Assembly: GCA_038215615.1 (NCBI GenBank) | Contig: JBBQQR010000011.1 | Coordinates: 9,599 to 73,598, forward strand | Direction of reading: 5' to 3' | From: Vulcanimicrobiales bacterium | GTDB taxonomy: Bacteria > Vulcanimicrobiota > Vulcanimicrobiia > Vulcanimicrobiales > Vulcanimicrobiaceae | Length of the DNA stretch: 64,000 nucleotides | Shown: positions 1 to 64,000 of the stretch, piece by piece | Layout: each line of letters opens with the position of its first letter | How positions within the stretch are numbered: the first letter of the stretch is position 1 | The notes under the pieces: model-generated | Databases searched by the model: none | Told to the model about the DNA's origin: nothing | What the model saw: only the letters and a program-made list of their open reading frames with translations | Made by a program: the position numbers and the translations under genes

Positions 1-48
1 CGGGCGCGCCGGGATGCAATCGGGCGGTTCCCTTAGAAATGCAGTTTC

Positions 49-720
49 TTGATCGCTGCATTTAAGGAAGAGCCCCGCTGGCACGCCGCTCTTGCCGTCG
101 TCGCTATTCTGCTGCTCTACGTTACGCTGCCGCCCCGCATTATCGTGGGGCCGCTCTGGCTGTTGCCGCTGCTCGTGCTGGGCATCCTGGTTCCCCTGCT
201 AATCCTTTCGCCGCACCGCCGCCGCGAAGCGGAGTGGCAGCGCGCAGCCTCGGTGGCGCACATCGCTATTCTCGGCGTCTTTAACGTTGCGACAATCGTG
301 CTTTTCCTGGTGCAGCAGCTCTCGGCGCACCACCACCGAGTATTCACGGGTCAGGAGCTCTTGCTCGCTGCCGTACAGATCTGGCTGACGAATATCTTGG
401 TTTACGCTCTCTGGTTTTGGGAGGTCGACGGCGGCGGCCCGTCGGCCCGGTGTGCGGTGGACTTCGTGCAGAACCCGCAGCTTGGTGACTTCATGTTTTC
501 GCAGAGCCTGCTCTCTCCCGAACTGCGCGCCAAATCAAACTGGCGCCCGCGTTTTCTAGACTATCTATTTTTGGCGTTCACGAACGCCACCGCATTCAGC
601 CCGACCGACACGTTTCCGCTGACGCCCCTTGGAAAAACGCTGATGATGGCCGAAGCGTTAACATCACTGGTGACGATCGCCATCGTCGCAGGGCGCGCGG
701 TCAATCTCCTGGGCAGTTAG
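49..720 (+). CDS. DUF1345-like integral membrane protein
   Basis: Several TM segments; FLDYLFLAFTNATAFSPTD motif resembles DUF1345 family; TTG start. Confidence 0.7.
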   Translation: MIAAFKEEPRWHAALAVVAILLLYVTLPPRIIVGPLWLLPLLVLGILVPLLILSPHRRREAEWQRAASVAHIAILGVFNVATIVLFLVQQLSAHHHRVFTGQELLLAAVQIWLTNILVYALWFWEVDGGGPSARCAVDFVQNPQLGDFMFSQSLLSPELRAKSNWRPRFLDYLFLAFTNATAFSPTDTFPLTPLGKTLMMAEALTSLVTIAIVAGRAVNLLGS

Positions 721-1511
721 CGGGAAAAACCAATGTGATGCAGCGCGTCGTACACTCGCGCGTAGGCATCCGGGTGAATCGCAATGTCGCCCCGGAACGG
801 ATAATCGAGTTCCGCGATCAGCACGAAGATGAGGGTAATCACCGCGGTTAGCGCGGCAACCATGATGTGCTGCGCGATCGGCTGCTGCACCTTAAAATAA
901 AACGAGAAAAAAATCGTCACGGCTCCCACTGCGAGCATGGTTGCCCAAAGAACGTTCGGGATGCCGGTCGCGTTGTCGCGCATGCGTTGCCGGCGCGCGT
1001 CCAAGAACTGTGATGCATACGTTATGGCCTGTGACTGCACGAGCGACGCTTGTTCGCCGGAGGGTCTGAAATGTGTCACCAAGTCTTGGATTCGGTAAGC
1101 CGTTTGGTGTGCGCGCCAACTCTCGCCTCCGTGCACCAAAAGCGGCCATTCCTCGTTGAGCAGGAGACCGATATAGCTCCTGACTCCGCTTTGAATCTGG
1201 CCGCGCGCAGGTTGCGGCAGCGCGTCGACGAGATGGTAGAGATCGGAAAGTGCACTGGCTTCGGTTTGCGCGTTCTGGCCGGCGGCATCGTACTGTTGCC
1301 AGACGCCCGCAACCATGAACGACATCATGACCGCGAGTACCGTCCCGAGCATTTGCAAGATCGCCGAGGCGACGTCGTTGTGCGTGATGAGATCGTTGCG
1401 GGTCAAGCGGTCTCGGGTCAAGTAAAGGGCGATTCCCGTGATCGAGCAGGCTAGAATAACCGCTAGCGGCATCAAGATCCACGCGGGCAAAGCATAGACC
1501 CATGTCATCAT
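717..1511 (-). CDS. DUF4239 (bestrophin-like) membrane protein, paralog 2
   Basis: HNDV, EASAL, EEWP, RRQR and ELDYPFRGD motifs; 4 TM segments; ATG overlaps the upstream paralog stop (TGATG). Confidence 0.8.
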   Translation of the reverse strand: MMTWVYALPAWILMPLAVILACSITGIALYLTRDRLTRNDLITHNDVASAILQMLGTVLAVMMSFMVAGVWQQYDAAGQNAQTEASALSDLYHLVDALPQPARGQIQSGVRSYIGLLLNEEWPLLVHGGESWRAHQTAYRIQDLVTHFRPSGEQASLVQSQAITYASQFLDARRQRMRDNATGIPNVLWATMLAVGAVTIFFSFYFKVQQPIAQHIMVAALTAVITLIFVLIAELDYPFRGDIAIHPDAYARVYDALHHIGFSR

Positions 1512-2302
1512 CAGTAGCCGCCTTGCAAGTGATGGATGGAGTTCCAGGCGTGCTGGAAGGCGGCCGGCGAAACGGCAACATCACCGCGAAATGGGTAATC
1601 GAATTCGGCGATCAACAGCATCACGATGACGATAACCGACGCAAGTGCTGCAACCATTACATGCTGTTCGAATGGATTCTCTACGCGAAAATAATAGGAA
1701 AAAACGATTACCGTGCAGGCCACGAAGACCAGTGCTCCCCAGAGGATCGACGGAATGCCGTCATCGTTTGCATGGAGGCGTTCGCGCCGGTCGTCCAGGA
1801 AAGCGTTGGCCGCATCGAGTGCATGCGACTGCACCATGATTTCTTCCGAAGAGGTAGGCTTCAAGCCCGTAATCGTGTCGAGCACCGAATATGCGGCGTC
1901 GTGAGCTGCTTGGCTATGACCGCCGGTGCGCATCAGCGGCCACTCTTGATGGATGACGATCTCGATGTACCGATCCACGCCGTCTTGGATTTTCGCTCGG
2001 GTCGGCTGCGGGAAAGCGCCGGCCAGGTGATGGAGGTCCGCGATAGCGCTGGCCTCGCGCTGGACTGTGTCCGACGCGAGCACGTACTGCGTCCAAACGT
2101 TGATGAACATAAACGAGAGTCCCACGGCCAACACGGTCCCGATAATTCCGAAGATGGCGCCGGCGACATCGTTATGCGAGACAAGCTGCTTGCGCTTGAT
2201 GGCCAGGCGGACCGCATGAAGGCCGACGGTCGCCACAATGCTGGCGGCGATAACGACGAGCGGAGCCAACACCCAAATCGGCAGCGCATATACCCACGTC
2301 AC
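1511..2302 (-). CDS. DUF4239 (bestrophin-like) membrane protein, paralog 1
   Basis: Colinear with the neighbour (TWVYALP...EFDYPFRGD); start moved to GTG 2302 because the longer ORF runs into tRNA-Gly. Confidence 0.8.
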   Translation of the reverse strand: MTWVYALPIWVLAPLVVIAASIVATVGLHAVRLAIKRKQLVSHNDVAGAIFGIIGTVLAVGLSFMFINVWTQYVLASDTVQREASAIADLHHLAGAFPQPTRAKIQDGVDRYIEIVIHQEWPLMRTGGHSQAAHDAAYSVLDTITGLKPTSSEEIMVQSHALDAANAFLDDRRERLHANDDGIPSILWGALVFVACTVIVFSYYFRVENPFEQHVMVAALASVIVIVMLLIAEFDYPFRGDVAVSPAAFQHAWNSIHHLQGGY

Positions 2303-2319
2303 GCGGTCTGCGTTCTCCG

Positions 2320-2349
2320 TTGCAACCTCGCACTCCGTCGCCGTATTGT
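2320..2349 (+). promoter_or_regulatory. Putative sigma70 promoter for the tRNA operon
   Basis: TTGCAA-N18-TATTGT about 50 nt upstream of tRNA-Gly. Confidence 0.45.
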
Positions 2350-2350
2350 A
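2345..2350 (-). promoter_or_regulatory. Putative -10 element for the DUF4239 pair
   Basis: TACAAT on the minus strand, overlapping the plus-strand -10. Confidence 0.35.
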
Positions 2351-2397
2351 GGACGGGACCGGAGGTGGGAAGAACCGTGGCCGACGCCCAACCGCGA

Positions 2398-2468
2398 GCG
2401 GGTGTGATGTAATGGTAGCCTGTGACCTTCCCAAGGTCGACGCGCGGGTTCGATTCCCGCCACCCGCT
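2398..2468 (+). tRNA. tRNA-Gly (CCC)
   Basis: Acceptor GCGGGTG/CACCCGC, anticodon arm TGACC-TTCCCAA-GGTCG, T arm GCGGG-TTCGATT-CCCGC, discriminator T; CCA not encoded. Confidence 0.95.
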
Positions 2469-2475
2469 GTTTGGC

Positions 2476-2547
2476 GGCGACGTAGCCAAGTGGTAAGGCA
2501 GAGCTCTGCAAAAGCTCCACTCGGCAGTTCGAATCTGCCCGTCGCCT
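2476..2547 (+). tRNA. tRNA-Cys (GCA)
   Basis: Acceptor GGCGACG/CGTCGCC, anticodon arm GAGCT-CTGCAAA-AGCTC, T arm GGCAG-TTCGAAT-CTGCC, discriminator T; CCA not encoded. Confidence 0.97.
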
Positions 2548-2555
2548 AATCTTTC

Positions 2556-3491
2556 ATGATCGTCGTATTTGGCGCGGGCGCGATCGGCGGATTCATCGCC
2601 GGCGCGCTGGCGCGCTCGGGAGTCGAGGTCGGGGTCGTCGCCCGCGGGGCGCACCTAGCGGCGATCCGCAAAAATGGACTCCAGGTTGAAAGCGTCCTCG
2701 GTAACTTTGAAGCGCGCGTTCGGGCGGCTGCCGACCTGCGCGAGTTCGAAGATCCGCAATACGTCCTGCTGACGTTCAAGTCTCACCAATGGGGCGGCGT
2801 CTTGCCGCAATTCGATCAAGCCGTCCGCTCCGGCGCATCGTTCGTGACGCTCCAAAACGGCTTGCCCTTTTGGTATTCGCAAGACCGCGCGCTCGAAAGC
2901 GTCGATCCCGGTGGACGCATCCGCGCAGCGATCCCTTACCAACAGGTCATTGGCGGCGTCGTGCATACGTCCGGCATGCTACCTGCTCCCGGTCACGTGA
3001 AGCAGAGCGGCAACATGCTCTATCCAATCGGCGAGCTCGACGGTTCGGAGACACCGCGGATCGTGCGTCTTGCGAAAAGTTTCGAGGACGCCGGATTGCA
3101 CGCGCCGGTCGAGCGCGACATCCGCCGGCTGGTGTGGCGCAAGTTGCTCGGCAATTTGGCGCTCAACCCAGTGAGCGCGCTGACGGGCGCTACGGTCCGG
3201 GCGATGCTGGACGATCCGCCGACGCGTGCGGTGCTGCGCGCGATTGTTGAAGAAGGGCTCGCGGTGGCCCGAGCTGCGGGAGTCGAGATTGACATGACGG
3301 CCGAAAAGCGCTTGGATATGGCGATGCACATCGCCGACGTCAAGACGTCGACCCTGCAAGATCTCGAGGCGGGAAAACCGCTGGAGCTCGAGCCGATTTG
3401 CGGAGCAGCCATCGAAATCGCGCGCCGATACGGCGTTCCCGTGCCGCATATCGAAACGGTGTACGCTCTTACGCAACTGCTCGCGCGATGA
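2556..3491 (+). CDS. panE: 2-dehydropantoate 2-reductase (ApbA/PanE family)
   Basis: GAGAIG Rossmann motif, LQNG, WRKLLGN, STLQD...LE motifs. Confidence 0.85.
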   Translation: MIVVFGAGAIGGFIAGALARSGVEVGVVARGAHLAAIRKNGLQVESVLGNFEARVRAAADLREFEDPQYVLLTFKSHQWGGVLPQFDQAVRSGASFVTLQNGLPFWYSQDRALESVDPGGRIRAAIPYQQVIGGVVHTSGMLPAPGHVKQSGNMLYPIGELDGSETPRIVRLAKSFEDAGLHAPVERDIRRLVWRKLLGNLALNPVSALTGATVRAMLDDPPTRAVLRAIVEEGLAVARAAGVEIDMTAEKRLDMAMHIADVKTSTLQDLEAGKPLELEPICGAAIEIARRYGVPVPHIETVYALTQLLAR

Positions 3492-5539
3492 AGATCGCGG
3501 AGCTCAGCGGCGTCGGGAAAGCCTCGGCCGGCAAGTTTGCCGAGCTCGGGATTCATACGCCGCTCGATCTGCTCAACGATTTTCCGTTTCGATACGACGA
3601 CTTGCGGGAAGTGACGCCGGCCGTCCGGCTCGCGCAAGCACACGATGACAGCCTGGAAGAAAACGCGACCGGAACGATCGTTTGGGTGCGCGAACGGCGC
3701 GCGCGCCGGTTGGCGATCGTGGAAGCCGAACTCGCCGACGAGACAGGCACGTTCGTAGCGAAGTGGTTCGGGCGAAGCTACTTGATGGGTGCGCTGCGCA
3801 AGGGCATGCGCCTGTTCGTTCGCGGGCGGACGCAGCGTACGCTGACGGGGCCGGCCATGAACGTCGCGATCCACAGAGTTTTGGCGGAAGGCGAAACGTA
3901 TCGCGGAGAGCTCGTGCCGGTTTATCCCGCCGGAAAAAACTTGACCTCGCGCAAAATCCGCCAAGTCGTGGCGCGCAACTTGCCGAAGCTGCTCGAGCTG
4001 GCCGGTAACGATCCGCTTCCCAAAACGATTCTTCGAACGCGCCATTTTCCGGAGCTGTGCGAAGCATACCGCGGCATGCATGCCCCGGGCTCTCCCGAAG
4101 AAGCGGCCAGCGCGCGCGAGCGTTTTATTTTTACGGAGTTTCTGGCGCTCGCGCTGGCGGCGCAGATGAAACGGCAGACGCGGTCGGCCGAGCGCAACGC
4201 GCACGCGTTGCACGCATCTCCGGAGCTGCTCGACGAACTCCAGCGCGAGCTGCCGTTTTCCCTGACGGCAGCACAGCGGCGCGTCATCGGAGAGCTTTGG
4301 GAAGACATGGCGCGCGACACCGCGATGAACCGTATGCTGCAAGGCGATGTAGGCAGCGGCAAAACGCTCGTTGCGGCGGCGGCGATTCTCCTGGCAGCGC
4401 GCAGCGGCGTGCAATCCGCACTGATGGCGCCCACCGAGATCTTGGCCGCGCAGCATGCCGCCAAATTGTCTCCGCTTCTCTTGCCGTTCGGAATCGCCGT
4501 CGAAGCCGTCTTTGGCAGTCAGGGGGCGAAGGCACGCGCGACCGCGGTTGCACGGCTTGGCTCCGGCGAAGCAGCGGTAGCCGTCGGAACGCACGCCCTG
4601 CTCACCGAAGGCGTCGACTTCGCGCGGCTGGGGCTCGCGATCATCGACGAACAGCACCGGTTTGGCGTCGAACAGCGCGCGCGCTTACGATCTAAAGGAA
4701 GCGCGCCGCACACGCTGCACATGACCGCGACGCCTATTCCCCGCACGCTCGCACAGTCGATCTACGCGGACTTGGACGTCTCCGTCATCGACGAGCTGCC
4801 GCCGGGGCGATCGCCCATCGAAACGTACGTCCTGCGCCGCAGCCGCTTGGAACGGGCCTACGAGTTCGTGCGCAAGAACGTCGCGCTGGGCAGGCAGGCG
4901 TACATCGTTGCGCCGGTGATCGACGAATCCGAACTTGAACTGACCAGCGTCGTTGCCGAATCCGAACGGCTGCAGAAAAGCATCTTTCCCGATCTAAAGC
5001 TCGGTCTGTTGCACGGCCGCATGCCCCCGCGCGAAAAGGAAGATGCCATGCAGCGGTTTGCCCGTAACGAGGTGCAGGTGCTCGTGGCGACAACCGTGGT
5101 AGAAGTCGGCGTCGACGTTCCAAATGCGAGCGTTATGGTAGTACTGGATGCGCAGCGCTACGGACTCTCGCAGCTTCATCAGCTGCGCGGACGGGTCGGA
5201 CGCGGCGCGGCTCAGTCCTATTGCCTGCTGATCGCGTCCGACGAAGCAGAGGAGCTGGAACGCTTGCACATCCTGGCGGGCTCCAACGACGGATTCGCGA
5301 TCGCCGAAGAAGATCTCCGGCTGCGCGGGCCGGGCGAGTTCGCGGGGACGGCGCAATCCGGGCTGGCGAGTTTTCGGGTCGCAGATTTGGTACGGGATAT
5401 CGCCGTCTACCGCGACGCCAAGGCAGCGGCCGAAAGCATCGTCGCGGAAGATCCGCAGCTGCGCGCGGCCGGCCACGCCGGATTGCGCTCGCTGGTTGAA
5501 GGCGAACCGAGCGCTAGGGCCATGCTGCTCAGTTCTTGA
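3488..5539 (+). CDS. recG: ATP-dependent DNA helicase RecG
   Basis: QGDVGSGKT, DEQH, MTATPIPRT, QLRGRVGRG; ATG 3488 overlaps the panE stop. Confidence 0.97.
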   Translation: MKIAELSGVGKASAGKFAELGIHTPLDLLNDFPFRYDDLREVTPAVRLAQAHDDSLEENATGTIVWVRERRARRLAIVEAELADETGTFVAKWFGRSYLMGALRKGMRLFVRGRTQRTLTGPAMNVAIHRVLAEGETYRGELVPVYPAGKNLTSRKIRQVVARNLPKLLELAGNDPLPKTILRTRHFPELCEAYRGMHAPGSPEEAASARERFIFTEFLALALAAQMKRQTRSAERNAHALHASPELLDELQRELPFSLTAAQRRVIGELWEDMARDTAMNRMLQGDVGSGKTLVAAAAILLAARSGVQSALMAPTEILAAQHAAKLSPLLLPFGIAVEAVFGSQGAKARATAVARLGSGEAAVAVGTHALLTEGVDFARLGLAIIDEQHRFGVEQRARLRSKGSAPHTLHMTATPIPRTLAQSIYADLDVSVIDELPPGRSPIETYVLRRSRLERAYEFVRKNVALGRQAYIVAPVIDESELELTSVVAESERLQKSIFPDLKLGLLHGRMPPREKEDAMQRFARNEVQVLVATTVVEVGVDVPNASVMVVLDAQRYGLSQLHQLRGRVGRGAAQSYCLLIASDEAEELERLHILAGSNDGFAIAEEDLRLRGPGEFAGTAQSGLASFRVADLVRDIAVYRDAKAAAESIVAEDPQLRAAGHAGLRSLVEGEPSARAMLLSS

Positions 5540-5550
5540 ATCCGCCGGGC

Positions 5551-8217
5551 ATGAAAAGCTTCCGCCCCTCTTTCATGGCCATCGTTTGCGCGGCCGCCGC
5601 GCTTGCCTGTTTTATGCCGGGCCGCGCTGCATCGCTGAACGTCACTCGAGCGACGCTTTCCAACGGTTTGAAGGTCGTGGTCGTCACGGATCGGCTGGCT
5701 CCCGTCGTGACGACGATGCTGAATTATCGTGCCGGGTCCAACGATCAGACGATTGCCGGTCTGGCGCACGCTCTGGAACACATGATGTTCCGCGGAAGCA
5801 AAACGCTTTCGTCATCGCAGTTCATGGATACCGTGGACATTACCGGTGGAGCTTTCAATGCCGATACGCAGAGTGCTATCACCCAATATTTTTTCAGCGT
5901 TCCGGCTCAATATTTGGACATAGCCTTGCGTCTCGAACGCTCTCGTGCCACCGGCGCACTTTTGTCTCAACAGCAGTGGAACGACGAACGCAAAGCGATC
6001 ACGCAAGAGGTCACGTCGGACAACAGCAACGCATTTTACCGGCTGCAAACGAAGATGCAGAACAAGCTTCTCGCTGGAACGCCCTATGCGAACAACGGGC
6101 TGGGGACGGTTTTCGATTTCGCGCACACGATCAACGCGCCGCAGCTTCAAGCCTATTATCAAAAATGGTATCATCCCAATAATGCAGTCTATGTGATCGT
6201 CGGCGATGTTGACGGCCCCGCGACCATCGCGCGCGTCAAGCAGCTTTTCGGTGACTGGCCGGCCGGCAAGCTGCCGGCACGGCAAACCGTGAAACCGCAG
6301 CCGCTGAAGACACATCTCTATCACGACTTTTCCGATCAGCCGTTTACCGCGGTGCTGCTCGGCTACCGGCTTCCCGGATTTGCCAGCAAAGATTTTGCCG
6401 CAGCCAACATTCTGTCCGACGTGCTGAGCAGTCAGCGCGGCGATCTCTTCGGCTTAACCGCGGCGGGCAAAGCGCTGGGGACCGGGTTCGTGCTGGAGGC
6501 GCCGTTTGCGCATCTTTCGGTGGGCTTGGCCTACATCGTAGTGCCCGTCACGAGCAAGCCCGAGGATGCCGACAAGCTGCTTCGCAGCGTGATCGAAAAC
6601 TACCGGAAGTGGGGCGTGCCGGCAGATTTGGTGCATGCCTCGATTCAACGCGAGATCGCGCAGCTGGAATACAACGCTACGTCAATCGAAGGTTTGGCAA
6701 CTGAGTGGAGTGACGCCGTCGCCGTGCAAGGGCTGAACTCGCCGCAAGACACGATCGCTGCGTATAAACGAGTGACGGTCGCCGATGTGAACCGCGTGCT
6801 GCGCGCCGATTTTGGAGCCGACCAAGTGGTCGCCGCATATGCTGTTCCAAAGAACCTAGGTAAAGTCAGCGCGGCGGGCGGTTCGATGGCGAAAGAAAAC
6901 AATTCCATCCCGCCGAGTAAACATGAAGCGCTTCCCACATGGGCGCGCAGCGTTTTAGCGCACTTGCGCGTTCCCGCTCAAACACTGAATCCCGTGCAAA
7001 GCGTTTTACCTAACGGTTTGCGCATCATCGTGCAGCCCGAACACTCGACGCACACGGTCACGGTGACGGGCGAGATCGAAAATGACGAGCAAGTGCAAGC
7101 ACCGCCAGGCAAAGAAGGCGTTGGCTCGCTGACGGGAGATTTGTTCAACTACGGCACGAGTTCTGTAGACCGGCTGGCTTACCAACAAGCGCTCGATGCG
7201 ATCGCGGCCAACGAGTCCGGCGGGGCGTCGTTCAGCATCGAAGCCTTGAGTCCGAACTTCGAACGCGCGGCGCAGCTGCTGGCGGACAACCAGTTGCACC
7301 CTCGATTCGTGCCGCAATATTTCGCAATTGTCAAAGGCCAAGAAATCGGCGGACTCACCGGAGAAGCGACGTCGCCGGATCATATGGCGGCAGTCGCAAC
7401 GGCGAAAGCATTATATCCGCTTGACGACCCGGCGCAGCGATTCGCGTCGGTCGCGTCGATGACCGGCGTGACGCTCGATGACGTCAAGCAGTATTATGCC
7501 AGCGCTTTCCGTCCGGACCTGACGACCATCGTAGTCGTGGGCGACGTTACGCCGGCGCGCGCGCAGCAAGTGATAACAAAGTATTTCGGAGGGTGGAGCG
7601 CGAGCGGACCGAAACCGCAGACCGAACCGCCGGCGGTTCCCCCAAATAAACCGAGCGCCGCAAACGTGCCGGCCACCGGGCGCGTCCAATCCACAGTAGA
7701 GCTGACGGAGACGACGGCCCTGATGCGTACCGGCGCGGATTGGCCCGCGCTGCAAGTCGCCAACACGATTCTGAGCGGCGGCTTTTACTCGTCGCTCCTT
7801 TACCACGATTTGCGTGAAGTGCGAGGATACGTGTATTCTGTATCGAGCGCGCTGAGCACGGGGAAGACGCGGTCGACCTTTGGTATCAGTTACGGATCCG
7901 ATCCCGACAAAATCGTGCCCGCGCAACAGCTGGCCGTCGCGGATCTGAGGCGCATGCAGGCGCAGCCCGTGGCCACCGATCGTTTGCTCCGCGCGAAAGC
8001 GCAGCTGATGGGCGATATTCCGATCGCGCTGGGGAGCTACGAAGGCGTGGGCGCAATCTTGCACCGGTATGCATCGTTCGGTTTACCGCTGAATCAAAAC
8101 CTGATCGACGCGCGGCGCGAACTCGGAGTTACCCCCGCGCAAATCTCGGCAGCCATGCGAAGATGGATACGGCCGGGCGACTTCGTGCGCATAGTCACGG
8201 GCCCCAGCCCGAAATAA
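5551..8217 (+). CDS. Secreted M16 (pitrilysin-family) zinc peptidase, both halves fused
   Basis: Signal peptide, HALEH (HxxEH) motif, second LPNGLRII half lacking the motif. Confidence 0.9.
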   Translation: MKSFRPSFMAIVCAAAALACFMPGRAASLNVTRATLSNGLKVVVVTDRLAPVVTTMLNYRAGSNDQTIAGLAHALEHMMFRGSKTLSSSQFMDTVDITGGAFNADTQSAITQYFFSVPAQYLDIALRLERSRATGALLSQQQWNDERKAITQEVTSDNSNAFYRLQTKMQNKLLAGTPYANNGLGTVFDFAHTINAPQLQAYYQKWYHPNNAVYVIVGDVDGPATIARVKQLFGDWPAGKLPARQTVKPQPLKTHLYHDFSDQPFTAVLLGYRLPGFASKDFAAANILSDVLSSQRGDLFGLTAAGKALGTGFVLEAPFAHLSVGLAYIVVPVTSKPEDADKLLRSVIENYRKWGVPADLVHASIQREIAQLEYNATSIEGLATEWSDAVAVQGLNSPQDTIAAYKRVTVADVNRVLRADFGADQVVAAYAVPKNLGKVSAAGGSMAKENNSIPPSKHEALPTWARSVLAHLRVPAQTLNPVQSVLPNGLRIIVQPEHSTHTVTVTGEIENDEQVQAPPGKEGVGSLTGDLFNYGTSSVDRLAYQQALDAIAANESGGASFSIEALSPNFERAAQLLADNQLHPRFVPQYFAIVKGQEIGGLTGEATSPDHMAAVATAKALYPLDDPAQRFASVASMTGVTLDDVKQYYASAFRPDLTTIVVVGDVTPARAQQVITKYFGGWSASGPKPQTEPPAVPPNKPSAANVPATGRVQSTVELTETTALMRTGADWPALQVANTILSGGFYSSLLYHDLREVRGYVYSVSSALSTGKTRSTFGISYGSDPDKIVPAQQLAVADLRRMQAQPVATDRLLRAKAQLMGDIPIALGSYEGVGAILHRYASFGLPLNQNLIDARRELGVTPAQISAAMRRWIRPGDFVRIVTGPSPK

Positions 8218-8234
8218 ACACGCCGCCCTTCCCA

Positions 8235-8912
8235 GTGCGCTTTACCGCGTTGGGGTTTGATATCGATCACACGCTAGGGATCGATAACAAGTTGGAGCGT
8301 GTCGCGTTCCTCCGGCTGCTCGATGCGATTTGCGCCGACGGCGGAACGTGCCTGGGCACGCTGGCCCAGGAGAGCGCGCGGATCGACGAGGTCCTCGAAC
8401 GTCAGCGTGCCGGATCTTTCTCAATCGACCAAGCGGTGGAACAATTTGCCGCCGAGCGCGGAGCGAGGAAAGCAGTAGCGTATGTCGATCGCTACAAACA
8501 GATGGCACTCGACAGCGTGCCAGAATTTTTCGTCGCTGTTCCGGATGCGCGCGCGGTGCTCGGCGAATTGCAGCAGCGCGGAATCGCGTGCGCTATTTTG
8601 AGCAACGGCTGGTCACCGCTGCAGCAAGAGAAGGCGCGCCTGCTGGATTTTACCGGCCCGGTTTTGGTGAGCGATGCAGTGGGCGCGCAGAAGCCACAGC
8701 CGGCGGCATTCGCCGCGTTAGCGTTTGCGCTCAAAGCCGATCCGCGCGATGTAGCCTATGTAGGAGACAACCCGCGCGTCGATGTTGCCGCCGCAATGAG
8801 CGCGGGGATGCGCGGAATCTGGCTCGATGCCGAGAGCGTGCCGTACGCGCCCGAACTGCCCAATCCGAGCGCAGTTATCCACAGGCTCGCGGAACTGCTT
8901 GCGCTGCTGTAG
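8235..8912 (+). CDS. HAD-family hydrolase
   Basis: FDIDHT motif I, LSN motif II, KP and GDN...D motifs; GTG start inferred. Confidence 0.85.
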   Translation: MRFTALGFDIDHTLGIDNKLERVAFLRLLDAICADGGTCLGTLAQESARIDEVLERQRAGSFSIDQAVEQFAAERGARKAVAYVDRYKQMALDSVPEFFVAVPDARAVLGELQQRGIACAILSNGWSPLQQEKARLLDFTGPVLVSDAVGAQKPQPAAFAALAFALKADPRDVAYVGDNPRVDVAAAMSAGMRGIWLDAESVPYAPELPNPSAVIHRLAELLALL

Positions 8913-8924
8913 AAAGACGCGAGC

Positions 8925-9470
8925 GTGCCGAAAATCACCGGCGGAAACTTGGGCAGCCGCAGACTCGGCTCGCCCAAAGGAGTCAACGTCAGGCCGACGC
9001 CGGGCCGCGTAAAAGAGTCGCTGTTTTCGATTTTGCAGACGCGAATCGAAGGTTCGCGTTTTCTCGACCTGTTCGCCGGCACCGGCGCGATCGGGTTTGA
9101 AGCAGCGTCGCGCGGCGCCGCCTCGGTGGTGTGCGTCGAAGGCCACCGTGAAACGGCCGAAACGATTGAGGAAGCCGCACGCGAGATGGGCGTTGAGGGC
9201 GTCGTGACGGTCGTAGGGGCGCCGGTCGACCGCGCGCTATATCGCCTCGAGCCCGCTTTCGATCTGGTCTACGCCGATCCGCCGTACGCCGGCGAGATTC
9301 CGATGCAGATGTTCAAACTTCTGATCGAACGCAAGTTGCTCGCGTCCGACGCGTTCGTCATTTACGAGCATAGCGCGCGAATGATTCTTCCCGAGATACC
9401 GGGGTACCGCAGCGTCCGGGAAGAAGTGTACGGCGATGTCGCCCTGGCTTTCTTCGAGCCGGTAGCATGA
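8925..9470 (+). CDS. rsmD: 16S rRNA m2G966 methyltransferase
   Basis: RPT...KESLF, DLFAGTG, EAASRGA, DPPY; adjacent to coaD. Confidence 0.95.
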   Translation: MPKITGGNLGSRRLGSPKGVNVRPTPGRVKESLFSILQTRIEGSRFLDLFAGTGAIGFEAASRGAASVVCVEGHRETAETIEEAAREMGVEGVVTVVGAPVDRALYRLEPAFDLVYADPPYAGEIPMQMFKLLIERKLLASDAFVIYEHSARMILPEIPGYRSVREEVYGDVALAFFEPVA

Positions 9471-9982
9471 ACGACGGTCGAGCGTTTCGCGCGCCCAGAG
9501 CCGTCTATCCGGGATCGTTCGATCCGCCGACCAACGGGCATCTCGACGTCATCGAGCGCGCGGCCGGCTGTTTTGGGGAACTGATCGTCGCGGTTGTCGT
9601 CAACCCGCAAAAGCGGGAACCCATGTTCACGCTCGAAGAGCGCGAGGCGATGATCCGGGACTGCGTCAAGAACCTGCCTAACGTGCGCGTCGAGCACTTT
9701 CGCGGTCTGCTGGCCGATTACGTGCGCGAGCAGCACGCGGCGGTCATTATCAAGGGTTTGCGGGTCGTTTCGGACTTTGAAAGCGAGATGTCGACCGCGC
9801 TTATGAACCGGGCGCTTTCCGATGTGGACACGATGTTCCTGATGTCGGATCAACGCTACTCGTTCGTCAGCTCCAGCATCGTAAAAGAAGTCTTCTTTCT
9901 CGGCGGCGACGTTGCCGCGCTCGTGCCGGATCCGGTGATGCGGCTCATGGCGGCCAAACGCGCGACCTTGCGCACAACATAA
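9467..9982 (+). CDS. coaD: Phosphopantetheine adenylyltransferase
   Basis: YPGSFDPPTNGH, KGLR..SDFE, VSSSIVKE. Confidence 0.97.
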   Translation: MNDGRAFRAPRAVYPGSFDPPTNGHLDVIERAAGCFGELIVAVVVNPQKREPMFTLEEREAMIRDCVKNLPNVRVEHFRGLLADYVREQHAAVIIKGLRVVSDFESEMSTALMNRALSDVDTMFLMSDQRYSFVSSSIVKEVFFLGGDVAALVPDPVMRLMAAKRATLRTT

Positions 9983-9994
9983 CGGAGGAAATTA

Positions 9995-10552
9995 ATGTCG
10001 GTCTATCGCGTCTTGGACAAACTGGAAACTTTCGTGCACGACGGAACGTGGCTACCCGCCGGCTATCGTATCCTCAGCGAAGAACGGCTGATGGAGTTCG
10101 TCGAAAAGGTCCGTTCTTCGCTCCCTGAAGAGATGGGGCGCGCGAAAATAATCGCGAAGGATCAAGATCGGATGCTACGCGCGGCGCAAGAAAAAGCGCA
10201 AACGATCGTTACCGAAGCCGCGAGCAAACATGAAGAATTGCTCGACGACCACGAGATCGTGCAGCGTGCGCGGACGACCGCCGATGTCATCCTCAAAGAA
10301 GCGGAAGAACGCGCCCGTAAGGTGCGCGAAGGCGCCGACCAGTACGCGCTGCAGACACTGGGGTCGCTTGAGAACAGATTGGCCGGCGCCCTCGGTTCGA
10401 TCCGCAAGGGGCGTGAGGCGCTCGCGCCGCGCGCGCAGGCTGAGCCCGCGCAGCCGATGGCTGACGCTGCAGCCAAGAGCAAACGGGCAGCGTTCGACGC
10501 TCAGGCCGCCGACGAGACGACCCAACTCGAATCGGTGGAAGTCGTTCAATAG
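9995..10552 (+). CDS. Coiled-coil protein (DivIVA/ATPase-subunit-like) commonly found after coaD
   Basis: GGAGG RBS; helical A/E/K/R-rich sequence with LPEE and GADQYA motifs; syntenic position. Confidence 0.7.
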   Translation: MSVYRVLDKLETFVHDGTWLPAGYRILSEERLMEFVEKVRSSLPEEMGRAKIIAKDQDRMLRAAQEKAQTIVTEAASKHEELLDDHEIVQRARTTADVILKEAEERARKVREGADQYALQTLGSLENRLAGALGSIRKGREALAPRAQAEPAQPMADAAAKSKRAAFDAQAADETTQLESVEVVQ

Positions 10553-10559
10553 GATTTCC

Positions 10560-11549
10560 ATGCGGGTGAGGGTCGCGCGCAACCGCGTTGCAATATACGC
10601 GGCGTTCGCGGTGCTGGCGCTCATCTGCGCCTTTGCGCCGACGCCTTACTCGCTGATTCTACCGGGACATGCGCTCGATTTGGGCGACGTGGTTTCATTA
10701 TCGGGGCTTACTCCGCAAGCGCATCTGTACTTGACCGACGTACGCTTTGCGACGCGCGTGACGCCGCTTGAATTGTTGAGCGCCTTCACCCCGGGAGTGC
10801 GCGTGGTCCGGACCGACGATGTGCTGCCCCGCGGCTTTACGCCGGCGCAATACGACGACGTCGAACGCGACGCCATGAGCGAGAGCCAAACGATCGCAGC
10901 GGCGGTTGCCGAGCGTGCCGCCGGATACCGCGTGCCAGCGCCGAGAAGCCGCGTGATGATTCTGTCTTTTTCGGCCAAGTCGGATGCAGTGCACGTCCTG
11001 CGGGCGCTCGACGTCGTCACCTCGATCAATGGAACCTCCGTCGAGACCGGAGCGCGCCTCGCCGAAGTGATGCGTGGGATCGCTGCCGGGACGATCGTCA
11101 CCGTCGGCGTGTTGCGTCACGGTTCGGCGCACACTGTGCGCGTGAAGACGGGCGCTTATCGCGGCCGCACCGTGCTCGGCACCTATTTGACCACGATCGT
11201 CGACCCGCCGCGTCTGCCGGTTGCGGTCCGTTACCATCTGCCGCACGTCGCCGGAAGTTCGGGCGGCCTCATGTTTGCGCTCGAAATTTACCGTTCACTC
11301 AAGCGCGACCCGCTGCCCGCGGCACTGCGCATTGCGGGAACCGGCACGATTGCGTACGACGGAACTGTCGGTCCAATCGAAGGCGCCGCGCAAAAAATCG
11401 CCGCGGCGCGCGCCGCCGACGCCACGCTCTTCCTCGTCCCGGCGGAAAATTACGCGGAAATCAAGGACACGCCGGGGATCCACGTCGTGCCGGTCGCCTC
11501 GTTTGGCCAGGCCTTGAAAGCGGTTGCGTCCGCGACGATTCCGCAGTAA
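10560..11549 (+). CDS. PDZ plus Lon-like S16 protease (YlbL/SdrC-like)
   Basis: N-terminal TM, PDZ-like segment, GSSGGLMFAL Ser and GTGTI...QK Lys dyad; start moved to ATG 10560. Confidence 0.88.
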   Translation: MRVRVARNRVAIYAAFAVLALICAFAPTPYSLILPGHALDLGDVVSLSGLTPQAHLYLTDVRFATRVTPLELLSAFTPGVRVVRTDDVLPRGFTPAQYDDVERDAMSESQTIAAAVAERAAGYRVPAPRSRVMILSFSAKSDAVHVLRALDVVTSINGTSVETGARLAEVMRGIAAGTIVTVGVLRHGSAHTVRVKTGAYRGRTVLGTYLTTIVDPPRLPVAVRYHLPHVAGSSGGLMFALEIYRSLKRDPLPAALRIAGTGTIAYDGTVGPIEGAAQKIAAARAADATLFLVPAENYAEIKDTPGIHVVPVASFGQALKAVASATIPQ

Positions 11550-11555
11550 GGGCTC

Positions 11556-12503
11556 CTAGACCGGCGGCGCCTGGACGTTTTGGGCGAAGGCTTCCAACTT
11601 CGCGCGATCGATCGCTTTCACGCGCCCGCGATCGAGTTCGACCGCGCCCGCGTTCTTAAGCCGCAACAGTGCGCGTGCGGCCATGTCGCGTACGGTGCCG
11701 GCCGCCGCCGCAATCTGAGCCTGGGAAAGATTTTCGACGCCGGGAAGTCCGCGCGTCATTCCGACCGAAGCTCGCGCATAACCGAGCAGGAACTTGGCAA
11801 CTCGCTGCAAGACGTGGGCGAACGCCAAATCGGCGATCGTATCGATCGAACGGCGACGCGCCTGCGAGGCTTCCGATAGAAAACCAAGAGCCAGCTCGGC
11901 ATCATTGCGGCAGGCGTGCAAGACGGCTTCGCTCGCTATAGTAAAAATTGTGGCATCGGTGAGTGCCTCGGTGCGCGTCGTCGCTCCGCCTTGGTCGAAC
12001 GTGCCGCTGTCGTTGAGCGTATCGTGCGTCAGCCGCTCGCCGAGAGTATGCGTTTTTCCGTCAGGCGAGAGCAGCGTCAGGATCACTTTGCCGGATTTCA
12101 CGATGCCCAGATATGGCCAGACTTCGCCTTCGTCAAAAATCGTCTCGCCCGCGCGGTACGTTCGCTCGGTCATTTGCCGGGCCAAATCGCGCAGCGTTGC
12201 GGCTTTGGCACTTCCAAAAGGCGCGACGTGCTGCAGCAGCGCTTCGGGTTCGGCGTTTTCGTCGATGCGCTCCACCCGAATCGTCCAGCGGTTCGAGCCG
12301 AGGTTGCGCGCGTCCCACGAAAATTTTCCCGGCCGCAGCTGCGCGAGTTCGTTACGCAGCGCGCGCGGATCGGTTTCCTCGTTGAGCTCAAGGATCGCGT
12401 TGAGGGCGAGCTTGTCGAACGCCTCGAGAATCTGTTCGGTGCGGGTTGCGGGCTGCAAAGCGCGGGCGTCCATCGTAATCGTCGCGGGCCTATTCATTGG
12501 CAT
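11556..12503 (-). CDS. Crp/Fnr-family regulator with N-terminal DUF2249-like domain
   Basis: cNMP-type barrel (GETIFDEGE, GKV) and C-terminal HTH (LSQAQIAAAAGT); first ~80 aa fit the DUF2249 pattern. Confidence 0.85.
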   Translation of the reverse strand: MPMNRPATITMDARALQPATRTEQILEAFDKLALNAILELNEETDPRALRNELAQLRPGKFSWDARNLGSNRWTIRVERIDENAEPEALLQHVAPFGSAKAATLRDLARQMTERTYRAGETIFDEGEVWPYLGIVKSGKVILTLLSPDGKTHTLGERLTHDTLNDSGTFDQGGATTRTEALTDATIFTIASEAVLHACRNDAELALGFLSEASQARRRSIDTIADLAFAHVLQRVAKFLLGYARASVGMTRGLPGVENLSQAQIAAAAGTVRDMAARALLRLKNAGAVELDRGRVKAIDRAKLEAFAQNVQAPPV

Positions 12504-12565
12504 CGGGCCTCTGATTTGGGGGTTTTACGGCGGTCGCCTGCAAGGGCGCCGGTTCCCCACCGTTG

Positions 12566-12571
12566 TAGGCT
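12566..12571 (+). promoter_or_regulatory. Putative -10 of a leaderless thiolase mRNA
   Basis: TAGGCT 6 nt before GTG 12578; no SD. Confidence 0.4.
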
Positions 12572-12577
12572 GGCACG

Positions 12578-13780
12578 GTGACTGAAAACGATGTCGTGGT
12601 TCTGGCCGGCGCAAGGACGCCTTTCGGCAACTTCGGCGGCGCGTTAGCCGAGCTCACCGCGACCGACCTTGCGGTCGCGGCGGCGGAAGGGGCGATCGCG
12701 CGCAGCGGAATTCCGAAAGATCGCATCGACGACGTTGTGTTCGGCAACGTCATGCAAACGAGTGCGGACGCGATCTACCTTGCCCGGCATGCCGCCTTAC
12801 GCGCCGGCATTCCGATCGGCGTGCCGGCGCTCACCCTCAACCGCTTGTGCGGCAGCGGCCTGCAGGCAATTCTCACTGCGGCGAATTCCTTGAGGCTCGG
12901 GCAGAGCACTTATGCGCTTGCCGGGGGCACCGAATCGATGAGTCAGGCGCCGCACGTTGTGCGCGGCGCGCGCAAAGGCTTCCCGCTGGGCGCGGGCGCG
13001 AAATTTGAAGATACCTTATGGGAGGCGCTCACCGATTCGTACAACGGCTTGCCGATGGCGATAACCGCCGAAAATCTCGCCGAACGTTACGCCATCGCTC
13101 GTGAAGCCTGCGATGAATTCGCGCTGCGTTCGCAAGGGCGCTCGCTCGGCGCACAGAGCGACGGATATTTCGGCGAAGAAATCGTGGCTGTGCAAACGCG
13201 GGGCGCCAAAGGGCAGCCGCTCTCTGTAGAAAAGGACGAAGGTCCGCGCGCCGGCCTTTCTATGGAGAAACTTGCCAAGTTACCGCCGCGATTTCGCAAA
13301 GACGGCGTCGTGACTCCCGGAAACGCGAGCGGCATTACCGACGGAGCTGCGGCCGTCGTACTCACGACTGCGCGGCAAGCGAAGGCGGCCGGGCTGAGTT
13401 GGATCGGCAGGCTCGTTGGTTTCAGCGTGGTCGGCGTCGATCCGGACATCATGGGAATCGGACCGGCCGTCGCTATTCCTAAAGCCTTGGCCGGCGCCGG
13501 CATCAAGCGTAACGATGTCGCGGTGATCGAAATCAACGAGGCATTCGCGCCGCAAGTGCTCGCGTGCCTGAAAGAGATGAGTTACGACGCCCAGTTCACC
13601 GATGAGCGGCTCAATCCGCACGGCGGCGCGATCGCGCTCGGGCATCCGCTCGGTGCGTCCGGAGCACGGCTGGCATACACCGCGTTGCACCACTTGCGGC
13701 TTGGCGGCGGCGGATATGCAGTAGCCTCCGCATGCATCGGGGGCGGTCAAGGTATCGCCGCGGTTTTCAGCTCTGAATGA
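12578..13780 (+). CDS. Acetyl-CoA C-acyltransferase (thiolase)
   Basis: NRLCGSG, NEAFA, GHPLGASG, CIGGGQG. Confidence 0.96.
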   Translation: MTENDVVVLAGARTPFGNFGGALAELTATDLAVAAAEGAIARSGIPKDRIDDVVFGNVMQTSADAIYLARHAALRAGIPIGVPALTLNRLCGSGLQAILTAANSLRLGQSTYALAGGTESMSQAPHVVRGARKGFPLGAGAKFEDTLWEALTDSYNGLPMAITAENLAERYAIAREACDEFALRSQGRSLGAQSDGYFGEEIVAVQTRGAKGQPLSVEKDEGPRAGLSMEKLAKLPPRFRKDGVVTPGNASGITDGAAAVVLTTARQAKAAGLSWIGRLVGFSVVGVDPDIMGIGPAVAIPKALAGAGIKRNDVAVIEINEAFAPQVLACLKEMSYDAQFTDERLNPHGGAIALGHPLGASGARLAYTALHHLRLGGGGYAVASACIGGGQGIAAVFSSE

Positions 13781-14307
13781 ATCTCTTGCGGCGCTTTGCA
13801 AGTGTGCGGCTGATTTTCGATGTACTGGCCATCGCGTTGGTGGCATTTATCGCTTACCGCTTGCTGCTTGCGCCGCGCTCGCTGCCCGAGAGCGCCGCTT
13901 ATCCGGCACCCGCGGTGCATTTCCAAGCGCTCTCCGGCGCGCCGTTCGCTCTAGAGAGGTTGCGCGGTCACGTCGTCTTTCTGGAATTCTATGCCTCGTG
14001 GTGCACGCCGTGCCGCATTTCGCTGCCGCTGGTCGAGTCGTTCGCTCGCACGCATCCGCAAGTGCGGGTCATTCCGGTGGACGTCGGCGAGCCGCGCGAG
14101 CTGGCTGTGGCTTTTGCGCGGCAATACTCACTGACCAACGTCGTTATCGATCCGCCGGCGCTTTCGCGCGGCTTCTTTCAGTTGCAGGGGTTTCCAACGA
14201 TGGTCGTGATCGATGCGCACGGCCGCATTCGCGCGACGTGGGAGGGACTCAATCCCGCGATCCAGCTGAACATGGCCCACGCGGCCAAGACGCTGGCGCT
14301 ACTCTAA
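13777..14307 (+). CDS. Membrane-anchored TlpA/ResA-like thiol-disulfide oxidoreductase
   Basis: N-terminal TM, FYASWCTPC, GFPT cis-Pro loop. Confidence 0.88.
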   Translation: MNLLRRFASVRLIFDVLAIALVAFIAYRLLLAPRSLPESAAYPAPAVHFQALSGAPFALERLRGHVVFLEFYASWCTPCRISLPLVESFARTHPQVRVIPVDVGEPRELAVAFARQYSLTNVVIDPPALSRGFFQLQGFPTMVVIDAHGRIRATWEGLNPAIQLNMAHAAKTLALL

Positions 14308-15278
14308 GGCCAATTTCCGTCGATTTCGGCCATCAGTGTCTGGCCGGGTGTTACCGTGAAGCCGGGCAATTTGTAGTGCAACACGTTGTCGAACGGTTTG
14401 GCGTAGACCGGTCCAATCGGTTCTCGGGCAAACCCGATGGTCAAATCGTAATTCAGCGTATCGTCAAGCACGAATGGAAACCAAATGTCGATGGTTGTGC
14501 CCGGCGCGAACGTCACGGGTTTGTCGCCGTCAATCGTCAGATCGAAATACAGAACCGACGTTGAGATAAATCGCAGCGTCGTGCGGTAGGGGATGATCTC
14601 TGCTTGCGTCGGCGGCCGCGCGTACGGAATATGGAAGAAGGCATTACGCGCATTGTTCTCCGCGTACCGGACGGCAATTTCGTAACCCGACGTGTCGGAG
14701 CGAAAACTATCCAAAGATGCACCCGCCGCTTCAAGCTGCTGAATGGCTTGGAAGTGATAGTACGCCGTGAAGCATCGAGGCCGTACAAGAACATTAGGCC
14801 CCACGCGGATGGGGGCGGCGGCCGAGAGATGGCTGCGGACGTCGCCGTTGTGCGCAGCGGCGGCCGAGACCAGCTCGGCCGGCAGACCGTAGCTCAACAG
14901 GGAAGCGGGCGTAGGGTCGCTGTCCCACTGCCTCACGGTTCCGGAAAGAGGGTACGCAGTCGTCGCGGCATCCCAGCAGCTTCCGACCAAATAGATGTCC
15001 ATTGCATCCCACCAGCGGTCGTACTGACGAATTAGGCCCATCACGCCATGACTGGTTCCGATGTCCCATGACAGAAGCGCCGCGTCCTTGACCGCGACGA
15101 CATCGGAGATGCGAACCGCGGCCGGATCGACCTTATACCGCCGCGCGGTATGGGCGAGAAGCCGCTGAGCAGCAAAATGCAACTCGCGAACGTCGCCGCG
15201 TGGCCCAAAATCGTCGGCGCGCGCGAAACCGGACGCCGCCGCAATCAGCGCCACCCAGAGAAGGATCCGTACCTTAAT
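14304..15278 (-). CDS. Hypothetical secreted protein (start uncertain: ATT 15278 or GTG 15254)
   Basis: Long ORF filling the gap; signal peptide KVRILLWVALIAAASGFARA. Confidence 0.65.
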   Translation of the reverse strand: MKVRILLWVALIAAASGFARADDFGPRGDVRELHFAAQRLLAHTARRYKVDPAAVRISDVVAVKDAALLSWDIGTSHGVMGLIRQYDRWWDAMDIYLVGSCWDAATTAYPLSGTVRQWDSDPTPASLLSYGLPAELVSAAAAHNGDVRSHLSAAAPIRVGPNVLVRPRCFTAYYHFQAIQQLEAAGASLDSFRSDTSGYEIAVRYAENNARNAFFHIPYARPPTQAEIIPYRTTLRFISTSVLYFDLTIDGDKPVTFAPGTTIDIWFPFVLDDTLNYDLTIGFAREPIGPVYAKPFDNVLHYKLPGFTVTPGQTLMAEIDGNWP

Positions 15279-16068
15279 TGCCGCTCCAGTCCGGTTTGCG
15301 CTTTTCAAGAAACGCACTGGTGCCTTCCTTAAAGTCTTTAGTACCGACGAGCGTACCGAACTCGACCGATTCCAGCTCGAGGGCATCGGCGATCGATAAA
15401 TGCGCGCCCGCGTTGATGGCGCGTTTCGTTCCTTCGATCGCCAGCGGAGCTTTGGTCGCGATGACGTTGGCGATGCGCTTGGCTTCCTCGAGCAATTGGG
15501 CTTGCGGTACAACCTTTTGCACGAGTCCGATGCGCAGCGCTTCCTGCGCGTCGATCGTCTCGCCGGTTAGGCACATGTACATGGCCATGCCTTTTCCAAC
15601 GAGCCGCGTGGTGCGTTGTGACCCGCCGTACCCCGGCATTAACCCCAGGTTCACTTCGGGTTGACCGAATTTTGCGTTCTCGCTTGCGATCAGGATGTCG
15701 CCTGCCATAGCGAGCTCGCAGCCGCCGCCGAGTGCGAACCCATTGACGGCCATGATGACCGGTTTCTTCATGCGTTCGATTTGCAGCGTAACGGCTTGTC
15801 CGCTGCGCGCTTTTGTCGCGCCCTGAAAAGGACTGCGCAGCGCATTGAGCTCGGCAATGTCGGCGCCTGCGGCGAATGCTTTGCTGCCCGACCCGGTGAT
15901 GATGAGCACGCGGACGCTTGCGTCGCCGTCCAGCGTTTTGAGCGAGCTCGAGAGTTTCGCAAGCAGCTCTGCGTTCAGCGCGTTGAGGACTTGCGGCCGG
16001 TTAAGCGTCAGAACGGCGATCGCGCCGTCTCGTTCGATTGCGACCGGTTCGGCGGTTGGAGGGTTCAC
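15274..16068 (-). CDS. Enoyl-CoA hydratase (crotonase family)
   Basis: AFAAGADI, GGGCEL, FGQPEVNLG with both catalytic Glu. Confidence 0.95.
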   Translation of the reverse strand: MNPPTAEPVAIERDGAIAVLTLNRPQVLNALNAELLAKLSSSLKTLDGDASVRVLIITGSGSKAFAAGADIAELNALRSPFQGATKARSGQAVTLQIERMKKPVIMAVNGFALGGGCELAMAGDILIASENAKFGQPEVNLGLMPGYGGSQRTTRLVGKGMAMYMCLTGETIDAQEALRIGLVQKVVPQAQLLEEAKRIANVIATKAPLAIEGTKRAINAGAHLSIADALELESVEFGTLVGTKDFKEGTSAFLEKRKPDWSGN

Positions 16069-16087
16069 GGCCTGAAAAATTGTCTAA

Positions 16088-16116
16088 TTGCGTGCTTGGA
16101 ACCTTGCGGTTATACT
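16088..16116 (+). promoter_or_regulatory. Sigma70 promoter, leaderless phoU transcript
   Basis: TTGCGT-N17-TATACT, then 6 nt to ATG 16123; no SD. Confidence 0.65.
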
Positions 16117-16122
16117 GTACAG

Positions 16123-16758
16123 ATGCGTACCGCATATCACGAGGCGCTCGAATCAACTCGCCTCGACGTCGTCCGGCTCGGCGCTTTGGCCGGCGATGCC
16201 ATACGCATCGCAGTCGAAGCATTGGAGAAACGCGACAGTTCCGCAGCGGCGCGCGTCATCGCCGGAGACGACGCCATCGACGATCTACGCCGCAAGATCG
16301 AAGCCTCGTGCATCGAACTGATCTGGCGTCAGCAGCCCGTTGCGGGCGAGCTTCGCGAAATCGCGGCGATGCTGGAAATCGCTACCGATCTCGAACGGAT
16401 CGGTGATTACGGCGTAGACATTGCCAAGCACGCCATAAAACTTGCCGAGGTAACGCTGCGTCCGGTCCGCGTGGAGATCGATCGTATTGCCGAGCTGGCG
16501 ATCGCGACACTTGTGGGCGCGATGCGCGCGTACACCGAGCGCGACGCGGAACTGGCCTCGCGCGTTATCGACGAGGACGACGAAGTCGACCGGCAGTATA
16601 AGCGCAGCGTGCGCGCGCTGGAACAAGAGATGCAGGCCGATCCGGAAATGGTACCTGCGGGAGCGCGCATTTTGTTCGTGCTCGCAGAGCTCGAACGCGT
16701 CGGCGATCGCGCGAACAACATCGCTTGGCATACAAAGGAAATGATCGGCGACGCTTGA
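16123..16758 (+). CDS. phoU: Phosphate signalling protein PhoU
   Basis: QQPVAGELR, DLERIGD, ELERVGDRANNIA repeats. Confidence 0.95.
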   Translation: MRTAYHEALESTRLDVVRLGALAGDAIRIAVEALEKRDSSAAARVIAGDDAIDDLRRKIEASCIELIWRQQPVAGELREIAAMLEIATDLERIGDYGVDIAKHAIKLAEVTLRPVRVEIDRIAELAIATLVGAMRAYTERDAELASRVIDEDDEVDRQYKRSVRALEQEMQADPEMVPAGARILFVLAELERVGDRANNIAWHTKEMIGDA

Positions 16759-17897
16759 CGCCCCCGCTTCCGCGCGAGCTCTTCGCCGTAACCCGTTCCT
16801 CCAAATATTTCAATCACGCCGCAGTCGGCGTTCTTCCCCAACCCACGCGGCAGGCGCTCCAAGAGTTTATTGACTCGCACGCGGAGGCGGGCGTGCTCGG
16901 CGTCTTTCCTTACGAACGGAATATGCCGGCATACCGCGCGCGCATCGGGGCGTTTATCGGCGCACGCCCGGGGGAGATCGCGATTTTGCGCAACACCGGG
17001 GACGGCGCCAATGCGCTAAGCGGAGGTTATCCTTGGGAAGAAGGCGACGAGCTCATTCTGCCCGACGATGAGTTTCCCGCAAACGTCCAGCCGTGGCTGC
17101 CGCTGCGTAAGCGCGGCGTGAACATACGCTTTGTCGAAACGCTCAAGGGCCGGATGACGCCCGACGTTTTGCGCGCGCACATCACTTCACGCACGAAGAT
17201 CGTCACGGTTTCGTGGGTGTCATTCCAGGATGGATATCGGCACGACCTCGCCGGCCTGGCCGAAGTCGCGCACGGCGTGGGCGCGCTCTTTTGCGTCGAC
17301 GCGATCCAGGGCTTGGGCGCATTTCCGCTGGACGTGCAAGCGTGCGGAATTGACGCGCTCTATGCCGGTGGCGCGAAATGGCTGCTCGCTTTGCAAGGCG
17401 TGAGTTTTTTGTATCTGCGCGCGGAGCTGCTCGACCGCATTGGGACCGCTTCGCCGGGCTGGCGTTCGACTGCCGACATGTGGGACTTTCTGGACTACGG
17501 GCAGCCCTACGTTGAGGACGTCACGCGCTTTGAAGGCGGCACGCCGAACTTCATCGGCGCGCTCTCGCTGGCCGAATCCGTGGCGGTTATCGAGGCGGCT
17601 GGAACTTCGCGCGTCTCGGCGCACGTTCTCGGGCTGACGGACCGGCTCGTCGAGAGACTGCATCGCGCGGGCGCGCACGTTGCGAGCGTTCGAAGCGCAA
17701 CGGAGTCCTCGGGCATAGTGACCTTTTCGTTTCCGGATACTGATCCGGTGGCACTGGGGAAGCATCTGCAAAAGGAAGGCTTCGTGACGACGTATCGCCC
17801 TACAGGGATTCGTGTTGCGCCGCACGGCTATAATACCGCTGAAGAAATCGACGCGTTCGCCGATGCTATCGCGGCGTATCGAATGGAGAAAAATTGA
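16755..17897 (+). CDS. Class V PLP-dependent aminotransferase/lyase
   Basis: YFNHAA, VDAIQ, GGAKW (PLP Lys), RFEGGT; TTG overlaps the phoU stop. Confidence 0.9.
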   Translation: MTPPLPRELFAVTRSSKYFNHAAVGVLPQPTRQALQEFIDSHAEAGVLGVFPYERNMPAYRARIGAFIGARPGEIAILRNTGDGANALSGGYPWEEGDELILPDDEFPANVQPWLPLRKRGVNIRFVETLKGRMTPDVLRAHITSRTKIVTVSWVSFQDGYRHDLAGLAEVAHGVGALFCVDAIQGLGAFPLDVQACGIDALYAGGAKWLLALQGVSFLYLRAELLDRIGTASPGWRSTADMWDFLDYGQPYVEDVTRFEGGTPNFIGALSLAESVAVIEAAGTSRVSAHVLGLTDRLVERLHRAGAHVASVRSATESSGIVTFSFPDTDPVALGKHLQKEGFVTTYRPTGIRVAPHGYNTAEEIDAFADAIAAYRMEKN

Positions 17898-18553
17898 TGC
17901 TGGCACTGGTTTTTGTTCTTGCAGCCGCAGCGGCTCCCGCGACGCCGGCCGATGGTGCATACACGTACACGGTTTCCGTCGGCGGCGCATCGGCCGGAAA
18001 AACGACGATTCAATTAACGCACACGGCCGGCGGTGTCCAACTCACCGAAGCGGCTTCAGCCAGTTACGGCGGAGCCGATTTTGCCGGCACTTCTACGTTG
18101 GATCTGGACGAAAAGCTGGCGCCCGCGGGTTACACTGCCGTGTACAGTCCGCCGGGCCGAACGGTCCACGCGTCGCTTACCTTCAAGGGAAAGACGGCGA
18201 ACGAGAGCGCGGATAACGGCAACATGGCCTTCACGCTTGGGCCAAACACCAAAAACTTCGCAGTGCTCGACGGCACGATGTTTGCCGGATTCTTCATCTT
18301 GCCGGCGCAGTTGCGCGCCTGGAGCACGCAGTCTTTTACGGCGGTCTCGCCCATGTTCGGGCACGGCGGTGCAATCGCGCTCGACGCCGCGCTCAAAGCG
18401 GATCGGCCCAAGGATGTGCCGGCCGCTGATTTGCCGCTCTCCGTGAGCGACCCGGTCGAGTTTACGCTTTGGTACGATCCGGCGACGCTCATCGTCGACG
18501 AGTTGGTCGTGCCGCAACAAGACGCCACCTACTCGCGGCTACGCGCGCGTTAG
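17897..18553 (+). CDS. Hypothetical secreted beta-rich protein
   Basis: Signal peptide; TGATG coupling; GGAG RBS. Confidence 0.7.
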   Translation: MLALVFVLAAAAAPATPADGAYTYTVSVGGASAGKTTIQLTHTAGGVQLTEAASASYGGADFAGTSTLDLDEKLAPAGYTAVYSPPGRTVHASLTFKGKTANESADNGNMAFTLGPNTKNFAVLDGTMFAGFFILPAQLRAWSTQSFTAVSPMFGHGGAIALDAALKADRPKDVPAADLPLSVSDPVEFTLWYDPATLIVDELVVPQQDATYSRLRAR

Positions 18554-19357
18554 GAGCAGCTCCGAATAGGATTGGGTGAGCAGCGCCTCCGAATTGCATG
18601 CCACAGGGCGCCTGCGGCGCGAGTCCAAACGCTGCACGCTGAATCCCCACTCCGCAAAGCGCCGCAGCTCCCCGGCGGGATCGTAACCCGCTTCGCGCAG
18701 AAACGATGGGCAAAACTCGATCATCAGCATGAGCGGCTGCGATCTATCTCCAAAAAGTTTGGTGCCGCCGTTGAGTATCCAGGTCTCGGCGCCTTCCGCA
18801 TCGATTTTCACGAAATCGAACGTCCGTCCGAGCTGATCGAGCAGGGCATCGACGGTGGTGACCACTACGGTGAGCGCTTCGCGTTCGGTTTCGCGAAGTT
18901 GCGGAATCTGCTGGAGATCGGCGACGAGCGTTCCTCCGCCCCTGTGTCGCTGCGCGCGGCGGAATTGTGCCGAACCCGGACTTTCGCCGACGGCGCGGCG
19001 ATCGACGGTAACGCGCGCGCCAAAGCCGTTGATCTCAACGTTATCTTCGGCGATCTGCGCGAGTTCGGGGTCGCATTCGAACGCATAAACCGAACCGGAC
19101 GGTCCCGTCAAGTGCGCCATCAGAAGCGTAAAATAGCCGACGTTCGCGCCTACTTCAAGCACGCGCATCCCGCGCTTGAGGACGCGGCGCAGTGTCGCTT
19201 CCGTCCACTCTTCCCACACGCCGTCGAGGATGATGTGCGGGGAAATGCACACGTCGTTGGCGGCGACGTACATCTTTAAACCGCCGGCGGTGCGCGTCAA
19301 TACGCGGCCTCCACCGACATACGTGCCGGGCGTACGTGACATGACCATCGCTTGCAC
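18539..19357 (-). CDS. FkbM-family SAM methyltransferase
   Basis: EVGANVGYF, KIDAEGAE; start may be ATG 19348 or 19342. Confidence 0.9.
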   Translation of the reverse strand: MQAMVMSRTPGTYVGGGRVLTRTAGGLKMYVAANDVCISPHIILDGVWEEWTEATLRRVLKRGMRVLEVGANVGYFTLLMAHLTGPSGSVYAFECDPELAQIAEDNVEINGFGARVTVDRRAVGESPGSAQFRRAQRHRGGGTLVADLQQIPQLRETEREALTVVVTTVDALLDQLGRTFDFVKIDAEGAETWILNGGTKLFGDRSQPLMLMIEFCPSFLREAGYDPAGELRRFAEWGFSVQRLDSRRRRPVACNSEALLTQSYSELLLTRA

Positions 19358-19428
19358 GCGATTTTCGGCCGTTCCTGGCAGGAGCGGGCGCGCAATCTGC
19401 GCACGTACTAGCGCATCGGAGGTAGCTC

Positions 19429-19935
19429 ATGAAGAAACTCGCGCTTGTTTTTGTAGCCCTTTTTGCGTTTAGCCTCGGGCTCTTGGGCTCCAAGCTCGTC
19501 TTGAAGCCCGCGGCGGCGTCCGCGCCGGCGGTGCCGTCGGCGGGCTGGACGCTGCATATCGATGCGCTCAAACATTTGGGATCGGGCCATCCCACCCAGG
19601 TAGCTCACCATTGGTGCAAAGCGGTAGCCGGCGGTTTGCTCGAGTGTCAGATCTATGACTCAGATGCTGCCAGTGCGCGTCTGATCGAGATCGAAACGAT
19701 CGTTCCGGCGGCTGTCTACAAAGCGTTTTCAAAATCCGAGCAGGCGTTGTGGCATTACCACCGCACGGAAATTCCGAACGTGAGCGCAACGCTGCCGGGT
19801 ATGCCGGTCGCACTGCAAAAGAAAGTGGTCGCCTCGCTGCTCGAAACCTACGGCAAGCTGTGGATGCTCTGGAATCCGCTCGACACGACAGGCGGCTGGC
19901 CGACGGGAAAGCCGGCGGTCATCATTTTAAAGTAG
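19429..19935 (+). CDS. DUF1264/OBAP-family protein with N-terminal signal or anchor
   Basis: AHHWC, CQIYDS...ARL..IE, LWHYH, TYGK motifs; GGAGG RBS. Confidence 0.8.
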   Translation: MKKLALVFVALFAFSLGLLGSKLVLKPAAASAPAVPSAGWTLHIDALKHLGSGHPTQVAHHWCKAVAGGLLECQIYDSDAASARLIEIETIVPAAVYKAFSKSEQALWHYHRTEIPNVSATLPGMPVALQKKVVASLLETYGKLWMLWNPLDTTGGWPTGKPAVIILK

Positions 19936-19960
19936 AGGAATGAGCGGAGTAAACAAAATG

Positions 19961-19989
19961 GACGGCGCCGTTAGGCGCCGTCTTCTTTT
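19961..19989. terminator. Bidirectional intrinsic terminator
   Basis: GACGGCGCC-GTTA-GGCGCCGTC followed by TTCTTTT on + and CATTTTGTTT on -; lies between convergent genes. Confidence 0.75.
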
Positions 19990-21404
19990 AATATCGATGG
20001 CGCCATAACGGCGTCGCTCATGCCGTGGATGAGTCGCTTGTCGGCGGGGGCCACGGTTGCGAGGATCCCGCCCAAGCGTGTCTCGTCGCCGACGATGAAG
20101 AAGTAAGGGCAGAGCCGTACGCGGCCTTCAAACGTGCGGATTTCGTCGGCGGCGCGGTCGAGATACGTTTGCCGGACGCGCTTTCCCTTATAAAAGCGCT
20201 GGAGGATGCGTGGCGTCGTCTCGTATTCGCGCACGGCTTCCTGAAGCGTTGCCACCCATTCTTCTTTGGTGAGGTCGTTGGCGACGCGCACGCCGCGCGA
20301 GCCCCACGCGAGCTCCGAGAATCCGGATGGCTTGATAACGTAATCGCGTTCCGATTTCGTCAGTTCGGCAAGTTGCATCCAGTCGGAAACGGGCGCGCCG
20401 TTGGCTTCGAGTCCGGCGATCACCGCCTGCGGCGGAAGCGGGCGTGGATCGATGACCCACGTTTCAGGAAAAAGCTGTTTGAGGTGATCGTAAACGGCGA
20501 CCCCGAACTCGGCCTTCCAAAGTTTCGCCAACTGCGGATGATGGAAGAGCGCAAACGCGAGTTTTTCTTCGAGCTGCGCTTTGGGAGGCGGCGTCATCGT
20601 CACGCGGTTGTGGCGCGCAGAATACAGCATGAGCTCTTGCTTGGGAACGTTGAGTAAATCGAAGAGCTCGAAGTTGCGGTAGAGCGCATCGAGCTTTTCC
20701 TCGCGCCCGTCGGGCAGACGTACGAACAGCGCTTCTTCGGTGAAATAAATATCTTGGGGCCGGCACATGAACGCTTTCACGTTCGCGACGCGCGTCAGCG
20801 CCTGCGCCATCCACGTCATCTCCGGCCGATAATCGCCCGATTCGTCGGAAAGTACGATGGCGACCACCGGCTGGTCTTTTCCGGTTGCGGCGGAAAGCAT
20901 CGCGCCGTACGAGCGCACGATGCCGTCGGCGCCGCCGATGCTTTCCATGCCCAGCTTGCAATACGCCTCGGACATTGCTCCCAGGAAACCCATGCCGCCC
21001 GGAACGCTGTCGAGTTCGCTCGCGATGAAGCCGTCGTCGGTCAGGATCAAGTCGGGGCGAATGATGCCGGGCAAATCTTGCCGGAAACGATTTTGCCGCG
21101 ACAGCCGGACGATGTGCTCGGGCTTTCCTTGGTCGAGGTACTCGGCGATGAACGCCGGAGCGGTTCCACGCACGCTGCGGTTGTAGAGCGCGTTGAGCGC
21201 GCGATAAAAAAGAAGGAGGTTGGCGCCGATCGTCTCGATCCGCGCAAGGGCCCGCGGCGACAAGGCGAACGGCTCGGGGCTGATGCGCCACGGGATCCGT
21301 TCGTCCGCTGTTTCGACCTTGAAGAGTCCGGACGGGATCGCGTCATACAGGAAATGCGCTTGGTCGCGAGCCGTGAGGTCGGGGGAATACGCCGTGCAGG
21401 CCAT
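19971..21404 (-). CDS. Uncharacterised ATP-grasp-like ligase (circularly permuted, glutathionylspermidine-synthase-like)
   Basis: IRPDL...ELDSVPGG, EEK, YVIKPSG...GSRGV, ILQRF, RVRL motifs. Confidence 0.7.
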   Translation of the reverse strand: MACTAYSPDLTARDQAHFLYDAIPSGLFKVETADERIPWRISPEPFALSPRALARIETIGANLLLFYRALNALYNRSVRGTAPAFIAEYLDQGKPEHIVRLSRQNRFRQDLPGIIRPDLILTDDGFIASELDSVPGGMGFLGAMSEAYCKLGMESIGGADGIVRSYGAMLSAATGKDQPVVAIVLSDESGDYRPEMTWMAQALTRVANVKAFMCRPQDIYFTEEALFVRLPDGREEKLDALYRNFELFDLLNVPKQELMLYSARHNRVTMTPPPKAQLEEKLAFALFHHPQLAKLWKAEFGVAVYDHLKQLFPETWVIDPRPLPPQAVIAGLEANGAPVSDWMQLAELTKSERDYVIKPSGFSELAWGSRGVRVANDLTKEEWVATLQEAVREYETTPRILQRFYKGKRVRQTYLDRAADEIRTFEGRVRLCPYFFIVGDETRLGGILATVAPADKRLIHGMSDAVMAPSILKEDGA

Positions 21405-21407
21405 CGT

Positions 21408-21470
21408 TTATGAGCCTCGACAGCCGTCGGGGATCTTGGACATGCCGAACGCTATGTAGAGCCGCCGCAT
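21408..21470 (-). CDS. Putative 20-aa upstream peptide MRRLYIAFGMSKIPDGCRGS
   Basis: ATG...TAA ending 3 nt before the ligase ATG; not in the ORF track; may be chance. Confidence 0.3.
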   Translation of the reverse strand: MRRLYIAFGMSKIPDGCRGS

Positions 21471-21522
21471 CACCACACTAAAATACCCTCATTCCCCGCT
21501 TCGGTTGCAGGGACGGGCGAGC

Positions 21523-21921
21523 CTATTTTATGGTGATGGCGCCGGGGGTGAGCAAGGCGCTCTCGACCCGCACGACCCCGCCACGGTAGACGAGCGTCAG
21601 GTGGAGGGTACCTTCCAGGCCGAGCCGCGCGAGGGCGACGTCCTCAATGACGCGCGAAACACTCTCGCCAGCGATGAACTGGAGCGTGCTCTGCAGTGAA
21701 AACGAGCCGCGCGAGGTGCTGTAATTCTCGGTGACTTGCACGGGCAGATCGTGGCCGGCGGTCGCGGACATCTCGGCGGATACGCAGTAGCTCACCGTCA
21801 GCGGCACGCCTTTGACCGGCAGCGTCTCTCGCGTGCAACGGCTGCCTTGCGCCCAAGCCGCGCCGGTGGCGGAAAGAGCAAGGGCCAGAGCCAGAAGCGG
21901 GCGGCCGTAGATGTTGTTCAT
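21523..21921 (-). CDS. Hypothetical secreted protein
   Basis: Signal peptide ending AWA, two Cys, beta-rich. Confidence 0.7.
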   Translation of the reverse strand: MNNIYGRPLLALALALSATGAAWAQGSRCTRETLPVKGVPLTVSYCVSAEMSATAGHDLPVQVTENYSTSRGSFSLQSTLQFIAGESVSRVIEDVALARLGLEGTLHLTLVYRGGVVRVESALLTPGAITIK

Positions 21922-21931
21922 CCTTGTCGAT

Positions 21932-21958
21932 CAACGTAGCGGCAAGACTGAAGGTTGC
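21932..21958 (-). promoter_or_regulatory. Putative ECF-sigma promoter
   Basis: GCAACC-N16-CGTTG, 10 nt before ATG 21921. Confidence 0.5.
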
Positions 21959-21991
21959 ATTGGCGCCGGAGGCGCCGTTTGACGAAGGGTA

Positions 21992-21997
21992 TAGAAT
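21992..21997 (+). promoter_or_regulatory. Putative -10 of a leaderless or short-leader cof-moa operon
   Basis: TAGAAT 7 nt before ATG 22005. Confidence 0.45.
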
Positions 21998-22004
21998 GGA
22001 GCCG

Positions 22005-22823
22005 ATGCGGTTCGATTTGATCGCGCTCGATTTGGACGGCACGCTCTTGGATTCGCAAGAGCGCGTTTCGCCGCGCAACCGGCGCGCGATCGAAAGTGCG
22101 CTGGCCGCGGGCATAAGGATCGTGCTCGTAACCGGGCGCGGCGTCGATATGCCGATTCGCGTGAGCCGCGAGCTCGGGCTCAACCTGCCCGTCATCTGCG
22201 CTCACGGCGCCTTGACCAAAGATTTCGGCGCGAACCGCACGCTTGGGCACATTCCGGTTCCGCTGCAATACGCCAAACCGATGATCGAGTTTTCAGAGCG
22301 CCAAGGTCTGTCGGTGGCGATCTACGCCGAAGAATTTTTCTACCGGCTCGAAGGATCGAAACTGCATATGGACGACATGCGCGGTCCGGCATGGCGTCAG
22401 GTCAGGACGTTCGCCGACGTGATGCACACCGCGCCAACTTTCATTCGCTTCCTCGGCCGTGAGTCTGTCGCAGCGATGGAAGAAGAGTTTCGCGATCTGC
22501 CCCTGCACTTCAAATATGAGACGTGGCTGGATTTCGTCGAATGCGCGGTGACCAGCCGTGACGCCACCAAGCAGCGCGCGCTCGCGCGGCTCTGCGCGGA
22601 CTTCCAAGTTCCGCCCGAACGCGTGCTGGCAATCGGCGACTCACGAAATGACGTACCCATGCTGCGCTGGGCCGGAGTGGGGGTCGTTATGGCTAACGCG
22701 TTACCCGAAGTGCGCGAAGCGCTGAAGCACGTCACCGGCAGCAACGAAGAAGATGGAGTCGCTCAAGCAATCGAAAAATTCGCGCTCAAACCGAGCCCGC
22801 AAGAACGATCGCGCATCGCGTGA
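22005..22823 (+). CDS. Cof-type HAD-IIB hydrolase
   Basis: DLDGTLL, VTGR, GDSRND..ML, NEEDGVA. Confidence 0.93.
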   Translation: MRFDLIALDLDGTLLDSQERVSPRNRRAIESALAAGIRIVLVTGRGVDMPIRVSRELGLNLPVICAHGALTKDFGANRTLGHIPVPLQYAKPMIEFSERQGLSVAIYAEEFFYRLEGSKLHMDDMRGPAWRQVRTFADVMHTAPTFIRFLGRESVAAMEEEFRDLPLHFKYETWLDFVECAVTSRDATKQRALARLCADFQVPPERVLAIGDSRNDVPMLRWAGVGVVMANALPEVREALKHVTGSNEEDGVAQAIEKFALKPSPQERSRIA

Positions 22824-23062
22824 AGGTACGCGTGCTGCCGTTTGCGCGCGTGCGCGAACTGCTTGGGCCGCCCCGTGAGGTGGAGCTCCCCGGGGGGGCG
22901 ACGGTAGGCGCCCTGTGGGACGATTTGGCAAAGACGTGCGAGGGGTTACGACAACTTGCGCAATCGACTCGCATCGCCCTTAACGGACGCGTGGCGCGGC
23001 GCGAAGAGGCGCTGCAAGACGGCGACGAGGTCGCCTTACTTCCGCCGGCCGGAGGCGGCTGA
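22820..23062 (+). CDS. moaD: Molybdopterin synthase sulfur carrier
   Basis: Beta-grasp pattern, FA..RE, GDEVALLPPAGGG C-terminal Gly-Gly. Confidence 0.92.
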   Translation: MKVRVLPFARVRELLGPPREVELPGGATVGALWDDLAKTCEGLRQLAQSTRIALNGRVARREEALQDGDEVALLPPAGGG

Positions 23063-23487
23063 TGTTCGCGATCGTGCGCGGTCCCATCGACGTCAGCGCG
23101 ATCGCGAAATCGGTCCGGACGGACGCGTGCGGTGCAATCATCACCTTTTCCGGGGTGGTCAGGGAGACGTCGGATGATGATCGTCCTGTCACGGGTTTGT
23201 CGTACGAAGCGCACGAGTCGATGGCGGCCGCCGAGTTCGAAGCGATCGCGCAAGAAGCCCGACGCCGCTTCGGACCGTGCGAGATCGCCGTCGCGCATCG
23301 CATAGGCGATCTCCACGTTGGAGAAGTTTCGGTGGCGGTCGCCGTCGGAGCGCCCCACCGCGGGGTCGCGTTCGACGCGTGCTTGTTCACCATCGACGAA
23401 TTGAAACGCCGCGCACCCATTTGGAAGAAGGAGCATTACGCGCAGGGCGACAGCGAGTGGCGGAGCAATCCGGACGCGCAAGCGTAA
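23062..23487 (+). CDS. moaE: Molybdopterin synthase catalytic subunit
   Basis: GAIITFSGVVR, HRIG, PHR, PIWKKE. Confidence 0.96.
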   Translation: MFAIVRGPIDVSAIAKSVRTDACGAIITFSGVVRETSDDDRPVTGLSYEAHESMAAAEFEAIAQEARRRFGPCEIAVAHRIGDLHVGEVSVAVAVGAPHRGVAFDACLFTIDELKRRAPIWKKEHYAQGDSEWRSNPDAQA

Positions 23488-24204
23488 GTGAAGCTAGAAT
23501 TGCTGCGCATCGCAGCCGCCGGTGCGAACATTGCCGCTCTGCGCTACGAGCCGCGACGGCCGCGCGGCGTGTGGATCGTCGCCGGGCACGGATACTCGAG
23601 CTCGAAGCACAACCTCGATTTCCTCTGTTCCTTCCTGGCGAGTCACGGCTATGGCGTCGTCAGTATGGACTTCCAGGGACACAAACTCGGCGCGAGCGGC
23701 GGACGTCTGCAGAGTGTTGAGGATCTGCCCATTGCGATGGGCGGCGTTGCGGGGTTCGTTCGCGAGTTTCATTCAGGCGCGCTCTACACTATGGGTCACA
23801 GCATGGGTGCGATGACGGCACTGTTTACCGCGGCCCGCGATCCAAGCATTACGGGAACTATTGCGATCGCGACCGGCTACGGAAGGCCGTCGGCGATCGA
23901 AGCTCTGCGCGAGAAGGGCGTCTCCGATTTTCGTTCGGCTTACGTCGAGGGTTTGGCCCTGCCCGACTTGGTGCGGGGTGTGGACGAGCTGTTCGATCGC
24001 GCGCTGCCGCAGCTGGCGGGCAGACCGCAGCTCTACGTTTGTGCCGATCGCGATGCGATGGTCAGCCGCGCGAGCGTCGAAGAGTTATTCGACCGTGCGT
24101 CCGAACCGAAGACCTTCGTTACGATTTCCAGCGACCACACATATGCGGCTGAAAATGCGCGCGGCGAAGTGCTCGCATGGCTAAATCTCTCGCACCCGCG
24201 ATAG
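23488..24204 (+). CDS. Alpha/beta-fold hydrolase
   Basis: HGY, GHSMG nucleophile elbow, D and H of the triad near the C-terminus. Confidence 0.88.
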   Translation: MKLELLRIAAAGANIAALRYEPRRPRGVWIVAGHGYSSSKHNLDFLCSFLASHGYGVVSMDFQGHKLGASGGRLQSVEDLPIAMGGVAGFVREFHSGALYTMGHSMGAMTALFTAARDPSITGTIAIATGYGRPSAIEALREKGVSDFRSAYVEGLALPDLVRGVDELFDRALPQLAGRPQLYVCADRDAMVSRASVEELFDRASEPKTFVTISSDHTYAAENARGEVLAWLNLSHPR

Positions 24205-25298
24205 TTCAAGGTTTGCGGCGGTACAGCCGCCACTTGCTGATCCCTGAAGTCGGCGTTTCGGGACAAGAACGGCTAGCGGCGTCCCGGGTTCTCTGCGTGG
24301 GCGCGGGTGGGCTAGGATCGCCGGCCTTGCAATACTTGGCTGCGGCGGGTGTCGGGCGTATCGGGATAATGGACGACGACGTCGTCGACGAAAGCAATTT
24401 GCAGCGCCAAACGCTCTTCGCTACGAGCGACATCGGAGCGCAAAAAGCTCAGGTAGCGGCGCGGCGCGTTATGGAGCTGAATCCGCTCACCGCTGCCGAC
24501 GCGATCCCCGTGCGGCTAGATTCGTCGAACGCGCGCGATCTTATCCGTCTTTACGATGTCGTACTGGACTGCACCGATCGGTTCGAAACGCGCTATACCG
24601 TAAACGATGCATGCTGGCTGGAAAATAAACCGGACGTGTACGCGTCCATCTTTCGCTTCGACGGGCAGGTCAGCGTCTTCTGGCGCGATCACGGACCGTG
24701 TTATCGTTGTTTATTTTCGGCGGCTCCGCCGGCCGGAAGCGTGCCCACCTGCGCCGAGGGCGGCGTGCTCGGCGTGCTCGCCGGAATCACGGGAGCGTTT
24801 CAAGCCAACGAAGCCCTGAAGATCGTGCTCGGTATCGGTGAACCGCTCTTGGGAAGGCTGCTGCTCATCGATGCGCTCGGGTCGCGCACGCGCGAGGTTA
24901 CCTTTGAACGCGAAGCCGGTTGCGCGTTATGCGGTCAGAGCGCGACGATCGCCGACGTCATCGCCGAACCCAGCGAGATTCGGATGAGCGATCTTGAAGA
25001 AATCGATGCATCGCAGCTCGATGATGCGATGCGCGAGTCGGTGCTGCTCGACGTGCGTGAACCGCACGAAGTGGCACTAGGTGTTTTGGACGGAGCGCTG
25101 CATGTGCCGGCGTCGGATTTACCCGAACGCCTTCACGAACTCGACTCCGCGAAATCTTACATTGTCGCGTGCCGTATCGGACAAAAATCCGCCTGGGCGG
25201 CGCGCTTCTTGCGGGATTCCGGCTTCCGGCGCGTCACGCATCTGCGCGATGGCCTCCTGGCCTACGCGGGGCAGCATCCCGACTTCGAGTTCTTCTAA
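24177..25298 (+). CDS. moeB: MoeB/MoeZ adenylyltransferase with C-terminal rhodanese
   Basis: RYSRH, GAGGLGS, SNLQRQ, CYRC, CAEGG, CALC; rhodanese DVRE...CRIG. Confidence 0.93.
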   Translation: MAKSLAPAIVQGLRRYSRHLLIPEVGVSGQERLAASRVLCVGAGGLGSPALQYLAAAGVGRIGIMDDDVVDESNLQRQTLFATSDIGAQKAQVAARRVMELNPLTAADAIPVRLDSSNARDLIRLYDVVLDCTDRFETRYTVNDACWLENKPDVYASIFRFDGQVSVFWRDHGPCYRCLFSAAPPAGSVPTCAEGGVLGVLAGITGAFQANEALKIVLGIGEPLLGRLLLIDALGSRTREVTFEREAGCALCGQSATIADVIAEPSEIRMSDLEEIDASQLDDAMRESVLLDVREPHEVALGVLDGALHVPASDLPERLHELDSAKSYIVACRIGQKSAWAARFLRDSGFRRVTHLRDGLLAYAGQHPDFEFF

Positions 25299-26167
25299 AG
25301 CCGGAAGCTGCCCTCACCGACGAAGATCGTTTCACCGCCAACATCAAAGGTGAGTGCGGCGCCGTCATTCTCGATGTGAACGTGCAGCACGCTGCGCCGC
25401 CCGAGTTTGACGCCCTGCTCGCTGACGAATGACGATCGCGCCGGTTCGAGCGCGCCGTACTTCGCGAGGTAGGCGAAAACCGGTCCCGTCGCACTTCCCG
25501 TGGCGGGATCTTCGGCGATGCCGCTCATGGGCGCAAACATACGCGCATACGTGCCTTTCTCCGTCAAGCAAAAGACGAAGACTCCCGAGACGTGCGATTC
25601 GATCGTCTCCTCAAAACCACCGACGGCGTACCAGGCGCGATCGACGGCATCGCGATCGCGAAGCGCTATGAAAAGAAACGGATTTCCGGCGCCGGCAATT
25701 TGCGGCGGCAGCGTTTCGTGCAGGTCCCTTTCCCCCAGGCCCAACGAAGCGGCGGCTCGCGCCCGGTCGAGCGTTTGTTCGAACGTCACCGGAGGCGTGC
25801 GCAACCACGCAAAGAGTTTGCCGTTTTTGCGCTCGAGCCGAACGGCTACATCGCCGACGCGTTCGCCAAGCGCGAACCTCGTTGTCTCCGGCGAGACCCA
25901 CTTGAGCACTTCGGCAATCGCGAAAGTCGCGCCGACGGTCGGATGACCGGCGAACGGCATCTCGTGCCGCGGCGTAAAGATACGCAGCTCGGCGGGGCGG
26001 CCCTCATCGTTCGACCGCCGCAAAAATACGGTCTCGGCCACGTTAAGTTCGTTGGCCAGCATTTGCATCGTGGCATCGTCGAGATGCTGCGGAACGACAG
26101 CTAGCTGATTTCCTTGGAACGGCCGTTCGGCGAAGACATCGAAAAGCAGATATGAAATCTGCGCCAT
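25295..26167 (-). CDS. PhzF-family isomerase
   Basis: DVF...GNQL, EMPFAGHPT, EDPATGSA; AAGGAGG RBS. Confidence 0.93.
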   Translation of the reverse strand: MAQISYLLFDVFAERPFQGNQLAVVPQHLDDATMQMLANELNVAETVFLRRSNDEGRPAELRIFTPRHEMPFAGHPTVGATFAIAEVLKWVSPETTRFALGERVGDVAVRLERKNGKLFAWLRTPPVTFEQTLDRARAAASLGLGERDLHETLPPQIAGAGNPFLFIALRDRDAVDRAWYAVGGFEETIESHVSGVFVFCLTEKGTYARMFAPMSGIAEDPATGSATGPVFAYLAKYGALEPARSSFVSEQGVKLGRRSVLHVHIENDGAALTFDVGGETIFVGEGSFRL

Positions 26168-26184
26168 AGAGAGAAGCCTCCTTC

Positions 26185-27033
26185 GTGATCAGCAAACCAT
26201 TTGGGCCGGCCGGCGTTGCGGTCCCAGCCATCGGGCAAGGCACGTGGGATATTCCCGAAAACGGGCATCGCCGCGCGGAGGCGATTCGCGCACTCCGGCG
26301 CGGTATCGAACTCGGAATGACGCACATCGATACGGCGGAGATGTATGGTGCCGGCGCCGCTGAGGAAATCGTCGGTGAGGCCGTGGAGCGCGTATCGCGT
26401 GAATCGCTCTTCGTTACGAGCAAAGTGCTGCCCGAGAACGCGTCTTATAAAGGAACGATCGCGGCGTGCGAGTCTACGCTGCGGCGCCTGCGAACGGATT
26501 ACGTGGACTTGTATCTCCTGCACTGGCCCGGATCGCATCCCATTGCCGAGACGATGCGCGGCCTCGAGGAACTGGCCGCCAAAGGCATGGCACGGCACAT
26601 CGGAGTCAGCAACTTCGACGTCGAAGAGCTGCGCGATGCCCAAGCCCAGTTGCGCAAGGTGAAAATCGCGGCCAACCAGATCTATTACAGCCCGGTGGAG
26701 CGCGGGCCTGAAGCGCGGCTTCTCCCGTACTGCCGCGCACACCACATCGCCGTCATCGGCTATACGCCGTTCGGGCGCGGCCGCGTGTTACGCAAGGGCT
26801 CGCGCGGCGAGGCCGTCCTGCAGCGAATTGCCGAAAAGCACGCCAAGACGCCGCGTCAAGTCGTGCTCAACTTTCTGACCCGCGATCCGGACGTTTTTGC
26901 GATACCCAAAGCGTCGAACGTAGCGCATGTCGAGGAAAACTCCGGCGCAACCGGCTGGGATATAGATGAAGAAGACCTCGCGCAGATCGACGGTGTGTTC
27001 CCCGTCGTGGAAGGCCCACTTGCAACCGTTTGA
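26185..27033 (+). CDS. Aldo/keto reductase
   Basis: GQGTW, IDTAEMY, SK, LYLLHWP, IGVSNF, IPK. Confidence 0.95.
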   Translation: MISKPFGPAGVAVPAIGQGTWDIPENGHRRAEAIRALRRGIELGMTHIDTAEMYGAGAAEEIVGEAVERVSRESLFVTSKVLPENASYKGTIAACESTLRRLRTDYVDLYLLHWPGSHPIAETMRGLEELAAKGMARHIGVSNFDVEELRDAQAQLRKVKIAANQIYYSPVERGPEARLLPYCRAHHIAVIGYTPFGRGRVLRKGSRGEAVLQRIAEKHAKTPRQVVLNFLTRDPDVFAIPKASNVAHVEENSGATGWDIDEEDLAQIDGVFPVVEGPLATV

Positions 27034-28174
27034 CGCCGCTGCAATCAAGCGGCTCGCGCGCGAGAAAGCAATGCGGCTTGGCGCGAGCGACGTACGCGTG
27101 ACCTCAACGGGCAAAACCGGTGACGTGCAGCGGGATTTGAGTGAATCGTTCGCGCGCGGCGATCTCGCGACGTGGCCCTACGATGCAGCGTACGCGGCCA
27201 AGGCCGCCGACCCGGAGCGCATTCTTGAAGGCGCGCGCAGCGTGATCTGCATCGCTGTTCCTTATGGGACGGACTCGGCGGAGCCGCTGCCGATGCAGGG
27301 ACGCGTATCGAATTACGTTGGTTCCGTTGACTATCACGCGCAGATAAAACAACTTCTGCTCGAAGTCGCCGGCGACATCGACGCTGCGGCCGGCGCGAAC
27401 GTGACCGCTATCGCGTGCGATACAAAGCCCATCGCGGAGCGTGCGTTCGCCGCCCGCGCAGGCCTAGGATGGATCGGGAAACACACGAACCTGATATCGC
27501 CGCTCTCCGGCTCGTTCGTCTTTTTGGGCGAGATCGTCACGAAGCTCGAACTGCCGCCGGACGAGCCGCTGCGCAAGACGTGCGGGTCGTGCACGCGCTG
27601 CATCCAGGCGTGTCCGACCGGCGCGCTGCGCGGCGATTACACGATCGACGCGACGCGCTGTATCGCCGACCTTACGCAACGGACCGACGCAATTCCGCGC
27701 GCGATGCGTCCCCTCGTCGGCACGTGGGTGTGGGGCTGCGATCTCTGCCAGCTGGCCTGCCCACCCAACCTTGTCATCATGAACCTGTCTCTTCGACCCG
27801 GCTCTCAGGGCGAGGGGCGTTCGAAAGAGACCTCGACGCCCGAGCTCGTCGAGCTGTTACAGTTGCGCAGCAGCGGTTTTAAACGGAAGTATGCGCGCAC
27901 CGCGATGGGATGGCGCGGCGGCGCCGTTCTGCGCCGCAACGCAGCCGTAGCGCTGGGTAACTCGCTCGATCGCGCTGCAGTGCCGCCGCTGGCCCGAGCA
28001 TTGCAAGGCGATCCGCATCCGCTCGTGCGCGGGCACAGCGCGTGGGCGCTCGGTCGGATCGGTTCGGCCCAAGCGATTGCGGCTTTAAACCGGCGTCTGC
28101 CGATCGAGCCTGACCGCGGTGTGCGTGACGAGATCCATGCGGCGCTGGAACCGTACGCAGCCGGGCGGCGTTAG
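27020..28174 (+). CDS. queG: Epoxyqueuosine reductase with C-terminal HEAT repeats
   Basis: DYH, GLGWIGK, CGSCTRCIQACP, GCDLCQLACP, RRNAAVALGN; TTG start inferred. Confidence 0.93.
   Translation: MQPFDAAAIKRLAREKAMRLGASDVRVTSTGKTGDVQRDLSESFARGDLATWPYDAAYAAKAADPERILEGARSVICIAVPYGTDSAEPLPMQGRVSNYVGSVDYHAQIKQLLLEVAGDIDAAAGANVTAIACDTKPIAERAFAARAGLGWIGKHTNLISPLSGSFVFLGEIVTKLELPPDEPLRKTCGSCTRCIQACPTGALRGDYTIDATRCIADLTQRTDAIPRAMRPLVGTWVWGCDLCQLACPPNLVIMNLSLRPGSQGEGRSKETSTPELVELLQLRSSGFKRKYARTAMGWRGGAVLRRNAAVALGNSLDRAAVPPLARALQGDPHPLVRGHSAWALGRIGSAQAIAALNRRLPIEPDRGVRDEIHAALEPYAAGRR
28147..28173 (+). promoter_or_regulatory. Putative ECF-sigma promoter (inside the queG 3' end)
   Basis: GGAACC-N16-CGTTA, 8 nt before ATG 28182. 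Confidence 0.55.
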
Positions 28175-28181
28175 AACCTGC

Positions 28182-28823
28182 ATGCGCACACAAACATTTT
28201 TCAGCGGCGCCGTTGCGGCGGCCGCCCTTTTGCTGATGGTTAGCCCAGCCGGACAAGCATCGACGAATTCGGATAACGTTCTCGCCCGGCTGATCTCTGC
28301 CAACGTCGGCTTGCGTAGCTTTACGGCCGGCGTGAACGCGGACGTTGTGATGCATTCGTTCCCCTACCTGAGCGCCAATCTGGGCGGCATGTACTATCAC
28401 AAAGAGCCGAGCAAAGACAAGGTTGTCTTCACGAGCGGGCTGCCGTTCATCGCCAAGCAATTCAGCAACGTCTACCCGCACGTCGAAAGTCCCGCCCGCT
28501 GGCACGACGTCTACGAGATCTCGATGGAACGGGATGACGGGATGTACACGACCTTCAAGCTGGTGCCCCGTTCGGGCGGCCGCATCGATCACATCGATGC
28601 CAAAGTGGGCGACAAGTCCGGCGAGCTCGCCCAGCTGCGCTGGAATTATACCGACGGCAGCTACGCGACGCTCAACCAGACCTACGGCAAGGTCGGCGCG
28701 TATCGCCTAGTGACTCGGGAGACCGGCCATTTCGAGAACCCGAACTACAACGCCGATCTGTCGTCGACGTTCAGCAACTTCAAGGTGAACGTTGCCATTC
28801 CGGACTCGATCTTTCGCAGCTAG
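28182..28823 (+). CDS. Hypothetical secreted protein, possibly LolA-like fold
   Basis: Signal peptide; amphipathic beta-strand pattern (YYHKEPSK, FKLVPR); fold is a guess. Confidence 0.7.
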   Translation: MRTQTFFSGAVAAAALLLMVSPAGQASTNSDNVLARLISANVGLRSFTAGVNADVVMHSFPYLSANLGGMYYHKEPSKDKVVFTSGLPFIAKQFSNVYPHVESPARWHDVYEISMERDDGMYTTFKLVPRSGGRIDHIDAKVGDKSGELAQLRWNYTDGSYATLNQTYGKVGAYRLVTRETGHFENPNYNADLSSTFSNFKVNVAIPDSIFRS

Positions 28824-28861
28824 TTACAGGCCGCAGTGGATAGCCTGCCTCGGAAAACGCT

Positions 28862-28887
28862 GCAAAATTACGTCCATGTAATTTTGC
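28862..28887. repeat. Perfect AT-rich inverted repeat (operator or hairpin)
   Basis: GCAAAATTAC-GTCCAT-GTAATTTTGC. Confidence 0.8.
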
Positions 28888-29037
28888 CGCTTGACTGCTT
28901 TTTCGAGAGAACAAAGTTTTGAAGCGGCCATCCGTGGCCGGCTCGAAAAAGCAGACATTTCCGCGCAGGCTATCCACTACGGCCCTGCAAGATTGCCCGA
29001 GCCGAGGGTCCCGAGCCGCCGCGCTGAATCAGAAGTT

Positions 29038-30054
29038 GTGGCCCTGACGACCATCGATCTGACTCGCGCGCCTCTGGCCGATCAATTCAACCGGCCGATT
29101 ACCTATCTGCGCATTTCCGTGACCGACAAGTGCAATTTGCGCTGCGTGTACTGCATGCCCGAGCGCGGTCTGGATTGGCTGCCCAAAGGCGAGATTCTCA
29201 CGTATGAAGAGATCGCGAAACTCGTGGAGACAGCCGCCTCGGTAGGCGTACGCAGCGTGCGCCTCTCGGGCGGTGAGCCGCTAATTCGCCGCGATCTCCA
29301 TCGATTGGTTTCGGCAATTCATGATATTGACGGAATCGAAGACATCTCGCTTTCAACCAACGCGCTATTGTTGGCCGACCAGATCGCCGAATTACAAGCG
29401 GCCGGCTTAAGCCGCGTCAACGTTTCGCTCGATACGCTGCGCGCCGATCGCTTCGAAGCTATCGCGCGCCGTCCAGGTTTGGATCGAGTGCTCGCCGGTA
29501 TTGACGCGGCCATCGAGGCGGGCATGCAACCGGTGAAGATCAACGTCGTCGTCATGCGCGGACAGAATGACGATGAAATCGCCGAGTTCGCAGAGTGGAC
29601 GCGGCGGCAGCCGGTCTTTGTGCGCTTCATCGAAGTGATGCCCGTTCACGAGAACGTGGGGCTGCAACGCGACGCGTACATGAGCTCGGACGAGATTCTC
29701 GAGCGCGTGGGAGCAATTGGTAATCTGCATCCTTCGATCGGGCCCGGCGGGAACGGACCGGCCCGGTATTTTGCTTTCGACGGAGCGCCGGGAGCGGTCG
29801 GCGTCATCAGCCCGCTGTCGCACGATTACTGCGAGCGTTGCAACCGGGTGCGCCTGACGGCGGACGGCCATCTGCGACTCTGTCTCTTTGGCGATCAGGA
29901 CGTTGACCTCCGGACGCCTTTGCGCGGCGGGGAATCCACGCAAGGCCTGGCGAGCATTTTGCGTTCGGCCATGCTCATCAAACCCGAGCGCCATCATCTG
30001 CGCTTGGGTGAGACGTCCTCGCGCATGCGGGCCTTTTCCGAAATCGGCGGCTAG
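29038..30054 (+). CDS. moaA: GTP 3',8-cyclase
   Basis: YLRISVTDKCNLRCVYC, CERCNRVR...LC, C-terminal IGG; start GTG 29038 inferred (frame open from 28891). Confidence 0.96.
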   Translation: MALTTIDLTRAPLADQFNRPITYLRISVTDKCNLRCVYCMPERGLDWLPKGEILTYEEIAKLVETAASVGVRSVRLSGGEPLIRRDLHRLVSAIHDIDGIEDISLSTNALLLADQIAELQAAGLSRVNVSLDTLRADRFEAIARRPGLDRVLAGIDAAIEAGMQPVKINVVVMRGQNDDEIAEFAEWTRRQPVFVRFIEVMPVHENVGLQRDAYMSSDEILERVGAIGNLHPSIGPGGNGPARYFAFDGAPGAVGVISPLSHDYCERCNRVRLTADGHLRLCLFGDQDVDLRTPLRGGESTQGLASILRSAMLIKPERHHLRLGETSSRMRAFSEIGG

Positions 30055-30075
30055 GCCCGAAGGCCAAAAGAAGCC

Positions 30076-30103
30076 GGTCACATCCGGGCGAATCGGGACG
30101 TTA
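30076..30103 (+). promoter_or_regulatory. Putative autoregulatory ECF promoter
   Basis: GGTCACA-N16-CGTTA upstream of the sigma gene; resembles the ECF41-type TGTCACA-N16-CGTC. Confidence 0.55.
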
Positions 30104-30126
30104 GCAGCAAAAGGGGGCCCTGAGGC

Positions 30127-30645
30127 ATGGAGCAGGTCTACCTCGTCACCGGAATGTCGGCCGCGCAGAGCCGAGTGGATGCGCTCGTTCGCGAGCACCA
30201 GACGAAGCTCGCGCGCTACGTACGCCGGATGGTCGGAGATGCCGACGTCGCGCTGGATATCACACAAGACGTGTTCTTCAGCGCCTATCGCACCCTCCAG
30301 CGTGAGCCCGAACGTCCGTTAACCGCGGGCTGGCTCTACAAGACCGCGACGAATACGGCCATCTCGTTCCTGCGCAGAAAAAAGATTCTGCGTTTTGTGT
30401 CCCTCGATCGGGAACACGACGTGCGTTCACTGCGTATCGACGAACGCAGCTCCGCATCGATCGATCTGCAAACGGCGATGCGCCGTCTGCCGGCGGAACA
30501 AGCCGCCGCGATCATGTTGACGAGCTATGCCGGGTATTCGTCGCAGGAAGCTGCGGCGATTCTCGGGACCAGCGCGGATGCGATCCGCCAGCGCGTTTGC
30601 CGCGCGCTGCGGACGATGCGCGCTGTAATGATGGAACCTGTTTGA
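30127..30645 (+). CDS. ECF RNA polymerase sigma factor
   Basis: Region 2 (DITQDVF, WLYKTATN) and region 4 (LP...GYSSQEAAAILG); 172 aa. Confidence 0.92.
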   Translation: MEQVYLVTGMSAAQSRVDALVREHQTKLARYVRRMVGDADVALDITQDVFFSAYRTLQREPERPLTAGWLYKTATNTAISFLRRKKILRFVSLDREHDVRSLRIDERSSASIDLQTAMRRLPAEQAAAIMLTSYAGYSSQEAAAILGTSADAIRQRVCRALRTMRAVMMEPV

Positions 30646-31664
30646 GGGAGAAGCAGCTGCACAAGGAGATCGAATCTCTGGCGGGCGCGATCGCGCTCGG
30701 GGAGGCCACCGACGCGGATCGCCGCGCATACCGCGAGCATATCGCGAGCTGTGCGCTGTGTTTGACCGAGTTGGGCGGCGAACACGAGCTCGCACGCACA
30801 AATGCGCTCGTCGGCCAAGCGCGCGACGGCGAGGTGTGGGACCCGCAACTCGGCAGCGTGCTGCGCAGGCGATCGAGGGGACTCTCGCCCGTGGTTCGCT
30901 TCGCGGCCGCGTTTGCGATGACGTTCGGATTGGCCGCGGCAACGCTCCACTATTTCGCAGTGCCCGTGCGGCCCGCGCCGGCCTCAGCCGTCTCCTACAT
31001 TCCGGCTGCCGGAACGACCGTTCACGGCCCGGCTCCGGCCGCAGCGCAGACGCAGCAGCGCCGGCTCATGGTCTATCACAACGTCGTGCAGATGGCGCGC
31101 GCCCCGGTCACACCTTCGGAAGCTCGCTCGGCTGCGGCACAGCCGTTCGTAAAGACGCCCGAGATTGCCGCCGTGACGGTCTATCCGCAAACTGCGCCGC
31201 ACAGCAAAGGTCCCGCCGGCGTTCCCGTCTGGCGCGATCCGGTGTGGCGCACCGTCGCGCGGATGACGACGACGTCGCTCAGCGAAACGTCGCCGCAGCG
31301 CGTCAGCAGCGCGGAGATGCTGCAGCTTCGGTCGGCCGGCCGCTCCTTAACCAACGAAGCCGCTCCGCTCGGCGGCGAAACGGCGATCAATCCGCAGCCG
31401 CCGATGATTGCCTATGCTGAAGGCGCAGAGGGTACCACGGCTTTTGAAGTGCTGATCGACGAGCACGGAACGCCCACGAAGTGCGTCATCACCAAACCCG
31501 CGGGCTACCGTTTTCTGGACGAAGCCGTCTGCAAAGCCGCGATGAAGGCGCGTTACTCGCCAAAGACACTGGACGGTCGAGCCGTGCCCGGCCTCTACCG
31601 CGATGCGTTCACGTTTCGTGTGAGCTCCAACCAGAGCGAAGGGCTCCCCAGACCCATTCACTAG
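30642..31664 (+). CDS. Zinc-finger anti-sigma factor fused to a TonB C-terminal domain
   Basis: TTGA overlap with sigma; HIASCALC (HxxxCxxC), one TM, Pro/Ala/Thr linker, GAEG..EVLIDEHG...AGYRFLDEA...YSP..DGRAV TonB_C pattern. Confidence 0.82.
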   Translation: MREKQLHKEIESLAGAIALGEATDADRRAYREHIASCALCLTELGGEHELARTNALVGQARDGEVWDPQLGSVLRRRSRGLSPVVRFAAAFAMTFGLAAATLHYFAVPVRPAPASAVSYIPAAGTTVHGPAPAAAQTQQRRLMVYHNVVQMARAPVTPSEARSAAAQPFVKTPEIAAVTVYPQTAPHSKGPAGVPVWRDPVWRTVARMTTTSLSETSPQRVSSAEMLQLRSAGRSLTNEAAPLGGETAINPQPPMIAYAEGAEGTTAFEVLIDEHGTPTKCVITKPAGYRFLDEAVCKAAMKARYSPKTLDGRAVPGLYRDAFTFRVSSNQSEGLPRPIH

Positions 31665-31701
31665 ACCCGGGAGAACCGCGGCCCATAGCAAAACGCGTGC
31701 C

Positions 31702-32046
31702 ATGCGGTTTCGCTTTGCGTCGCTCGCGCTCGCCCTTATCACGCCGTTTGCGCTGGCCGCGTGCGGCGGCAACTCGAAAACGCGCGCAACCGGCGCGCAG
31801 ACCGAAGCGCCGGTCAATGCCGGGCGCGGCCGATCGATCTATCTCGCGCAGTGCTCCGCGTGTCACGGACGCGACGGAACGGGGGGCCAAATCGGACCGC
31901 AGCTGCGCAACGAACACCTAAAGCGCACGTTTGCCCAAGTTCGCGATATCGTGCTCGATCCCGAACCGCCGATGCCTAAGCTTTTTCCGGCTCGCATGAG
32001 CGGCGCCGACGTGCGCGACGTTTCAGCCTACGTAGAAACACTCTGA
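31702..32046 (+). CDS. Lipoprotein monoheme cytochrome c
   Basis: Lipobox LAAC, CSACH, GPQL, distal MP. Confidence 0.9.
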   Translation: MRFRFASLALALITPFALAACGGNSKTRATGAQTEAPVNAGRGRSIYLAQCSACHGRDGTGGQIGPQLRNEHLKRTFAQVRDIVLDPEPPMPKLFPARMSGADVRDVSAYVETL

Positions 32047-33488
32047 TGCCGGTTGCCATGTACCGCTTCGCGCGCGATCTTCGTTTAGACGATCATGCGG
32101 GGCTGAGCGCGGCATCGGCACACGGCGACATTTTGCCCGTGCTGCTCGTGGACCATAAGCTCGAAGAACGCTTACGATCCTCGCCGCGGCGCGCGGCCTA
32201 TTTCTGTGGAGCAGCCGCGGCTTTGGATGCGGCACTTCGCGAACGCGGTTCTGCGCTCGTCGTGCGGCGCGGCGAGGCCGTCGAGCTGATGCGTCTGGCG
32301 GCAGAGCACGAAGCGGCAACGGTCGCGTGGAGCGCAAATTACGACCGTGCCGGGATTGCCGCCGATGCGGAGCTGCAGACGCTGATTGAAAAACGCGGCA
32401 TGCGCGCGATTGTGGTTCACGATGCGCCTGCAATTACTCCGGAAGAAAGCACCGCGGCGCGCAGTTCCGCGGGCGATGGCTATAAGGCATTCGTTCCTTA
32501 TTACGATATTTGGCGCGAACTCGAACCAGGCTCGTTCGAGGCGCCGTTATTCCTTTCGTTCGTGCCCGCCGGCGTGCCAAGCGAACCGCTTCCGCAACCC
32601 GCTGATTTTGGGTCCAGTAATTCGCTGCCCGACGTGGGCGCGCCGCGCGCGCGAGAGAAGCTCGAAGCGTTCTTGCGCGGGCCGGCGCTGCAATATTCAT
32701 TTGCCATAAACGTCCCGGCGGATGATCTCACGTCGCACCTGAGCGCGGACCTGACGTTTGGAACGATCGCCGCGCGCTCGATCGTGCGCGAGACGCGACT
32801 CCGGATGGACGATCCGTTCTTGCTTTCCGAGGAGCGTGCATCTTTACGGCTCTTCACCCGGGCGTTGGCGATGCGCGATTTTTTCCTGCAACTCTCTTGG
32901 TACAATCCGCAGACGAGCGACGGAGCTCTCCAAGAGAAGATGCGCGACTTTCCGTTTTCGCAATCCCATCCGCATTTGGAGGCGTGGCGCAATGGCCGCA
33001 CCGGTTTTCCGCTCGTGGACGCCGGCATGCGCCAGTTACGCGCGACGGGATGGATGCATCCGCGGGTGCGCGCCATTGCCGCCTCGTTCCTGTGTTTCGA
33101 TCTCGGAGTTGACTGGCGCGTGGGCATGGCCGAGTGGGACCGCTATTTAATCGAAGACGATCCGGCGCTTTCACGTGGAAACTGGCAGTGGATCGCGGGA
33201 GTCGGCGCCGATCTAGCGGCGTATCCGCGAATATACAATCCTTACAAACAGGCGCGGCGCTTCGATCCCGGCGGATCGTACGCGCGCAAGTGGATCGCGG
33301 AGCTGGCCCACGGACCTGCCGGTGGATTGACCCAGACGCAGCAAGGCTCGGCGCAGATCGAACTGCCGCTGGGTGGGGCCGAGCGCTATCCGCGGCCCGT
33401 GGTCGATCACGACCGCGCGGCGCGCGATTTCCTCGCGCGCTATCAGGAGTTCGTTACGCCGGCAGGCGGTCGTCGATCCAGTCGGTGA
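32046..33488 (+). CDS. Divergent photolyase/cryptochrome-family flavoprotein
   Basis: RDLRLDD, TSHLS, GRTGFPLVDAGMRQL..TGWMH, DWR, WQW, YPRPVVDH; TGATG coupling to cytochrome c. Confidence 0.9.
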   Translation: MPVAMYRFARDLRLDDHAGLSAASAHGDILPVLLVDHKLEERLRSSPRRAAYFCGAAAALDAALRERGSALVVRRGEAVELMRLAAEHEAATVAWSANYDRAGIAADAELQTLIEKRGMRAIVVHDAPAITPEESTAARSSAGDGYKAFVPYYDIWRELEPGSFEAPLFLSFVPAGVPSEPLPQPADFGSSNSLPDVGAPRAREKLEAFLRGPALQYSFAINVPADDLTSHLSADLTFGTIAARSIVRETRLRMDDPFLLSEERASLRLFTRALAMRDFFLQLSWYNPQTSDGALQEKMRDFPFSQSHPHLEAWRNGRTGFPLVDAGMRQLRATGWMHPRVRAIAASFLCFDLGVDWRVGMAEWDRYLIEDDPALSRGNWQWIAGVGADLAAYPRIYNPYKQARRFDPGGSYARKWIAELAHGPAGGLTQTQQGSAQIELPLGGAERYPRPVVDHDRAARDFLARYQEFVTPAGGRRSSR

Positions 33489-34032
33489 TCACGGGGACGC
33501 GCACGTCGTCGCCGTGCCATGCCTTAATCCCGTAGAAGACGCTCATGACGACAAAGATCGGAATGATAAAAGCGAGGACGATCGCGGCGCTGATTCCCAG
33601 AATCGGGATTCCCGCCATGAGCGTGAGGACGCCCCACAACCCGGCCATTCCTACATTGAAACCCAACGCCTGATAGGCGTGCTTGCGCAGCCGGCGCGAC
33701 TGTTTCCGATCGAAAAGCGATATGAGCGCCAGCGGCCACAACGGGTATCCCATGGCGACAAGCGCGCGCGACTCACCCGGATCCGACGGCTCGGCGACGG
33801 TGGCGCGAGCTTGCGGTGCGGGCTGCTGCTGCGCCGCCTTCCACCACTGTTGGGAGTGCGGCGGAACCTGTCCGGCGACGGACTTGTGCTGCGCATTTGC
33901 CGAGTCGATTTTGGCGGCCAGGCGGCAACTCGGGCACGTGCCGGCTTGATCGCGGCACGTGGCGCACACGGCCTTACTGCAGTCCGAGCAACGCGCGATT
34001 GACGGAACGTTTGCGTGAAAATAACAGTCCAT
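33454..34032 (-). CDS. B-box-type zinc finger plus DUF4870-like membrane domain
   Basis: CYFH...CSDC..VCATC...CPSC, Q/P linker, HAYQAL and three TMs, RVPVI; GAGG RBS before ATG 34032. Confidence 0.78.
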   Translation of the reverse strand: MDCYFHANVPSIARCSDCSKAVCATCRDQAGTCPSCRLAAKIDSANAQHKSVAGQVPPHSQQWWKAAQQQPAPQARATVAEPSDPGESRALVAMGYPLWPLALISLFDRKQSRRLRKHAYQALGFNVGMAGLWGVLTLMAGIPILGISAAIVLAFIIPIFVVMSVFYGIKAWHGDDVRVPVITDWIDDRLPA

Positions 34033-34066
34033 TTTTTGGCCCTCAGACAAGTTCTTTCGTTTTCAT

Positions 34067-34093
34067 CTACTCCTCATGGTGACTAGAGGTTTC
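34067..34093 (-). promoter_or_regulatory. Putative ECF-sigma promoter
   Basis: GAAACC-N16-AGTAG upstream of the B-box gene. Confidence 0.4.
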
Positions 34094-34122
34094 GCCCCGC
34101 CGGGGCCGCAAGGCAACCGCGA

Positions 34123-35856
34123 ATGACGCGCCAACGCACGCTCGCGCGCCTAGCATCGGACGCTCGGCCCCGCCTTCCCAGTATCGTCACCGCAATCGTC
34201 CTGGGCACGATTGGCGGGCTGCTGGCATTGGTTCCGGCGCTAGGGCTGGGCCGTCTGCTCAAGGACGTGGTCATAGCGCGCCCGCCCAACATGAACGAGC
34301 TTTATCTCGTGCTGGCGATCGTCTGGGCTTCCTTAATCGTGGCCGCATTGACGAATTATGGGTCGAGCTATCTGCTCGCCTCCAGTGGGCAGTCGCTCAT
34401 TGCAAGCTTGCGCGTCCGTTTGTTTTCCCGGTTGCTGCACTTGCCGCGGGGCGAATTTGACAAGTGGCGTCCCGGCGAACTGATTTCACGCTTCAGCACG
34501 GACATGCAAATGATGACCGACGCGGTCACGATTTCGTTGCCGCAATTGATCACCACGTCGGTCACGTTCTTGTCGTCCTTTGCGTACATGCTCTATTTGG
34601 ACTGGCTGCTGACGTGTTCGCTGATCGTCATCGCACCGCTCGTCTCGCTGGCGGTTTCGCGTTTTCAACGCCTCATTTCACAAGCAACGACGCGTTCTCA
34701 GGAACGCATAGCTGACCTATCGGCCAATTTGACCGAGGTGCTTGGCAGTCAACGCGTGATCAAGGCGTTCGCCCGGGAGAACTATGAAACTGGGCGTTTT
34801 TCGCGGCGCAACGCCGAGTATTTCGAAACGTACATGAAGTTGACGCAGTTCATTCAGACGCAGCCGGTCGTGATTTCGGCATTCATCTCGACCGCCGCTG
34901 CGATCATCATCTGGCTTTCGATCCGGGAAGTTGTCTTGGGGCGGCTCAACGTCGGGGATCTCTTCGTTTATTGGATGCTGCTCGTAAACTTGGTCAACCC
35001 CATGAATCGCTTTGCCGCATTTACGGGCGAAATTAGTAAAGCAGTTGTCGGCTCCGGGCGCGTGTACGAGTTGCTGGACTTGCCCGTCGAACGCGCCGAT
35101 AAGCCGGGCGCGGTTCCGTTACCGGAAGTGCGCGGACGAATCCAGTTCGACAACGTCGATTTTGCCTACGAACCGGGCGCGCCGGTGCTGCAAAAGTTTA
35201 ACGCGACTATTGAGAAGGGCGAAATCATCGCGCTGGTCGGGCCTTCGGGAGCCGGTAAGACGACGATCGTGAACCTCGTCCCACGTTTCTACGAACCGCA
35301 GGCGGGTCGTATTACGCTCGACGGAATCGATCTCGCGGACGTGCGGCTGCACGACTTGCGCGACGCGATCGCCATCGTGCCGCAAGAGGCGCAGCTTTTC
35401 CGCGGCAGCATCGCCGACAACATCCGCTACGGCCGTCTCGACGCGACCGACGAGGAGGTGCTCGCGGCCGCGCGGGAAGCGAACGTGGATGAATTTGCGA
35501 GCGGTTTCCCTGACGGGTACGCTACCGAGGTCGGCGAGCGCGGAACGCGGCTCTCGGGCGGGCAGCGCCAGCGCGTTTCGATAGCGCGAGCCATTCTGCG
35601 CGATCCGCGGATCCTTATATTAGATGAAGCGACCAGCGCGCTCGACAGCCATTCCGAGGCGCTGATCGAAAGTGCCCTCGACCGGTTGCTGGCCGGTCGG
35701 ACGACCCTCATCATCGCACACCGCCTCTCAACGATCCGCCGCGCGAATACCATCCTTTATATCGAGGCCGGCCGCGTCATCGAAATGGGGTCGCACGAAT
35801 CGCTGTTGGCGCGCGGCGGCGCCTACGCTCATCTGCACGCCACCCAGTTCGCTTGA
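34123..35856 (+). CDS. ABC exporter, fused TMD-NBD (MsbA-like)
   Basis: TM domain, GPSGAGKT, LSGGQRQR, DEATSALD, AHRLST. Confidence 0.95.
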   Translation: MTRQRTLARLASDARPRLPSIVTAIVLGTIGGLLALVPALGLGRLLKDVVIARPPNMNELYLVLAIVWASLIVAALTNYGSSYLLASSGQSLIASLRVRLFSRLLHLPRGEFDKWRPGELISRFSTDMQMMTDAVTISLPQLITTSVTFLSSFAYMLYLDWLLTCSLIVIAPLVSLAVSRFQRLISQATTRSQERIADLSANLTEVLGSQRVIKAFARENYETGRFSRRNAEYFETYMKLTQFIQTQPVVISAFISTAAAIIIWLSIREVVLGRLNVGDLFVYWMLLVNLVNPMNRFAAFTGEISKAVVGSGRVYELLDLPVERADKPGAVPLPEVRGRIQFDNVDFAYEPGAPVLQKFNATIEKGEIIALVGPSGAGKTTIVNLVPRFYEPQAGRITLDGIDLADVRLHDLRDAIAIVPQEAQLFRGSIADNIRYGRLDATDEEVLAAAREANVDEFASGFPDGYATEVGERGTRLSGGQRQRVSIARAILRDPRILILDEATSALDSHSEALIESALDRLLAGRTTLIIAHRLSTIRRANTILYIEAGRVIEMGSHESLLARGGAYAHLHATQFA

Positions 35857-37370
35857 AGTTTTCCCGGACGGGAGTCATTTGGGCGCTCGCGGCGCTCGCG
35901 GTTCACTTGGCCGGGAACGCTCATTACGGTTTTTTTCGCGACGAGCTGTACTTCATCGTCTGCGGCCGCCACCCGGCGTGGGGATATGTCGACCAGCCGC
36001 CCCTGACGCCGCTGCTGGCAGCTCTCTCTCAATCTTTCGGATTGTCGCTCTTTGCGCTGCGTGTGATCCCGGCCGTTTGCGCAGCCATCGCCACGTATGC
36101 GGCGTGCGTGCTGACGGCGGAGTTCGAGGGCGGGGCGTTCGCGCAGAGCGTAGCGGGCTTGGGAATGATCGTCGCGCCGGAAATGATGGCGCTGGGATTG
36201 CGGCTCTCACCGGATATGATCGAGCTCTGCACGTGGCCGCCGATCGCGCTCTGCACGCTGCGGCTGGCGCGCGGTGCCGATCCGCGCTGGTGGCTCGCCG
36301 CCGGCGCCTTGACGGCCGTTGCGGCCTGGAGCAAATACACGGTCGCCTTTTTTATCGCGGCATTGCTCGCCGGAATGCTCCTGACGCCGGCGCGGCGCGC
36401 GCTCAAGACTCGGTGGTTTCCCGCGGGCGCGCTCCTGACGGCCGCTCTGGTGCTGCCGAATTTCCTGTGGCAGGCGCACAACGGTTATCCGATGCTGCAG
36501 TTGCTGGAAAACGATTACGGAAAATTCGTGCTCAAAGATCCGCCTTTTCCGCTGCAGCAGATTCTGATTATGAGCCCGTTGCTCTCGGTTATCTGGCTGA
36601 CAGGCTTGGTATGGCTGTTGTGGCGGCGCGGCACGCGGTTTCTGGGAATCGCATACCTGGCACTCATCGCTGCGATGTGGGCGTTGGATGCGAAAAATTA
36701 CTATCCGGGGCCGGTCTATCCGTATTTGATCGCGGCGGGCGCCGTGCCGATCGAGCAATGGACAGCGGGGCATAAGTTTTGGCGTATCTTATCCGTGGCC
36801 GCGATCGTCGCTTTCGCGATTCCCTCGACGCCCTTCGTGCTGCCCGTGCTGCCGCTCAACGCGTTCGTCGCATACCAACGTTCGCTCGGGACTCTGTTTC
36901 ATTTGCATTTTCACGTCGATCGCAGCGCTGGCAATAACGTGCCGATCGAATATTACGCCGATATGACCGGTTGGCCCGAACTGGCGGCCGCCGTCGGAGC
37001 GGTCTATAAAACCTTACCAGCCGGCGAGCGAGCGCAAGCCGCGATTTTCGCGAGCAACGCCGGTGAGGCAGCCGCGTTGGACGTGTACGGGGAGCGCTAT
37101 GGTTTGCCGCCGGCTCTGAGCGGCAACAACAACTACTGGTTATGGGGACCGCGCGGATTTACGGGGAACGTGATGATTATAGTGCAGGGAGACTCGCGTA
37201 ACGACCGCTTGCGCTTCGATTCAGTGAGGCTCGCTGCAGTCTTACACAACCCTTACGGGATGCCGTACGAAAATGCCGTGCGCATCTACATTTGCCGCGG
37301 GATTCACCGGGCGCTTGCCGCGATCTGGCCGAAACTTCGCGACTACAGATACGGTTTTGCCCGGTTATGA
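35853..37370 (+). CDS. GT-C glycosyltransferase (ArnT/PMT_2-like)
   Basis: RDELY...GYVDQPP, SKY, multiple TMs. Confidence 0.88.
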   Translation: MKFSRTGVIWALAALAVHLAGNAHYGFFRDELYFIVCGRHPAWGYVDQPPLTPLLAALSQSFGLSLFALRVIPAVCAAIATYAACVLTAEFEGGAFAQSVAGLGMIVAPEMMALGLRLSPDMIELCTWPPIALCTLRLARGADPRWWLAAGALTAVAAWSKYTVAFFIAALLAGMLLTPARRALKTRWFPAGALLTAALVLPNFLWQAHNGYPMLQLLENDYGKFVLKDPPFPLQQILIMSPLLSVIWLTGLVWLLWRRGTRFLGIAYLALIAAMWALDAKNYYPGPVYPYLIAAGAVPIEQWTAGHKFWRILSVAAIVAFAIPSTPFVLPVLPLNAFVAYQRSLGTLFHLHFHVDRSAGNNVPIEYYADMTGWPELAAAVGAVYKTLPAGERAQAAIFASNAGEAAALDVYGERYGLPPALSGNNNYWLWGPRGFTGNVMIIVQGDSRNDRLRFDSVRLAAVLHNPYGMPYENAVRIYICRGIHRALAAIWPKLRDYRYGFARL

Positions 37371-37385
37371 GCCAGGGAGGGCGTC

Positions 37386-37553
37386 ATGCTCGTACTCACG
37401 CGTAAACCTAACCAGTCGATCGTGATCGGCGACGATGTTCGCATCGTCGTGGTGTCGATTGAGCGGGACCAGGTCAAGCTCGGCATCGAGGCGCCGCGCG
37501 ACGTCACGGTGCACCGCGCCGAAGTCAGCGAGAAGCTCAAACAGAAGGGCTAG
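37386..37553 (+). CDS. csrA: Carbon storage regulator CsrA (55 aa, absent from the ORF track)
   Basis: [56 protein letters not shown]. Confidence 0.95.
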
Positions 37554-37741
37554 GCAGCGGGTTCTTCATCGGGGGGCTGGTTGGGGACCCCCGGCTCGGG
37601 CTGGTCCGGAACCGCTGGCGGGTCCGACGGTCCCCAGCTCGGGAACGGCTGCGCAGGCGGTGGGAGCTGCTCGGGCTGGTTCGGGGGCGGGACGCTCGGC
37701 TGGCCGGGAGGCTCCATGGGCGGGCGGTACTCTGCAGTCAT
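37550..37741 (-). CDS. Small Pro-rich acidic protein (start 37741 or 37717)
   Basis: Fills the csrA-rpsB gap; five PxQP repeats; shares CTAG with the csrA stop. Confidence 0.5.
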
Positions 37742-37774
37742 CGGGAGTATTTATTCCCATCGGCGCGATACCCG

Positions 37775-37783
37775 TGCTATAAT
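37775..37783 (+). promoter_or_regulatory. Extended -10 promoter of the rpsB operon
   Basis: TGcTATAAT. Confidence 0.75.
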
Positions 37784-37789
37784 CGCGCG

Positions 37790-37898
37790 GCTGTGTCCGC
37801 ACAGCGCACTTCACCCGGCATGGAGGCCGGGTGCGATGGCCTCACAGCGACCGGCGCCAGGATGGCCGCGGGTCCGAGGTCAGAAAGGTCTCTTTCCC
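37790..37898 (+). promoter_or_regulatory. Structured rpsB 5' leader (t44/S2-leader-like)
   Basis: GCAC (37806) complementary to GGGTGC (37829), ACCCG/CGGGT and GCCGG/CCGGC pairings, GAGG and AAAGG at the 3' end; boundaries approximate. Confidence 0.6.
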
Positions 37899-38690
37899 TT
37901 GTCCGTCATTTCGATGCGGGCGCTGCTCGAAGCCGGAGTTCACTTCGGCCATCAGACGCGGCGCTGGAATCCCAAGATGAAGCCGTACATCTTTCAAGAG
38001 CGCAACGGCATATACATCATCAACCTCTCGCTCACCGTTCAGAAGCTCCGGCAAACCTACGAAGCCGTCAAGCAGATGTCGCGCGACGGAAAAGTCGTGC
38101 TGTTTGTCGGAACCAAGAAGCAGGCGCAAGACGTGGTCCGCGAAGAGGCCGAACGCGCCGGAACGTATTACATCAACCAGCGGTGGCTGGGCGGAACGCT
38201 CACGAATTTTGCCACCATACAAAAACGCATCTCACGATTGCGCGAACTCGAAGGTATGAAGCAACAGGGCGACTTCGAGCGCCTTCCCAAAAAAGAAGTC
38301 GCGAAACTGCAGGACGAGATGTCGAAGCTCGAGCGGTTTCTGGGCGGCATCAAGGATATGCACCGGCTTCCGGACGCGATTTTCATCGTCGATCCGAAAA
38401 AAGAGCGCATTGCGGTTCTCGAGGCGCGTAAACTGAAGATCCCAATCATCGCCGTGATCGACACGAACTGCGATCCCGACGAGATCGATTATCCGATTCC
38501 CGGCAACGACGACGCAATCCGCGCGGTCAAGCTCATGGTCTCAAAAATTGCCGACGCGATTATAGAGGGCAAGACGGAAACGGAGAGCTCGCTTGAGGTA
38601 GCGGAAGACGGAGAAGTGAGCGTCGACTACACCGCCTATGAAGAGCCGGTGGCAACGCTGGCCGATGCCGAAGCGGGGGCGACAGTTTGA
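37899..38690 (+). CDS. rpsB: 30S ribosomal protein S2
   Basis: (M)[48 protein letters not shown] start. Confidence 0.98.
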
Positions 38691-39292
38691 GCGTGGCTTA
38701 TCAACCCAAAGCAGATGAAATTAAAAAACTGCGCGAGTCGACCGACGCCCCGATGATGGATTGTAAGCGGGCGCTGGAAGAAGCTGCCGGGGATTTCGAA
38801 AAAGCCACCGAGGTCTTGCTGGCGCGCGGCGCCGCGCAGGCACAGAAAAAAGCTGAGCGTGCCGCCAATGAAGGGCTTATCTCCAGTTACATTCATGCCG
38901 GCGGAAAAATCGGTGTTCTGGTCGAGGTGAATACCGAGACCGATTTCGTTGCCCGCAATCCGAAGTTCAACGAGCTGACTCGCGATATCGCCATGCACGT
39001 CGCGGCCATGTCGCCGCTCTACATCGACCGCGAAAGCGTACCACCTGAGGTCGTCGAAGGGGTCCGTTCTGAGATGGCCGGCTCGGTTCCGGCTGGTAAA
39101 CCGGCCGAGATCGCCCAGAAGATTGTCGAGGGCAAGCTGAACAAGTGGTTCGAAGAGCACTGCCTGCTCGATCAGCCGTTCGTCAGGGACGACACGATAA
39201 GCGTAGGCGATTTGATCAACCGCACCGTCGGCGTGCTTGGGGAAAAAATCAAAGTGCGGCGGTTCGTGAAATACGCGCTCGGGGACGGTTAG
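38687..39292 (+). CDS. tsf: Elongation factor Ts (short form)
   Basis: [16 protein letters not shown]; 201 aa, short type as in Thermus and cyanobacteria. Confidence 0.96.
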
Positions 39293-40047
<755 letters not shown>

Positions 40048-40048
<1 letters not shown>

Positions 40049-40602
40049 TGGCCGACAGCTTTAAGGAAGCCGAAGGCAAAATGAACAAGTGCGTCGACGC
40101 GACGCGCAGCGAATTCGCCGCGATTCGCACGGGCCGCGCCACGCCCGCGCTCCTCGACCGCATCCAGGTCGAGGCCTACGGCACGTTGGTTCCGCTCAAA
40201 CAGGTCGCGACCGTGAGTGCGCCGGATCCGCGGTCGCTGACGATCGTCGCCTTCGATCGCAACACGGTCGGCGACATCCGCAAAGCGATCGAGAAGAGCG
40301 ATCTCGGGCTAAGCCCCAACGTTGACGGCGGTTCGGTTCGCCTTGCCATTCCGTCGCTGAATGAGGAGCGCCGGAAAGACCTCGTGAAAATCGTCAAGAA
40401 AAAGGGCGAGGACGGCAAAATCGCGGTTCGCAATGTTCGCCATAGGGTGCATGACGATTTGCGCACGCAACTCAAAGACCACGACATTACCGAAGACGAC
40501 AACAAGCGCAAGCAGGACCAATTGCAAAAAATGACCGACCGCTTTATCAAAGAGATCGATCAGTTGGTGACTGCCAAAGAAAAAGAAATCATGGAGGTAT
40601 AG
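40048..40602 (+). CDS. frr: Ribosome recycling factor
   Basis: IRTGRA, EERRKDLVK, KEKEIM. Confidence 0.98.
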
Positions 40603-40605
40603 CTT

Positions 40606-40815
40606 CTGCTTGACGAGCTGATCCTGATGCCCGAGGTGCAAGCGCGCCGCCATCTGCGCGGGCGCGTCGGCGCGTTTTCGGTTCTGGCGCCCGTTGGCTC
40701 ATTCGCGGGTAAAGGTGCGCTGCGCGTTTTGCGCGTTCGCGCGCACGATACAGCCGGTGACGAAGCACGCCTGGAACTGACCTGCGGCTACGAATCCTAC
40801 GAGCGGATCAGCTGA
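40606..40815 (+). CDS. Small hypothetical protein between frr and uppS (CTG 40606 or ATG 40627 start)
   Basis: Fills the gap exactly; TGATG coupling to uppS; GGAGGT 7 nt before CTG. Confidence 0.6.
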   Translation: MLDELILMPEVQARRHLRGRVGAFSVLAPVGSFAGKGALRVLRVRAHDTAGDEARLELTCGYESYERIS

Positions 40816-41555
40816 TGGCACGCGTTCTCCCGGCGGCCCAAGACGAGCTCGATCTGGCGAAGCTTCCCAAGCACATCGCGATCATCATGGACGGAAACCG
40901 GCGCTGGGCGAAACATCGCGGCATGCCCGCGATCGAAGGACACCGCCGCGGGATGCTTGCGCTGCGTGAAGTGACGCGCGCCTGCAGTGATTTTGGGATT
41001 CCCATACTAACCGTCTACGGATTCTCCACGGAAAACTGGCGCCGCGACTCGACGGAGATTTCGCTGCTTCTGGACTTGTGCGTCTATTTTGCGCAACACG
41101 AACTCGTCGAGCTGAGCCGCAACAACGTGAAGGTGAACGTGATCGGAGCGTACCGTGCGCTTCCTCCGGCATCGCGCGACGCGCTCGACCGTCTGATGGA
41201 ACGCACCGCTTCCAATACCGGGCTGCTGCTGAACCTGGCCGTTAACTACAGCGCACGGGCAGAGCTGCAGCGCGCCGTCGCGCAGATCGCGGGCGACGTG
41301 GCGGGCGGGAAGCTGCGCCCGGATGAGATCGACGAAGCAAAGATTTCTTCGTATTTATATACGGCCGATCAGCCGGATCCCGACATGCTGATCCGCCCCG
41401 GCGGCGAGCACCGTCTCTCCAATTTTTTGCTCTACCAAGTCGCCTACACCGAACTGGTGATGAGCGAAGTCTACTGGCCCGACTTCGGAAGGGATGAGTT
41501 CGTACGGACGCTACTTGAGTTTCAGAAGCGGCAACGCCGTTTCGGCGGAACGTGA
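40815..41555 (+). CDS. uppS: Undecaprenyl diphosphate synthase
   Basis: HIAIIMDGNRRWA, FSTENW, RLSNFLL. Confidence 0.96.
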   Translation: MARVLPAAQDELDLAKLPKHIAIIMDGNRRWAKHRGMPAIEGHRRGMLALREVTRACSDFGIPILTVYGFSTENWRRDSTEISLLLDLCVYFAQHELVELSRNNVKVNVIGAYRALPPASRDALDRLMERTASNTGLLLNLAVNYSARAELQRAVAQIAGDVAGGKLRPDEIDEAKISSYLYTADQPDPDMLIRPGGEHRLSNFLLYQVAYTELVMSEVYWPDFGRDEFVRTLLEFQKRQRRFGGT

Positions 41556-42397
41556 ACGCCGTCCGGCCGGCGGCTGCGGCGCCGGCAAATCCGGTAACGA
41601 CCCGCCGCGTACTGGTCGGAATCGCCCTCGCCGTTGCCGGCCTCGGGTCGGTGTTCGTGCCGGCAGCCTTCTACAGCGTTGTCTTGGCGGTCGGTGCGAT
41701 GAGCGTCTACGAACTCGCGCGGCTCTGTGAAATAAAGGGCCAGCCGCTCGAGTATCAAGTCGCAGTTCCAGGCGTACTGGCATACATTTTACTGAGCGTT
41801 TTCAAGCTGCTGCCGCATTGGGAAGGCGCGTTGCTTGCGTCGGTGGTGCTGGTTGCTTTCTGGCTGGGCATGTATGGCGAGCAGAAGGGCTACTTCGCCC
41901 GCACCGCTTACACGCTGCTCGCGGTTCTCTACATTGGCAAGCTGCTGACGTACTTCATTTTTGTCCGCCAAGTGCCGCGCATGGGTTTAGATTGGACGCT
42001 CTTCGTCATCGTCCTGATCGCGTTGACCGACATTCTAGCGATGATCGTCGGCTCGCTGGCCGGCCGCACGCCGCTCACCAAAATATCTCCGAAAAAAACC
42101 GTCGAGGGCTCCATCGGCGCGCTCGTGCTTGTCACGGCGGCCGGCGCGCTCCTGGGAACAAGTCCGTATTTGGGAATGCTATGGTGGCAGGGCGCGGCAC
42201 TGGGTGCCGCGACCTGCATCGCCGCGCAAGCGGGGGACTTGGTCGAGTCGGCGCTCAAGCGGGACGCGGGAGTAAAGGATACCGGAACCGTGATTCAGGG
42301 TCACGGCGGCGTGCTGGACCGGTTCGATTCGTATCTGTTCGGCGGCATGGCGTTTTACGGGACGCTGCACGTCATTGGGCTGCTTCACTTTGCCTAA
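41552..42397 (+). CDS. cdsA: Phosphatidate cytidylyltransferase
   Basis: ISPKKTVEG, GDLVESALKR..GVKD, GHGGVLDRFDS. Confidence 0.95.
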   Translation: MNAVRPAAAAPANPVTTRRVLVGIALAVAGLGSVFVPAAFYSVVLAVGAMSVYELARLCEIKGQPLEYQVAVPGVLAYILLSVFKLLPHWEGALLASVVLVAFWLGMYGEQKGYFARTAYTLLAVLYIGKLLTYFIFVRQVPRMGLDWTLFVIVLIALTDILAMIVGSLAGRTPLTKISPKKTVEGSIGALVLVTAAGALLGTSPYLGMLWWQGAALGAATCIAAQAGDLVESALKRDAGVKDTGTVIQGHGGVLDRFDSYLFGGMAFYGTLHVIGLLHFA

Positions 42398-43526
42398 GCG
42401 CGTCGCAATTCTGGGAAGTACCGGATCTATTGGAACGCAGGCGCTCGACGTCATTGCGCTCTATCCCGATCGTTTTGTCGTCTGTGGGCTGGCCGCGGGA
42501 AAACAGATCGATAAACTACGCGAACAGACCGAGCGGTTCGGCGTAAAAATCGCGGCGTCGGCGCAAGACGGAACGGCCGGGCTACTCCGCGTGGCCATCG
42601 AGTCGAAGCCCGATGTGCTGCTGGCCGCTACCGATGGGTTCGTTTCTTTCGAGGCAGTTTTTGCTGCCGCCGAGCGTGGTATCGACGTCGCGGTTGCCAA
42701 CAAAGAGTTGATCGTGGCGGCCGGCGACCTGCTGATGGCCGCGGCGGCAAAATCAGGATCTCAGATCGTGCCGGTCGATTCCGAACACTCCGCAATTTTC
42801 CAGTGTCTCATTGGTGAAAGCCGCGATCGAGTGCACTCGATCGTTTTGACGGCTTCCGGCGGCCCGTTCTGGCGAAAAACGAAGGACGAGATCCGAAATG
42901 CGTCGCTCGGTGCAGCGCTGGCCCACCCGACGTGGCAGATGGGCGTGAAGAATACGGTCGACTCCGCGAGCATGATGAACAAGGGGCTCGAGGTCATTGA
43001 AGCAAGCCGGCTCTTCGGTTTTCCCGGCGAGCGCATCGGCATACTGGTGCATCCCCAATCGATCGCGCATGGCATAGTGATCTTCAGCGACGGCAACGTG
43101 AAGGTTCAGGCCGCCGCTCCCGACATGCGACTCCCCATTGGGTATGCGCTGTCATTTCCGGACAGGCTGACCGGCAGCGGGGCAAACGATCCGCTGCAAG
43201 CCATTGGCGCCCATCCGGAGGCCTCGGCGTTGCGTTACGATTTTGAGCGGCCCGACCCGGACCGGTTTCCTTGCGTGGCCCTGGCGTTCGAAGCGCTGGC
43301 TGCCGGAGGCACGATGCCGGCCGTTCTTTCAGCCGCAAACGAAATCGCCGTGCGTGCGTTTGTAGATGGTGAGATCGGCTTCGGGCTCATCCCGGAAATT
43401 ATCGGCGAGGCTCTCTCGTCCGCAACGGTTCGCGAGGTGAATCTCGCGACGCTGCGGCAAGCCGACGCGCAAGCTCGCGACGACGCGCGTACGGCAGTCA
43501 ACGCGGCGCGCCGCGTAAAGGTGTAA
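42390..43526 (+). CDS. dxr: 1-deoxy-D-xylulose-5-phosphate reductoisomerase
   Basis: LGSTGSIG, ANKE, PVDSEH, HPTW.MG, MMNKGLEVIEA. Confidence 0.97.
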   Translation: MPKRVAILGSTGSIGTQALDVIALYPDRFVVCGLAAGKQIDKLREQTERFGVKIAASAQDGTAGLLRVAIESKPDVLLAATDGFVSFEAVFAAAERGIDVAVANKELIVAAGDLLMAAAAKSGSQIVPVDSEHSAIFQCLIGESRDRVHSIVLTASGGPFWRKTKDEIRNASLGAALAHPTWQMGVKNTVDSASMMNKGLEVIEASRLFGFPGERIGILVHPQSIAHGIVIFSDGNVKVQAAAPDMRLPIGYALSFPDRLTGSGANDPLQAIGAHPEASALRYDFERPDPDRFPCVALAFEALAAGGTMPAVLSAANEIAVRAFVDGEIGFGLIPEIIGEALSSATVREVNLATLRQADAQARDDARTAVNAARRVKV

Positions 43527-43531
43527 ATCGA

Positions 43532-44665
43532 GTGGTGATACTGGCGGCGATTACTCTCACGAGCGTTGCGAAAATTGCGCTGTTCTTGTTCGTACTTTCG
43601 GTTCTCGTCGTGCTGCATGAGTACGGTCACTTCATCCTGGCCCGGTTGAGCAAGGTACGCGTACTGGAGTTTTCGGTCGGCTTCGGCCCGAAGCTCGCCG
43701 GGTGGACCAGCAAGCGCAGCGGGACGGCATATTCCTTTCGAGCATTACCGCTCGGAGGCTACTGCGCAATGCATGGCGAGGACAACAAGACGTCCGAAGC
43801 CGAACAGCAGCGCGATTTCCGTCAGGAAGCGCCGGTCTACGATGAAGACAACTTTCAGGCCAAGAAACCTTGGACGCGGCTGGCGATCATCGCGGCCGGA
43901 CCGATCGCGAACTTTATCTTATGCTTGGCGATTCTCTTTGTCGGCGCCATCGCTTTCGGTGTGCAAAGCGATAAGGTTCAACCTCGCATCGGCCCGCTCA
44001 CACCGAACTATCCCGCTCAGAAGGTTGGTATGCGCGCAGGCGATCGCATCGTGGCCGTCAATGGTGTTGCGGTCTTAGGCGGCGATACGCTCATCAAAAC
44101 GATTCACGGATCGCTTGGTAAACATCTGCGTGTGACGTTCGATCACAATGGCGAACAGCGCACGGTAGCGGTGACGCCTATCCGTTGTCCGGCTCCGCAA
44201 GAAAATCAAGGATGTCTGGGGTTTTCGCCGGTTGCGGTTTTCGAACGCGTCGGATTGGGCCAGGCCACGCAGTCGGCGCTCGAAAGCTTCGTTCTCATCG
44301 GACGGCAAACGTTTGGAAGTCTCGCGCTGCTAGTCAGCCATCCACGGCAATATTTTCCGCAGCTGAGTGGAGCGGTGGGCATGGGCCGGGCGGCGATGTC
44401 CATTCAGGACTTCGGCTGGGGCCCGTACTTCTTTTTTGCCGCGCTCATCTCGTTTGCGCTCGGGCTTTTCAATCTGCTGCCGCTCCCGGCGTTGGACGGC
44501 GGAAGGGCCGCTTTCATCGTCGCGGAGCTGATACGCGGAAAACCCGTCGATCCGGAGAAAGAAGCCATCGTGCACATCACGGGCTTCGCCGTGCTGATTG
44601 CGCTTATGCTCGTCATCAACTTTTATAACGTCGTGCAGATATACCAAGGAAAAGGCCCCTTTTGA
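43532..44665 (+). CDS. rseP: RIP metalloprotease RseP (M50 with PDZ)
   Basis: HEYGH, PLGGY, AGPIAN, NLLPLPALDGG. Confidence 0.95.
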   Translation: MVILAAITLTSVAKIALFLFVLSVLVVLHEYGHFILARLSKVRVLEFSVGFGPKLAGWTSKRSGTAYSFRALPLGGYCAMHGEDNKTSEAEQQRDFRQEAPVYDEDNFQAKKPWTRLAIIAAGPIANFILCLAILFVGAIAFGVQSDKVQPRIGPLTPNYPAQKVGMRAGDRIVAVNGVAVLGGDTLIKTIHGSLGKHLRVTFDHNGEQRTVAVTPIRCPAPQENQGCLGFSPVAVFERVGLGQATQSALESFVLIGRQTFGSLALLVSHPRQYFPQLSGAVGMGRAAMSIQDFGWGPYFFFAALISFALGLFNLLPLPALDGGRAAFIVAELIRGKPVDPEKEAIVHITGFAVLIALMLVINFYNVVQIYQGKGPF

Positions 44666-45786
44666 TTAGGCTCCGCCGCAAAAGCAAACCGGTGTTTTTG
44701 CAAAACAAAACCGGGAAGGACGACGCCAAATCCGTTTGGATCGGCGGCGACTATCCGATTGTCGTGCAGACGATGACGACCACCGATACCGGTGACGCCG
44801 ACGCGACGCTCGCTCAGATCTACGGCTTAGCGATGGAAGGCGCCGAGGTTGTGCGCGTGACCGTCAAGGATGCGCCCGATGCGGCCGCCATGCCCACGAT
44901 CGTGCAACGTTCGCCGGTGCCGATTGTCGCGGACATTCATTTCGATCACCGCATGGCGCTGGCCGCAATCGAAGCCGGCGTTGCCAAGCTGCGCCTCAAT
45001 CCGGGCAACATCCGCGATTACAACAAGACCAAAGAAGTTGTCGAGGCGGCCAAAGCCCGCGGAATTCCGATCCGCATCGGCGTCAACATGGGCTCACTCG
45101 CGCCCGACCTCGAGAAAACGCTCGGGCATACGCCCGAAGCGATGGTCGAGTCCGCGATGCGGCACGTTCAAATTCTCGAAGACCTGCAGCACACGGAGAT
45201 CGTTATCTCGCTGAAGGCCCACGATGTGATGTCGACGGTCGCCGCTTATCGCTTGATGGACAAACGCCTGCGCGAGCGCGACACGCCGTACGCACTGCAT
45301 TTGGGCATTACTGAGGCCGGGCTGCTCCGCGACGGTACGATCAAATCTTCCGTCGGCTTGGGAATTCTGTTATTCGAAGGCATCGGCGATACGATTCGCA
45401 TCTCGCTGGCAGCCGATCCGCTCGAAGAAGTGCCCGCATGCTGGAGCTTGCTCAAAGCGTTGGGTCTGCGCGAAAAAGGTTTTGAGATTACCGCATGCCC
45501 GTCGTGCGGGCGAGCCGAGATCAGCGTCTTGGAACTTGGTGAGAGTGTCGAGAAGATCGCCAAAGAGTATACCGCGCCGGTGAAAGTCGCCGTCATGGGC
45601 TGTGTCGTTAACGGTCCGGGCGAATCGAAGATGGCGGACGTCGGCGTAGCCGGCGGAAAGGGCAAAGGCGCAATTTATCGCGCCGGCGAGTTGGTCGGAA
45701 CGTTCCCCGAGGATCAGCTCCTCAATGCATTACGCGCGGAAATCGAAAAAGTGATCCGCGAAAAGTACCCGGAGCATGCGGTATAA
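44662..45786 (+). CDS. ispG: HMBPP synthase
   Basis: VADIHF, RLNPGNI, HLGITEAG, CPSCGR, MGCVVNGPGE. Confidence 0.97.
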   Translation: MIRLRRKSKPVFLQNKTGKDDAKSVWIGGDYPIVVQTMTTTDTGDADATLAQIYGLAMEGAEVVRVTVKDAPDAAAMPTIVQRSPVPIVADIHFDHRMALAAIEAGVAKLRLNPGNIRDYNKTKEVVEAAKARGIPIRIGVNMGSLAPDLEKTLGHTPEAMVESAMRHVQILEDLQHTEIVISLKAHDVMSTVAAYRLMDKRLRERDTPYALHLGITEAGLLRDGTIKSSVGLGILLFEGIGDTIRISLAADPLEEVPACWSLLKALGLREKGFEITACPSCGRAEISVLELGESVEKIAKEYTAPVKVAVMGCVVNGPGESKMADVGVAGGKGKGAIYRAGELVGTFPEDQLLNALRAEIEKVIREKYPEHAV

Positions 45787-46231
45787 ACCGCCGGGCCTCG
45801 CTGCCGTAGCGATTACCGCGGCGATCGCGATCGCCGTTTCGCTGGCAATTTCGGTTGCCAAGCCCGTGGAAGTCCGCGTCGACGGCCAGCCGATGCTTAC
45901 CGACGTCGCGCCGGTGCGAACCGACGCAGAGACGGTGTATGTGCCCCTGCGTCCATTGAGCGACGCGCTCGGCGCCGAAACACGTTACGATGCCAAGTCC
46001 GGCGAGATATTCATGACGCGCGGCGACCAGTCGCTCCATCTGCGCATCGGTGACGTGCACGCCACGCTCAACGGTATGCCGATGACGATGCGGCACGCGC
46101 CCTTTCGCGTGCGCGGGCGCGCGATGATCGGCTTGCGTACCGTTCAAAAAGCCTTCGGCGTGCGCGTAAGATTCGACAAAGCGACGTCGCGAGTCGACGT
46201 CGACACACCGGGAGCGGCCGCCGCGCCTTAA
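45776..46231 (+). CDS. Copper amine oxidase N-terminal (stalk) domain protein, exported
   Basis: Signal/TM, YVPLR..DALGA, NG...APF..GR pattern. Confidence 0.82.
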   Translation: MRYKPPGLAAVAITAAIAIAVSLAISVAKPVEVRVDGQPMLTDVAPVRTDAETVYVPLRPLSDALGAETRYDAKSGEIFMTRGDQSLHLRIGDVHATLNGMPMTMRHAPFRVRGRAMIGLRTVQKAFGVRVRFDKATSRVDVDTPGAAAAP

Positions 46232-47745
46232 ACCTCCTGTAAACCCTCAGGCTCGACGACCGGCACGACGTTCTCGGGATCGGAATTGCGGAAGCCATAG
46301 GCAAAGAAGAAGAACAGGCCGACGATCAATGCGCCGCCAAACCAGACCCACGTTGTCCTCGACAAGCCAAATATCGCGAGGAACAGCGAGCTGACAATGC
46401 CCGCCAGCGGGAACCACGGGGAAAACGGTACGCGAAAACTGCGCGGCATATCGGGATTTCGTTTACGCAAATACAGCACGCCCGCGCAAACGACGGAGAA
46501 CGCGATCAGCGTTCCGATATTTACCAAGTTCAGAAGATTGACGAGCGGCACTATCAACGCTAGGAGGGCGACCGCGAAGCCGGTGCCGAGCGTCGTGACG
46601 ATTGGAGTCTTGAAGCGCGGATGCACTTTAGCGATCACGGGCGGCAACATTTTGTCGCGAGCCATGACGTAAAAAATCCGGGACTGACCGAGGAGCGATG
46701 CTAGCGCGACGCTCGTCGTTCCTGCAAGCACACCGAGCGTGATTATCCAGCTCAGGAGCGGAATATGCAGCGGCGCAAGGGCGTGGACTAGCGGATTCTT
46801 AATCGGTACGTTCTGCCAAGGCCCGGATCCAACTAAGACCAAAGCCGTGGCGCAATATAATACCGTCCCGATCGCCAGTGCGCCGATAACGCCTAGGGGC
46901 ACGTCGCGCTGCGGATTTTTGCACTCCTCGGCGGTGGTCGTCGCGGCATCGAATCCGATATAGGCAAAGAATACCCACGCCGAGATCGCGATGATACCGT
47001 ACGGCTGAGATGATTCGGCGACGCCGCCGAAAGCGTGCAGCGCGCCCCAGCCCTTCGGATTAAAGTTGTGAAAATTGAACGCATGTACGAGAAAGATTCC
47101 CGCAACGATAAAGACCAGGAGCGCTCCAATTTTTAGGACGACGAAGATGTTGTTCGTCGTTGCCGTTTCGCGGATACCGATGGAGAGCAAAACGCTCAAG
47201 AGCAAAATAAAGAATGCGCTCACCACATCGTATTGGGAGTGCAGTAAGTCCCATTGCCAAAACTGCCACCAGGCGCCATGCATGATAAAGTTCGATTGTT
47301 GCGCCCAGCCCGGCAGCACCATACCAAGACTCTTTAGAATGTCTTGAATGGCGGCGGAAAATTGCTGCGCTACGGGGGCCGCACTGATGCCGTATTCGAA
47401 AATCAGGGCGAACCCGATAATCCAGGCAAAGAGTTTACCCATCGTCGCATAGGCGTACGTGTAGGCGCTTCCGGCGACAGGAACCATGGCGCCGAGCTCT
47501 GCATAACAGAGCGCCGCAAAGAACGATGTCGCGCCCGCGAGCAAATACGAAATAATAACGGCCGGGCCGGCCCCTCGCACGGCAGTTCCGACGGTTGTGA
47601 AGATACCGCCGCCGATCATCGTTCCCAGACCAATAGCGATGAGATCCCTAGCCGTCAGCGCCCGTCGCAGGATCTTTCGTCCTCCCAGCTCGCGCAACCG
47701 GTCAGCATTGGTCGTTTGGAACAGGCGTGAAACGAATGAGCTCAT
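46228..47745 (-). CDS. APC-family amino acid permease
   Basis: GTMIGGGIF, GPA, GSAYTY, FAYIGFD, AEECKNPQRD; start moved to ATG 47745. Confidence 0.93.
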   Translation of the reverse strand: MSSFVSRLFQTTNADRLRELGGRKILRRALTARDLIAIGLGTMIGGGIFTTVGTAVRGAGPAVIISYLLAGATSFFAALCYAELGAMVPVAGSAYTYAYATMGKLFAWIIGFALIFEYGISAAPVAQQFSAAIQDILKSLGMVLPGWAQQSNFIMHGAWWQFWQWDLLHSQYDVVSAFFILLLSVLLSIGIRETATTNNIFVVLKIGALLVFIVAGIFLVHAFNFHNFNPKGWGALHAFGGVAESSQPYGIIAISAWVFFAYIGFDAATTTAEECKNPQRDVPLGVIGALAIGTVLYCATALVLVGSGPWQNVPIKNPLVHALAPLHIPLLSWIITLGVLAGTTSVALASLLGQSRIFYVMARDKMLPPVIAKVHPRFKTPIVTTLGTGFAVALLALIVPLVNLLNLVNIGTLIAFSVVCAGVLYLRKRNPDMPRSFRVPFSPWFPLAGIVSSLFLAIFGLSRTTWVWFGGALIVGLFFFFAYGFRNSDPENVVPVVEPEGLQEV

Positions 47746-48338
47746 CGAGAGTCCTCCGGTGGTTGCGAGGCAGCGTTCCATTGCGCTTCCGGAAAACCGG
47801 AGCGGGCGTTGATCCAGCGCGCCCAAACAAAGAGCGCATCGGAAAGACGGTTCAAGACTCGAAGGGTCGCTTCCGAAATCTCCGGCTCCCCTTCGCGCAG
47901 CGTGACGAGCAGGCGCTCCGCTCGGCGGCACACGGTTCGGGCAAAATGCAGAGCAGCCCCGGCCGGGCTGCCGCCCGGAAGTATGAACGCGCCGAGCGGC
48001 TCGAGATCGGTATCAGCTTCATCGATCGCTCGCTCCAACGCCCTGACCTGATCGTCGCCCGCCAGCGCCATTCCGCTCCACTCTTTGCCGGCCGGCGTTG
48101 CGAGTTCCGCGCCGAGGTCGAAGAGCAGGTTCTGCGTCCAAGCGAGCCACGCGTCAAGTCGCGACGCGTTTGCGCTTGCAGCTAGGTGTGCGCGTGCGAT
48201 CCCGATGGCGCTTGAAAGTTCGTCGAGCGTACCGTACGTTTCGATGCGCCCGTTATTCTTCGAGACGCGCGAGCCCCCGACGAGTCCGGTACTGCCCGTA
48301 TCGCCGGCCCGGGTGTAGATCCGCGTGCGCTTTGACAT
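47742..48338 (-). CDS. pduO: Cob(I)alamin adenosyltransferase, PduO type
   Basis: IYTRAGDTG, YGTLDEL, FILPGG, RRAER, LNRLSD. Confidence 0.94.
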   Translation of the reverse strand: MSKRTRIYTRAGDTGSTGLVGGSRVSKNNGRIETYGTLDELSSAIGIARAHLAASANASRLDAWLAWTQNLLFDLGAELATPAGKEWSGMALAGDDQVRALERAIDEADTDLEPLGAFILPGGSPAGAALHFARTVCRRAERLLVTLREGEPEISEATLRVLNRLSDALFVWARWINARSGFPEAQWNAASQPPEDSR

Positions 48339-48383
48339 GCTGGTTCTTGCAACGCTCGCGCGCCTCAGGCCTTTCGGGGGAAC

Positions 48384-48410
48384 GGAACCGGCTGCCGATG
48401 GCGAACGTAA
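48384..48410 (+). promoter_or_regulatory. Putative ECF-sigma promoter, leaderless transcript
   Basis: GGAACC-N16-CGTAA, 7 nt before ATG 48418. Confidence 0.6.
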
Positions 48411-48417
48411 TGGCACT

Positions 48418-49608
48418 ATGAGCAAAAGGATAGAACGCCGCGAGTTTCTCGCAGCTTGCGCAGCGGTTTCGGCGACGGCCTCCTTGGGTGGGATGGCTTA
48501 CGGGCAGCAAGCGGGCTTCGTCCCTGCTAATATCTCACTCGACGCGTCGGTCTCGGGCCGGCGCATGCTGGCCGAGTTCATGGGTTTGAGTTTTGAAGCG
48601 TCGCTGATACCGGGCGGCGCGTTTTTCAACGGTTCGAACCGCCCCCTGATCGACTACGTGCGCGGCTTGGGCAACCGCGGCATCTTGCAATTCGGCGGAC
48701 CGAATGTCGACACGGCGACGTACGCTCCGGCAGACCTTGCATATCTTGCACAGTTTTTGGACGCGGTGGGCTGGCGCGCGATACTGGGTTTAAGTTTGAG
48801 CGCTCCTGTGTTCGCCGTGGCGGATCAAGCCGCTAAAGCCAGCCAAGCTTTGGGCGAACGTCTGCTGACATTCGAGATCGGGAGCGCTCCCGATCTGCGC
48901 TTCAAAGACTACGGCTCTTTCCTCGCCGCATTTCGAACCCGCGTCTCTTCGATCAGCGCGAACGATCCGGCCGCGATGTATGCGGGGCCGGCGACCGCGG
49001 GGCACCCGGATTGGGCGGCGCGTTTTGGTCAGGACGAGCGCCCGCAACTGGTCATGATTACCCAACAGTACCGCCACACCGGCGGTGAGGCGGCGTTGCG
49101 AATCGGCGTGCGCGATCTTCCGAAGTCTACGGCTCTGGTCGATCTACCCTATCGTATCGAACAAATCGTCTCGAGCGCGAACAACATGTCCAATGCGCTT
49201 TGGGCGCTCGACTTTGGATTGGAACTCGCCGCGAGCGGTGCCGATGGCGCCAATTTCCACGACGATGCCGACGGCCAGCGCGGGCCGCTCTATCAGGCGC
49301 TGCTGCTGCTCAAAGAATCGGTGGGCGCCCGGTTCGTCACTCGTCAGCTGCAAACGACGAATAATAATTTCACGACGTTCGCAATCGAGCGCGATGACGG
49401 AACGCGCGTCGTGACGCTGATCAACCGCGACTCGAATGTGGCCGTGACCGTCAACGTGAACGCGGGTCGGCCCGCGCGCAATCCGCGCGTGCGCCGCCTG
49501 ACCGCCTTGAGCATGGACACCACTCAAGTCAACGTCGTGGATTGGCAGAACGCCGATCCCGCGGCGCTCGACGTGCCGCCCGCATCGGCGGCGGTGCTCA
49601 CGCTCTGA
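48418..49608 (+). CDS. Tat-exported GH79-like protein, probably inactive
   Basis: ERREFL Tat motif; FMGLSFE, FGG, FEIG..PD, ALWALDF, GANFH, PLY GH79-like motifs. Confidence 0.72.
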   Translation: MSKRIERREFLAACAAVSATASLGGMAYGQQAGFVPANISLDASVSGRRMLAEFMGLSFEASLIPGGAFFNGSNRPLIDYVRGLGNRGILQFGGPNVDTATYAPADLAYLAQFLDAVGWRAILGLSLSAPVFAVADQAAKASQALGERLLTFEIGSAPDLRFKDYGSFLAAFRTRVSSISANDPAAMYAGPATAGHPDWAARFGQDERPQLVMITQQYRHTGGEAALRIGVRDLPKSTALVDLPYRIEQIVSSANNMSNALWALDFGLELAASGADGANFHDDADGQRGPLYQALLLLKESVGARFVTRQLQTTNNNFTTFAIERDDGTRVVTLINRDSNVAVTVNVNAGRPARNPRVRRLTALSMDTTQVNVVDWQNADPAALDVPPASAAVLTL

Positions 49609-51071
49609 TGGCCGAACTTCCCGCGCAAGAGCCGCTCGTCAAAGAGATCCCGCCCAAAGGCGTGGATCTATCCGCGTGGTATACCGCGGCTTGTCTGAAG
49701 GCTGAGCTCGTTTCCTATGCGCCCGTGCGCGGCTGCGTGGTACTGCGTCCGTACGGTTTCGGGATGTGGGAGAATCTGCAGCGCGAGCTGGACAATCGTT
49801 TTAAAGAAACAGGGCATGAAAACGCGTATTTTCCACTTCTGATTCCCGAAAGTTTACTGGTTCGCGAAGCCGAGCACGTCGAAGGGTTCGCGCCGGAAGT
49901 CGCCTGGGTGACGCAAGGCGGTCAAGAGAAGCTCGAGGAGCGTTTGGCGATCCGTCCGACTTCCGAAGTTATCATCGGCGTCATGTACGCCAAATGGATT
50001 CAATCCCACCGCGATTTGCCCGTACTAATCAATCAGTGGTGCAACGTCGTGCGTTGGGAAAAAGCGACCCGTCCGTTTTTGCGCACGATGGAGTTTCTCT
50101 GGCAAGAGGGACACACCGCGCACGCCACGGCGGAAGAAGCGCGCGCCGAAACCGAGCAAATGCTCGAAGTCTATCGCGATTTCGCCGAAAACGTCGCCGC
50201 AATTCCGGTCTATGCCGGACGCAAGAGCGCGAGCGAGCGTTTCCCCGGAGCGGTGGAAACATTTTCGATTGAGGCGCTCATGCCGGACGGCAAGGCGCTG
50301 CAGTCAGGCACGTCGCACGACCTCGGGCAAAATTTTGCGCGCGCATACGACATCACGTTTTCCGACGCCGATCAACAGGTCAAGCACGTCTACACAACTT
50401 CGTGGGGTATTTCGTGGCGTATGCTTGGGGCAGTGATCATGGTGCACGGCGATGACCGCGGACTGCGGATTCCTCCCAAACTAGCGCCACTCGAAGCGGT
50501 GATCGTGCCCATCGTCAAGGGCGAGGAGCGCGCCCCTTTGGAGAAAGCGCGCGAACTGGGAAAGACGCTGCGCGCAGCCGGCTTCCGCGTGCGCGTGGAC
50601 GAGCGCGACCGCTCTCCCGGATTTAAGTACAGCGATTGGGAGATGCGCGGCGTGCCGGTGAGAATCGAGATCGGTCCGCGTGATTTGGAGGCGGGATCCG
50701 TCTCGCTCGTGCGGCGCGACAAACAGAAAGGCGAAGAGGGCTCTCGGATGGCGGTGGCGTTCGGCGCATTGAGCGTGACCTTACGCGAGCAATTGATCTC
50801 GATTCAAGAATCGCTTTTCGCGCAAGCAAAAACGTTTCTGGAAGGCCACACGTTCGCACCGGAGGATCGCGCGTTGTTTTTCGAGCAATGCAAAAACCGC
50901 GCTGGGATGATCGATATACCGTGGTGCAACCGGCCCCAATGCGAAACCGAGGTCAAAAATCAAACCTCCGCGACCACGCGCGTGATGCGCGACTTACAAC
51001 AGCCCGGCGCGCGGTGCGTCGCCTGCGGCGAGCCCGCAGTGGTCAACGCATATTTTGCTCAGAGTTATTAG
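49608..51071 (+). CDS. proS: Proline--tRNA ligase, archaeal/eukaryote-like type
   Basis: HVEGFAPE, RPTSE, FLRTMEFLWQEGH, C-terminal Cys cluster and FAQSY end; no editing insertion. Confidence 0.97.
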   Translation: MAELPAQEPLVKEIPPKGVDLSAWYTAACLKAELVSYAPVRGCVVLRPYGFGMWENLQRELDNRFKETGHENAYFPLLIPESLLVREAEHVEGFAPEVAWVTQGGQEKLEERLAIRPTSEVIIGVMYAKWIQSHRDLPVLINQWCNVVRWEKATRPFLRTMEFLWQEGHTAHATAEEARAETEQMLEVYRDFAENVAAIPVYAGRKSASERFPGAVETFSIEALMPDGKALQSGTSHDLGQNFARAYDITFSDADQQVKHVYTTSWGISWRMLGAVIMVHGDDRGLRIPPKLAPLEAVIVPIVKGEERAPLEKARELGKTLRAAGFRVRVDERDRSPGFKYSDWEMRGVPVRIEIGPRDLEAGSVSLVRRDKQKGEEGSRMAVAFGALSVTLREQLISIQESLFAQAKTFLEGHTFAPEDRALFFEQCKNRAGMIDIPWCNRPQCETEVKNQTSATTRVMRDLQQPGARCVACGEPAVVNAYFAQSY

Positions 51072-51591
51072 CGCGCTCGTTCTGCTAGCGCAGCTCTTTC
51101 CGGCGGCGTCGCCCGGCGTGGACCGGCTCGATGCGAATGCGCGCGCTTCGGGCAACCGCAAAGATTTGGCCGTCGGGATAGGCCGCGCGCTGTTTCACAC
51201 AGAGTGGCCCGCGCAGGTGCTCAACGTCTATGCAAACGGCTTCGCCGGCCACGACGTCGCCGGCCTGCGCGTTTCGGGCGAGCATTTTCACCATTCGCTC
51301 ACGCGCGATCAATTTGTAGGCGAGATCGCCTCGCTGGTGCTCGAGAGCTTTGCGGCCGCCCCGGTCGACGAGGTGGACGTTTGGGCGAGCGTACCGTTGC
51401 GGGTGGGTAAGGATGTCGTGGTGGCGGGCGACCTCGCACAGCCCAGTTCGCGCGCCGTCTTCACGGTGAGCGTTCGCCGCGGAGAACGCGCGGCAGCGTT
51501 GGTCAGGCGGATGCGCGCGAGTCGCGGCGTCTATTGGGACCAGGAGTGGGCCCGTACAACTTTAAAGTCAGGAGGCTCTAGTGTACCGTAA
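51055..51591 (+). CDS. Hypothetical secreted protein
   Basis: Signal peptide; overlaps both neighbours in the operon. Confidence 0.65.
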   Translation: MLRVISALVLLAQLFPAASPGVDRLDANARASGNRKDLAVGIGRALFHTEWPAQVLNVYANGFAGHDVAGLRVSGEHFHHSLTRDQFVGEIASLVLESFAAAPVDEVDVWASVPLRVGKDVVVAGDLAQPSSRAVFTVSVRRGERAAALVRRMRASRGVYWDQEWARTTLKSGGSSVP

Positions 51592-52837
51592 AAGCCTCCT
51601 CACCAACGGCGTCCGGGTCATCAGCGAATCGATGCCCGGCTTTCGTTCGGCCTCAATCGGCATCTGGGCCGACGTCGGCTCGGCGGTCGAGCAGCCCCAG
51701 CTGCGCGGTGTTTCACATTTGGTCGAGCACATGCTGTTCAAGGGAACGCAGCGCCGCACTGCACGGGAAATCGCCGAAGAGATGGATGGCGTCGGCGGAA
51801 ATCTCAACGCCTTCACCGATAAAGAAGCGACCTGTTACTATGCCAAGGTCATGGATGTGCACCTTCCGCTCGCGATCGACGTGCTCTCCGATATGTTCCT
51901 GCACTCGCTCTTCGATCCGTCGGAGCTCGCCAAAGAGCAAAAAGTCGTGCTCGAAGAGATCAAGATGTACGACGATTCTCCGGACGAACTGATCCACGAT
52001 CTTTTCATTCAGACGATGTGGCGCGACAGCAATCTCGGTTCGCCGACCATCGGTTTTGCAGAGACGGTGACGAAACTCACCCAAGACGAATTGCGGCAAC
52101 ACATGAAACGGCACTATGCACCAAACTCTGTGGTCGTAGCCGCCGCCGGCAACGTCGACCATGACGCGCTGGTGGATATGCTCGAACGCGCGCTGGCGCC
52201 GTTTCAGGGAACGTGCGCGTTGCCGGTCCCGGAAAACCCGCCGCCCACGCCGGCGTCGCTATTCCGTCCTAAGGATAGCGAACAAGCGTATGTCGTGCTG
52301 GGCACGACGGGCCTTTCGGTGCGAGACGAACGCCGCTACGTGCTCTCGGTGCTCGATACGATACTGGGCGGGGGCATGTCGAGCCGCTTGTTTCAAGAGA
52401 TTCGCGAAAAGCGCGGGCTCGTCTACACGGTCTATTCTTTCCAAGCCGCCTATCGCGGAGCCGGCCTGTTCGCCGTATATGCCGGCACGTCGCCGCAAAC
52501 CGTCGGCGAATGCGTTTCGGTCATCGGCGACCAGTTCGCGCAGATCAAACAAACCGCGGTCGGCGACGCCGAGCTGCGGCTGGCAAAAGAACATATTAAA
52601 GGAAGCCTCTCGCTTTCGCTCGAGAGCACGTCCGGCCGGATGATCCGCCTGGGCCGCAGCGAGTTCTCACTGGGACGCGATCTCCCGATCGACGAGATCG
52701 TGGCGAAGGTCGAAGAAGTTACCGCTGCCGAGATCCAAGAACTGGCGCAAGATCTGCTGCGCGAAGAGAACCTTGGCTTGTGCGTGCTCGGCCCCGTCGA
52801 CGAAGCGTCCGTCGAGTGGAATCGCAGCGCTGCCTAA
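51581..52837 (+). CDS. Cytoplasmic M16B zinc peptidase
   Basis: HLVEHMLFKGT, LNAFT, GGGMSSRLFQEIREKRGLVY; GGAGG RBS. Confidence 0.94.
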   Translation: MYRKSLLTNGVRVISESMPGFRSASIGIWADVGSAVEQPQLRGVSHLVEHMLFKGTQRRTAREIAEEMDGVGGNLNAFTDKEATCYYAKVMDVHLPLAIDVLSDMFLHSLFDPSELAKEQKVVLEEIKMYDDSPDELIHDLFIQTMWRDSNLGSPTIGFAETVTKLTQDELRQHMKRHYAPNSVVVAAAGNVDHDALVDMLERALAPFQGTCALPVPENPPPTPASLFRPKDSEQAYVVLGTTGLSVRDERRYVLSVLDTILGGGMSSRLFQEIREKRGLVYTVYSFQAAYRGAGLFAVYAGTSPQTVGECVSVIGDQFAQIKQTAVGDAELRLAKEHIKGSLSLSLESTSGRMIRLGRSEFSLGRDLPIDEIVAKVEEVTAAEIQELAQDLLREENLGLCVLGPVDEASVEWNRSAA

Positions 52838-53738
52838 TCACGCCGTACCGGCGCTGATACCGTTTTGGTCCTGGCAGCTCGTCATCGCGCTCCTGGTCAA
52901 CGTCGCCGTTCAGGCAATGACGATGGGAGCCTATGCCGCGCGCCTGGCCGGAGTCCGAACGGGGCGAATCGCGACTTCGATTTCACTCTTCAACTTGTTC
53001 ATGACCGCGAGCCGCTTGGCTACGCTGGTCTATACGCTGATGCTGGGCCCGCTTTCAGATCGCGCCGGAAACGCCGTCCGCGCGCTGCTCGGCCAAGCTC
53101 GGGCCGGTGCGCCGTTTGCCTGGCCGCGCATCTGGGAAATTCAGCACGTTTTCGAGTTGCAGCTTCGCGTGATCATTATTGCCGGCATGGTGGGCACCGT
53201 CGTCGGATCGCTCTTGCTTCCGATGTTCACGTTTATGTATGTCCGCGGCGTCCGATCGTTCGAACGCACGAAATCGTTACCGCATTCGTTGGCGCGGCTT
53301 TTCTATCCCAGCGTGATGCTGGTAGTGCTGCGGCAGATGCGCGTGCCGCGTTACTCCGAGATTTTCAGCTTTTCCACGCGCAACATCCCGGCGCGCCTGC
53401 TGATCTTCAACGTCGTGGTAACGGCAGTTTACGCGATCGGCGTCGTCGCTGCCTATTATGCCAGCGTGCTCGATGTGAACGTAGCGCGGACGGCCATCGG
53501 CATCTCGGGAATCATCAACGGCATCGGCACGGTTGCTTTTACGTTTTTCGTCGACCCGACGTCTTCGATCATCGTCGACGAGGCCGTCAAGGGTGAGCGT
53601 CCTGAATCAGAAGTCAAAGCGATGGTATTCTACCTCGCGCTTACGGCTATTGCCGGCTGGGTACTTTCGCAGCTTTTGCTCTTTCCGGCGGCATGGATTA
53701 TCGCGGCGGTCGCGCATCTGGTTAACCACGGACGATAG
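52830..53738 (+). CDS. amj: Lipid II flippase Amj (DUF2837) family; start uncertain
   Basis: AYAARLAGVRTGRIA.SISLFN, SR, GIINGIGT..F.FFVDP, SQLL motifs. Confidence 0.8.
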   Translation: MPNHAVPALIPFWSWQLVIALLVNVAVQAMTMGAYAARLAGVRTGRIATSISLFNLFMTASRLATLVYTLMLGPLSDRAGNAVRALLGQARAGAPFAWPRIWEIQHVFELQLRVIIIAGMVGTVVGSLLLPMFTFMYVRGVRSFERTKSLPHSLARLFYPSVMLVVLRQMRVPRYSEIFSFSTRNIPARLLIFNVVVTAVYAIGVVAAYYASVLDVNVARTAIGISGIINGIGTVAFTFFVDPTSSIIVDEAVKGERPESEVKAMVFYLALTAIAGWVLSQLLLFPAAWIIAAVAHLVNHGR

Positions 53739-53749
53739 CTGCACTGCCT

Positions 53750-54412
53750 ATGAGTAACATTCCGCTCCGGCCCGCATTCTGCGCCGTGGCTCTCGCGATC
53801 TGTCTGACGGGCTGCGCCGGACCCGTCGAACGGTGGCTCGTCGACACGCGCGTGCACCAAGGCGACACGGCACTGGCGCGCGGAAGTCTGCACGAAGCCG
53901 CGACGGCTTACCGGCTCGCGCTGCACGTCAGCCCGACCGATGCCCGCGCCCGGGCGGGGTTCTCTAATGCGGCCGGAAGTATCGCCGACGCAGATTTCCG
54001 CACGGGAAACTATGACGACGCGCTGGCAACCATGAGCGCGGCTCAAAAATACGATCCCACAAACGTCCGGCTGCAGGCGCTGCGCTCGCAGATCGATGAC
54101 GCGCGACTGAAGCGAGCGATCGTCTTATCGAACTACCCTACCTATCGCGCGGCGGCGGCGGAAATTCAGGCGGCATTCGACGTTTTACGCGCACAGAACA
54201 AACTGGTTGTGCATAGCCTGCACCGGTTCGCGTACACCTACGATACGCAAGATTTAACGCGCGCGATCGAAGATTCGTACGAGTTGCAGAGACAGATCGC
54301 CCGCAATACCAATCGCCTCATTATTTACCGCCAGCTGGTGGAGTCGGGCGTGCCGGCTACCGAGAAGGCGGCGGCGACGGCCGTCTCGGGTTCGCTGCTA
54401 CCGTTACCGTAA
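53750..54412 (+). CDS. TPR-containing lipoprotein
   Basis: Lipobox LTGC; TPR-like helices (A...YRLAL...P, GNYDDA...DP). Confidence 0.75.
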   Translation: MSNIPLRPAFCAVALAICLTGCAGPVERWLVDTRVHQGDTALARGSLHEAATAYRLALHVSPTDARARAGFSNAAGSIADADFRTGNYDDALATMSAAQKYDPTNVRLQALRSQIDDARLKRAIVLSNYPTYRAAAAEIQAAFDVLRAQNKLVVHSLHRFAYTYDTQDLTRAIEDSYELQRQIARNTNRLIIYRQLVESGVPATEKAAATAVSGSLLPLP

Positions 54413-54417
54413 GGCCG

Positions 54418-56418
54418 GTGTCGGCTGTGTTGCGTTCTATGCGGTGGCTCCCGCTCGCAGTTCTCGCGCTCGCCTTGTTTGTGATAGGGCCTGTCACCGG
54501 CAGCGGATGGATGGCCGACGATGCATTTTATTCGACACTCCCCGGCATCCTCGGCGCCGACCGCGTCACGCTGTGGCAGGCGATGGCGCATTCATTCCAG
54601 GTGTGGTTTTTTGGAAACGGGCGATTCTATCCGGGACTGATAGTCGAGAAATACGTCGTCTTCGATCTCTTCACAAATCTCATCGCTTACAAGGTGTTTT
54701 TGGCGGCGGCGACACTTGCCGCACTCGAAATGTTCCGGCGCTGTGTGCAAGCGTACACCACTCCGGCGTTTGCAGCGCTGGCCGCATTATGCGCGGCGGC
54801 GCTCTTGTGTATTCACGGTTATCAGGATGCCCTGATCGCCTACAACGGCATGCCGCAACTGGTTGCGGTCGCGATGTTCGGCTCGTTCATCGTTTTTCGC
54901 GCAAAGCTCGTTGGAGGCGGCCGCTCGAAGACCGTCGTTTCCGTCGCGCTGTATGCCCTGGCCGCGCTTACCTATGAAGATGCCTACCTTTTGTGTGGGC
55001 TTTATCCGCTGCTCGCGCGTCCGCTAACCGGCAGTTGGCGCGCGGCATTCCGTATTTCGGCTCCGTTTGTGGCTATCGCCGTGGCACTCGCGGTTTTTGA
55101 ACTGCTCCTCAATGGCCGGGCGAAACTTCCACCGGATGCTCTCTACGCCGTACATGCAGACCCCGTCATGATCTTGAAAACGGCCTTCTATCAAATCATC
55201 GCGGCGTTGCCGTTTGCGTACTGGCTGGCGGATCCGCCTCGGTTGTTTCCCATCTTCGCGATGGCCGCTTTCGTTGGGTTTGCGATTGCCGGTTGGTTCG
55301 CGCTGCGCGCAATGGCGCGCTCGGGTCTTGAGCCGCTGCCGCTTTGGACGGGCGTGTTTTCGGCGGTCCTGCCGGCCGTGCCGGTGGCGCTACTCGTCAA
55401 GTATCAGCACGAGCTGCGACCGGGAATCGGATATCTTCCGGTGTTCCTGCAGACGTTCGGCGTCGCGCTGCTCCTGGCGTCGGCGGCCACGGCCGCGGTT
55501 CGCGGCCGCTTTGGAAGCGGAGCCCGGGTCGCACTTGCGTTATTCCTGGGGGTGCTCGGTGCCGGCGCGTACGCGTCGAACGTGCAGCTCGTTCGCGCGC
55601 AAGAACCGGCGCGCGAGGCGCGCGCCGCGTTCGAAGGCGCGCTTGCCCACGGACTTCTCAAAAGCGTCTCCGATGGCTCGATCATAACGATCCCTAAAAG
55701 CTTCGACTGGATCGACTATGACGACAGCGGTCCCGACGGGATTTCAACGCGCGGTCTGCTCTACGAATATGCTGGAAAACGAGCCGATCTCGAAGCGCCC
55801 GGCGACTCGCGGGCCCGCTATACGTTGCATTACTCAAGCGCATCGGAGAGGTGGTCGCTTTTTCGTTCGCCCCGAAGAGCGTATGTCACCGACCTACCGC
55901 CGGCGTGCAACACCGCCGGCATAACCAATGGGGATTTCACGTTCGGTGTTGTGTGCTGGGCGTACGTTGCAACTACGCGCGGCGGCCCGAGCGACTATCC
56001 GCAATTCCGGATCGAGGCCGCGGACGTGTGTCTTCCGCCCTCGGCCGCGGGAAATCCATACGCCACTCTTAACGTGCCGGGCGGCGCCGGCGCGTATCTG
56101 GCGCAAACGTTTCGTTATCGCGGCACGCCCACGCGCGTCAGACTGCGGGCGTGGGGCGCCATCGATCCGGTGACGGTGCAGGTCGGCGTCGTCTATCCCG
56201 TCGGCACCGGCATCGGAACCGAACGGATTTTGGATACGTTCGCAGCGCCGCCGCTGCAGCTCACATCAGGGGCTTGTTCGGGCTTGCATCCGGTTGAAAA
56301 AGAGTACTTGTTTTCAGGCTACGCGCGCGGCGCGCAGATCCAACTGCGGCTGCATGCGACTTCGGCCGGATTCAACGGCGCGATCGCAGCGTTCGACGAC
56401 GTCTTTTCATCACCTTAA
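54418..56418 (+). CDS. Polytopic GT-C-like membrane protein with C-terminal CBM-like domain
   Basis: DD after TM1, GRFYP, YE motifs, about 11 TMs; C-terminal NGDF..W...FDDV jelly-roll pattern. Confidence 0.6.
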   Translation: MSAVLRSMRWLPLAVLALALFVIGPVTGSGWMADDAFYSTLPGILGADRVTLWQAMAHSFQVWFFGNGRFYPGLIVEKYVVFDLFTNLIAYKVFLAAATLAALEMFRRCVQAYTTPAFAALAALCAAALLCIHGYQDALIAYNGMPQLVAVAMFGSFIVFRAKLVGGGRSKTVVSVALYALAALTYEDAYLLCGLYPLLARPLTGSWRAAFRISAPFVAIAVALAVFELLLNGRAKLPPDALYAVHADPVMILKTAFYQIIAALPFAYWLADPPRLFPIFAMAAFVGFAIAGWFALRAMARSGLEPLPLWTGVFSAVLPAVPVALLVKYQHELRPGIGYLPVFLQTFGVALLLASAATAAVRGRFGSGARVALALFLGVLGAGAYASNVQLVRAQEPAREARAAFEGALAHGLLKSVSDGSIITIPKSFDWIDYDDSGPDGISTRGLLYEYAGKRADLEAPGDSRARYTLHYSSASERWSLFRSPRRAYVTDLPPACNTAGITNGDFTFGVVCWAYVATTRGGPSDYPQFRIEAADVCLPPSAAGNPYATLNVPGGAGAYLAQTFRYRGTPTRVRLRAWGAIDPVTVQVGVVYPVGTGIGTERILDTFAAPPLQLTSGACSGLHPVEKEYLFSGYARGAQIQLRLHATSAGFNGAIAAFDDVFSSP

Positions 56419-58043
56419 ACGTTCGAACAAAGGCCGCGCGCCGCGAGCCAATCGCGCGCGCGCCCACGCTTCTCGGCGTTACGGAATGCACGCCATTGCC
56501 TCTCGGCCCCCGGCTTCACGAGTCCGGGGTCCGTTTCATAGACAGGCCATGTGGCGGCAGTGCGCACCAGCGGAAAACGCTGCATCCAGGCGCACAGCTC
56601 GACGTTGCGGTAGAACCGGTTGCGCTCAATGGCGATGAAATAACGCGCGCCTTTGCGGATCGCGCTCTGCTCGTCGAACGGCGTCCAGAGGTACGGATCC
56701 TCTTCCCATCCGTACCGTGCGATGTAGTAGAGCACCGATGGGTCGTAGTGCCCCATGACAACGAGCGCTGCCGGCGGTAGAGCACGGTCCAGGGCGATCG
56801 CGTTCCGGTAGACGCTTTTTGAATAGTGGTAGTACGGCTTGACGATCTCGCGATTTTGAAAGATCGTGGCGGCGAAAGCGCCGACTGCCAGCGCCGCGCA
56901 GGCGTACTTCGCCACGGCGGCAAGCGCGCTGCTTTCTGCTGCCGCTATAAGGCGCTGCATGAAACCGGCCGCGGCTAGCGCTGCCAGCGGCAGAAGCGGA
57001 AACGTATAGTAATCCACGCGCTCGACCGTCACCACGACGAATATGTATGCCAGACCAGCGGCCAGCCAAACCCACACGAGCGAGCGCGAGCGAATCGTCG
57101 GGGGCGTAAAAAAGAGTCCGAGAACCGCGGCCGCCGAAATCGCCGGCCCAATCATGCCGTAGGCCAGTACCCCGAGCATGACGCGGAACTGTGCGACCTT
57201 GGCGCCAAATGCGCCGGCGCTCTGCAGCGATGCTCGCAGCGACGGCAGCACGTGGAGCGCGAGAATTCCGCTCGCCCAATGCCACTCGGCGTGCGACCCG
57301 ACGACGCGGTCGTAGAGCCACAGAATGAGAAGCGGCGCAGCAAGCACAGCGAAAGCCGAAAGCGGCCGGAACGTTCGTCCCGAGTACGCGCGTTCGCCGA
57401 TCAGCACCAGGATGGGAACGATCGCGACGGCCGCAACTGGTTTCGCCAACAGCGCCAGCGCCAGCAAAGCGGCGCACGTCAGCACATCGCGAGCGCGCCA
57501 GCGTTCCCGGTCGATCAGTAAGCGTGCCGTGGCGTAAAGTGCCGCGGTCATGAAGAAGACCATCGCCGTATCCGGAGTGAACGTGCGTCCATAATAGACG
57601 CTCCCTGGCATGATCGCGTAGAAAAGCGCGGCCAATATTCCCGCGGCCGCGCTGGCGAAAAGCCACCGCCCGAAGAGGGCGAGCACCGCTACCGTTCCGA
57701 GGCTGAAGAGTATCGTGACGACGCGTCCCGCGATTTCATGTACGCTGAAGATTTTGTAAAACGTCGCCGCGAGAAACGGCACGATCTGCAGTTCGAGCTC
57801 TACGTAGTTGGGCGGCGGTCCGTTGTAGCTCGTTTGCGGGTAGAAAATGTTATACCGCAGTGCGGAAAAGTTGCGCGCGATGGACGCCTCGTCGCCTTGC
57901 CTCCAGCCGGGATGATCGAGCAGCGGATTGTGGACTCCCTTAAGCCGTAAGATAAAGCCGAGGGCGACGGCCACCAGTACGCCGAGCGTCCAAAGCGCGC
58001 GCCGCCTCTGGTCGCCGGTCAGGCTACGTGTTTGAACGTCCAA
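56415..58043 (-). CDS. ArnT/PMT_2-like GT-C glycosyltransferase
   Basis: WRQGDEASIARNF, GR, PD, LAKP motifs; many TMs. Confidence 0.85.
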   Translation of the reverse strand: MDVQTRSLTGDQRRRALWTLGVLVAVALGFILRLKGVHNPLLDHPGWRQGDEASIARNFSALRYNIFYPQTSYNGPPPNYVELELQIVPFLAATFYKIFSVHEIAGRVVTILFSLGTVAVLALFGRWLFASAAAGILAALFYAIMPGSVYYGRTFTPDTAMVFFMTAALYATARLLIDRERWRARDVLTCAALLALALLAKPVAAVAIVPILVLIGERAYSGRTFRPLSAFAVLAAPLLILWLYDRVVGSHAEWHWASGILALHVLPSLRASLQSAGAFGAKVAQFRVMLGVLAYGMIGPAISAAAVLGLFFTPPTIRSRSLVWVWLAAGLAYIFVVVTVERVDYYTFPLLPLAALAAAGFMQRLIAAAESSALAAVAKYACAALAVGAFAATIFQNREIVKPYYHYSKSVYRNAIALDRALPPAALVVMGHYDPSVLYYIARYGWEEDPYLWTPFDEQSAIRKGARYFIAIERNRFYRNVELCAWMQRFPLVRTAATWPVYETDPGLVKPGAERQWRAFRNAEKRGRARDWLAARGLCSNV

Positions 58044-58450
58044 TATTTATTGAGAAAGAAGTTCACTACTATGCCGGCCAGCGTAGCGATGAACCACGTC
58101 TTGTGGCCGTGCCCCAAAAACGGTGAGATGAGCGCCGAAACAATCAGACCGACGGTTAGCGCAGCCGCCGAGACCGTCAGGAACTTGCTTCCCTCGCGAA
58201 ACGCATGCCCGGTCGAGCGAAATGTCCAGACACGGTTGAAATAGTAATTCGAAACGCCGCCGCTCAGGAACGCCACGGAGTAGATAGCATAGTATTGCTC
58301 CGGCTGTTCGTGATGCGGTATGAGGCGCTGAAGCCCGGTGAAGACGAGCAGGTTCACCAGGAAACCCGAGGCGCCGACGATACCAAATTTGACGAATTGA
58401 CGTACGCCGCGGCGCTGCGTAACGCTATGCAACCCAGTACCAGTCGGCAA
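58019..58450 (-). CDS. GtrA-family flippase
   Basis: QFVKFGIVG, NYYFNRVWTF, NFFLNKYWTF. Confidence 0.92.
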   Translation of the reverse strand: MPTGTGLHSVTQRRGVRQFVKFGIVGASGFLVNLLVFTGLQRLIPHHEQPEQYYAIYSVAFLSGGVSNYYFNRVWTFRSTGHAFREGSKFLTVSAAALTVGLIVSALISPFLGHGHKTWFIATLAGIVVNFFLNKYWTFKHVA

Positions 58451-59945
58451 ACAGAACCGTGAACAGACCCAAAAGGGGAAGCGAAAGGGCGACGATCGCG
58501 TTATTGATTCGCGAACGTCCGCCCCACAACGCCAAGATCACGAACATCGGAAAAAGCACCAGCGCGAAACGCGGCATGCTCATGAGGCTTGAGGTGCAGA
58601 GCGGCATGAGAATCGAGAGGCCCATATACGCCACGTACGACGCTTTGAGTTTGCGCCAACCGCCGGCGAGCACGCCAATCATCAGCGCGGTGAAGACGAT
58701 CTCGAGGATCTGCTGGGCGACAGTTTGCGGTCCTACGGCCATGGCAATTTTATGGAACGAGTTGCCGATCGAGGTCCATGGAGCCGCGAGCTGGCGGTTC
58801 CAGTGCGACTGCACGTGCGAAAAGTAGAGCGGATCGCCGTTGAGTACCCACAGATAGACCATGAAGAGCACGAGCCCGAGCGGGATCAAAGCGATCGGCA
58901 AGAGATTCTTCACGCCGGCGACCGCGTTTTCACGGTATGCGCTCCACCATTCGATCGCAAACGGAACCGCGAGCAACACGCCCTCGATGCGCGTGAGCGA
59001 AGCCAGCAGTCCGATGGCTCCGGCGAGCCACCAACGCCGTTCCCGCATGTAATAAAACGACGCTACAGTTAGCATCAGGAATAGCGACTCGGTATAGACC
59101 GCCGAGAAGAAGACCGCAGTGGGAAAGATCGAGATGTAAAAAATCGCGCGCCGGGCTACCGTCCGGTCGAACTCATGCTCGACCAGCTTATAAAGGAAGA
59201 GCAACGCAAAGAAGAGCGCGGCGTTGGAGATTACCAGGCCCGCTATTAAGTGATTTCCGATGACCTTGCCGAGAATTCCGATCAGCAGCGGTAAGAGCGG
59301 AAAGAAGGCCATGTCGGTTCCGTGGTAGCCGTTGGTTGCAATATCCAGATAGTGGACCGCGTCCCACCGGCCCCAAACCGCCAGCAGCAGCGTGCGCGAC
59401 TCCTGCACGTGGGTGCCGGCGCGTTGGCCGATGATGACCGCAGCCAGCTCCGCGATGACGATGATCGCAAACCGCGAGACCACGAAATCGATCGAGACGT
59501 CGCGTACGGTTTCGTTGAACCGCGCGGCGACGGCGAGCTTTCCGATGCAGAACAGCGCCGCGCAATACACGAAGAGGCGCACCCCGCCGTGTGTCAGCCA
59601 CAACGGCATCACGAACGAAAGCCAGAGCAGCACGAACACCGACCACGAGATCGCGTCGTACTGTAGCGAACGCTGAAATTTGATGCCGGTTCGGGACGCG
59701 AAATAGTCGCCGTACGCTTGCCACGCCCAAACCACGGCTACCAACGCGATCACAAGCAAGAGCGGTAGCCCCGCCGCCGTGAGCGTGGGGTCTTGTTTGG
59801 GCACAACGAAACCGTACCAAAGAAAAAATCCCAGCGTCAGGCCGGCGGCAGCAACCGCGGCAAGCGGCAGCCATCCGGCCGCGAGCAACCCTTGCAGCGC
59901 GTTAGAACGGATTGGAAAAGTGCGTTGCGATTCGTCCAAATGCAC
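58425..59945 (-). CDS. PIG-V-like mannosyltransferase (GT-C) with N-terminal TM extension
   Basis: RWDAVHYLDIATNGY, AFFPLLP, FPTAVFFSAVYTESLF; start GTG 59945 inferred. Confidence 0.85.
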   Translation of the reverse strand: MHLDESQRTFPIRSNALQGLLAAGWLPLAAVAAAGLTLGFFLWYGFVVPKQDPTLTAAGLPLLLVIALVAVVWAWQAYGDYFASRTGIKFQRSLQYDAISWSVFVLLWLSFVMPLWLTHGGVRLFVYCAALFCIGKLAVAARFNETVRDVSIDFVVSRFAIIVIAELAAVIIGQRAGTHVQESRTLLLAVWGRWDAVHYLDIATNGYHGTDMAFFPLLPLLIGILGKVIGNHLIAGLVISNAALFFALLFLYKLVEHEFDRTVARRAIFYISIFPTAVFFSAVYTESLFLMLTVASFYYMRERRWWLAGAIGLLASLTRIEGVLLAVPFAIEWWSAYRENAVAGVKNLLPIALIPLGLVLFMVYLWVLNGDPLYFSHVQSHWNRQLAAPWTSIGNSFHKIAMAVGPQTVAQQILEIVFTALMIGVLAGGWRKLKASYVAYMGLSILMPLCTSSLMSMPRFALVLFPMFVILALWGGRSRINNAIVALSLPLLGLFTVLFADWYWVA

Positions 59946-60001
59946 GGATACGATGCAACTTCTAAAGGAATCGCCCCGCTTCCCTTGTAGCCTCAAAGAG
60001 T

Positions 60002-60985
60002 ATGGCAACAATGATTGCGCGTACGTCCACAAGCCCCGTTAATACGCTGGATTTCGTAAAAGTGACGGAGAGCGCCGCGCTGGCAGCGTCGCGTTGGATG
60101 GGGCGCGGCGAACGCGACAAAGCCGATGGCGCCGCAGTCGAGCGTATGCGCGAGGCGCTCGGCGAAATGGAGATTTCCGGGCGCATCGTGATCGGCGAGG
60201 GCGAACGCGATGAGGCGCCGATGCTGTACATCGGTGAGGAGCTGGGCCGCGGCGGATTTGAAGTCGACATCGCCGTCGATCCGGTCGAAGGCACAAATCT
60301 CGTAGCCAACGGACTTCCCAACTCGATCGCCGTGATGGCTATCGCCGAACGCGGATGTTTGCTCAACGCGCCCGACACATATATGAAAAAACTCGCGGTC
60401 GGACCGAAGGCCGCGCCGTTCGTGCATCTCGATGCGCCCGTCCGCGACAATATCGAAGCCGTCGCTAACGCAATGGAAAAACCCGTCAGCGATGTGACGG
60501 TCGTTATTCTCGATCGTCCGCGTCATGCCGACCTCGTTGCGCAAGTTCGTGAAGCGGGCGCCCGGATCAAGTTGATCTCCGACGGCGACGTGGACGCTTG
60601 CATCGCGACGGCGGTCCCGGGTACCGGCATACACGTTGCAATGGGAACGGGCGGCGCGCCCGAAGGCGTGCTCGCGGCGGCGGCGCTGAAGTGTCTGGGC
60701 GGTATGTTCATGGGCAGATTGGAGCCGCGCAACGACGATGAAGCCAGGCGTGCGCACGAGATGGGCATTGCGGATCTCTCGGCGGTCCTGACAATGAACG
60801 ATCTGGTCAAAGGCGAGCACTTGGTATTTTGCGCAACGGGCATTACCGACGGCGATCTGGCGCGCGGCGTACGGTTCTTCGGCAACAATGCGCGCACGCA
60901 TTCGATCGTGATGCACTCGGGAGGCACGCTGCGGTTCATCGAATCCGTGCACCGTTTGGGAGCGCGTCCGCAGCACAACGCTTGA
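60002..60985 (+). CDS. glpX: Class II fructose-1,6-bisphosphatase
   Basis: VIGEGERDEAPMLYIGE, DPVEGT, DRPRH, GGAPEGV, ATGITDG. Confidence 0.96.
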   Translation: MATMIARTSTSPVNTLDFVKVTESAALAASRWMGRGERDKADGAAVERMREALGEMEISGRIVIGEGERDEAPMLYIGEELGRGGFEVDIAVDPVEGTNLVANGLPNSIAVMAIAERGCLLNAPDTYMKKLAVGPKAAPFVHLDAPVRDNIEAVANAMEKPVSDVTVVILDRPRHADLVAQVREAGARIKLISDGDVDACIATAVPGTGIHVAMGTGGAPEGVLAAAALKCLGGMFMGRLEPRNDDEARRAHEMGIADLSAVLTMNDLVKGEHLVFCATGITDGDLARGVRFFGNNARTHSIVMHSGGTLRFIESVHRLGARPQHNA

Positions 60986-62409
60986 AAACGCGCGAGCGGT
61001 TCGATCTCGTTGTGGTCGGGGCGGGTTCTGGCGGATTTGCGGCGGCGCGCACGGCACGCGATCTGGGAGCGTCCGTAGCGCTCATCGATCACGGCCCGCT
61101 TGGCGGCCTCTGCATCCTCCGCGGCTGCATGCCTAGCAAGACGCTGCTGGCGTCGAGCGATGCGATCACCGATATGCGCGAAGCTGTGGAACTCGGCATA
61201 CACGCCGGCGACATAACATTTGATTTTCCGCAGATCATGCGGCGCAAGGCCGAACTGATTCGCGGTTTCGCCGACTACCGCATCGACGGGCTGCGGCAGT
61301 TTCCGCTCTACGAAGGCCCGGCGCGTTTCATCTCTTCGTGTGAAGTCGAGGCAGCCGGAACGGTACTTGAAGCGGATAAATTCATCATCGCAACGGGCAG
61401 CGTCGTCGCACCCGCCGCCGTGCCGGGGCTTCCCGAAACCGGGTTCATAGACAGCGATGCCGCGTTGGAATTGAAAGACCTGCCGCGCTCGCTGGTCGTT
61501 TTAGGCGGCGGATACGTCGCGTGTGAGCTGGGACAATTCTTTTCGCGCATGGGCGTGAAGACGTCGATCGTTTTGCGCAGCCCGCACCTGCTCTCGGGCG
61601 AGGATCACGATATAGGTGAGGGGTTGACGGAGTATTTTCGCGCCGAGGGCATCGACGTGCATACCGATACGCAGATCGTACGGGCGAGCACGCGCGGCGG
61701 AACGAAGCTCGCGCACGTCGTTCATAAGGGCGTCGAAGGGGAAATCGAAGCGGACGAGCTCTTGTATTGCCTGGGCCGGGTTCCGAATTTTGAAGGGCTC
61801 AACCTCAATGCAGCCGGCGTTCCCTGCCATAACATCACCGGAATCGAGACCGACGAGACGATGCAAACGTGCAACCCGGACTTTTACGCTATCGGCGACG
61901 TCGCGGGAAAACATATGCTCGTTCACGTGGCGATTTACGAAGGTGAGATCGCGGCCCGAAACGCGCTGCGCAAGGCGGGCGTGACGCCCGAAAAAGCCGA
62001 TTACACGATCACGGCCGCGCACACCGTATTTAGCGACCCACAAGTTGCCGTCGTCGGCAGCACGGAGCGCGCACTGCAAGTCAAAGGTACTGCCTACGTC
62101 AAGGGGACCTACGATTTTGCCGAGCACGGCAAGGCGCAATGCATTGGAAAGACCAAGGGTTTCGTGAAAATCCTGGCGGGCGCGCAAGACGGAAAAATTC
62201 TCGGCGCCGCCATTCTTGGTCCGCACGGCTCGGATCTGATTCACGAACTGATCGTTGCAATGCGTTACGAAGCGACGGTCGCGCAGTTCATGTCCATTCC
62301 ACACCTCCATCCGACGCTGGCCGAAATTTGGACGTATCCCGCTGAGGAGTGCGCTGCCAAGTTGAAGATGGCCGGCCCGGGCCAACTCGATCCCGAGGTC
62401 GCACTGTAG
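60982..62409 (+). CDS. Class I pyridine nucleotide-disulfide oxidoreductase (Lpd/MerA-like family)
   Basis: GAGSGG, GGLCILRGCMPSK, GGGYVACE, HPTLAE; TTG overlaps the glpX stop. Confidence 0.9.
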   Translation: MKTRERFDLVVVGAGSGGFAAARTARDLGASVALIDHGPLGGLCILRGCMPSKTLLASSDAITDMREAVELGIHAGDITFDFPQIMRRKAELIRGFADYRIDGLRQFPLYEGPARFISSCEVEAAGTVLEADKFIIATGSVVAPAAVPGLPETGFIDSDAALELKDLPRSLVVLGGGYVACELGQFFSRMGVKTSIVLRSPHLLSGEDHDIGEGLTEYFRAEGIDVHTDTQIVRASTRGGTKLAHVVHKGVEGEIEADELLYCLGRVPNFEGLNLNAAGVPCHNITGIETDETMQTCNPDFYAIGDVAGKHMLVHVAIYEGEIAARNALRKAGVTPEKADYTITAAHTVFSDPQVAVVGSTERALQVKGTAYVKGTYDFAEHGKAQCIGKTKGFVKILAGAQDGKILGAAILGPHGSDLIHELIVAMRYEATVAQFMSIPHLHPTLAEIWTYPAEECAAKLKMAGPGQLDPEVAL

Positions 62410-63281
62410 TGGACGTCGTGAACGTTGCGATCGTGCAAAACAAGCCGCGTAAAGGGAAATACCGCGAAAATCTGCACGATTTGCGCGACGTGTTTTCGCA
62501 AGCGGCCGCCGATCCCGTCGATCTGATCGTATTGCCGGAGGCGGCGCTCACCGGGTATTTTCTGGAAGGCGCCGTCTACGAACTTGCGCTGACTTCCGAC
62601 GCATTCGCCGGAGACCTCGCTGCGGCGTGGCTCGAAACCAATCCCGACAAAAATGTGGACCTCGTTTGCGGATTTTATGAAAACTGCGAAGGCACGTACT
62701 ATAATTCGGCGCTCTATCTGGAAATCTCCGGCGGAAAGGCAGTCGTCAAGCACGTTCACCGCAAGCTGTTCCTGCCGACGTACGGCGTCTTTGACGAAGA
62801 ACGCTTTCTCTCGCGCGGGCGGCACCTGGAAACGTTCGAAACCCGTTTCGGCCGCGTGGCAATGCTCATTTGCGAGGATTGCTGGCACGCCATCGTGCCG
62901 ACGCTGGCGGCCGTCAAGGGTGCCCGCATATTGATCGTGCCGAGCGCGGCGCCGGGCCGCGGAATCGAGGACGGCGGCGAGCTGACCAGCATCACGCGCT
63001 GGCGCGGAATTCTTGAGGCGATCGCAGCCGAGCACGGTGTCTATCTGCTTTACGCTGGGCTGGCCGGTTTCGAAGGTGGCAAAGGCATGACGGGATCGTC
63101 ACGGATCGTCGATCCGCACGGTCACACGATCGTCGAGGCTCCGCCGCTGGGCGCACACATTATTCGCGCCGCGATCGACTTGCGCGAGATCGATCTCGCG
63201 CGGGCGACGCTGCCGCTTCTTGGCGACTTGCACGCCGTGCTGCCGGACTTGCTGGCAGACGAAGAGCTGCCGCGGCGATGA
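62409..63281 (+). CDS. Nitrilase-family amidohydrolase, probable glutaminase subunit of NAD synthetase
   Basis: E-K-C triad (LPE, HRK, ICED), LPTYGVFDEERF; coupled to nadE. Confidence 0.88.
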   Translation: MDVVNVAIVQNKPRKGKYRENLHDLRDVFSQAAADPVDLIVLPEAALTGYFLEGAVYELALTSDAFAGDLAAAWLETNPDKNVDLVCGFYENCEGTYYNSALYLEISGGKAVVKHVHRKLFLPTYGVFDEERFLSRGRHLETFETRFGRVAMLICEDCWHAIVPTLAAVKGARILIVPSAAPGRGIEDGGELTSITRWRGILEAIAAEHGVYLLYAGLAGFEGGKGMTGSSRIVDPHGHTIVEAPPLGAHIIRAAIDLREIDLARATLPLLGDLHAVLPDLLADEELPRR

Positions 63282-64000
63282 AATTACCGGTCATCGAGCC
63301 TCAACGCGACGGGTTTACGCAAGCGCCGTCGATAAACCCGGAGCTGACCACGCAGTGGCTCGAAGCGTTTCTGCGCGACGAACTTATCGCCGGGCGCAGC
63401 ATCGAGCGCGCCGTCGTCGGACTCTCCGGAGGTGTCGATTCCGCGGTGACCACCTTCCTCTGCGCACGCGCACTCGGAGCAAAAAACGTGTACGGCGTTC
63501 GCATGCCTTACAAACATTCGAGCCCGTCAAGCTTAAGCGACGCCCGGCTGGTCAGCGAAGCGCTCGGGATCAACGAGTCCACGATCGACATTAGTGCGGC
63601 CGCCGACGGTTATCTGCAGCTCGAACCCGACGCCGATGCCCGGCGCCGCGGAAACGTTCTGGCGCGCGTGCGCATGCTCGTACTCTTCGATCAGTCGGCA
63701 AAACTCGGAGCGCTCCCGGTGGGAACCGGAAACAAGACCGAACGTCTGCTGGGCTACTTCACATGGCACGCCGATGACTCGCCGCCCGTCAATCCGATCG
63801 GCGACCTCTACAAATCGCAAGTCTGGAAGCTCGCCGAATATCTCGGCGTGCCCAGGCCGCTTATCGACAAAGCTCCGAGCGCCGACTTGGAGGCCAATCA
63901 AACCGATGAAGGCGATCTCGGCATCACCTACGCGAAAGCCGACGCCATCCTTTCGCGCCTCCTGGAGGGCTACACCAACGACCAGCTCGCCGCCCGCGGT
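63278..64000 (+). CDS. nadE: NAD+ synthetase (partial, runs off the window end; not in the ORF track)
   Basis: ATG 63278: GLSGGVDS, GNVLARVRM, GTGNKTE, PIGDLYKSQV, KAPSADL, QTDE. Confidence 0.96.
   Translation, partial: MKLPVIEPQRDGFTQAPSINPELTTQWLEAFLRDELIAGRSIERAVVGLSGGVDSAVTTFLCARALGAKNVYGVRMPYKHSSPSSLSDARLVSEALGINESTIDISAAADGYLQLEPDADARRRGNVLARVRMLVLFDQSAKLGALPVGTGNKTERLLGYFTWHADDSPPVNPIGDLYKSQVWKLAEYLGVPRPLIDKAPSADLEANQTDEGDLGITYAKADAILSRLLEGYTNDQLAARG

Follow-up and report, generated by a model that had tools for sequence, protein, structure and literature searches.

A conserved photolyase-fold paralog of the Vulcanimicrobiia with lost dimer-repair residues and a candidate sliding-clamp-binding motif

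The photolyase-fold protein P0001, encoded in the window (the whole stretch of 64,000 nucleotides analysed, to which the positions in Table 1 refer), belongs to a conserved subfamily from which the residues for dimer repair have been lost and in which a hexameric motif of the β-clamp-binding type is found. The explanation preferred here, and held tentatively, is that the paralog no longer repairs dimers, is attached to the sliding clamp and works on DNA without light. The paralog would ride the replication clamp DnaN via QIELPL, its retained basic groove may bind DNA, and damaged or gapped DNA would be flagged or shielded for light-independent repair, possibly with hand-over to UvrABC or translesion enzymes. 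No dimers would be split by the paralog itself, and its flavin would be tuned so as to disfavour the fully reduced form used in catalysis. The subfamily is apparently undescribed, no account of it having been found in the literature searched, and P0001 is named deoxyribodipyrimidine photo-lyase in the databases consulted.

Table 1. Features in and around the P0001 gene, as positions in the window.
Feature	Position	Strand	Remark
Small c-type cytochrome, N-terminal lipoprotein-type signal	31702..32046	+	functional link unproven
Photolyase-fold protein P0001	32046..33488	+	480 aa; intact ORF; PF03441 + PF00875
I221, replacing E. coli R226	32706..32708	+	alignment
A273 + M276, replacing lesion-pocket E274 + W277	32862..32873	+	alignment
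F304, replacing distal triad W306	32955..32957	+	alignment
P339-R-V-R342-A343: N341→P, M345→A, R344 equivalent kept	33060..33074	+	alignment
W357 (medial triad Trp, kept) to W364 (E. coli F366)	33114..33137	+	alignment
Flavin-ring pocket E370/L375/S376/N379 (E. coli D372/A377/N378/G381), then W380, W382	33153..33191	+	alignment
QIELPL, residues 437-442, hexameric β-clamp-binding-type motif	33354..33371	+	low-confidence loop
DUF4870 gene, N-terminal Cys/His cluster	33454..34050	-	convergent; functional link unproven
ABC exporter, membrane + ATPase domain	34123..35856	+	functional link unproven

In LG+G4 trees, in which plant sequences were not included, the photolyase paralogs form a monophyletic subfamily (support 100/100) that sits among the class I/III photolyases, beside class III-type and Thermus enzymes (93/95, on an unstarred branch), and the tree follows the host families. 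The comparison set of 243 members comprised f1, the own clade of P0001 (n = 136), the sister family f2 (n = 4) and the deep clade f3 (n = 103), and 31 photolyases served as controls for site counts. E. coli photolyase, numbered without Met1, was the reference, by HMMER alignment to 1DNP and by MAFFT with E. coli Phr from NC_000913.3. The eight substitutions named in the sequence-only reading (R226→I221, E274→A273, W277→M276, W306→F304, N341→P339, M345→A343, D372→E370, and N378→S376) mapped identically in both alignments, which rules out misalignment as their source. The equivalents of W359, W382, and W384 are kept as W357, W380, and W382, and the reading frame is intact, with both photolyase Pfam domains. 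Over the best 120 homologues, the substituted sites are near-uniform in several cases, a pattern beyond chance (E274: S105/A15; W277: M69/L42/F6/Q2/T1; W306: F119/I1; N341: P120; M345: A62/S49/Y4/F4/T1; D372: E120; N378: A106/S13/G1; F366: W120). In the controls, R226, W277, N341, M345, D372, and N378 are kept in 31/31 and E274 in 30/31. None of E274, W277, N341, and M345 is kept in 236 of the 243 members (136/136 f1, 4/4 f2, 96/103 f3), whereas all four are kept in 30/31 controls. These four residues and W384 are given as substrate-binding sites of CPD photolyases in PMC8476157, and W384 alone is kept in P0001. The pocket reads S-M/L-P-A/S-W in f1 and R/Q-L-Q-I/V-W/R in f3, with A/S at the M345 site in the former and I/V in the latter, and F396 is replaced by P in 243/243 members. 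Furthermore, NCBIfam scores lie far under their cut-offs (TIGR03556, 250.1 vs 884.6; PRK10674, 222.8 vs 506). The earlier suggestion that this is not a standard CPD repair enzyme is very probably right, N378 having gone along with four substrate residues, and judged by its residues P0001 can with high confidence be considered to lack CPD photorepair.

The fold itself is normal. The model of P0001 matches 1QNF with a Foldseek TM of 0.86, and Pfam, model and Foldseek confirm a fold of α/β and helical FAD domains of ordinary length. R340, R395, N398-P399-Q402, and Y146-x-x-F149, which we take to be residues of the DNA-binding groove, are kept. R226 and R457 are lost in the clade of P0001, the latter replaced by R one position on (R226 is kept in f2, 4/4), and residues 200-470 together carry almost no net charge (median 0 vs 3 in controls), so that DNA binding by the paralog is not assured.

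The hexameric clamp consensus, Q-φ-x-[L/M]-x-[F/L] (PMC11139829), is strictly matched in 205/243 members (122/136 f1, 4/4 f2, 79/103 f3), and relaxing the pattern to admit T at position 2 or F at position 4 raises the f3 matches to 100/103. The motif was found in 0/31 control photolyases, 0/79 viral photolyases, and 0/70 non-family metagenome photolyases, the same scan matching 9/10 family members, and shuffled loops match at 2.7%. Q437 (239/243), L440 (234/243), and L/F442 (238/243) are conserved between variable flanks, and positions 2, 4, and 6 vary just as the clamp consensus permits, with variants such as QLHLPL, QLTLDL, QLALPL, QLTLSL, and QIELGF. The motif persists in f1, with a loop length of 24 to 31, despite loss of the upstream P-W anchor (0/136 f1 vs 101/103 f3 and 27/31 controls). 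It should be noted that the motif carries little information; the six-frame translation of the genome, 1.1 million residues, contains a similar pattern 32 times, and of 8 such matches checked, 6 belonged to Pfam families with no connection to DNA metabolism and 2 could be assigned to none. A genome-wide motif scan was dropped as a finder of clamp partners, its matches being mostly chance. The motif also derives from a segment that was already there in the ancestor. With the Y of YP as the point of reference, 19/31 controls have Q at the equal place, followed by G-C/V, and the spacer from motif to YP is 5 residues in 226/243 members; with an ancestral Q and a fixed spacer, part of the conservation may be structural. 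DnaE, DinB, and MutS of the same genome carry the pentameric clamp motifs QASLF, QQTLF, and QMTFL, and the clamp code is therefore used there.

In the model of P0001, pLDDT falls below 50 at 437-445, among the least confident parts, and in a second model, from f3, the motif block, with a mean of 53 against 91 for the whole model, is the lowest-scoring block, with the motif Q placed by DSSP in a short helix. A folded 53-residue piece with the motif scored 0.67 with the DnaN of its own genome, compared with 0.00 for the best of 3 controls; the docking mark is reached by 116/157 solved complexes and 2/215 mismatched pairs. At least 40% of contacts recur between runs, the partner pLDDT is 39-45, and residues 435-444 were placed on DnaN residues 171-176, 244-249, 322, 346, 348, and 365-371. 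The motif is thus predicted to dock into the peptide pocket of DnaN; since many clamp-peptide complexes have been solved, the model may be reproducing structures already known to it. QIELPL probably does bind the clamp. A light-independent DNA-binding factor had been one of several options raised from the sequence, and that option gains new support from the motif, which had been overlooked in that reading.

The flavin pocket bears on a different explanation. According to PMC9356274, from which the roles of the pocket sites were taken, N378 with a small residue at 377 is a photolyase feature, a bulky 377 and N at 381 are of cryptochrome type, C378 occurs in type I insect cryptochromes, and loss of N378 with a bulky 377 disfavours fully reduced flavin. 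N378 is kept in 0/243 members, A/S/G or C/A/S taking its place, with A/S in f1 and C in 99/103 f3. Site 377 is L in 126/136 f1 and 92/103 f3, site 381 is N in 242/243 members, and L-C-N at 377/378/381 is seen in at least 84/103 f3. On these residues the pocket reads as cryptochrome-like. FAD is probably still bound in the clade of P0001, where pyrophosphate-loop Y217, T229, S230, and L232 and also R277, W336, R342, and D372 are kept. The Trp triad W382-W359-W306 is incomplete in P0001, which has F304; the W359 and W382 equivalents are invariant, W316 is present in 240/243, and most f3 members hold the full triad. Loss of W306, to which much weight had been given, stands for P0001 but was overweighted, since W is kept in 78/103 f3, so that the loss is not family-wide, and short photolyase-like proteins, described as a photolyase class in PMC8476157, also lack it. 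The extra Trp earlier proposed as an alternative electron path, W364, is real and aligns to E. coli F366, with W in the best 120/120 homologues, 135/136 f1, and 101/103 f3, but it is absent from all 4 f2 members, which have F.

From this pocket, a bacterial cryptochrome may be considered, that is, a blue-light or redox sensor working through a flavin radical. Its QIELPL loop would serve as a switchable output, engaging the clamp or a different partner in only one of its states and so linking replication to light. The pocket with bulky 377, N381, and, in f3, C378 (as typed in PMC9356274), the S/L at E274/W277 that parallels Arabidopsis CRY1 in alignment, and the invariant tryptophans with the mostly full triad of f3 are consistent with it. 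However, site 378 in f1 is A/S, neither D nor C. Moreover, f1 lacks W306 and an aromatic at site 363 (E in 124/136), which is presumably the class III alternative terminal position. The R344-D372 bridge keeps its R in P0001, with D→E in 134/136 f1, and is missing from f3, where R344 is A/G in 103/103. The protein has no extension at its C-terminus and is retained throughout the class, and no match to the photosynthetic reaction centre PF00124 was found in the genome, so that a sensor of this kind is considered unlikely. A bolder version would place a class-wide cryptochrome on the replisome, where a light-driven or redox change in the flavin would expose the clamp loop and occupation of DnaN would pause or redirect replication. 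Such a protein would descend from a class I/III photolyase on a line separate from the cryptochromes of plants and animals, and in f3 would have converged on the insect-type pocket; this version is regarded as distinctly unlikely.

With respect to the neighbours, the stop of the cytochrome c gene overlaps the photolyase start (TGATG), and this gene lies directly upstream in 58/65 loci (missing in 7/65, one truncated). The DUF4870 gene overlaps the photolyase 3' end by 35 bases and is found in 63/65 loci, as is the ABC exporter gene. These three are the best-kept neighbours across f1, f2, and f3; none is a DNA-repair gene, an observation that runs against the clamp reading. queG, moaA, and others are likewise widely syntenic, which suggests that gene order is generally slow to change at these loci. 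The box GAAC-N4-GTTC, presumably of LexA (SOS) type, is absent within 700 bases upstream in 35/35 loci, a weak test as uvrA also lacks one. UvrA is present in the genome, and no match to UvdE was found there.

The motif might instead be structural or bind a non-clamp partner, the protein being a flavin-binding or flavin-free scaffold with a non-DNA role, perhaps together with the cytochrome c, DUF4870, and ABC exporter. The ancestral Q with fixed spacing, the commonness of chance matches, and the persistence of the three neighbours in f1, f2, and f3 (58/65, 63/65, and 63/65 loci) point this way, as does the absence from f3 of R344 and often of D372, W338, and W384. A trypanosome photolyase homologue is also present in PDB 7PUA, where we take it to have a role in mitoribosome assembly. 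Yet motif positions 2, 4, and 6 vary as the clamp consensus allows, pLDDT at the motif is low in both models, and the docking passes. In addition, the cytochrome carries a signal of lipoprotein type and its gene is lacking from 7/65 loci (one truncated), the DUF4870 gene is on the other strand, and queG and moaA share the synteny. Such a scaffold is therefore considered distinctly unlikely.

A clamp-tethered photoenzyme for another lesion, whose pocket, lined with smaller side chains, would have room for a bulkier adduct to be reversed at stalled forks, is considered improbable. Small residues at 274 and 345 in f1, the invariant P339, the kept equivalents of W384, R342, and R397, and the loop 390-394, flexible in the P0001 model, are compatible with it. 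So is the position of P0001 as sole photolyase/cryptochrome-family gene in its 100%-complete genome, where one match each to PF03441 and PF00875 was obtained and no second gene by PF03441, PF00875, PF04244 (no match), or tblastn. Against it, N378 loss with a bulky 377 disfavours fully reduced flavin (PMC9356274), the pocket differs between f1 and f3, which argues against one shared substrate, and the (6-4) His is missing at the M345 site.

An ordinary CPD photolyase tolerating the substitutions would agree with the database name, the normal fold and length, the lack of another family member in the complete genome, and the dispensability of W306 in some photolyases. The joint loss of four substrate residues and N378 and the low NCBIfam scores make it very improbable, as does the separate canonical enzyme that about 30% of relatives hold alongside the paralog. 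The subfamily is carried by about 312/331 Vulcanimicrobiia genomes and a canonical photolyase by about 97/332 (about 30%), which points to a housekeeping function not tied to the need for photoreactivation, and canonical photolyases of the same phylum keep the repair residues. Finally, a decaying gene under relaxed selection, to which the many changed conserved residues might point, is scarcely credible and was rejected, as dN/dS across orthologs is 0.118 (0.089-0.221, 21 pairs), within the 0.073-0.211 range of six neighbours and indicative of purifying selection, the substitutions are near-invariant over the best 120 homologues, frames are open across the class, and the tree tracks host families. 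No subfamily member was found on plasmids (best match 35%) or in viruses (matches of 24-38%, all canonical-like), and no fusion appeared among 8000 candidates of 854-2435 aa at E 1e-30, which is weak evidence. Atlas clusters were generic, and four other paralogues of the phylum that were checked are of a different photolyase-like type.

The subfamily is a near-core gene of a widespread soil class, and carries the label of an ordinary photolyase in the databases consulted. If the clamp link is true, the photolyase fold would join the known β-clamp partners. Photolyases have a "dark", light-independent role, and the paralog would then be a natural case of this role becoming the sole one. If the repair-dead reading holds, about two thirds of the class genomes, that of P0001 included, may lack class I/III photoreactivation. 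The subfamily also supplies natural variants with Ala, Ser or Cys at the flavin N5 site and, in f3, a clade without the Arg-Asp bridge, as material on the change from photolyase to cryptochrome.

Among known systems, the best sequence matches are class I/III CPD photolyases (Anacystis 1QNF/1TEZ, E. coli 1DNP, and Agrobacterium PhrA 4U63; 2e-57 to 7.5e-53), with which the two-domain fold, the FAD pyrophosphate loop, and W359/W382/W384 are shared. The subfamily differs from them in the loss of E274, W277, N341, M345, and N378, a bulky A377 site, F366→W, F396→P, and the clamp-type motif, and its protein is below all NCBIfam cut-offs. In Arabidopsis CRY1 (1U3C, E 1.6e-48) the repair pocket is likewise lost, with S and L at E274 and W277. 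Unlike plant cryptochromes, however, the N5 residue is A/S or C rather than D, the V/Y pair at M345/W384 and the C-terminal extension are missing, and f1 lacks the distal Trp; P0001 has S376, A343, W382, and 480 aa, and scores 183.9 against 603.85 for TIGR02766. Drosophila CRY (type I insect) matches the f3 pocket in bulky 377, Cys 378, and Asn 381 (PMC9356274), but is distant in sequence (E ~1e-24), f3 lacks the Arg-Asp bridge, His is not at the M345 site, and P0001 has S at 378. Likeness to CRY-DASH is seen in the GNW and AGVG-type sequence after the N5 residue and in N at 381, whereas TIGR02765 gives 149.8 against a cut-off of 317.05, N378 is lost, the branch is separate, and P0001 lacks the Q at 345 and Y at 384 that are listed in Table 1 of PMC7560933. 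The same table lists the (6-4) His at M345, and in contrast to (6-4) photolyases and animal cryptochromes, that site is A/S in f1 and I/V in f3. As for the clamp, hexameric binders are Pol III alpha of E. coli (C-terminal QVELEF), Pol IV (QLVLGL), and Hda (PMC11139829), a review in which photolyase is not mentioned anywhere. The Q-φ-x-L-x-[L/F] pattern in a loop and, in the P0001 model, the same pocket are common to these proteins and the paralog, the difference being that the carrier here is a photolyase fold.

The sequence-only reading described an intact frame for a photolyase homolog with three tryptophans kept (W359, W382 and W384) and eight E. coli photolyase residues replaced (R226, E274, W277, W306, N341, M345, D372 and N378; numbering without Met1). 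The frame is intact, and both the retained tryptophans and all eight substitutions are confirmed by the printed 1DNP alignment and by alignment with E. coli Phr. The closest solved structures of the encoded protein, P0001, are those of CPD photolyases of classes I and III (2e-57 to 7.5e-53), while its AlphaFold model (mean pLDDT 81.3) matches 1QNF with a TM of 0.86. At the level of sequence, P0001 is shown to be a conserved, vertically inherited photolyase-fold protein that lacks the CPD pocket, resembles cryptochromes in its flavin site and carries a clamp-type motif specific to its family.

Features of the P0001 locus (several of the 65 loci compared are the same genome twice and one is truncated)
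Feature	Position in window	Strand	Remarks
Lipoprotein-type cytochrome c gene	31702-32046	+	stop overlaps photolyase start; directly upstream in 58/65 loci
P0001 ORF	32046-33488	+	intact, 480 aa, PF00875 + PF03441
QIELPL	33354-33371	+	hexameric clamp-type motif, residues 437-442
DUF4870 gene, convergent	downstream	-	kept in 63/65 loci
ABC exporter gene	downstream	+	kept in 63/65 loci

The hexameric clamp motif is given in an excerpt of PMC11139829 as Q-phi-x-[L/M]-x-[F/L], with QVELEF in Pol III alpha. The strict motif, with a pentamer form accepted as well, was found in the loop of 122/136 members of the clade of P0001 (f1), 4/4 of its sister family (f2) and 79/103 of the deep clade (f3), compared with 2.7% of shuffled loops. 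It was found in none of the scanned loops of the 31 canonical controls, 0/79 viral photolyases and 0/70 non-family metagenome photolyases; in the same metagenome scan nine of ten family members carried it, the tenth having QTELPL. Within the motif Q, L and L/F are conserved and flanking residues vary freely, and the region is of low confidence in both structure models. Folding of residues 418-470 with DnaN (sliding clamp) of the source genome gave a docking score of 0.67 (best control 0.00), judged by a pass mark that 116/157 solved complexes and 2/215 mismatched pairs reach. The runs share at least 40% of contacts with a partner pLDDT of 39-45, and confident contacts arise only from residues 435-444. 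These touch DnaN residues 171-176, 244-249, 322, 346, 348 and 365-371, which we take to be the peptide pocket. The motif is thus predicted by modelling to dock on DnaN; the pass may reflect memory of solved clamp-peptide complexes. Real clamp binding is considered fairly probable.

The best explanation, held at a little below even confidence, is a clamp-tethered DNA-maintenance factor acting in the dark. P0001 would travel with loaded clamps, bind DNA via the retained R340, R395 and N398-P399-Q402, presumably DNA-binding groove residues, and mark or shield DNA that is damaged or gapped, so that it can be repaired in the dark. Photolyases are able to assist excision repair in the dark, and such a role fits the retention of the family where photoreactivation is patchy. 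In tallies that take in 12 genomes flagged unpublished, the P0001 query matched 323/331 class genomes at 1e-20. In 11 of these the best E lies above 1e-65, representing canonical enzymes or fragments (two opened, both canonical), which leaves family matches in 312 genomes at E 2.1e-71 or better, as read by eye. A by-eye count within the same tallies puts a canonical-scoring photolyase (PF03441 E of 2e-77 or lower) in about 97/332 class genomes, and R226, W277, N341, M345, D372 and N378 are kept at 28 canonical loci with long frames (of 30 returned). The source genome (2.21 Mb, 100% complete) contains no second photolyase-family gene by PF03441, PF00875, PF04244 or tblastn.

A light- or redox-gated cryptochrome, unlikely though credible, is suggested by the flavin pocket. 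An excerpt of PMC9356274 lists the pocket sites R344, D372, A377, N378 and G381, treats a bulky 377 with N at 381 as the mark of (6-4) photolyases and animal cryptochromes, and reports C378 in type I insect cryptochromes. At these five sites R-E-L-A-N is commonest in f1 (109/136; P0001 has R-E-L-S-N), A-E-L-C-N or A-A-L-C-N occurs in 78/103 f3 members and R-D-A/Q/S-N-G in 30/31 controls. In f3 (L081-L087, P0122-P0229) the Arg-Asp bridge beneath the flavin has Ala or Gly in place of its Arg in 103/103, and Cys occupies the flavin N5 site (378) in 99. Since the FAD pyrophosphate-side residues are mostly retained in f1, FAD binding by P0001 is likely, and less sure in f3. N378 is reportedly crucial for repair, as W306 is said to be for in vitro photoreduction. 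The loss of W306 in P0001 stands, but it was the weakest part of the sequence-only reading: SPL proteins lack W306 (excerpt of PMC8476157), the Trp triad can be dispensable in vivo (excerpt of PMC7560933) and 78/103 f3 members retain W306. W364 of P0001 corresponds to E. coli F366; it is near-invariant in f1 and f3, and F in every f2 member.

A role unrelated to the clamp is decidedly unlikely, although several properties of the motif favour it. The pattern is short, with 32 matches in 1.1 million six-frame residues of the source genome, none of the eight checked being a recognisable DNA-metabolism protein, and 49/103 f3 members match it at other places in the protein as well. Numbered backwards from the YP tyrosine, to which the spacer is nearly fixed, the segment aligns gaplessly with the canonical one, and 19/31 controls already have its Q; new in the family are positions 2 (aliphatic), 4 (L) and 6 (L/F). 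In f1, the motif is retained despite a lost P-W anchor and variable loop length, which argues against a purely structural reading. Photolyase-like proteins of another type, with an NFRMRAM motif and adjoining CRY-DASH genes (L111:335-1951, a Ralstonia wenshanensis plasmid; L118:17-1348), end in the clamp-motif-like QLSLDF or QLSWEF, so that the superfamily may have acquired clamp tethering on more than one occasion. Proteins like these in Vulcanimicrobiota (L190-L193) were negative in the motif test.

Regarding the neighbourhood, queG, moaA and other genes are likewise widely syntenic, export of the cytochrome c is probable and its gene is missing upstream in seven loci; a functional link to neighbours is therefore no more than possible. 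In f2/f3 loci the cytochrome-photolyase gap is 74-145 bases, where a GC-rich hairpin appears by eye. An ECF sigma factor and, after it, a probable anti-sigma protein that ends in a fused TonB_C domain (window 30127-31664, +) lie upstream in many f1 loci and are absent from f2 and f3 loci. Many relatives, unlike the window, have a conserved ORF of about 165 aa on the opposite strand, which by eye resembles an acetyltransferase, immediately upstream of the cytochrome gene or the photolyase gene (L039:5069-5596, -, and a further 16 loci). GAAC-N4-GTTC, a LexA-type box pattern, precedes the photolyase-like gene in 0/35 loci. A perfect palindrome of this form upstream of an imuB-like gene (G000:C12:1954-1969), with a near-identical copy at C26:21624, is a candidate LexA box of Vulcanimicrobiota.

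The substrate-binding sites named in an excerpt of PMC8476157 are E274, W277, N341, M345 and W384. The first four are all lost in 136/136 f1, 4/4 f2 and 96/103 f3 members, W277 alone being retained in seven f3, and all four are kept in 30/31 controls. Replacements are S-M/L-P-A/S in f1 and R/Q-L-Q-I/V in f3; W384 is R in 45/103 f3. The lost pocket speaks for a loss of CPD function, in agreement with the proposal that P0001 is not a standard CPD repair enzyme, and an ordinary photolyase is very improbable. The clade-specific replacements argue against a single shared new substrate, and a photoenzyme for another lesion is more doubtful again than a clamp-independent role. Photolyases of viral contigs (L197-L276) often carry Q in place of E274 and L in place of M345, yet keep W277, N341 and N378, as do a few metagenome photolyases.

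The alignment comprised 136 f1, 4 f2, 103 f3 and 31 control sequences, five f3 matches below 400 aa being left out; members were grouped by retrieving query and tree and are not independent of their kin. Controls L008 and L026 (2/31) and synteny locus L079 come from flagged-unpublished genomes. The phylogeny suggested earlier recovers f1+f2+f3 as a monophyletic family (SH-aLRT 100 with 89 rows; 100/100 with 52 rows, 37 left out), both trees being without plant or animal sequences. f3 branches outside f1+f2, matching host taxonomy, and the family adjoins class III-type and Thermus enzymes in the 52-row tree (93/95), a placement without such support in the 89-row tree. Named relatives are Vulcanimicrobiota (Eremiobacterota), the nearest labelled Ca. 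Rubrimentiphilum; one f3 member (P0210), labelled Ca. Acidoferrales by NCBI and lying on a 4.2-kb contig, may reflect mis-binning or transfer. The dN/dS comparison, likewise proposed, gave a mean of 0.118 for seven close orthologues (21 pairs, 0.089-0.221; dS 0.57-1.67), inside the range of six neighbouring genes (0.073-0.211). Decay can practically be dismissed: judged from its sequence relatives, P0001 is a member of a family, not a decaying gene.

A search of main texts in non-subscription journals returned no description of an Eremiobacter/Vulcanimicrobi photolyase or cryptochrome, though large trees in supplements could include the family. None of the matches listed links a photolyase to the clamp, and papers on novel photolyase clades include none on Vulcanimicrobiota by title and abstract. 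P0001 reaches the cut-off of none of the NCBIfam models with any match and falls outside CPD photolyases, CRY-DASH, plant cryptochromes and animal cryptochromes in membership tests. Its family is best filed as a putative new subfamily within the photolyase/cryptochrome superfamily; in its mode of action P0001 probably resembles a clamp-tethered DNA-maintenance factor. The flavin site appears cryptochrome-like (bulky 377, N at 381; C378 in f3), and Arabidopsis CRY1 has S and L at the E274 and W277 sites in the printed alignment.
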